The position numbers and the translations under genes were made by a program. A stretch of DNA of 24,852 bases from Deltaproteobacteria bacterium. GTDB taxonomy: Bacteria; Desulfobacterota; WTBG01. This document shows, one piece after another, positions 1 to 24,852 of this stretch. Every line of letters starts with the position of its first letter. The stretch's first letter is position 1. The stretch is taken from contig WTBG01000232.1 of NCBI GenBank assembly GCA_013139225.1, forward strand, positions 1 to 24,852. Reading direction: 5' to 3'. The notes below the pieces were generated by a model, which worked only from the letters and a program-made list of their open reading frames with translations, was not told where the DNA came from and did no database searches.

Positions 1-75
1 TGGGGTGTCGACAAGTGGCAAGTCATAGGATTTTGGTTCCTACACTCGGAGGTTCGAATCCTCCCACCCCAGCCA
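1..75 (+). tRNA. tRNA-Gln (anticodon TTG)
   Basis: Cloverleaf: anticodon stem TAGGA/TCCTA with loop TTTTGGT, T-arm GGTTCGAATCC, encoded 3' CCA; canonical position upstream of prs. Confidence 0.97.
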
Positions 76-152
76 TTTTCTTAATTTGAACGCAGATTTT
101 GCTGAAAAAGGAGATATCAGTATTCACACCCTATAATACAAACAATTTGGTG

Positions 153-181
153 TTGACATATACTTAAATATCTTATATAAG
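153..181 (+). promoter_or_regulatory. sigma70-type promoter for prs-rplY-pth
   Basis: TTGACA (153-158), 17-nt spacer, TATAAG (176-181), ~60 nt upstream of the prs start. Confidence 0.7.
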
Positions 182-239
182 CAAGCACGTAAAAATTAAC
201 CATATACGAAAAACATTACGACAGTGAGGACTTTTACCT

Positions 240-1181
240 GTGTTAGATAAATTAAAGATATTTTCTGGAAATGCAAATATTCCATTAGCTCGAGAAATCT
301 GTAACTCGCTGGATATTCCCCTTGGCAAAGCTAACGTTAAAAAGTTCAGTGACGGTGAAATTCAGTTGGAAATTGAAGAAAATGTGAGGGGAATGGACGT
401 TTTTATAGTGCAATCAACCTGTACACCAGTCAATGTTTCTTTGATGGAATTGTTGATCATGATGGATGCTATAAAAAGGGCTTCAGCAGAAAGAATTACA
501 GCGGTTATCCCTTACTATGGTTATGCCAGGCAGGATCGGAAGGTTGCCCCCAGAGTACCCATCACCGCTAAATTGGTGGCTGATCTCATAACCACGGCTG
601 GAGCTGATAGAATTCTTACCATTGATCTCCATGCAGGTCAAATACAGGGATTTTTTAATATTCCAGTTGACCACTTGTATGCCGCTCCGGTCATGGTGGA
701 ATTCATAAAGAGTAAATTTGCAGATAATCTTGTAATTGTTTCTCCTGATGCAGGAGGGGTTGAAAGGGCAAGGGCATTTGCCAAAAGGTTAGGTGCTTCT
801 TTAGCTATCATTGATAAGAGAAGGACAAAACCAAATGAATCCACTGTAATGAACATCATTGGAGAAATAAAAGGCAAAACAGCACTTCTTCTTGATGATC
901 TGGTCGACACCGCTGGAACTCTTACTCAAGCAGCCAATGCACTTCGCAATGAGGGAGCAGCTAAAATTGTGGCCTGCTGTACTCACCCAGTCCTCTCAGG
1001 AACAGCAATTGAAAAGATTAGTAAATCAGGTTTACAGCAGATGGTAGTTACAGATACGATTCCCTTGCGGGAAGATGCTAAATCCTGCAAGAAGATAAGC
1101 ATCCTCTCTGTTGCAAGCTTGCTAGGTGAAGCTATAAAAAGGATTCATAACAACGACTCAGTAAGTTCTTTATTTGTCTAA
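240..1181 (+). CDS. prs: Ribose-phosphate pyrophosphokinase
   Basis: [36 protein letters not shown] and DDLVDTAGT motifs; GTG start. Confidence 0.98.
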
Positions 1182-1218
1182 AAACACATCAACATCTTCT
1201 TGTCTTTAAGGAGGTAAA

Positions 1219-1926
1219 ATGCCAGAAAAATCAAAGCTAACTGCAACTGTTCGCAAAGAAACTGGAAAAGAGGTAGCTGGAAGATTACGAAAAAATGGAA
1301 TGCTTCCAGCAGTAGTCTATGGTCATAAAAAAGCTTCGATTCCACTAACCATTGATTTAAAACAACTAAAACATTTGATTAAGGGCGAAAAAAGTGAGCA
1401 CAAGCTCTTTGACTTGTCAATAGAAGGAAATGGTGGACCCACAGAGAAAACAGTAATGATCAAAGAGCTTCAAATTGACCCTGCTAAAAGGCATTATCTC
1501 CATGTTGATTTCTTTGAAGTAGCTATGGATGAAGAGGTAACTATATCAATTCTCATTAAGCTTACCGGTGAAGCCGAAGGAGTCAAGATAGGTGGAGTTC
1601 TCCAGCAAGTTCGGAGAGAACTTGAAATCAGATGCTTACCATCTCATATTCCAGATAGTTTGGAATTTGATGTAAGCCTCCTCAATATAGGAGATTCCGT
1701 TCACTTAAAAGACTTGCAACTACCTTCAGGTGTTAAGGTTCTGGAAGATGTCGATCTTACTATCGCTACCGTACTTTCCCCAACCATTGAGAAAGAAGTA
1801 GAAGAAGAAGTTCCTGAGGAGGCAGAAGAAGAGAAAGCTGCTGCCGAGGAAGGTGAAGAGAAGAAAGTAGATGAGGAAAAGAAAGCGGCAGAAGGGGATA
1901 AAGAAGAAAAGAAAAAAAAGGATTGA
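1219..1926 (+). CDS. rplY: 50S ribosomal protein L25/Ctc (long form, acidic tail)
   Basis: LPAVVYG, LQIDP..HVDF motifs, C-terminal TL5 domain, AGGAGG RBS, prs-rplY-pth synteny. Confidence 0.96.
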   Translation: MPEKSKLTATVRKETGKEVAGRLRKNGMLPAVVYGHKKASIPLTIDLKQLKHLIKGEKSEHKLFDLSIEGNGGPTEKTVMIKELQIDPAKRHYLHVDFFEVAMDEEVTISILIKLTGEAEGVKIGGVLQQVRRELEIRCLPSHIPDSLEFDVSLLNIGDSVHLKDLQLPSGVKVLEDVDLTIATVLSPTIEKEVEEEVPEEAEEEKAAAEEGEEKKVDEEKKAAEGDKEEKKKKD

Positions 1927-1938
1927 TCAGGAGCGCTG

Positions 1939-2508
1939 GTGAAACTGATCGTGGGTTTAGGAAACCCTGGCAAGGAATTTGCTTTAAGCAGACATAATAT
2001 CGGCTTTCTCGTAATTAATAGTTTAGCTAGAGAAAATGGTATAGTTCTCAAGGGTAGGAAGTTTAAAAGCAGGTGGGGAAGGGGAAAAATCTCCAGACGC
2101 ACGGCAATCCTGGCCAAGCCTCATACCTTTATGAATTTAAGTGGAGAAGCCGTAAGCGCTATTACCCATTTTTACAAAATAGCCCCCCAGGATATTATCG
2201 TTGTTCATGATGATAGCGATATTGAGTTTGGATGCTTAAAAATAAAAACAAGTGGCGGGAGTGGGGGGCATCGTGGCATAGATTCTATAATCACCTTGTT
2301 AAAAGATGATACATTTATACGAATCAGAGTGGGGATAGGTAAACCTTCTCCCTACATTGATCACTCAGAATTTGTACTCTCCCCCTTCAATGAGACGGAA
2401 CAAAAAAGCTTAAAACAAGTTATCAATAAAGCACAGGATTGTCTTGAAATGGTTATTACACATGGTCATGAAGCTGCCATGAACAAGTTCCATTGTAAAA
2501 GACAATAA
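1939..2508 (+). CDS. pth: Peptidyl-tRNA hydrolase
   Basis: LIVGLGNPG, RHNIGF, KPHTFMNLSG, HDD and GGHRG motifs; GTG start with AGGAG RBS. Confidence 0.97.
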   Translation: MKLIVGLGNPGKEFALSRHNIGFLVINSLARENGIVLKGRKFKSRWGRGKISRRTAILAKPHTFMNLSGEAVSAITHFYKIAPQDIIVVHDDSDIEFGCLKIKTSGGSGGHRGIDSIITLLKDDTFIRIRVGIGKPSPYIDHSEFVLSPFNETEQKSLKQVINKAQDCLEMVITHGHEAAMNKFHCKRQ

Positions 2509-2511
2509 AAA

Positions 2512-2579
2512 ACCACAGATTTACCCCGTTAGATGTTCACTATATAGTGAGGGGGATACACAGAGAGATTCTCTGCGGT
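2512..2579. repeat. Palindromic intergenic element (ACCACAGA...TCTGCGGT) with internal 14-bp palindrome
   Basis: Terminal inverted repeats 2512-2519/2572-2579 (1 mismatch); TCACTATATAGTGA at 2537-2550. Confidence 0.5.
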
Positions 2580-2618
2580 ACAGTTTGACAACACTAAATC
2601 ACTATAAAGGAGGAAAGG

Positions 2619-4700
2619 ATGGTAAACGAAACTCTAACTTATTATGTCCCACTCTTTGGGATAATCGCCATTTTGTTTGCTTTTGTTAAAGCAAACTGGG
2701 TAAACAAACAAGACACCGGCACAGATAGGATGAAAGAAATTTGTGGTTTTGTGAGAGAAGGTGCTATGGCTTTTTTATACAGAGAATACAAAGTACTCAT
2801 TATCTTTGTCATCTGCGTGGCTATTCTCCTTGCTGTAGCTAATATGAAAGGTACACCTGATGCCTATCGCAGCCCTTTAATTGCCTTATCTTTTGTCTTT
2901 GGTGCTTTTTGTTCAGGCCTTTCTGGTTTTTTTGGTATGCGTGTTGCTACCGCTGCTAATGTCAGGACTACCAATGCAGCTCGAACCAGTTTAAACGATG
3001 CTTTAAAGGTAGCCTTTTCCGGCGGATCTGTCATGGGCATGTGTGTGGTCGGTCTGGGCATTTTGGGCCTGGGCATTTTGCTTGCTCTTTATAGAAATAT
3101 GGGACTGCTGGGGGATGCCTCTTCCGACTTTTCTAACATAATTACCGTTATCAGCGGGTTCTCTTTAGGAGCATCATCAATTGCACTATTTGCCAGAGTA
3201 GGGGGCGGCATTTATACAAAAGCCGCCGATGTAGGAGCTGACTTAGTCGGAAAAGTTGAGGCAGGAATCCCTGAAGACGACCCTCGTAACCCTGCTACTA
3301 TTGCTGATTTAGTGGGGGATAACGTAGGAGATGTAGCCGGAATGGGAGCAGACCTTTTTGAATCTTACGTAGGTTCTATTGTAGGTGCTATGGTTTTAGG
3401 AGCTACAACCATGGGATTTGCAGGATCCGCTTATAATGCTGTAATACTGCCTTTGATTATAGCAGGGGTAGGGATTCTCGTTTCCATAGTGGGAACATTC
3501 TTTGTACGGGTGAAAGAAGGTGGGAGTCCTCAGGCAGCCCTCAATACCGGAACCTTTGGCGCAGCAGCTATAATGCTTGTCGTAACCTATTTCCTCTGTG
3601 TCAAATTTATTCCCAGTGAAATAACTATAGCTGGTTTTGCAGGAATCTCTGCCAGTGATGTCTTTCTTGCTACCATTGTCGGATTAATTGCAGGAGTTTT
3701 AGTCGGCGTAACCGCTGAATATTATACCTCCAAAGACAGGAAACCCGCTCAAGATATAGCCAGAGAATCAAAAACAGGTCCTGCAACAATAATCATTGCA
3801 GGTGTTGCTACCGGCATGCGCTCAACCTGCCCCACAATAATCTGGATTGCCGCAGCTATCCTTCTTTCTCATTATTTTGCTGGGTTGTATGGGATTGCCA
3901 TCGCGGCACTGGGCATGCTTTCAACCACGGGAATTCAGCTTGCAGTAGATGCCTATGGTCCCATCGCTGACAATGCTGGAGGGCTGGCCGAGATGGCAGA
4001 ATTACCTCCGGAAGTAAGGAAAAGAACGGACAACCTGGATGCAGTAGGAAACACCACAGCCGCAATTGGGAAAGGTTTTGCTATTGGTTCAGCAGCATTG
4101 ACTGCCCTTGCCCTATTTGCTGCTTTTAGAATTCAGGCTGGCGTTGAGACACTGGATTTAACAAAACCAAGTATCATGGCCGGTCTTTTTATTGGAGGTA
4201 TGCTTCCTTACCTTTTCTCGGCTATGGCAATGAAAGCAGTTGGCTCAGCAGCAAAAGATATGATCGTGGAGGTAAGAAGACAATTTAAAGAGATTCCTGG
4301 TTTACTTGAAGGTAAAGCCAAGGCCGATTATGCCAAATGTGTGGATATCTCTACAACAGCGGCAATTAAAAAAATGGTTGCTCCAAGTCTAATGGCTATA
4401 ATAGTCCCTGTAGTCTTTGGGTTTATCAGCAAAGAGGCACTGGGTGGTCTTCTAGCCGGCGTTACAGTTTCAGGAGTTCTTCTTGCTGTATTTCAAGCCA
4501 ATGCTGGTGGAGCATGGGATAATGCCAAAAAATGGATAGAAGAAGGCAATCTAGGAGGGAAGGGTTCTGAACCACACAAAGCAGCAGTAATAGGGGATAC
4601 AGTGGGTGACCCCTTTAAAGACACTTCCGGTCCATCTCTTAATATACTTATAAAATTAATGTCTGTTGTGGCTCTGGTTATCGCACCTTTAATTAAGTAA
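2619..4700 (+). CDS. hppA: Membrane-integral pyrophosphatase, K+-dependent type, probably Na+-translocating
   Basis: [45 protein letters not shown] motifs; many TM helices; GADLFESY in TM6. Confidence 0.95.
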
Positions 4701-4732
4701 CGGTTCCTCTGCCCTCTTCAGCGAAAGGGAAT

Positions 4733-4764
4733 AAAATCTCCCCTTTGGCAAGGAGAGATTTTTT
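4733..4764 (+). terminator. Intrinsic terminator after hppA
   Basis: AAAATCTC-C-CCTT / AAGG-A-GAGATTTT hairpin ending in a T-run. Confidence 0.65.
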
Positions 4765-4817
4765 AGAAACACGATCCAAAACGTTTTTCATTAGACATCA
4801 ATATGGAGGAAGTTAAG

Positions 4818-5645
4818 ATGACAAAAAGAAATACATTGCGGTGGATATTTGTATCACTAGTATTACTGTCTTTTCTATGGATTGGCTGTGGTGAAAAGGC
4901 ACTACAGTTGAGATTCAAATTCAATGAAGGAGATGAACACAAATACAGTTTGATCCAAGATTCTGTAACTACCACGGAATTCATGGGGAAAAAGATGGAA
5001 ATGCCTAGCAAGACCGAAATCACTCTTACACAGAAAGTAGAAAAGGTTGATCAGGGGATAGCGGAACTCAACGTCACTTATGACACCTTTAACATGGAAA
5101 TGAATGTCGGGGGTAAACAGATACCCAGCAATATGGGCAAATCAATGGTTGGGAAAATTAATATAATGAAAATACGTGAAAACGGAGAGATAATTGAACC
5201 TAAAGGAGTTAAGGCAATGGTGGGTTTGCAGGGGCTTGGCAGTGACATTAAAAATATATTTTTCAGCCTCTATCCCCAGTTTCCTGAAGATAAACTAAAA
5301 GCAGGAAATAGCTGGACACAAAAACAGGAGATTCCTCAATCTCAAATGGGCGTGGTAATTGAGTATCAATACACCTTAACAAAACTGGAAAAGAAAAAAG
5401 AGTATGACTGTGCAGTACTAGACTACACTATTGCTATGACTATTGAGGGTGGGGAACAAGCGAAAATGAATATGAAAGGAAGTGGAAAAGGAAAGGGTAC
5501 TACCTATTTCGCCTATGAAAAAGGTTTGTTAGTGGAAAGTGAGGTAGAAATGGACCTTACCATGTCCATTTTTGCTCCATTGCCAACAGGGGAACAGGAG
5601 ATTCCCACTTCAACTCATCAAACGATAAAATTAAGTCTCATGTAG
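4818..5645 (+). CDS. Predicted lipoprotein, beta-rich, DUF6263-like
   Basis: ATG at 4818 preferred (GGAGG RBS at 4805-4809); signal peptide ending in lipobox-like LWIGC; amphipathic beta-strand pattern. DUF assignment is from recall only. Confidence 0.6.
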   Translation: MTKRNTLRWIFVSLVLLSFLWIGCGEKALQLRFKFNEGDEHKYSLIQDSVTTTEFMGKKMEMPSKTEITLTQKVEKVDQGIAELNVTYDTFNMEMNVGGKQIPSNMGKSMVGKINIMKIRENGEIIEPKGVKAMVGLQGLGSDIKNIFFSLYPQFPEDKLKAGNSWTQKQEIPQSQMGVVIEYQYTLTKLEKKKEYDCAVLDYTIAMTIEGGEQAKMNMKGSGKGKGTTYFAYEKGLLVESEVEMDLTMSIFAPLPTGEQEIPTSTHQTIKLSLM

Positions 5646-5745
5646 CCGTCTATTATAGTCCGAAAACTTAACAAATGGGTCAAGTTTTTTCAAAATATAC
5701 ACTTCCGCAAAGAGATGCTGGATGCTACTATAATCTTGTATTGAT

Positions 5746-6516
5746 TTACTGCATTATGTAAATCCTCTCTCCTTCTTCCAACTTCTTAATATCTTCCCAG
5801 GCACTCCTTGAAAATTTTGACTGCACTGGTTGTTTTAAGACTAACCTGTAAAAATAAAGAGACTTCTCCCGATATTTCTTAGCTTCAACTGTGTTTCTCA
5901 ATTCTGCCTGAGGGGAAAATGCATAGATTTCATAGATTATGTGTAAGCGGTGAGCTACCTGGTAATATACCTCAGGCCGAAGTGATGAAGTTGGATATTT
6001 TTGCAGAATCTTTTCAAGATATCCTATCTCTTCCAAAGGTCCTTCTGGCAACCCCTTATAATCACAAACCCAAGGGATGAGATGGTAAGTCGCCTCATCA
6101 GCATAGTTGCTATCAGGAAACCTTTCCATCATTTCTTTGAAACACTCAAGATTGTACTGGATACCACAGGGCCCTTCCAGCCAGCATTGATAATGGCCAT
6201 ATTTCCCCAGGAAATTTTTCCTGGCTTCCTCCTCTGATTTACCATCTTTTATCAGTTGAAGATAATCCTGTTCCACAAGCCCCTTAAATCCATCACCCAA
6301 CTTCATAAGCGCTATGTCATAATACTCAGACTCGGGAAACGCTTTCATGAATTCCTGGCACTTTTCAACTGCTTGCTCGTAGAACTTAGTCTTTGACAGC
6401 TCCATAATCTCTATAAGCTGTAGCTTTTCATCACTAAGCTTGCGCTCAGGCATTGGTATAAAGATACAGGAGTTGACGAACAGAATGAGGAGAAGAAAAA
6501 TTTTTATACGATGCAT
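5746..6516 (-). CDS. TPR-repeat lipoprotein (BamD/YbgF-like helical repeats)
   Basis: Signal peptide with VNSC lipobox; repeated xPxS..A..Y motifs (FPESEYYDIALMKLG, FPDSNYADEATYHL, YPTSSLRPEVYYQVA). Confidence 0.7.
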   Translation of the reverse strand: MHRIKIFLLLILFVNSCIFIPMPERKLSDEKLQLIEIMELSKTKFYEQAVEKCQEFMKAFPESEYYDIALMKLGDGFKGLVEQDYLQLIKDGKSEEEARKNFLGKYGHYQCWLEGPCGIQYNLECFKEMMERFPDSNYADEATYHLIPWVCDYKGLPEGPLEEIGYLEKILQKYPTSSLRPEVYYQVAHRLHIIYEIYAFSPQAELRNTVEAKKYREKSLYFYRLVLKQPVQSKFSRSAWEDIKKLEEGERIYIMQ

Positions 6517-6648
6517 CTTCCCTTTATCACAAAAGTAGTTAACAAATTATATAGCAGGAATTTCCATATGCTCAAAATAATCACAACCATCAGTTAAAAG
6601 CATACCACGTCATCTGATATCAATCAACTACTATTGATTTTTCCCCTC

Positions 6649-6677
6649 TTGCCTAAGTGTTTCAGATATGGTAGCAT
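6649..6677 (+). promoter_or_regulatory. sigma70-type promoter for smpB (extended -10)
   Basis: TTGCCT, 17 nt, TAGCAT preceded by TGn. Confidence 0.5.
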
Positions 6678-6702
6678 TAAATTTACTTGTTCTGGGTAAT
6701 AA

Positions 6703-7167
6703 ATGTCAGAAAAAATGATTTGTCAAAACAAGAAGGCGCGGCATGATTTCCACATTATCAATACTTATGAAGCCGGCCTGGTTCTTAAGGGAAGTGAGGT
6801 AAAATCATGTCGATCAGGGAGGGCCAATCTTAAAGATGGTCACGCCCGGATTAAAGATGGAGAAATATATCTTGTCAATACCCATATCAGCCCTTATACC
6901 TATGCCCATCAGCTCAACCATGATCCTTTAAGAGAACGTAAGTTACTCTTTCACAAAAGTGAGATTAAAAAACTTTACGGCAAGATAAGGGAAAAGGGCT
7001 TTACGCTAATCCCTCTAAAAATGTACTTTAAAAATGGGAAGGTGAAGGTTGAGATGGCTGTAGCCAAGGGCAAAAAGACACATGATAAACGTGAGGATAT
7101 AAAGCGAAAAGATTTTGCCCGTGAGGAAGAAAAGGATTTCAAAGGAAAAAAGATAAAAGGAATATAA
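6703..7167 (+). CDS. smpB: SsrA-binding protein
   Basis: [42 protein letters not shown] motifs; adjacent to tmRNA. Confidence 0.98.
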
Positions 7168-7185
7168 GTACCATCAAAAGGATTT

Positions 7186-7262
7186 AAGCACTAAGCACAG
7201 AAAGGAGGAAAGATAAAACATCTGCTCTTTGATATCTAAATATACTCTGTGTCCTCTGTGGT
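7186..7262. repeat. CACAGA.../CTCTGTG 9-nt-periodic intergenic element
   Basis: CTCTGTGTC-CTCTGTGGT tandem at 7245-7262, with a degenerate left arm AAGCACTAAGCACAGA. Confidence 0.45.
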
Positions 7263-7284
7263 TTGGTTTTGACAATAAAAGAAA

Positions 7285-7641
7285 GGGGGCGAAATGGTTT
7301 CGACGGGGATAAGTGAAGCTTAAGGGGCATGCCGAGGTCCTACTTGCTCGTTAAACAGGTGGGATTAAACATAATTGCAAACGATTATGATTACGCCCTT
7401 GCTGCCTAATCAGCAGTAAGCGTTCTTTTAGCTTTTGCCTGCGGGGCTAAAAAGGACGTCGACTCAGCGGGATAGTCTTCACCTCATGCTTATGGAGATG
7501 AAGATGAAACTAAATAAGCTAGCTCTTTAAGAATCCTGCCTGTGGGAGTTTCAAGGAGCGAAACTTAATATACAGGCTAATCATGTAGAACCTTAAGTGG
7601 AGTATTTCCGGACGCGGGTTCGACTCCCGCCGCCTCCACCA
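7285..7641 (+). ncRNA. ssrA: tmRNA (one-piece)
   Basis: 5' GGGGGCG pairs with 3' CGCCTCC-ACCA with a G3:U wobble; TTCGAC in both the 5' region and T-arm; internal tag ORF; follows smpB. Confidence 0.97.
7377..7409 (+). other. tmRNA tag reading frame (A)ANDYDYALAA*
   Basis: ATAATT-GCA resume context; GCA AAC GAT TAT GAT TAC GCC CTT GCT GCC TAA. Confidence 0.92.
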
Positions 7642-7714
7642 TCTTTTTAGCATATTTAGTATAAATTAGAGTATATTTAAGTTTATTTGATTACCAATAG
7701 TTTTGGAGGAACGA

Positions 7715-8608
7715 ATGAAAAAAGCATTCAAAATCATAGGAGTAGTACTACTTATCATTATAGTAGCAGTCTCAATCTTTATATTTACATATCAGCCTAA
7801 AAAGTATTCCGATTTCGGTGTTTTTACAAGTCTTCGTAATCAAGTTCTTATATTACTAAAAGAATACGGAGCAAAAGAAAGATCCATTACTCAAGATTTC
7901 AACGAATTTACCTTAAATTTATCTTTTCCGTATAACAAGGTATTTGGCAGTAATGTCATTGCTGTACCCCTAAAATCCTTCCACAATGATAAAATAGCCG
8001 CTGCAACCATTACCCATTTTGAGATTCCCTCCAACTCTTCTTACTCTCGAGATTTTACCTTAAACATTAGACCCCGGTATGGATTAAGAGCTCCTGTTTT
8101 CCACGTCGATTTTATGAAGCCTGCATTAGGAACACCCGGGCTTTGCATCGTCGATTTCTTCAATGTCGATAAAGACAACATTTCTTTGGAATCGTTCTTT
8201 GGTGATGAACGTACAACCATTGAAAAAGCCTTGTCAATTGTCGAGAAATACCAGCGAAGCATAGAAGAAGGAAGAGGGAAAATCAGCCGATATCTCGATC
8301 CATATAAAAGCACGTATCGATTCGAGCTCAAGGAACCAGAAACAGACGATGAGACCATACGAAAGGCGTATTATCAATCGGTTGAAGAAGCTTTACAATT
8401 AATTTTCCCTTCCTACTTCAAAAGCATGAATGAAATTCAGCTTGATACCAACTTTGTAAAACGACATGAAGAGAAAACGAAAGAGCTGGTTCAATTAATG
8501 TACAAGAATGATTTTGCTATTGACATGGGAAGGAGAATTTTCAAAGAGCATTTTGAAAAATACTGGCTGGATGGCTTTTGGAATGTACAGGTAGACTTAA
8601 AGGATTAA
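7715..8608 (+). CDS. N-terminally anchored protein with ferredoxin-dependent bilin reductase / RCCR-like fold motifs
   Basis: ATG 7715 with GGAGG RBS; hydrophobic N-terminal helix; P-x6-P-x-F-x2-D (RPRYGLRAPVFHVD), then a hydrophobic strand plus Asp (LCIVDF), and C-terminal ND-x7-IF-x4-EKY. Confidence 0.6.
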   Translation: MKKAFKIIGVVLLIIIVAVSIFIFTYQPKKYSDFGVFTSLRNQVLILLKEYGAKERSITQDFNEFTLNLSFPYNKVFGSNVIAVPLKSFHNDKIAAATITHFEIPSNSSYSRDFTLNIRPRYGLRAPVFHVDFMKPALGTPGLCIVDFFNVDKDNISLESFFGDERTTIEKALSIVEKYQRSIEEGRGKISRYLDPYKSTYRFELKEPETDDETIRKAYYQSVEEALQLIFPSYFKSMNEIQLDTNFVKRHEEKTKELVQLMYKNDFAIDMGRRIFKEHFEKYWLDGFWNVQVDLKD

Positions 8609-8656
8609 TACTCAAAGAAGGGTGCATTTTCAAATAATGCTTCTGTATTAATGCTT

Positions 8657-8671
8657 CCCGATCAGAGTCGA
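8657..8671. repeat. REP-like module fragment CCCGATCAGAGTCGA
   Basis: Identical 15-mer at 17876-17890; lies between convergent genes. Confidence 0.5.
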
Positions 8672-8785
8672 GGGTAGGTTTTTCCTGAATGATTGAATTG
8701 GGAATTTCCCTTCCTTCGGTGGAATGGATTAGGGGAATGGGGGAAGTAAGCTCCTTTACTTCTTACCAGATCGTCATACCTGTTT

Positions 8786-10150
8786 TTAATTCCCCTTAAG
8801 GATCTGGACAACAGTTTCTATCACTTCAGATGCCTCAGGGCTTTTAATCACTACTGCATCCGCCCCGGCATTGAGTGCACTCTTTCTGGTTTCAGGTTGT
8901 TTGTCGGCTGTAAACAGGATCAATTTTATTCCCTGGCAGTCTTCATTTTTGCGCACACCCTGGCATATCTCAATCCCTGACATAACAGGAAGCATAAAAT
9001 CAATAACCGCTGCTACAGGTTTCTCTCGAATTATGAGATCCAACCCTTCACGTCCATCAGCCGCAGTCATGGGATGAAAACCCGCTTTTTGAAAAAGACG
9101 GGTATAAAGTCTCAGGATAACAGGGTTATCATCAATGATGACTAATTTTTGAGGTTTCAGTTGATGATTTTCCAATTGGTTCTTTTCATCCTGTCGCTCA
9201 TCAATTACTAAAAGCATATCCGTGCTTTCAAGCTTTGTCTCTAGGTCTGGGAAGATGAAGTCACGTCCGTTCCTGCGAAGACCAACAACCTCTCTCCCCA
9301 TTTTCCCCGATACTTCGCTTATTGTCTCACCCAACACACTCAATTTATCCTGGACCTTGATCCACTGGGGAGCAGCGTTGGTTCCAATAGATGATTTAGA
9401 CAACTCTGTCTGCTTTCCCGTGGCTGCAAGTATATCATCTGCAATCTGTTTTCCTGCTGTGGCAAAAGGTGAAATAACACTGTCCGCTCCTGCTTGTAAA
9501 ATCTTTTTCTCCGAAGAAGCCTCTTCAGCTCTTGCAATAATGTGGAGAGTGGGGTTTAGCTCTCGAGTAGTAAGAACTATGAACAGATTATCTGGATCAG
9601 AATTGAGAAGAGCTAGCAGACCTCTGGCCGACTTTACACCTGCTTCCAGCAGTACATTTTCATGTGTTGCATCTCCTTCAACATAACAATAGCCCTTTCC
9701 CCGAACTTCCTGTAACTGTGTGGGATTAGTCTCAATGATGACAAAATCAGAACCCGCCGTTTTAAGATGCTCCGTCGCGGCCGCACCTACTCTTCCAAAC
9801 CCGCAGATAATGTAGTGAGATTTTAAAAGTGATATATGTTTTTTCATTTTTTTTATCTCCGATCTACCTTCCTGAACCCTTTCAAGGAGTGATTCTACTA
9901 AGGCATGCCCTGCAAATGCAAGGCTTCCAAAACCTATTAAGATAAGAAATATTGTAAACCCACGCCCCACCCCCGACAATGGCTTCACTTCTCCGAAACC
10001 CACTGTTGTGATGGTAATAATTGACATGTAGAGCCCCTCAAACAAGGTATACCCTTCTATCAGCATATATCCTGAGGTGCCGATCGCAATAATAGCCAGG
10101 CATAATATTAGAGCGATCACAATCCTATTATTATAAAACATATTTAACAC
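8786..10150 (-). CDS. 2TM potassium channel with RCK (TrkA-N/TrkA-C) domain and C-terminal receiver domain
   Basis: TTVGFG selectivity filter (9992-10006) between two TM helices; ICGFGRVG Rossmann motif; REC with IIDD, IDFMLP, LFTA and VIKS. Confidence 0.9.
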   Translation of the reverse strand: MLNMFYNNRIVIALILCLAIIAIGTSGYMLIEGYTLFEGLYMSIITITTVGFGEVKPLSGVGRGFTIFLILIGFGSLAFAGHALVESLLERVQEGRSEIKKMKKHISLLKSHYIICGFGRVGAAATEHLKTAGSDFVIIETNPTQLQEVRGKGYCYVEGDATHENVLLEAGVKSARGLLALLNSDPDNLFIVLTTRELNPTLHIIARAEEASSEKKILQAGADSVISPFATAGKQIADDILAATGKQTELSKSSIGTNAAPQWIKVQDKLSVLGETISEVSGKMGREVVGLRRNGRDFIFPDLETKLESTDMLLVIDERQDEKNQLENHQLKPQKLVIIDDNPVILRLYTRLFQKAGFHPMTAADGREGLDLIIREKPVAAVIDFMLPVMSGIEICQGVRKNEDCQGIKLILFTADKQPETRKSALNAGADAVVIKSPEASEVIETVVQILKGN

Positions 10151-10171
10151 TCGCCAAAACGTCTTTCATTT

Positions 10172-11149
10172 TTATTTATTGACGTACATAGTCTTCTTAT
10201 TTATTAAACTTGTTTCGTTCATCCCTTCACCAGCAATCCTGTTCCTACCTGCTTCCTTCGCTTCATAGAGACATTTGTCTGCCTTCTCTATTAGCAACTT
10301 GGCTAAAACTTCTTCCCCATCAATGCCATGCCCAAAACCGCTTATGCCAAAGCTGGCAGTAATCTTTATCTCTTCTCCTTCCAGCGGAATCACCATCTCA
10401 GATATAAGACAACGAATCCTTTCCACCACCTTCCATGCTTTATCTAAATCTGTTTCCGGCAGGACAAGGATAAACTCATCACCACCATACCTGGCCAGCC
10501 AGTCAACGCCTTCACGAATAGTACTCATGATGCACCTTACATATTCCTGCAAAACCAGGTCACCTGCTTGATGGCCGTATGTATCGTTGATTTTTTTGAA
10601 ATGATCGACATCGATCATCACAATGTGTAGGGAGTGTTTGTAACGTTTACTTCTCTTGATCTCCTTGGATAGATGTTCCATCAAGTAGCCGCGATTGTAG
10701 CACTTGGTGAGTGGGTCAGTTATAGAAAACTTCTTTATTTCATCGCAGGCATTGGACAAAGATCTTTCTAAATTCAAAAAGCGTTCCCCGGCTTTCATAC
10801 GTGCCACAAGTTCAGCCTGGTTAAACGGTTTGGTAAGATAATCATCAGCCCCGGCATCCAATCCAGCAATAATATCACATTTTTCAGCTCTGGCGGTAAG
10901 CAGCACAACAAAGACATAACCTGGGAATTTCTGTTTCCGTATAGCTCGACATAATTCAAGGCCATCCATCACGGGCATCATCCAATCCGTTATGACTATG
11001 GGATAATAATTCTTTGTTAAGCTCTCCAGTGCCTCTCGACCATTGCTGGTAGATACAACCTTTCTTCCAGCTTTCACCAGGTTCTTTTCCAGCATTCTCC
11101 TGCTAACAGGGTCATCTTCAGCTATTAATATAGGGAATGAATTATCCAT
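10172..11149 (-). CDS. Response regulator diguanylate cyclase (REC-GGDEF)
   Basis: REC: AEDD, TDWMMP, LTA, KP. GGDEF domain: TDPLT, DVDHFKKIND, RYGGDEF, TASFG. Confidence 0.95.
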   Translation of the reverse strand: MDNSFPILIAEDDPVSRRMLEKNLVKAGRKVVSTSNGREALESLTKNYYPIVITDWMMPVMDGLELCRAIRKQKFPGYVFVVLLTARAEKCDIIAGLDAGADDYLTKPFNQAELVARMKAGERFLNLERSLSNACDEIKKFSITDPLTKCYNRGYLMEHLSKEIKRSKRYKHSLHIVMIDVDHFKKINDTYGHQAGDLVLQEYVRCIMSTIREGVDWLARYGGDEFILVLPETDLDKAWKVVERIRCLISEMVIPLEGEEIKITASFGISGFGHGIDGEEVLAKLLIEKADKCLYEAKEAGRNRIAGEGMNETSLINKKTMYVNK

Positions 11150-11469
11150 TAAATTACCCTTATCTCTCCTGCTATTTGGTCACATTGCTCTTTAATGAAT
11201 TCAGCCGCTTTGGCAGCCCCTTCCAATCCATTCTGCCGGGCTTTTTCTTCAACCCCTTTCGCTATCTCAAATATTTTCTCCAATCCAAGATTCGCGGAAG
11301 ATCCCTTTATGGAATGTGATGATGCAACTACTTCTTGGGTATCGCCCGTGTCAATTCCTGTCCTCAGTTTGTCAAGATTCGACTCCGTCGTTTCTAAAAA
11401 GAGCTCAAGCAACTCAAGGTATTCATCCTCTTCCAAACCTAAATTTTCTGCTAATCCTTTAACATCCAT
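11149..11469 (-). CDS. Stand-alone Hpt phosphotransfer protein
   Basis: SHSIKGSSANLG motif; stop overlaps the DGC start (TAATG), suggesting translational coupling. Confidence 0.93.
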   Translation of the reverse strand: MDVKGLAENLGLEEDEYLELLELFLETTESNLDKLRTGIDTGDTQEVVASSHSIKGSSANLGLEKIFEIAKGVEEKARQNGLEGAAKAAEFIKEQCDQIAGEIRVI

Positions 11470-11497
11470 GGCCCTCTCCTTTTTTAGATTTCTAAAT

Positions 11498-13828
11498 TCA
11501 ACTCTTCACCCATTTCTCCACCATATCAAATACGACTTCTCTCTTAATCGGTTTGGGGATATAATCATCCATTCCTGCCTCAAGGCATTTCTCCCTGTCA
11601 CCTTCCATGGTGTTGGCAGTCATAGCGATGATAGGAATCCTAATGATTTCGGATTTCGGATTTCGGATTTCGGATTGTTCTGCATTCGGATCATTCCATA
11701 ATCCGCATTCCAAATTCCGAATTAGTTTTGTAGCCTCCAGCCCATCCATCACCGGCATCTGCATATCCATAAAAACAAAACTGTATCTTCCTGTTTCACT
11801 TTTTCCCATCCCTTCTTTCCTTACTTCTTTCCCCTCGCATCCATTCACAGACTTTTTATACATTTCCACTGCTTCCTGACCATTGTTTGCTATCTCCACC
11901 TGGTAACCAGCCTTAGTCAGCATTTTTGAGGCAAGCTTCTGGTTGACTGGATTGTCCTCAACCAGCAAAATCCGCACCGATTGCTTAATCCCTTCGTTCA
12001 ATGTAAGCTGAGTGGATATCTCCTGTTTCCCCCCTTCTGCTAAACCATGAGTGGTCTTACCGATCTTAATACTACTTCCTCCTACCTTCTTACCCAACAA
12101 CCGTTCCATCATATCAAGGAGTTTTTCTCGGCGAATAGGTTTGAGCAAAAACCCGTCAAATCCTGCTTCCCTGCTCTTTTTAGTACCATCAATTGTAGAA
12201 GAGGAGAAAGCCAACAACGGGAGATCTCTTAGCTTTTCATTCTGACGAAATCTTCTGGCAACCTCATATCCACTCATCACTGGCATTTGTATATCTAGAA
12301 CACCTAAGTCAAAGGAATCTCCCTTGCTCAAAGCAGAAAGTGCAGCATCTTCCACCTTCTCTGCCTCAGATACCAGCTCCACCCGTGCTCCTGCAGAATC
12401 TAACAGGTGACCTAAAATAAACAGGTTGGTCTGATTATCATCTGCAACAAGCACCTTCTTCCCCTCAAGGGAAGCACGACAATCCTTTACGGAAGGTTTC
12501 TTGTCAGATTTTTTCAGCCAGGTGGTGAAATGAAAAATACTGCCAGGACCACCGATTTTGGATTTTGGATTTTGTATTGCGGATAGTGGACTTTGGATTT
12601 TAGATTTGCCATTTTCTACTCCGCAATCTGCTTCCCGCATTCCCCAATCAGCCGGGCTTTCTGCCCATACATCTCCACCCATAGCATTGGATATTCGTTT
12701 GCAGATGGCGAGACCAAGACCTGTACCCCCATACTCACGGGTAGTAGAACCATCGGCCTGTTTAAACATTTCAAAAACACCTTCCAACTTGTCTTTGGGA
12801 ATACCAATGCCGGTATCTCTCACCCTTGCGTGTAACTTGATCCTATCCTCATCTTCTTCTTCAATTTTAAGGGAAAGCTCAATCTCTCCTTGACTTGTAA
12901 ATTTAGTGGCATTGCCTATCAGGTTAACAAGCACCTGGCGGAACTTTGCGGGATCTCCCTCTACATACGAAGGGATATCGTCATCTATGTGGCACAAGAG
13001 CTCTACTGGTTTCCCTTCCACCTTGGATCTGATTAAATCACACACATCGTAGGCCAGAAGTTCAGGATCAAAGTCAATCTCCTCAAGAGTCATCTTTCCA
13101 GCTTCAATCTTGGAAATGTCAAGTATGTCATTGATCAGATAGACAAGTGCCTCTCCACTTCTCTTTACAGTCTGAACGTAATCTATCTGCTCATCATCAA
13201 GCTCGGTTTCTAAAAGCATATCGGTAAAACCGATTACTGCATTCATGGGGGTGCGGATCTCATGGCTCATGTTCGCCAGAAACTCACTCTTGGAACGGGT
13301 GGCATCTTCCGCTTTTTTCTTCGCCTTTTTCAATGCCTCAAACATTTTTTTTCGTTCAGTGATATCCCAACCTACACTTACCATTCCATTTTTATTCTCA
13401 TATTTATCATAAACCATGGCTGTGCTCATCTCCATAGGTACGAGCTTCCCACACTTCTGAAGAAGATAGGTTTCATACTGGCTTCGCTCTCCTTGAGATA
13501 TTCTTGTTTGTATTTCTTCATAATCTGCTAAAAACTCGTCATCTATTACCACCGTCTCTCCCGTAGTGGAGATATAATCTCCGGGTGTCACCTGGGTAAT
13601 ATCGGCTAATCTTTTACCTAATAGCTCTTCGATGGAATATCCCAAAATATCCACTAAGGCAGCGTTCATGCGTATAATGTTACCGTCAATATTTGTTACT
13701 ATTACGCATTCTCTGGATGTCTGCATGATGTTTTCAAGATAATTTTCTATCTCTTCCAATCTTCTTTCCAGTTGAGTGATTTCCCACTCTGCTCTCTCCA
13801 TTGAATGTTCTTCTTTTTCTAACATCAC
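11498..13828 (-). CDS. Cytoplasmic hybrid histidine kinase PAS-HisKA-HATPase-REC-REC with repeat-derived loop inserts
   Basis: H-box [10 protein letters not shown]-box [22 protein letters not shown]; two complete REC domains; no TM segment. Confidence 0.95.
11645..11723. repeat. In-frame 7-nt-periodic inverted-repeat element (insert A)
   Basis: (GATTTCG)x4 at 11645-11672 and opposite-sense heptamers TTCCATA-ATCCGCA-TTCCAAA-TTCCGAA at 11694-11721; encodes ...[11 protein letters not shown]. Confidence 0.85.
11789..11862. repeat. In-frame purine-rich (minus strand) low-complexity insert C in the distal REC domain
   Basis: CTTCTTTCC at 11812 and 11824; encodes [21 protein letters not shown] where REC domains normally have a short loop. 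Boundaries approximate. Confidence 0.5.
12554..12651. repeat. In-frame 7-nt-periodic inverted-repeat element (insert B)
   Basis: 14 consecutive heptamers in one register: GATTTTGx3, TATTGCG, GATAGTG, GACTTTG, GATTTTA, GATTTGC, then opposite-sense units (CAATCTG, CATTCCC, CAATCAG). Confidence 0.85.
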
Positions 13829-13881
13829 TTTATTCCTCTTATTTTTTAAAACTTATACAGTAGAATAAACAATTCACATGT

Positions 13882-14742
13882 TTATTTATTTTTATTAATC
13901 CCGAAGAACTCTTTTGCTTCATCTACTTCAGATCGCAAGTTTCCTATCACCTTTTCCCTGGCCTCATCAGTTAATCCAATTTCTTTACAGACATCTTCTG
14001 TTTTTTCATGGTTTCTATTCCCATCAGACCATCCTATCCCCTCTACTCTACACAATTGATCTGCAACATAGATCGTTTTCACGGCTTTGACGGATTCACC
14101 TAAACTCTGGTTTGAAGGTGCATGATGATTTTTAACACAAGCTCTCAAAACGGGGGGGAACCTGTTTTCTCTGGCAAACCACTCACCTACCTCAGCATGG
14201 GAAGTACCAAATACCTTATTCTCAGATTGATAAATCTCCTCTACACCTCCTTCTACCTCCTCTAAAACCTTCCTATATTCTTCAGGAAAGCTATCAGATA
14301 GGATTATTTTCCCAATATCATGCAATAGACCAGCAGCCAGTAATTCCTCTGGACAAGGATATTCAATCTCCTTCCCAATAGATCTGGCTCCTACACCAAC
14401 CCCCAGAGAGTGCTCCCAAAACTTTTCCATATCCAAAACAGAAACCGTCCCATTTCTTGACATTTTTGCAATAGAAAAACCCATTGCGAGATTTTTTACA
14501 GCATTGAAACCCATAATAACCACGGCATGTTTTAAGCTGGAAATACGCCCGGAAAACCCATAAAAAGGAGAATTTACTTGTTTCAAAATCTGGCTGGCTA
14601 ATGATTGATCACCTTCTATAATTTTACCCACATCTTTTGCTTGCGATTTCGAATCATCAAATACCTCCAGCAATTTTGTGGTGATCTGCGGAAGAGCAGG
14701 TAGATTCTTCGCCTTTTTAACAATCACTTCAAGGTCTGCCAT
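13882..14742 (-). CDS. HDOD domain protein
   Basis: LPALPQI, DQSLASQILKQVNSPFYG, AVVIMG, FWEHS, AGLLHDIGK, HAEVG, HH motifs. Confidence 0.93.
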   Translation of the reverse strand: MADLEVIVKKAKNLPALPQITTKLLEVFDDSKSQAKDVGKIIEGDQSLASQILKQVNSPFYGFSGRISSLKHAVVIMGFNAVKNLAMGFSIAKMSRNGTVSVLDMEKFWEHSLGVGVGARSIGKEIEYPCPEELLAAGLLHDIGKIILSDSFPEEYRKVLEEVEGGVEEIYQSENKVFGTSHAEVGEWFARENRFPPVLRACVKNHHAPSNQSLGESVKAVKTIYVADQLCRVEGIGWSDGNRNHEKTEDVCKEIGLTDEAREKVIGNLRSEVDEAKEFFGINKNK

Positions 14743-14825
14743 CGTTCCCCCCTTTTCTTCTCATGCCAATTACAGTTCTTTGAAAAAAATATCAAAAAAT
14801 ATTTAACCATAATCTTTAGCTTCGC

Positions 14826-17525
14826 TTAAGCAATTGGAGCACCGTCCTCCATCATCTCTTTAACTGACCCTAATATTTGATTCATTTGAAAAGGTTTGTT
14901 AATCACTAAATCTACTCCGCACTTTTTCAACTCGTTATTGTTCAGATCCACTTCCCATCCGGTAACCAAGGCCACTTTTGTCTTTCCATTCATCTTTTTT
15001 ATTTCCTCTGCTACCTGCCAGCCAGACATTCCAGGCATTCCCAGATCGGTAAAAACCAGGTTAAACTTCTTTTCCTGAAAGAGCTTTATGCCTTTTTTAC
15101 CATTTGGCGCCACCTCAACCTTATAACCACCATCCTCTAAAATATCCTTAAGGATGGTTCGTACACCTTCCTCATCCTCAACAACTAAAATGCTGGTTCC
15201 ATTTTGTTCGTTTGCAATCGGTTTCTTTTTTTCTTTAATAACCTTTTCAGGTCTAGGAAATTTGATGGAAAAGGTGGTCCCCTGACCTTCAACACTATCT
15301 ACCGTGATTGTCCCCCGATGACGATTGATGATCCCATAGGAGGCACTCATACCCAACCCTGTTGACTGCACACCTTTGGTGGTAAAAAAAGGATCAAATA
15401 TTTTATCTTTTATATCTTTGGGAATACCGATACCGCTGTCCTTAACCAAAACCACCACATGGCTATTCTCCACGAAGGTCTTTATGGAAATCTGCCCCCC
15501 TTTAGGCATGGCATCAAGGGCATTATTCATAATGTTGATAAACACTTCCCTGAGTTCAGAACCGCTTCCTTCAATGGGAAAAATGAGAGAAAGTTCTTTT
15601 TGGATATTTATTTTTATTCCCTTCGCCCCGGCTTCATCTTTCCATCTCACTTTAGTAAATTCCAAGGTGTGTTCAATAACCTCATTCAGGTCAACACCGG
15701 TAAAGTTTTTATCATCACCCCTTTTTCGGGAGAATTCCTGAATCCTGCGCACAGTATCAACTCCATCGAAGGCAGCCTTTTCGATGATTGCCAAACTTTT
15801 TTTCAGATCATCTATCGATTTTCTTCGTTCCTGCTTCCCTATCAATGTCTCAAAACTCCTTCCTAAAAGCTGTGTCCTGCCAAGGATAACAGCTAATGTA
15901 TTATTAAAATTATGAGCCACTCCTCCTGCCAACTCTCCCAGTGACCTCAATTTTTCAGATTGTAGGAGTTTATCTTCCATCTCCTTCCTGGAGGTGATAT
16001 CACGTACGAAAGAAGTAAAAACATGTTCCCCATTTATTTCTAAACCAAAGACGGAAGTTTCTACAGGGAATTCTCTTCCGTCTTTTCTAAATCCTTTCGT
16101 CTCCACGGTCCTTCCTATTACCTTTGATGCTTTGACTTCTTTAAATTTTTCCATTGCCTCTTTCTGTTTTTCCCTATACTGTGGGGGTACTAACAAAAGT
16201 ACAGATTTCCCCAATATTTCCTCACGATCATAACCATACATTTCTTCGGCTTTCTTATTAAACGTCACTATCACCCCTTCTTCATTCACAGAAATAATCG
16301 CATCAATAGCATTCTCTATTAAACTGTGATATCTCTCTTCTGAATCCTTTATCTCTTCACCTGCTCTCTTTCTATCAGTTATATCTCTGATACTCGCCAT
16401 TGCTCCTGTAGTATTGCCTTCTGCATCCTTTAATATTGAAAGGTTCAATTCGACATGAAATAAATTCCCATCTTTTCTCTTCCACACCTGTTCTACACCT
16501 GTCATTCTCTCCTTTATCTTCAGTTTCTTTATTATTCTAACTGCTTTTTCATGGTCTTTATCATCTAGCGGCATCAATTCCCATATGTTTTTCCCCACTA
16601 TTTCGTCTTTGCTGTATTCAAGCATCTTCTCTACGGCACTGTTAATCTGAACGATGCAGCCAGAAGTGTCAGTTATCACAATTCCATCTACCGAAGTCTC
16701 AAGGATGCGCCGCAATTCCAGTGTGCGATCTTCTAGAAGCTTCTCCACTCTTAAAAGTGACCATTCCCTTCTAATCTTTTCACAAAGATCAATAAGATAT
16801 CCTATTTTAAAAGGCTTACGTACAAACGCATCAGCCCCCATTTTGGTAACCTTCATAGCTAACTCTGGGTTTGCATCACCCGTTGTAACTAAGACTGCCG
16901 CCTGGCTCTGTGGTAATTTAAACGCAGTAAGAAGTTCAGCCCCATCATGTTCGGGTAGATGATAGTCAAGAATGACGACTTCGGGATTAACTTCCTCGAA
17001 CAGGCTATAAGCCTGATTTCCATTGGAAGCCTCGAAAACCGAATAGCCATACTCTCTCAACCCTTCGCAGATTGTTCCCCTCAAACTTTCACTATCTTCC
17101 ACAACCAGTACTCTTAACTCTCTCTGCTCGACCTTTCCCAACAATATATTCTCTATGGTAGACCTCAAAATCTCGGGGTTGTAAGGAACTGAAATAAAAC
17201 CATTAGCACCCAGTTCCCGTGTAATCTCTTCGGCATCGCTCCCGCTGAAAGTAGCTGACATAACCAAAATGGGTATCTTGTTAAAGTCAGAGAATTCTAT
17301 AGATCGTAGCAACCTGCATAATTTCCAGCCATCTATTCCAGGCATGTAGAGATCAGTGATAATCATGTCAACTGATTCTATCTCTCTTAGTTTCCTTAGA
17401 GCCTCCTCCCCTTCCGCACAAGTAATAGCTTCTTTACCACTCTTCTCAAGATGCTTTGCTAAAATCCGAAGCTGCACTGGATCATCGTTGACTATAAGAA
17501 TCCTATTTTTAAGTATCTTTTTCAT
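14826..17525 (-). CDS. Cytoplasmic hybrid histidine kinase REC-REC-PAS-PAS-HisKA-HATPase-REC (atypical H-box)
   Basis: AHNFNN H-box, NIMNNALDAM, DSGIG, FDPFFTTK, GLGMS; two PAS domains ending RDIT; three REC domains. Confidence 0.94.
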   Translation of the reverse strand: MKKILKNRILIVNDDPVQLRILAKHLEKSGKEAITCAEGEEALRKLREIESVDMIITDLYMPGIDGWKLCRLLRSIEFSDFNKIPILVMSATFSGSDAEEITRELGANGFISVPYNPEILRSTIENILLGKVEQRELRVLVVEDSESLRGTICEGLREYGYSVFEASNGNQAYSLFEEVNPEVVILDYHLPEHDGAELLTAFKLPQSQAAVLVTTGDANPELAMKVTKMGADAFVRKPFKIGYLIDLCEKIRREWSLLRVEKLLEDRTLELRRILETSVDGIVITDTSGCIVQINSAVEKMLEYSKDEIVGKNIWELMPLDDKDHEKAVRIIKKLKIKERMTGVEQVWKRKDGNLFHVELNLSILKDAEGNTTGAMASIRDITDRKRAGEEIKDSEERYHSLIENAIDAIISVNEEGVIVTFNKKAEEMYGYDREEILGKSVLLLVPPQYREKQKEAMEKFKEVKASKVIGRTVETKGFRKDGREFPVETSVFGLEINGEHVFTSFVRDITSRKEMEDKLLQSEKLRSLGELAGGVAHNFNNTLAVILGRTQLLGRSFETLIGKQERRKSIDDLKKSLAIIEKAAFDGVDTVRRIQEFSRKRGDDKNFTGVDLNEVIEHTLEFTKVRWKDEAGAKGIKINIQKELSLIFPIEGSGSELREVFINIMNNALDAMPKGGQISIKTFVENSHVVVLVKDSGIGIPKDIKDKIFDPFFTTKGVQSTGLGMSASYGIINRHRGTITVDSVEGQGTTFSIKFPRPEKVIKEKKKPIANEQNGTSILVVEDEEGVRTILKDILEDGGYKVEVAPNGKKGIKLFQEKKFNLVFTDLGMPGMSGWQVAEEIKKMNGKTKVALVTGWEVDLNNNELKKCGVDLVINKPFQMNQILGSVKEMMEDGAPIA

Positions 17526-17669
17526 AAAAACCCTTCAATCTAAGTATTGTTTAAATAAAATGGTATATTCAAACTTAACCCAATTAACTTCTATACAAAT
17601 TCTTCCCCATATCGAGAATTTATTTATATACAATCCTTCTTAATTCTTTATATTCTACTACTTCAAAGA

Positions 17670-17696
17670 ATATCGGAATATATTAATAAGACTTTA
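17670..17696 (-). promoter_or_regulatory. Putative sigma28 (FliA)-type promoter of the signalling cluster
   Basis: Minus strand TAAAGTCT...TCCGATAT with TAAA-N15 spacing, versus consensus TAAAGTTT-N11-GCCGATAA. Confidence 0.5.
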
Positions 17697-17861
17697 TAAA
17701 AATGTATAAATATTAGGGGGATTCTATATGCAAAACAAAAGGGGTGGGGTCAGGCTTAAACCTCTCGGAAAGGTAAGCACACAAAAGTAAACTAAGATCA
17801 TTTCCTTGGGAAGTAATTATTTATTCTGCTTATCTACAATACTCAAGTTGTCTATTAGTCC

Positions 17862-17992
17862 CTGGATCCCTGCTCCCCGATCAGAGTCGAAGACAAGTTT
17901 TGCAGGGATGACAAGCAAGGATGGAACCGATTGAACAAACGTGTCATTCTCGCCCCGTATCAAGTACGGGATAAACTCCAGCGGGAATCCAG
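17862..17992. repeat. Inverted pair of REP/RPE-like palindromes (GTCATTCCCGC...GCGGGAATCCAG type) with nested inserts
   Basis: CTGGATCCCTGC...TGCAGGGATGAC (17862-17912) and GTCATTCTCGC...GCGGGAATCCAG (17943-17992). Confidence 0.75.
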
Positions 17993-18053
17993 TATTGTTA
18001 ATAAGGGTATTCAACTGGAGATTTCAGGATAACCAGATTATTTATTTATAACC

Positions 18054-19244
18054 TCATTTTTTACCTGTTTCCCTTAAGGGAACAGCAAATCCTGCTGCCA
18101 TAATAAGAGCCACAGCCATGAAAATGAATCCTGCCCAGTGAGAGTTAGCCAAATCCATCAGTTTACCGGACAAAATCGGGCCAAAAGCACCCCCAGTATT
18201 TCCTACCATAAAGATAAGCCCAAAAGCGGTTGCTGATAATCCAGGACCTATCTCTTCAAGTTCTACCGGGATGGTCATTAAGATTGGGGCAATAGTCCCT
18301 AGCGCCGCTCCGGTAATCACTAGCGCAATAACGAGAGGAATTCCCTTAAGAGTAGCTAAAGTAAGGATACCAAGTCCAAAAATAACAGAGCTTATTATGA
18401 GGAAGGGCTTTCTCTTACCAAGTTTATCCGAAAGTATTCCACCCAGAACATTAAATATCACGGTGGTTCCCAACATAATGGCAACAAGTTCTCCCGCCTG
18501 CTCTACCCCTCTTTCCTCCAAGCTCACAGGAAGAAAGGTTATAAGCGCCATCATACCAACCATATTGAGCCCATAGAAACCAGAAAGCAACCAGAGGTCT
18601 TTTACCTTAAGAACTTTTTTGAAATTATCCTTCATATTCTGCTTTTTCACCTCAGCTGCCCCTTCTTTCTCTCGATCCCTATATATGAACACCCAGAGTA
18701 TCCCCATGCCAAGAACAGCAATTCCAATTACAAGCAAAGTATTTCTCCAGCCACCGAAAGCAGGTGACATAAAGCTGGTTGCAGTCGCCATGGCAACAGC
18801 TCCCCCAATCCCCATGCCAGAGATGCACAATCCATTGGCTAAAGCGAGCTCCTTCCGGGGAAACCACATACCCAGTGCCTTTGGCATATTGGGGCCTATA
18901 ACGGCCATTCCAGCACCAATGAAAAACATGCATACAATAAGACCATTGGCACTTTCCACATAAGCACGAAGTGCCCCCGCAACTGCTATAATCAGCACAG
19001 ACGCTCCCAGTGCCCACCTGGAACCGATTTTATCACTGACCGCTCCACCAATAGGGGCAAAGAAGAGGGATGCGAAGGTAAGTACACCCATAACTGTTCC
19101 CATCTGTACCTTGGTCAAGGGTATCTGCTCTACAATCTCCGTAAACAGTGCCGGGATACACTGCATACACAAGACAGCAAAAAAGATGTTGAGAAAGAGT
19201 AGAACGAGAACCAGCCAACGAAAAGTAGATTTTTGTTCTTCCAT
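18054..19244 (-). CDS. Major facilitator superfamily transporter (12 TM)
   Basis: GAVSDKIGSR and GILSDKLGKRK motif A in both halves; ATG at 19244 preferred over 19286 because of the AGGAG RBS. Confidence 0.92.
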   Translation of the reverse strand: MEEQKSTFRWLVLVLLFLNIFFAVLCMQCIPALFTEIVEQIPLTKVQMGTVMGVLTFASLFFAPIGGAVSDKIGSRWALGASVLIIAVAGALRAYVESANGLIVCMFFIGAGMAVIGPNMPKALGMWFPRKELALANGLCISGMGIGGAVAMATATSFMSPAFGGWRNTLLVIGIAVLGMGILWVFIYRDREKEGAAEVKKQNMKDNFKKVLKVKDLWLLSGFYGLNMVGMMALITFLPVSLEERGVEQAGELVAIMLGTTVIFNVLGGILSDKLGKRKPFLIISSVIFGLGILTLATLKGIPLVIALVITGAALGTIAPILMTIPVELEEIGPGLSATAFGLIFMVGNTGGAFGPILSGKLMDLANSHWAGFIFMAVALIMAAGFAVPLRETGKK

Positions 19245-19313
19245 CAATCCTGCTCCTTTCTTAAGATTGTCTTTTTTCAACCCCATTCAGGTTGAAACCA
19301 TTCCTAATCCGTG

Positions 19314-19342
19314 ATACTATCAAGAATAAGGTTCTTATGCAA
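19314..19342 (-). promoter_or_regulatory. sigma70-type promoter for the MFS gene
   Basis: Minus strand TTGCAT, 17 nt, TAGTAT. Confidence 0.5.
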
Positions 19343-19356
19343 TTTATAAAAAGATA

Positions 19357-19381
19357 AAACTTTTTATAGATTGCATCGTTA
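19357..19381 (+). promoter_or_regulatory. Possible ECF-type autoregulatory promoter
   Basis: AAAC-N16-CGTTA, 30 nt upstream of the ECF start; the region is AT-rich, so the match may be chance. Confidence 0.3.
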
Positions 19382-19410
19382 TTATCATTAGCTTCAATGA
19401 GTTAGATAAT

Positions 19411-20055
19411 TTGACTGCTGATCAAAGGAATCAATCAAATAACCAGAGCGATGAGGAACTGATGCTGCTTTATCAGAAAGGAGATGAACGTGCTTTCGAG
19501 GTTCTCTATTGGCGTCATCAGCGTGGTATCTTTAATTTCATTTGTCATTTTATCGGAGAAAGTGGGAACTATGCAGAGGAGCTGTTTCAGGACGTATTTT
19601 TAAAAGTAGTTAAATCAAGCAAGCGGTATAAGCCTACTGCCAAATTCACTACCTGGCTGTATCAGATTGCGAGAAATGGCTGCATTGACCACTTCAGGAA
19701 AATGAAACATCGCAAGACAACTTCCCTCTCTCAGCCTATAGACAGTGAAGAAGAAATGGTCATTGAATCAACCATCGCTAACAGTAATCCAACTCCAGAA
19801 CAAAACGCTCGCACAAGTGAGATTTCCGAGATTCTGAAAAAAGCAATAAGCACACTATCCGAAGAACAAAGAGAAGTCTTCCTCATGCGTGAGGACTTAG
19901 ATTTAAGCTTTGCGGAAATTTCCGAGTTTATCGGATGCCCCATCAACACGGCCAAGAGCAGAATGCGCTATGCACTGGAACATTTACGCAAGGATCTTGA
20001 ATTACAGGGAATAACCCAAAGTGAGGTGAAAAAAAGTGAAGTGTCCAGAATGTGA
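19411..20055 (+). CDS. ECF RNA polymerase sigma-70 factor
   Basis: SDEELM, AEELFQDVF, KFTTWLYQIARNGCIDHFR (region 2); LSEEQREVFLMR..LSFAEISE..NTAKSRMRYA (region 4). Confidence 0.95.
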   Translation: MTADQRNQSNNQSDEELMLLYQKGDERAFEVLYWRHQRGIFNFICHFIGESGNYAEELFQDVFLKVVKSSKRYKPTAKFTTWLYQIARNGCIDHFRKMKHRKTTSLSQPIDSEEEMVIESTIANSNPTPEQNARTSEISEILKKAISTLSEEQREVFLMREDLDLSFAEISEFIGCPINTAKSRMRYALEHLRKDLELQGITQSEVKKSEVSRM

Positions 20056-20962
20056 TGAAAAATTAGTCGATTACCTTTACAACGATCTTTCTCCAGAATT
20101 AAGGCGCAAGATAGATGAACACTTTAAGACCTGTGAAAACTGCGCAAAACAGTTGTCACAATTACAGTTTGTCCGCACCTCTTTTCAGCAACTAACCAAA
20201 CACGAGCTTCCTCCCTTAGTTCATCAAAGGATATTGGCACACAATACGGACAAAACCCTTAAAGGAAGAGGGTCCTGGCTGACCCAATGGCTTTTCAGAC
20301 CCTCAACTGCAACTGCAATAGTAGCTCTTTTAGCTATCGGTGTCTTTTACTACACCCAACAATTTACTCCCTCTGAAACAGTCAGGATAAAGGAAATAGT
20401 AAAGGCAGAAAGAACCCCCTTTAACTCAAAGGAGATACTACTAGCAAAAGCAAAACCTTCTCTTACTACAAGTGGAGATATATATCAAACACAACCAGGG
20501 GTTTTATTAAGTCAAGTAGCAAAGACGCTACTGGAAGAGAAAAGTCAGGCACCTTTCATCCCATCAAAAGGCGCGCTCTATACCTTCGAACTGGGCAATC
20601 TCTATTTCTCACAAGATGAATTTGAAAAGGCCATAGCTACCTATTCTATAGCTCTAACTATGAGTCCCAAGGAAGCATATACATCCATCATCCGTTATCA
20701 ACTTGCTTTAAGCTATAAGAAATTGAATGATTGTACATCTGCAGTTCAAGTTTTAGATGAAATTCAGGAGAGGAACCCGCAATATCCAGAGATAGACAAA
20801 GTGTTCATTATGGCAGGGGACTGCTATTTGGATCTTCAAGCTTATGATAAGGCAGAAACTAATTATACCAATTTTATCAATCAGTTCCCAGACAGAAAGT
20901 CACTCGTAGCTGACAAGCTAGAAACAGCCAGAATGTTTCGTAGAGTCAACTTGTCTTATTAA
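20036..20962 (+). CDS. Anti-sigma factor: zinc-binding ZAS domain, one TM helix, extracytoplasmic TPR domain
   Basis: EHFKTCENC (HxxxCxxC); TM AIVALLAIGVFYY; three TPR-like repeats; overlaps the ECF stop. Confidence 0.88.
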   Translation: MKCPECDEKLVDYLYNDLSPELRRKIDEHFKTCENCAKQLSQLQFVRTSFQQLTKHELPPLVHQRILAHNTDKTLKGRGSWLTQWLFRPSTATAIVALLAIGVFYYTQQFTPSETVRIKEIVKAERTPFNSKEILLAKAKPSLTTSGDIYQTQPGVLLSQVAKTLLEEKSQAPFIPSKGALYTFELGNLYFSQDEFEKAIATYSIALTMSPKEAYTSIIRYQLALSYKKLNDCTSAVQVLDEIQERNPQYPEIDKVFIMAGDCYLDLQAYDKAETNYTNFINQFPDRKSLVADKLETARMFRRVNLSY

Positions 20963-21003
20963 ACACAGAATTTGCAGTAGATAGCTACTGCAAAATCTGG
21001 GTT
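20962..21003. repeat. Long hairpin directly after the anti-sigma stop
   Basis: TTTGCAGTAG-ATAG-CTACTGCAAA perfect stem flanked by AACACAGA/TCTGGGTT. Confidence 0.6.
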
Positions 21004-21047
21004 TAAAGTATACCCAGGGTTTTTCCATTAGCTGATACACTGTTATA

Positions 21048-21081
21048 AAGGGTGCTCTCCTTCAAGAGCATCCTTTTTTTT
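21048..21081 (+). terminator. Intrinsic terminator
   Basis: AAGGGTGCTCT / AGAGCATCCTT stem followed by a T-run. Confidence 0.75.
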
Positions 21082-21109
21082 GATTATTATCCCAAAACAA
21101 AATTTTATC

Positions 21110-21137
21110 TTTACATAAGTCTTACAATATATATAAT
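21110..21137 (+). promoter_or_regulatory. sigma70-type promoter for the flavoprotein cluster
   Basis: TTTACA, 16 nt, TATAAT; TTACA direct repeat at 21111 and 21122. Confidence 0.45.
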
Positions 21138-21205
21138 TATCAATCCTTTTATTTCGTAATTAGATAAGCATCACAAAGCAAAACATCTTGCAGGAGACGC
21201 ATTTT

Positions 21206-22756
21206 ATGAGTCAAGATAAACACGGCACTATTAAGCAGGCACTGGCAGATCTTTTAGGGACAGAAAATGTTTCTGATGATAAAGCTGTCCTTGAAGCCTA
21301 TACCAGAGATTGGCTTCCACCTGGAGTTCTAGAACACTTCCCTCCTGAATTCGTAGCTCTGCCAGGAAACACCCGGGAAATTCAGTCAATCTATAAATTA
21401 GCCAATCGATATAAATTCCATTGTATTCCAGTGGGCTCAAACCTCTGGTCAGTTGCCACTAAAGCAACGCGTCCTTATACAGTTCTTCTGGACCCAAAGC
21501 GACTGAACCACATCGTCAAAATAGATGAAAAGAATATGTATGCTATTATCGAACCTTATGTATCCAATGCTCAGGTATCTGCCGAAGCCATGAAACGAGG
21601 TTTAGTATGCGGATGTCCTGAGGCAGGAGGCCAGGCCTCCCAACTGGCAGGTCATACCTTTCAGGGATTCTGGGGGATTGGATACCGGATCGGTATGGGA
21701 TATCGAAATATCCTGGGTTTTGAATGGGTTCTCCCCAATGGAGAATTGTTGAAAATTGGTTCTTTAAGTCAGCCCAATGCTGGCCCGTCATGTGGCGAAG
21801 GTCCTGGCCCTGATCTCCGCGGGATGCTGAGAGGGTACCTGGGAGCTATGGGAGGGCTTGGAACAGTTACCCGAATGGCCATTAAGCTCCATCCCTGGCC
21901 AGGTCCTAAAACTTTTCCCTGTGAAGGAATGGTTCCCAATCAGAAATCGGTATTGCCCCTTAAGAAATTTGAATGGGTTCTGTTTAAATACCCCACCTTG
22001 AAGGATTGCGTAAAAGTTATGTATGAGATCGGGAAGAGTGAAATCGGAGGCAACCTGGAAAAGTGGCCTACTTCTTATCTCTGCTGGTGGTGGGCAAAGT
22101 CGTGCGAAGAGTACTGGGAAACCTGGAAATCAGGCTATTTCCAGAAAAATATGAAAAACATGGTATCGATTTGCCTCTGGGGTTTCACCTCAGAAAAACA
22201 GCTTCAATATGAAAAAAGAGTTCTTGAAGATATAATTTAGGAATCTGGTGGAAAACTCATCCCCCGGGAATATTACGATAAGTGGGTTCCCTATGCTGCC
22301 AACAACTGGATTCGTGATACCAGCGGTCCCCGGATGATGCTTCCATCAGGAGGGTTTGGACTTTTTTCAGTAGGACCGGATACCCTGAAATTTGCCATGG
22401 AATCGGTTAAACGAGGCCATGTCTTTATGAAAAAATACAGCCCACCAGTGTTGGATTGCGACTACTCTGACTGGATTGCATCCCATGAATTTTCTCGTTT
22501 TGGTATTGGAGAAACTGATTTTCCTTTTGAAAAATCCGTTGAGCAATCTCAGGGTCTGATGCAGGCTATGCTGGCTTTTGTAAAGTGGGGTATAGAAAAT
22601 AAAACTGATGATGGTACAGGGCCTGCCCTGGGAGGTCCTTATCACGCTATGGCTGGACCAACATATTACAACTATGATAAAATTTTGGTTGAAATCAAAA
22701 AGACCCTTGATCCCAATAACGTTGCCAATCCACCTCATATAATTCCAACAGAATAA
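21206..22756 (+). pseudogene. VAO/PCMH-family FAD-binding oxidoreductase interrupted by one in-frame TAG (22238-22240)
   Basis: ATG 21206 with CAGGAG RBS; FAD-binding PCMH N-domain (PEFVALP, IDEKNMYAIIEP, EWVLPNGE, GAMGGLGTVT); the frame continues after TAG to [13 protein letters not shown]; 516 codons in total. Readthrough is not excluded. Confidence 0.8.
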
Positions 22757-22778
22757 GTGGAATAGAAAGGAAGTTTCA

Positions 22779-24104
22779 ATGACTAAAAGATATGATCTCA
22801 TTGTTGTCGGAGCGGGGCCTGCAGGTCTTACGGCAGCTAAAGCTGCAAGGGAATGCGGGCTGGAAGTTGCGCTCCTGGAAAGAAAAACAGACATTACCAA
22901 TCTTCACCGATGTTGTGGTCAGTCCCTGGTTTCTATGAATGACTATTATTTTGGTGACATATTTCATTTCAACAATAAAGGGAAGCGTATGTGCTTTCCT
23001 GTTAATAGATTCTCTCTCAAATACGATGGGCCTTCTAGTAATATATATTCCTGGCATTTTTATTCGCCGGATGGTCATATTGTTAAACTGGGAGACGCAA
23101 AGGAATTGAAGAAGCTGGGGGACAATGGTCGAATTGCAATGATTCATGATAAAGAAGTTTTCTTTCGTTGTCTCCTTGATGAAATTGATAAAACAGGGGT
23201 AGAGGTCTTCCCGGGGATAAATGTTACTGATGTTACAAAAACCGGTGAAAATGTGAGGGTAAAAGGGGGAGATAAAAATTTTGAGGCAACCTATGTCATT
23301 GCTGCAGATGGAACTAATTCCTTAATTGCTGAGAAGATGGGATTCAACAAAGCAAGAGATTTCTTCTGCAAGATATCATCCCAATCTTTTTATATACGCA
23401 ATGCAAAGATTCCTGAGCTTGAAGTTGCCCTATCCTGCCCGGATTATGTTAAAGAGATCCCTGCATTCATGGTAATTTTCCCCTGGATCAATGAAGACGA
23501 AATTAATGCTATCTTTCTCACCCTTGATCCTCATCTCAATTTAGATGAGGTAACTGACTACTTCATGAATAAACATCCAATTTATTCTAAATGGTTTAAA
23601 GATTCAGAAAAGTTGAGAAAGTTCACCTCTGTAGAATCAATTTACTCTCCCATTAGAGAGCCTTTTAGTGACAACGTTTTGATTGTTGGTGATGCCGGAG
23701 GAACTCAAGAGGTAGAAAACACCGGTGCCATGATCAGTGGCTGGAGGGCAGGTAATGCTGTTGCTACTTCTGTCATTGAGAGCAAGGTCGGTCTAAAAGC
23801 AGAAGGCATCTCTCACTATTTAAGATGGTGGAAAGAAACCTACATTGATAAGTATAGCCATGAAGATTATGTTAAGAATTTTACCTTTTCTTATATTTTG
23901 TCTGGAGATGATTTAAACTATCTATTTAGCCTGATTAAAGAACCTCTGGCACCGTGCTTTAATCCTTATGAAGCCTTAAACCTTATCAGCCAGGCTATCC
24001 AACAAGCGGCCCCTACCATACAGCAGGAAAGGCCTGATATCCTTACCAGATTAGCAAAGATGGCAGCTCCTCTAGAAGAGGTACTAACTTCTATTCGTAA
24101 GTAG
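22779..24104 (+). CDS. FAD-dependent oxidoreductase, geranylgeranyl-reductase/FixC-like
   Basis: DLIVVGAGPAG..ALLER, CGQSL, VIAADG, LIVGDAGG motifs. Confidence 0.85.
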   Translation: MTKRYDLIVVGAGPAGLTAAKAARECGLEVALLERKTDITNLHRCCGQSLVSMNDYYFGDIFHFNNKGKRMCFPVNRFSLKYDGPSSNIYSWHFYSPDGHIVKLGDAKELKKLGDNGRIAMIHDKEVFFRCLLDEIDKTGVEVFPGINVTDVTKTGENVRVKGGDKNFEATYVIAADGTNSLIAEKMGFNKARDFFCKISSQSFYIRNAKIPELEVALSCPDYVKEIPAFMVIFPWINEDEINAIFLTLDPHLNLDEVTDYFMNKHPIYSKWFKDSEKLRKFTSVESIYSPIREPFSDNVLIVGDAGGTQEVENTGAMISGWRAGNAVATSVIESKVGLKAEGISHYLRWWKETYIDKYSHEDYVKNFTFSYILSGDDLNYLFSLIKEPLAPCFNPYEALNLISQAIQQAAPTIQQERPDILTRLAKMAAPLEEVLTSIRK

Positions 24105-24140
24105 TGTGTTTCGTCTATATGCAGAACCTTCTTGACAAAT

Positions 24141-24404
24141 ATGAAACCAGTAAAAATCTTTGATTGGTTCACCCGGTTGTTGCCACTATGGGTAGTTTTA
24201 TGTGGAATCATCGCTTACTTTTGGCCATTCGTTTTTATTCCCTTAAAATCTTATTTGGAACTTGCCTTTGCTCTGACCATGCTTGGTATTGGACTGGTTA
24301 TTAACCAGAACGAATTTATTCCTGTGTTCCGAAAACCCCATTTTTTCGGTCTAAAATTCGAAGCACGTGCGAAGCTTACCGCAGGTATCAATACGAAGCA
24401 ATAA
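24141..24404 (+). pseudogene. Truncated bile acid:Na+ symporter (BASS/PanS-like), N-terminal fragment
   Basis: FTRLLPLWVVL..IAYFWP..TMLGIGL..EF..VFRKP matches the BASS N-terminus; similarity stops near 24350 where a repeat element starts. Confidence 0.72.
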
Positions 24405-24580
24405 CTAAAATACAAATGTCCCAATGAAAAAAAACATCACATTTCCAACATCTTGTTTAGGTCATTTTGTCATTTGGTGTTCGAATTTGTTTCGGCCCGC
24501 CATGCCTGCCCTGGTGCGACTCCTCGGTGGGATGCTCGACAACGGATAAACCAGGTCTGGGCCAGGGATTTCGGATTTGG
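24351..24580. repeat. Composite heptamer-family palindromic element with nested inserts
   Basis: CGAAGC x3; inverted repeat CAAATGTCCCAATGA (24413-24427) / TCATTTTGTCATTTG (24462-24476), 12/15; TTCGAATTTGTTTCGG then a GC-rich insert then GATTTCGGATTT (24567-24578). Confidence 0.6.
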
Positions 24581-24642
24581 CCTGAACATGACTTTTCGTT
24601 CAGGCACTAACTAGCTCCTGACTTCATTTTAAGGTAATAAAG

Positions 24643-24852
24643 ATGCTATCTAAAGTTAAGCAAAGGATTAATTTCTATTTCGATGATTTGACCACACCCA
24701 TGGGGAAAACCTTTGACCTGGTGATCATTGCTCTTATTTTCCTGGTCTGTATAATATTTGTAATAAAAACCTATAATATCCCAGAGAGGCTGAGGGAAAT
24801 AGTAAATCTTATAGAAACAATTATTATTGTTATCTTCATTATAGAGTATCTC
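24643..24852 (+). CDS. Ion transporter, voltage-gated K+ channel-like (3' partial, not in the ORF track)
   Basis: MLSKVKQRINFYFDDLTTPMGKTFDLVIIALIFLVCIIFVIKTYNIPERLREIVNLIETIIIVIFIIEYL; open to the window end; S1/S2 helices with F.IEY signature. Confidence 0.8.
   Translation, partial: MLSKVKQRINFYFDDLTTPMGKTFDLVIIALIFLVCIIFVIKTYNIPERLREIVNLIETIIIVIFIIEYL

Follow-up and report, generated by a model that had tools for sequence, protein, structure and literature searches.

The question raised by this locus is whether a phosphorelay can act directly on an ion channel, through a receiver domain carried in the channel polypeptide itself. The window (the whole stretch of DNA analysed, 24,852 nt) contains on its minus strand a gene coding for a channel-RCK-REC protein (8786..10150), which is the last gene of an operon. 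The reading frame is uninterrupted. Translation from the GTG codon at 10148-10150, as in the window ORF, gives a product of 454 aa; database gene calls start at the ATG codon of residue 4 (10139-10141), giving 451 aa. The original prediction held this protein to be a K+ channel gated by a co-encoded phosphorelay. Taken as a whole, phosphorelay-driven gating of an RCK K+ channel via its built-in REC was judged the best explanation, with rather better than even confidence, and the family probably places the opening or closing of an ion channel under the direct control of a phosphorelay, gating by phosphorylation being itself an inference. The architecture, the residue conservation, the size and monophyly of the family, the Hpt fusions, the operon and a conserved internal ATG with an SD-like motif were shown directly. 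Phosphotransfer to residue D384 of the receiver, its effect on gating, whether the pore is opened or closed, and the direction of K+ flow are likewise inferred; neither the sense of the effect nor that of the flow can be derived from sequence.

The gene product has four parts, all encoded on the minus strand. The N-terminal one is a 2-TM pore module composed of TM1, pore helix, filter and TM2 (9896..10105), identified by alignment to the MthK pore and as Ion_trans_2 at residues 16-85 (E 1.3e-14); its selectivity filter, T49-V-G-F-G-E54 (9989..10006), was located by motif position and by conservation in homologues, the TVGFG motif corresponding to residues 49-53. An RCK/KTN N-lobe follows (9467..9814; TrkA_N at residues 113-228, E 2.2e-35), containing the G117-F-G-R-V-G122 motif (9785-9802), E140 at the end of beta-2, and D160. 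The K+ pore and the RCK domain with GFGRVG at residues 117-122, both proposed from the sequence at the outset, were thus recovered. The TrkA_C-like RCK C-lobe (9203..9364; residues 263-316) aligns with that of MthK, although the Pfam match is weak (24.8 bits against a 27-bit cut-off), and the description of this part as a degenerate TrkA-C was a fair one. A variable, low-confidence linker without consensus residues (9152..9196; approximately residues 319-333) connects the RCK to the receiver domain (8813..9142), which was detected as Response_reg at residues 337-446 (E 2.5e-19).

Structural comparisons gave the same division. In a phmmer search of PDB sequences, full-length MthK aligned with residues 13-329 (E 1.3e-34) and the C-terminal tail with the receiver domains of many solved structures; no chain in the PDB was found to span both the channel part and the receiver part. 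An AF2 model generated from 46 homologues (mean pLDDT 73.7) placed helices at residues 2-32, 36-48 and 60-108, corresponding to TM1, to the pore helix, and to TM2 extended by a long helix leading to the RCK. The receiver, which has the (beta-alpha)5 fold, was modelled with a pLDDT of 85-95, while residues 319-330 of the linker were disordered (pLDDT < 50). Foldseek matched the body of the model to MthK and GsuK (probability 1.0 against the MthK structure 6oly) and the tail to receivers (target TM ~0.9). RCK residues 182-233 were modelled poorly, and the monomer showed no confident RCK-REC interface (pTM 0.36), the inter-domain geometry being unreliable. That the fusion might be an assembly chimera was ruled out, since the same ORF recurs across many independent assemblies and runs, and a contig from a DNA run covers the entire gene.

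The best 120 matches in a 90%-identity database (54-100% identity) all showed the Ion_trans_2, TrkA_N and Response_reg architecture. The names given to these matches at source were generic: 'NAD-binding protein', 'voltage-gated potassium channel' or 'response regulator'. When 1.84 billion 50%-identity representatives were searched exhaustively with phmmer, about 37 clusters spanned the query from approximately residue 5 to residue 452, at 29-61% identity; the three core domains were present in all 32 full-length representatives. In a maximum-likelihood tree based on the channel and RCK columns alone, and including 32 fusions and 92 plain channels, all the fusions grouped into a single clade with a support of 0.995, set among plain RCK channels. 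The distribution of the architecture, which the original prediction had left to be determined, is therefore that of a conserved family forming a single clade. Six short sequences also fell within it; three were N-terminally truncated and retained the REC, while the other three (P0135, P0205 and P0239) had none, an absence ascribed to loss or truncation. The existence of a single fusion clade implies one acquisition of the REC, which has since been retained through a long divergence together with its catalytic residues. As judged from the tree, the fusion is monophyletic and old, and selection has retained the REC across that divergence.

The channel gene closes a block of six co-directional genes running from 17525 to 8786. 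The first codes for a hybrid histidine kinase of 899 aa (REC-REC-PAS-PAS-HisKA-HATPase-REC; 14826..17525, minus strand, as are all the others). It is followed by the gene for an HDOD protein of 286 aa (13882..14742, identified with Pfam), by that for a second hybrid histidine kinase, of 776 aa (PAS-HisKA-HATPase-REC-REC; 11498..13828, defined from the ORF and Pfam), and by that for a stand-alone Hpt of 106 aa with an HSIKG motif containing H52 (11149..11469, defined by Pfam and motif). The gene for a REC-GGDEF response regulator, a diguanylate cyclase (10172..11149), overlaps the Hpt gene by one base and lies 21 nt upstream of the channel gene. A single locus therefore holds all the parts of a relay: hybrid kinases with HisKA, HATPase and REC domains, an HxxKG-type Hpt, and terminal receiver proteins. 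The neighbouring Hpt on which the original prediction relied is indeed there, accompanied by the REC-GGDEF protein, the two hybrid kinases and the HDOD protein, and is the only Hpt that a Pfam Hpt search detected in the 74%-complete source genome. Relatives at 94% and 76% identity show the same order of Hpt, REC-GGDEF and channel; in a relative at 67% identity the channel gene adjoins a hybrid kinase gene, with REC and HDOD genes nearby.

If the channel is gated by this phosphorelay, the protein would assemble as a tetramer into a 2-TM K+ channel like MthK and other RCK channels, each RCK bearing a REC on a flexible linker. Cytoplasmic PAS signals would activate the two hybrid kinases, themselves cytoplasmic, the REC domains of which would pass phosphate to H52 of the Hpt; from H52 it would reach two terminal receivers in parallel, that of the REC-GGDEF cyclase and, in the channel, D384. 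The phosphorylated REC might then re-pack on the RCK ring, or pair with a neighbouring REC, shifting the open probability of the pore. Extended to the family, this would make the protein the first ion channel to serve as a direct two-component output, in which a relay that phosphorylates the REC of the gating ring converts a cytoplasmic signal into K+ flux and a change in membrane potential as fast as phosphotransfer itself, in parallel with c-di-GMP synthesis; Hpt-fused members may also pass the phosphate on and so act as a two-way node linking the electrical or ionic state of the cell to its phosphorelay network; we consider the chances of this extended proposal to be about even. Gating by phosphorylation has no experimental evidence behind it, and the phosphodonor is unknown for most of the family.

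Phosphate exchange with an Hpt receives support from beyond the operon. In 14 of the 32 representative clusters an Hpt domain lies on the same polypeptide as the channel, at the C-terminus in 13 and at the N-terminus in one (P0156). These Hpt-fused members are scattered through both subclades of the tree, and the HxxKG phospho-His motif is kept in 17 of 19 fused Hpt domains. Fusion of an Hpt at either end, and in both subclades, argues for phosphate exchange between Hpt and REC. By their domain composition, these proteins point to a Rosetta-stone link between Hpt and the channel REC, a link that would partly substitute for operon linkage and that, as a family-wide sign of a relay, outweighs it.

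Hybrid-kinase tails, too, have the order REC-Hpt, so the channel REC is not necessarily a terminal acceptor. The coupling could, as the main alternative, run in reverse: the channel and RCK would sense K+, membrane state or NAD(H)/ATP, with the REC, or REC-Hpt, serving as a relay station or phosphate sink, an arrangement that we consider unlikely without discounting it. The conformation of the RCK would, by a mechanism to be regarded as equally tentative, set the acceptance, transfer or loss of phosphate by the REC, and thus feed ionic or energy status into the c-di-GMP relay. Besides the REC and Hpt pairing in those 14 clusters, placed as at the ends of hybrid kinases (where phosphate moves from REC to Hpt and on to a further regulator), such a reading would account for the position of the REC, which is C-terminal to the other domains, unlike in most response regulators; it would also suit an RCK that has retained a ligand-binding motif, and a family with many orphan members. 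In the window, however, the Hpt is a separate protein and the hybrid kinases both end in REC domains already, so the channel REC is most simply seen as a terminal acceptor, and the conserved pore and filter of the window's clade imply selection on conduction. Reverse coupling and gating by phosphorylation are, moreover, not mutually exclusive.

Phosphorelay-driven gating calls on the receiver itself, and its catalytic set is complete: D340/D341 (9128-9133), D384 (8999-9001), T414 (8909-8911) and K436 (8843-8845). The claim of an intact C-terminal REC thus held in every particular, the Asp pair, Thr and Lys being present and the phospho-Asp falling at exactly the predicted codon. Among 121 close homologues the catalytic residues are kept in 118-121 (D384 in 118, K436 in 120). 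Among the 32 representatives, which extend down to 29% identity, D384 is found in 30, K436 in all 32, T/S414 in 31 and D341 in 31; position 340 is D in 29 and E in three. Homologues lacking the REC, or its Asp or Lys, would have refuted the original prediction, and these counts do not meet that description; no refuting condition that could be examined at the sequence level went against it. The residues being conserved throughout the family, an interpretation of the domain as a pseudo-receiver was rejected. Two peptides stand out as the most conserved in the protein: alpha-1 of the REC, and the pore helix with the filter. Hpt or DHp bundles usually dock on alpha-1 of a receiver, and the conservation of this helix here suggests, by comparison of homologues, a fit to a protein partner.

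A receiver might nevertheless need no phosphorylation to act, serving instead in the structure or assembly of the ring or as a dock for a partner, its catalytic residues being explained by ancestry or by metal binding. Receivers of this kind exist. In addition, the position of the aromatic switch (Y106 of CheY, in beta-5) is occupied by Val433, a residue that is invariant in the close clade and is V, C or F in distant members, and three of the 121 close homologues have Glu at the phospho-site. An aromatic switch residue is not obligatory for receivers. The quintet formed by DD, D, T/S and K is, however, kept down to 29% identity, and Hpt domains with a phospho-His have been fused repeatedly; the rare members without D384 are altered elsewhere as well, P0128 having a TVGFRE filter and P0159 an Ala at the T/S position. 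Such conservation is hard to account for unless phosphotransfer takes place, and a phosphorylation-independent REC was judged improbable. Val433, the variability of the linker and the lack of a confident interface in the AF2 model still count as caveats to gating by phosphorylation.

The phosphodonor is a separate matter. Linkage to relay genes is clade-specific: it is full only in the window and at two other loci (L028 and L001), and partial at four (L003, L004, L032 and L035), while about half of the 22 fusion loci lack any kinase, Hpt or further REC gene in flanks of up to 8 kb. A universal operon link was rejected on these grounds, most of the distant loci being orphans, and the 'co-encoded phosphorelay' of the original prediction stands only for the window's own clade. 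These orphans would be understandable if the phosphate came from a small molecule such as acetyl phosphate, from which many receivers autophosphorylate; the channel would then read metabolic state, and the window's operon would be a local specialisation. Set against this are the Hpt fused in 44% of the clusters, the conservation of the operon in the window's clade, the 8-12 Hpt domains found elsewhere in the genomes that bear orphan copies, and the conserved alpha-1 with its suggestion of a protein partner; a small-molecule donor was accordingly given only a slim chance.

The filter bears on whether the pore conducts K+. Close homologues keep TVG[FY]G-E, with Gly at position 53 in 109 of 121, and in 15 of the 32 representatives, distant ones, the second filter Gly is replaced, giving TVGF[ARSKQVE]E. 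GFG filters occur in selective K+ channels. That the protein is a non-selective or non-conducting signalling scaffold instead of a selective K+ channel, as the replacements in distant members might suggest, is very improbable given that the window protein and its clade retain a filter of this known type.

Phosphorylation would not be the only input to the channel. The ligands of MthK Ca2+ site 1 (D184, E210 and E212) align to L181, R207 and E209, R207 being invariant across the family. MthK-style Ca2+ gating was rejected because D184 and E210 are exchanged for Leu and Arg; for the same reason the protein is not a Ca2+-gated MthK orthologue, although it still belongs to the wider RCK-channel family. 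The Rossmann GxGxxG, in contrast to these ligands, is invariant in the family, and E140 is E or D in 30 of the 32 representatives. Nucleotide-binding KTN domains (KtrA, TrkA, GsuK) are marked by GxGxxG together with an acidic residue where beta-2 ends. An adenine nucleotide is thus probably a second input to the RCK, although nucleotide binding is itself inferred from these motifs. With a nucleotide-binding motif in the RCK, the REC would be a second input and not the sole one; in the proposed mechanism, nucleotide at the KTN site would act alongside phosphorylation.

The gene may also produce a second, shorter polypeptide. A candidate internal start (9845..9860, minus strand), recognized by a conserved ATG and an SD-like motif, consists of GGAG at 9857-9860, a 9-nt spacer, and the ATG of M102 at 9845-9847. 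M102 lies in the pore-RCK linker, in a place equivalent to that of the internal start M107 of MthK. In MthK, soluble RCK translated from Met107 completes an octameric ring. An ATG was found exactly 15 codons ahead of GxGxxG in all 21 fusion genes for which DNA was available, and 15 of these genes also carry an SD-like core 6-11 nt upstream of it, usually GGAG followed by a spacer of 9 nt. At other internal ATGs of the same genes the core was present in 21 of 165 cases (13%; Fisher p 3e-8, not corrected for kinship). A conserved Glu codon accounts for part of the SD-like motif. At the first eight loci, this Glu is present in seven, encoded every time by GAG; the residue preceding it varies (S, T, L, G or R), and the third base of its codon is G in seven. 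This pattern points, from codon usage, to conservation acting at the nucleotide level. Plain RCK channels had the Met in 33 of 60 cases, with an SD-like core in 25 of those 33. Initiation at M102 would probably yield a soluble RCK-REC subunit of 353 aa, for which there is no protein-level evidence. Such subunits would complete the gating ring, and if the start is used, four soluble RCK-REC units would join the four attached to the pore in a ring of eight.

Among characterised channels, the protein most resembles two. It has in common with MthK, the Ca2+-gated K+ channel of Methanothermobacter (1lnq, 6oly), a 2-TM pore and one RCK per subunit (Foldseek E 1e-15); it differs in having a Rossmann GxGxxG, absent from MthK, in the exchange of Ca2+ ligands D184/E210 for Leu/Arg, and in the additional receiver of ~120 aa behind the RCK C-lobe. 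GsuK, a multi-ligand K+ channel of Geobacter that binds NAD+ and ADP (PDB 4gx0-4gx5), has a nucleotide-type RCK/KTN with GxGxxG and an acidic beta-2 end, and matched the protein both in sequence (PDB search, E 7e-25) and in structure; unlike the window protein, however, it carries a tandem pair of RCKs and lacks a receiver. KtrA and TrkA also contain a KTN domain with GxGxxG and an acidic beta-2 end, but are separate transporter subunits. None of GsuK, KtrA and TrkA is tied to His-Asp phosphotransfer.

Among signalling proteins, PleD and WspR (REC-GGDEF), CheY and CheB have the complete receiver catalytic set and a post-translational, non-transcriptional output, as proposed for the channel, whereas the window protein has an ion channel for its output, with the REC located C-terminal to it. 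The link to REC-GGDEF regulators extends to the operon and the Hpt, both shared with a REC-GGDEF gene. Hybrid kinase tails of the ArcB, BvgS and TorS type resemble the REC-Hpt with HxxKG that ends 13 of the 32 family clusters, but the channel protein has no HisKA or HATPase, pore and RCK taking the place of the kinase core. The KdpD/KdpE-KdpFABC system also puts K+ transport under two-component proteins; there, control is transcriptional, via KdpE, and involves Ser phosphorylation of KdpB, whereas the channel carries an Asp-phosphorylatable domain in its own polypeptide. KdpD is reported also to inhibit the KdpFABC pump post-translationally (PMC11018627).

The original prediction knew of no characterised fusion of this kind, and a full-text search found neither a description of an RCK channel-receiver fusion nor an experiment on one, an absence there not being proof of absence. 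The same search found no response regulator described with a channel pore as its effector, and Galperin's census of archaeal response regulators contained nothing on channels. Response regulators are known to act by binding DNA or RNA, as enzymes, or through protein partners. Each of the two modules is a textbook domain, and databases already list the architecture under generic names; the new element is a receiver input, switched covalently, on an RCK-gated K+ channel or, equally, a response regulator with a channel as effector. If phosphorylation of the Asp gates the channel, sensor kinases would be able to act on membrane potential and K+ balance quickly and without transcription, and a covalently switched domain would be a new class of ligand for the well-studied RCK gating ring. 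The pairing of a diguanylate cyclase with a channel under a single Hpt suggests that c-di-GMP and the electrical or ionic state are controlled together, which bears on ideas of K+-channel signalling in microbial communities. The system is open to experiment, the domains being small and well understood, BeF3- being available as a mimic of phosphorylation, and a member being present in the cultured Desulfopila sp. IMCC35006.

Among sequenced species the family is rare. It was found in three of 301 sampled genomes of the source phylum, 184 of which contain an RCK channel at E < 1e-40. A pattern-limited scan of 185,579 species genomes yielded 14 full-length loci, in Desulfobulbaceae, Desulfobacteraceae, Syntrophobacteraceae, Calditrichota, a 'Bacteroidetes' MAG and the cultured isolate Desulfopila sp. 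IMCC35006, the protein of which (locus L039) is 47% identical to that of the window; Planctomycetota members were seen among the database matches. NCBIfam had no model scoring above its cut-off and none for the fused architecture. The ESM Atlas contains a 164-member cluster labelled 'putative NAD-binding protein', chiefly from Thermodesulfobacteriota. Transcription was not shown: libraries labelled as RNA yielded only short contigs at 97% identity, and their RNA nature is doubtful. Near-identical DNA was present in 18 DNA runs under eight study codes, labelled as cold-seep, sediment or seawater metagenomes; the source organism is a cold-seep sediment bacterium.

One of the two hybrid kinase genes of the operon that ends with the channel gene, that at 11498-13828, contains a perfect array of the heptamer GATTTCG (4.6 copies, window positions 11645-11676), as well as related heptamer arrays at 11692-11723 and 12554-12607, all of them lying in frame within the gene. 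In four metagenome runs, the word depth recorded at 11645-11677 was 287-3132, compared to about 6 in the flanks, and many differing sequences were found to border this stretch in the same runs. Since the depth is far above that of the flanks and the adjoining sequences are so diverse, this short heptamer element is spread across many contigs or organisms of these sediments.

Alignment A2 of the 32 full-length distant channel-REC representatives (P0127-P0166) showed the second glycine of the selectivity filter to be substituted in 15, giving the motif TVGF[A/R/S/K/Q/V/E]E, in which the Glu that follows the variable position was invariant. The position of the fused Hpt also varies within the family. 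In P0156, a metagenomic representative of 773 aa, the Hpt is N-terminal (residues 5-97) and is followed by about 240 aa without an assigned domain and then by the pore, the RCK and the REC; this is a second, independent fusion position.

In the window, a 301-aa ORF at 7703-8608 (+), convergent with the channel gene, has a hydrophobic stretch at its N-terminus and showed no Pfam match. At another channel-REC locus, L027 (G160), a 473-aa open frame (7959-9380, +) runs antisense across the entire channel-REC gene; no Pfam family matched it, and the most probable reading is a GC-rich shadow ORF. At L001, the locus of a relative at 76% identity, the REC-GGDEF gene that precedes the channel gene (6876-7871) was called as two ORFs 16 nt apart, one for a 150-aa REC and the other for a 175-aa GGDEF; the cause could be a frameshift, or the gene may truly be split. 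Finally, at L026 (G195), a CHASE2-Ser/Thr protein kinase gene (12561-15212) and an orphan gene for a channel-RCK-REC-Hpt protein lie 2.8 kb apart; ComEC sits between the two, and their proximity is probably coincidental.

Follow-up and report, generated by a model that had tools for sequence, protein, structure and literature searches.

Phosphorelays in which several kinases feed one stand-alone Hpt protein and then branch include the LuxN/LuxQ/CqsS–LuxU–LuxO system of Vibrio and the HptB network of Pseudomonas aeruginosa. Further branching relays are the Caulobacter CckA–ChpT–CtrA/CpdR and ShkA–ShpA–TacA pathways, and the first receiver (REC) domain of ShkA is a pseudo-receiver. The best-known targets of two-component regulation are transcription, enzymes and motors. 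With respect to K+, the KdpD/KdpE two-component system controls K+ transport transcriptionally, and YugO of Bacillus subtilis, a TrkA/RCK-gated channel, serves K+-channel-based biofilm signaling. The cluster described here suggests, from its sequence, a multistep phosphorelay with a new kind of client, a receiver-bearing K+ channel.

The window, which is the whole 24,852-nt stretch of DNA analyzed, comes from a cold-seep sediment bacterium and contains six adjacent signaling genes at 8786–17525, all on the minus strand according to the ORF listing and Pfam. These genes and the spacer upstream of them are as follows:

14826–17525, minus strand: hybrid kinase HK1, REC-REC-PAS-PAS-HisKA-HATPase-REC, 899 aa (Pfam)
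13882–14742, minus strand: HDOD/HD protein, 286 aa (Pfam)
11498–13828, minus strand: hybrid kinase HK2, PAS-HisKA-HATPase-REC-REC, 776 aa (Pfam)
11149–11469, minus strand: single-domain Hpt, 106 aa (Pfam)
10172–11149, minus strand: REC-GGDEF diguanylate cyclase (DGC), 325 aa (Pfam)
8786–10150, minus strand: channel, Ion_trans_2-TrkA_N-TrkA_C-REC, 454 aa, or more likely 451 aa from a probable start at the ATG at 10141 (Pfam)
17526–18053, minus strand: AT-rich spacer of 528 nt upstream of HK1 (sequence reading)

The inventory given in a preliminary description of this DNA is borne out. The ORF listing places the genes in one direction with spacers, from HK1 on, of 83, 53, 28, −1 and 21 nt, and Pfam recovers two hybrid kinases, the HDOD, Hpt, REC-GGDEF and channel-REC proteins, three PAS domains (two in HK1 and one in HK2), seven REC domains (3 + 2 + 1 + 1) and no DNA-binding domain among the six proteins. 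The kinases lack TM sensors, as had been stated; the five soluble proteins have no 19-residue stretch with a Kyte–Doolittle value of 1.6 or more, and TM segments are confined to the channel. The phospho-acceptor Asp is present in all seven RECs, and the catalytic motifs (H, D, HxxKG, GGDEF and TVGFG) are intact across the cluster. The 528-nt spacer, in which a dispersed genomic repeat occurs once (at about 17840–17930), is likely to be the promoter region of the cluster; a promoter consensus scan gave no more matches than the shuffled expectation. No minus-strand terminator-like hairpin lies inside any of the intergenic spacers. In sparse RNA-library data, which consist of assembled contigs and may include DNA carry-over, contigs touch all six genes and none of the flanks, with one spanning the Hpt/DGC junction and another comprising the 3′ end of HK1 and the entire 83-nt spacer.

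Both hybrid kinases have a complete core (HisKA and HATPase_c, with H538 in HK1 and H189 in HK2), and their ATP-binding boxes (N/G1/F/G2) read DSGIG/DTGIG, FDPFF/FEMF and GTGLG. The H-box of HK1, GGVAH538NFNN, is CckA-like, and its receiver aspartates are D58, D187 and D827; REC1 has Val113 in place of the conserved Lys, and REC3 has a VTGW motif that resembles the FATGUY motif. The H-box of HK2 is SH189EIRTP, its receiver aspartates are D512 and D688, and its likely start is an ATG one codon downstream of a GTG. The ATPase lid and REC2 of HK2 contain repeat-derived inserts, and the third REC stretch reported by Pfam reflects a single REC broken up by inserts. Each of the C-terminal receivers (D827 in HK1, D512 and D688 in HK2) also has the acidic pair, Ser/Thr and Lys. 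The HDOD protein matches PF08668 over profile positions 1–196 of 196 (2e-56) and the Pfam HD domain (3e-12), with an HD dyad at H141-D142; the genome encodes seven or eight HDOD paralogues, the cluster copy included.

The Hpt protein (PF01627, 1e-15) has its phospho-His at H52 within HSIKGSS, which matches HxxKG, and its stop codon shares 1 nt with the DGC start. A genome-wide PF01627 search detected this Hpt domain and no other, and the same search gave one match each in the genomes of four relatives, G001, G002, G003 and G006. Because three further hybrid kinases with a C-terminal REC are encoded elsewhere in the genome, this sole detected Hpt looks like a shared hub that probably serves those kinases too. 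The relay is therefore not closed, and the earlier view of it as self-contained has to be given up.

In the DGC, the GGDEF domain (Pfam, 1.2e-44) retains an intact active site, RYGGDEF at 220–226 with the GGDEF motif at 222–226, and the receiver has its acceptor at D55 and a Tyr at the aromatic switch position. The in-register I-site tetrad is E213-G-V-D rather than RxxD, with an Arg one position earlier. Across the REC-GGDEF family, the RxxD inhibition site, five residues before GGDEF, is optional.

The channel has two TM helices (segments 1–33 and 60–86) around a pore helix (Ion_trans_2, 1.3e-14), and its selectivity filter is TVGFG at 49–53, within TTVGFGE at 48–54; K+-selective conduction is predicted from the filter sequence alone. 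It is the only Ion_trans_2 gene in the genome. The RCK region matches TrkA_N (2.2e-35) and, below the Pfam cut-off, TrkA_C (2.1e-5), and it has a nucleotide-type motif, G117xG119xxG122 followed by E140, through which it probably senses adenine nucleotides or NAD. Among solved structures the best match in both sequence and fold is MthK (E = 1e-34, aligned over MthK residues 23–332), but the MthK Ca2+ triad D184/E210/E212 aligns to L181/R207/E209, so the channel is MthK-like in architecture and not a Ca2+-gated MthK orthologue. Met102 does not vary in a 20-sequence alignment, its conservation in an alignment of 88 sequences is 90% or more, and a GGAG lies 9 nt upstream of its codon; this Met is a possible internal start of the MthK kind. 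RCK and REC are joined by a flexible linker of about 13 residues (319–331), whose pLDDT is below 50 in an AF2 model that scores 82.8. The REC that follows has DD340/341, D384, T414 and K436.

Full-length channel-REC proteins form about 31 clusters at 50% identity, from Thermodesulfobacteriota/Desulfobacterota, Calditrichota, Planctomycetota and Verrucomicrobiota. An Hpt domain is fused to the channel in 13 of these clusters, C-terminally in 12 and N-terminally in one, and HxxKG is kept in all four of the C-terminal fusions that were aligned. We compared neighborhoods within a 5-kb radius at 32 non-redundant channel-REC loci with those at 41 control loci encoding REC-less RCK channels. An Hpt was fused or nearby at 8/32 channel-REC loci and 0/41 controls (p = 8e-4), any relay part was found at 12/32 and 1/41 (p = 1e-4), and a REC-GGDEF gene at 6/32 and 1/41 (p = 0.04), p-values that are optimistic because the surveyed loci are related to one another. 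Plain non-hybrid kinases showed the opposite distribution (0/32 and 4/41). Individual arrangements include a channel between REC-Hpt and REC-HD-GYP genes (L114), a channel with an Hpt gene 62 nt downstream (L124), a hybrid kinase–Hpt–HDOD set 2.7–3.9 kb upstream of a channel (L113), and a channel followed by an HK2 orthologue, a DGC orthologue and a hybrid kinase (L133/L136). These associations suggest that channels of this type are controlled directly by such phosphorelays. At 13/32 loci there is no signaling gene within 5 kb, which indicates that the channel is independent of an adjacent relay. The branched-relay reading put forward earlier thus fares unevenly: its parts recur together and near channel-REC genes, but these lone loci show no such company. 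We found no description in the literature of a receiver-bearing, phosphorelay-controlled K+ channel.

In four genera of the family (g1, g2, g3 and g6), HK1, HK2 and Hpt, usually together with the HDOD protein and the cyclase, are clustered, with the order shuffled. The g1 order is that of the window and is repeated in an independent assembly (L117), and an assembly of 92% identity shows the window order. The sister genus g2 has HK2′-HK1-Hpt-DGC-channel, g3 has Hpt-HK1-HDOD-HK2, and g6 (G006) and a metagenome locus (L110) have Hpt-HK1-HDOD-HK2-DGC. HK1 orthologues in the three other genera are 63–84% identical, and HK2 orthologues keep the core and exchange the sensor, which is PAS in g3 and g6, a periplasmic phosphonate-binding domain plus GAF in g2, and a membrane N-terminus at L133. 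The HDOD orthologues sit between both kinases in g3 and g6, and the gene is not in the g2 cluster. The HDOD family is poorly understood (PMC6543031, PMC4114195), and this arrangement gives the domain a reproducible genomic partner in hybrid-kinase relays. DGC orthologues (52–68% identity) adjoin or lie near the channel-REC gene or the relay in g6, L133/L136, L006 and L147, and they lie near a channel in at least five lineages; in three assemblies the g2 cyclase has an in-frame stop within its GGDEF domain. No channel accompanies the relay in two of the four genera (g3 and g6). Co-conservation of the Hpt–DGC–channel trio, which had been proposed as a check, is only partial: it stands for two genera, with the cyclase interrupted by a stop in one, and fails in the two that have no channel. 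By sequence comparison, a kinase–Hpt core is common to four genera and the cyclase to three, to which the channel would be added as a mobile extra part.

We lean modestly toward reading the six genes as one operon-like module, a multistep His-Asp phosphorelay running from the kinases through Hpt to the cyclase and channel. We read gene order, domain content, catalytic residues, conservation and the frequency of fusions from the sequences, and from them we infer co-transcription, every phosphotransfer step, the direction of flow and the gating effect of phosphorylation. In this scheme the soluble PAS hybrid kinases HK1 and HK2 would autophosphorylate and load their own C-terminal receivers, from which the phosphoryl group would pass to the single-domain Hpt. 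The Hpt would then exchange phosphate with two effector receivers, those of the cyclase and the channel, and, in a relay that is not closed, would probably also serve the three other hybrid kinases. Phosphorylation of the DGC would lead to dimerization and c-di-GMP synthesis, as in WspR and PleD. The channel REC would hang below the gating ring of the MthK-type K+ channel, and its phosphorylation would bias the channel toward opening or closing. Because HK1 carries its own N-terminal receivers, it is likely to be a further client of Hpt, in a kinase cascade or feedback. The HDOD protein would be an accessory, one that accompanies hybrid-kinase relays across these genomes. We give somewhat less than an even chance to the wider proposal that a broad class of K+ channels is directly gated by aspartyl phosphorylation from Hpt relays, with c-di-GMP and K+ conductance set in parallel here. 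If this is true, one relay couples a fast electrical output to a slow second-messenger output, and the K+ conductance output is membrane potential or turgor.

The channel REC could instead shuttle phosphate rather than gate, given its switch residue and the REC-Hpt order of the C-terminal fusions: it would be an intermediate receiver or phosphate sink that, loaded by a kinase or by Hpt, passes phosphate on or drains it and so tunes flux to the cyclase, with K+ conduction governed by the nucleotide-binding RCK alone. REC precedes Hpt in 12 of the 13 fused clusters, the order that unorthodox kinases have in their C-terminal half, the aromatic switch position is Val across the channel family, such variability is described for intermediate receivers (PMC9981736), and the RCK retains GxGxxG...E as in ADP/NAD-gated GsuK (PMC3510474). 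We nevertheless think this reading unlikely. The terminal response regulators RpaA, PhoP and CheY are among the best PDB sequence matches of the REC, together with the intermediate receiver Spo0F, and a FATGUY-type motif is absent from it; one fusion has its Hpt at the N-terminus, and a permanent REC fusion in about 31 clusters, about 18 of them Hpt-less, is hard to explain if the REC has no effect on the channel. A different role for the REC, as a pseudo-receiver that is never phosphorylated and stands in structurally for a second RCK-like lobe, would fit its location at the sequence position of GsuK RCK2, the Foldseek alignment of the channel model to GsuK over about 500 columns and the lack of a confident REC–RCK interface in the AF2 model. 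It is very improbable, as the DD, D384, T414 and K436 residues either never vary or reach at least 90% conservation across the 88-sequence family alignment and Hpt fusions would make no sense.

The coupling of the genes can be doubted as well. That the channel is a mere neighbor, recently inserted after the cyclase and served by a donor elsewhere with no functional coupling, would accord with the many homologues that are lone genes amid housekeeping genes, with the g3 and g6 relays that run without a channel and with its presence in only 2 of 40 relatives searched. This too seems improbable to us, given that no second Hpt was found in the genome, that the Hpt fusions of the family and the absence of adjacent plain kinases point to Hpt-type donors, that orthologues of the cyclase or HK2 lie near the channel in lineages whose channels are 53–63% identical, and that the cyclase-to-channel spacer is only 21–30 nt. 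We regard as quite unlikely a division into two pathways without cross-talk, HK1 with HDOD and HK2–Hpt–DGC–channel, which the different H-box types of the kinases, the largest spacers (83 and 53 nt) on either side of HDOD and the occurrence at L133 of an HK2-type kinase, DGC and channel without an HK1 orthologue would favor. Against it, Hpt adjoins HK1 and not HK2 in g2, g3 and g6, a Desulfonatronum HK1-like gene immediately follows a kinase with a fused Hpt, and HK1 and HK2 are kept together in all four genera.

The single branched relay, which we prefer, resembles the LuxU, HptB, ChpT and ShpA types in having several hybrid kinases, one small phosphotransfer protein and at least two REC clients. 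It differs from them in that its visible clients are an enzyme and an ion channel, with no transcription factor or protease adaptor, in that the cluster includes an HDOD gene, and in that both RECs of HK2 keep the acceptor Asp, unlike ShkA with its pseudo-receiver. HK1 has a CckA-like HNFNN H-box and a FATGUY-like C-terminal REC, and HK2 has the kinase-REC-REC order of ShkA (for CckA and ShkA, see PMC9981736). The DGC is like WspR, PleD, Rrp1 and Desulfovibrio vulgaris DVU2067/DVU0636 (PMC4114195) in its REC D/T/Y/K residues, linker helix and intact GGDEF; it departs from the WspR/PleD type in its EGVD, with the canonical RxxD out of register, and in a gene that overlaps the Hpt gene and precedes the channel gene.

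[quoted passage not shown] Like MthK, the channel has two TM helices, a TVGFG filter and, in each subunit, a single RCK immediately preceded by a conserved Met, and its GxGxxG...E nucleotide motif matches that of GsuK RCK2 (PMC3510474). It differs from MthK in the unmatched Ca2+ triad and in the full receiver domain after the RCK, and the solved K+ channel chains matched by sequence and fold searches have no receiver domain. If our reading is correct, phospho-Asp is a new gating input for RCK channels and direct ion-flux control joins the outputs of His-Asp signaling. The five upstream proteins are soluble, and MthK, which the channel resembles, has often been reconstituted, so the proposal is within reach of routine phosphotransfer and liposome-flux assays. 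That channels of this type recur beside c-di-GMP enzymes suggests that uncultured bacteria of seeps and sediments tie lifestyle switching to membrane potential or K+ homeostasis. As in KdpD/KdpE and YugO, His-Asp signaling or biofilm state would be tied to K+ movement; the cluster gives no evidence of community-level electrical signaling. In contrast to both systems, the receiver here belongs to the channel polypeptide itself, and control would therefore be post-translational and fast.

The six genes at 8786-17525 are co-directional, all on the minus strand, and the ORF listing and Pfam resolve them, from upstream to downstream, as follows:

HK1, minus strand: REC-REC-PAS-PAS-HisKA-HATPase-REC kinase, 899 aa
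HDOD, minus strand: HDOD/HD protein, 286 aa
HK2, minus strand: PAS-HisKA-HATPase-REC-REC kinase, 776 aa
Hpt, minus strand: single-domain Hpt protein, 106 aa
DGC, minus strand: REC-GGDEF cyclase, 325 aa
channel, minus strand: Ion_trans_2-TrkA_N-TrkA_C-REC protein, 454 aa

The channel more likely starts at the ATG at 10141, giving 451 aa, as in the database copy P0007. Successive genes are separated by 83, 53, 28, -1 and 21 nt. Their products carry seven receivers and three PAS domains in total; DNA-binding domains are absent from all six. By hydropathy, the five proteins upstream of the channel are devoid of any hydrophobic stretch fit for a membrane helix; the channel has two stretches of this type. 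The ORF listing, Pfam and the individual residues thus bear out the preliminary description in every countable respect: gene count, spacers, domains, REC and PAS totals and the lack of a DNA-binding domain.

The phosphotransfer residues are intact in both kinases (H538 in GGVAHNFNN of HK1, H189 in SHEIRTP of HK2) and in the Hpt (H52 in HSIKGSS), as are the GGDEF motif of the cyclase and the TVGFG filter of the channel. The acceptor Asp is kept in all seven receivers. REC1 of HK1 has Val in place of the conserved Lys, and the cyclase, whose receiver has a canonical T/Y/K switch, has EGVD at the position of the RxxD inhibitory site. Similarity among the receivers was rejected as a guide to partner pairing because they are only 18-37% identical to one another. 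HK2 also carries in-frame heptamer-repeat inserts at 11645-11677, inside REC2, and at 12554-12652; they split REC2 in the Pfam match. Assembled word depth for the 11645-11677 block exceeds 1000 in one of four sediment runs and is 23-570 in the rest, and this depth, together with the many different flanking sequences, indicates that the repeat unit is common far beyond the HK2 gene.

All six genes are touched by contigs from seep-sediment RNA libraries, which are short and unstranded and may include DNA carry-over. One (11008-11203) spans the Hpt/DGC junction, another (14744-14921) covers the HK1 3' end and the entire 83-nt spacer, and coverage falls to zero at both flanks (8000-8700 and 18179-18500). 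A simple scan, itself little informative, found no terminator-like hairpin on the minus strand in the cluster spacers; terminator and promoter matches were no commoner than in shuffled sequence, and folding of the 3' spacer gave no significant structure (z = -0.9). Of the promoter-like matches, the best one (10157-10130) lies across the channel start codon and probably arose by chance. The RNA contigs are compatible with co-transcription of the cluster and are weak evidence for it.

The cluster is surrounded by the following features:

upstream of HK1: 528-nt AT-rich spacer, then an MFS transporter gene in the same direction as the cluster and an ECF sigma/anti-sigma pair that diverges from it
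7703-8608, plus strand: unassigned ORF, downstream of the channel and convergent with it
7285-7641, plus strand: tmRNA (Rfam RF00023, 240 bits), directly after smpB
6703-7167: smpB, in the same convergent group, which also includes an H+-pyrophosphatase gene
1-72: tRNA (Rfam)

Apart from the tmRNA and the tRNA, both outside the cluster, the window-wide Rfam search found no family, and none inside the cluster. A dispersed intergenic repeat with the core TCGACTCTGATCGGGGAGCAGGGATCC, set in a unit of some 90 nt that can form a hairpin, occurs in at least 14 genomic places. A full copy lies upstream of HK1 (about 17840-17930) and a degenerate one downstream of the channel (about 8640-8690); because both flank the cluster in the same orientation, the six genes are bracketed by this repeat. 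RNA-library contigs match the block adjoining the upstream copy (17943-17993) and then run into unrelated sequence on both sides. Further along, the window holds a FAD_binding_4 flavoprotein (21188-22756, plus strand) in two pieces, 21188-22240 and 22334-22756; in L110, a related 192-kb metagenome contig, it is one uninterrupted gene of 516 aa (91-1641) in the same neighbourhood. Relatives of the g6 type (labels such as g6 denote genera, the window belonging to g1) have a ferredoxin-dependent bilin reductase gene, assigned by Pfam, between the MFS gene and the relay (L110:5358-6056, minus strand). The ORF at 7703-8608 (plus strand) has marginal similarity to this reductase (E = 0.005, pairwise), and the PAS/GAF kinases could conceivably receive a bilin-related input.

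The window derives from a metagenome-assembled genome of 2.02 Mb that is 74% complete; near-identical sequence is present in cold-seep and marine-sediment metagenomes, and the closest named homologues come from Thermodesulfobacteriota MAGs.

The channel belongs to a sizeable family. At 90% identity, a word-indexed search yielded at least 120 clusters, each combining pore, RCK and REC; where sources name them at all, the names do not go beyond 'NAD-binding protein', 'voltage-gated potassium channel' and 'response regulator'. Searched exhaustively, the representatives at 50% identity gave about 31 clusters of full length, which share 32-61% identity with the query. Across 88 sequences, D340 and K436 of the receiver and the Rossmann glycines G117, G119 and G122 are invariant, and conservation is 90% or higher at D341, D384, T414, E140 and M102. 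M102 (9845-9847) lies just before the RCK domain, is invariant in a 20-sequence alignment and has GGAG 9 nt upstream. MthK is known to have an internal translation start, and by analogy M102 may be such a start, yielding a soluble RCK-REC protein. MthK is also the best solved relative of the channel (E 1e-34), followed by GsuK, but its Ca2+ triad is not conserved, the corresponding residues here being L181, R207 and E209. The channel motif does match the GxGxxG...E nucleotide site of GsuK RCK2 (PMC3510474). An AF2 monomer is confident for each domain (pLDDT 82.8) with a disordered 13-residue RCK-REC linker; it has no confident REC-RCK interface, and gating geometry could not be read from it. 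GC and GC3 carry no mark of foreign origin and do not support the idea that the channel gene is compositionally foreign.

In 13 of the roughly 31 clusters at 50% identity, an Hpt domain is fused to the channel, C-terminally in 12 and N-terminally in one, and the phospho-His motif is kept in all four C-terminal fusions that were aligned. We also surveyed the neighbourhoods of 80 genome and 80 metagenome loci with our own profiles, with RCK channels that have no receiver as a control.

Features fused to the channel or within 5 kb of it, loci collapsed at 85% identity (channel-REC, n=32; REC-less RCK channels, n=41); the loci are interrelated, which makes the p-values optimistic
Hpt: 8/32 versus 0/41, p=8e-4
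Hybrid kinase: 7/32 versus 1/41, p=0.018
Any relay part: 12/32 versus 1/41, p=1e-4
REC-GGDEF: 6/32 versus 1/41, p=0.04
Plain (non-hybrid) kinase: 0/32 versus 4/41, p=0.13

Excluding the window's own lineage changed the counts little. The arrangements found at individual loci vary:

L114 (73% identity): REC-Hpt, channel, two REC-HD-GYP
L124: Hpt 62 nt downstream of the channel
L113: channel with hybrid HK-Hpt-HDOD on its upstream side, at 2.7-3.9 kb
L084: channel convergent with REC-PAS-HK-REC, REC and HDOD
L133/L136 (63%): channel, then orthologues of HK2 (47%) and of the cyclase (58-62%), then one more hybrid kinase
L006, L147: two unrelated opposite-strand genes between the channel and an orthologue of the cyclase (52-53%)

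Three independent lines, namely the fusions, the controlled neighbourhood counts and the varied arrangements, argue that the channel receiver is tied to Hpt-type relays. Thirteen of the 32 channel-REC loci have no signalling neighbour, and the channel is often an orphan response regulator.

Among 40 relatives searched, a full-length channel-REC was found in only two, G001 of the same genus (94% identity) and G002 of one other genus in the family (76%); the remaining family members have a REC-less RCK channel at 33-37% identity or only partial RCK or REC matches.

Relay gene order in four genera of the family
g1 (window; G001, whose 3.8-kb contig covers Hpt-DGC-channel only): HK1-HDOD-HK2-Hpt-DGC-channel, channel present
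g2 (G002): HK2'-HK1-Hpt-DGC-channel, channel present
g3 (G003): Hpt-HK1-HDOD-HK2, channel absent
g6 (G006), and the contig L110 (no genus assigned): Hpt-HK1-HDOD-HK2-REC-GGDEF in the same chromosomal neighbourhood, channel absent

The window's order is repeated exactly in an independent assembly (L117, 92% identity). The g2 cluster is missing the HDOD gene, and its HK2' has a kinase core that is 74% identical with a periplasmic phosphonate-binding plus GAF sensor. The g2 cyclase (L109:2926-3921, minus strand) has an in-frame stop at the Tyr151 position, in TKCYNRGYL at the start of the GGDEF domain; three assemblies show this split, and the adjoining channel and Hpt are intact. Hpt is lacking from genus g4, including from G008, a genome that is 98% complete. 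The stable core is therefore the kinase pair plus Hpt; HDOD and the cyclase often accompany it, and two of the four genera have the channel as well. The Hpt-DGC-channel trio, expected to be conserved as a block, does recur in g1 and g2 but is not universally co-conserved. We rejected the view that the channel was added in g1 and g2 alone, because L133/L136, L006 and L147 place cyclase orthologues near channels that are 53-63% identical; in L133/L136 the HK2 orthologue is nearby as well. Loss in g3 and g6 and transfer of a cassette are equally possible.

A Pfam search of the whole assembly found this Hpt alone in the window's genome, and one each in G001, G002, G003 and G006; CheA-type Hpt domains are absent from these five genomes and G008, with at most one Hpt match per genome. 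The window's genome has three more hybrid kinases whose C-terminus is a receiver (contigs C276, C319 and C82). It also encodes twelve plain kinases and four REC-kinase proteins, as well as three REC-GGDEF, three HD-GYP and about 15 PilZ proteins, with no EAL protein. The channel is its only detected Ion_trans_2 gene. HDOD has seven or eight paralogues in this genome of about 2 Mb, seven of them full-length by Pfam at about 290 aa (C195, C350, C84, C245, C161, C185 and C76), and five of the seven adjoin two-component or c-di-GMP-related genes (kinase/REC, GGDEF, HD-GYP or PilZ), as in HK-REC-HDOD on C84 and HDOD-REC-GGDEF on C185; we found no established function for the domain in the literature. 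Because a single Hpt coexists with three additional hybrid kinases, it looks more like a hub than a private carrier, and a role beyond this operon is the more likely one, with the reservation that 26% of the genome is missing. The relay had been described as self-contained, which these counts contradict.

In the scheme that we favour, HK1 and HK2 would load their own C-terminal receivers, and the single Hpt would exchange phosphate with the receivers of both the cyclase and the channel. The N-terminal receivers of HK1 are probably further clients, since Hpt adjoins HK1 in g2, g3 and g6 and an HK1-like gene in Desulfonatronum comes immediately after the gene for an Hpt-fused kinase. Phosphorylation of the tethered receiver would alter the gating ring, and the RCK domain probably reads adenine nucleotides or NAD as well. 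We infer every transfer step, and likewise the sign of the gating effect. As the main alternative, the channel receiver may act as an intermediate receiver or sink; the REC-Hpt order in the fusions and a Val in the aromatic switch position suggest this (PMC9981736). Readings in which the channel is merely a neighbour, or in which two separate pathways lie side by side, carry lower weight, as does a pseudo-receiver in the channel. The branched multistep relay with c-di-GMP and K+ channel outputs is partly supported: the comparative evidence favours it, but it is not self-contained and its trio is not universal.

It is possible, if somewhat short of probable, that phosphorelays directly gate a widespread class of K+ channels. 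We found no description of a receiver-fused K+ channel in the open-access literature searched, surveys and reviews included, which is not proof of novelty. LuxU, HptB and CckA-ChpT are branched relays in which multiple kinases converge on a single Hpt, and the cluster follows the same logic. Its parts are likewise familiar, the cyclase resembling WspR and PleD and the channel MthK and GsuK. What would set it apart from known relays is the client, a receiver-bearing channel that is repeatedly fused to Hpt.
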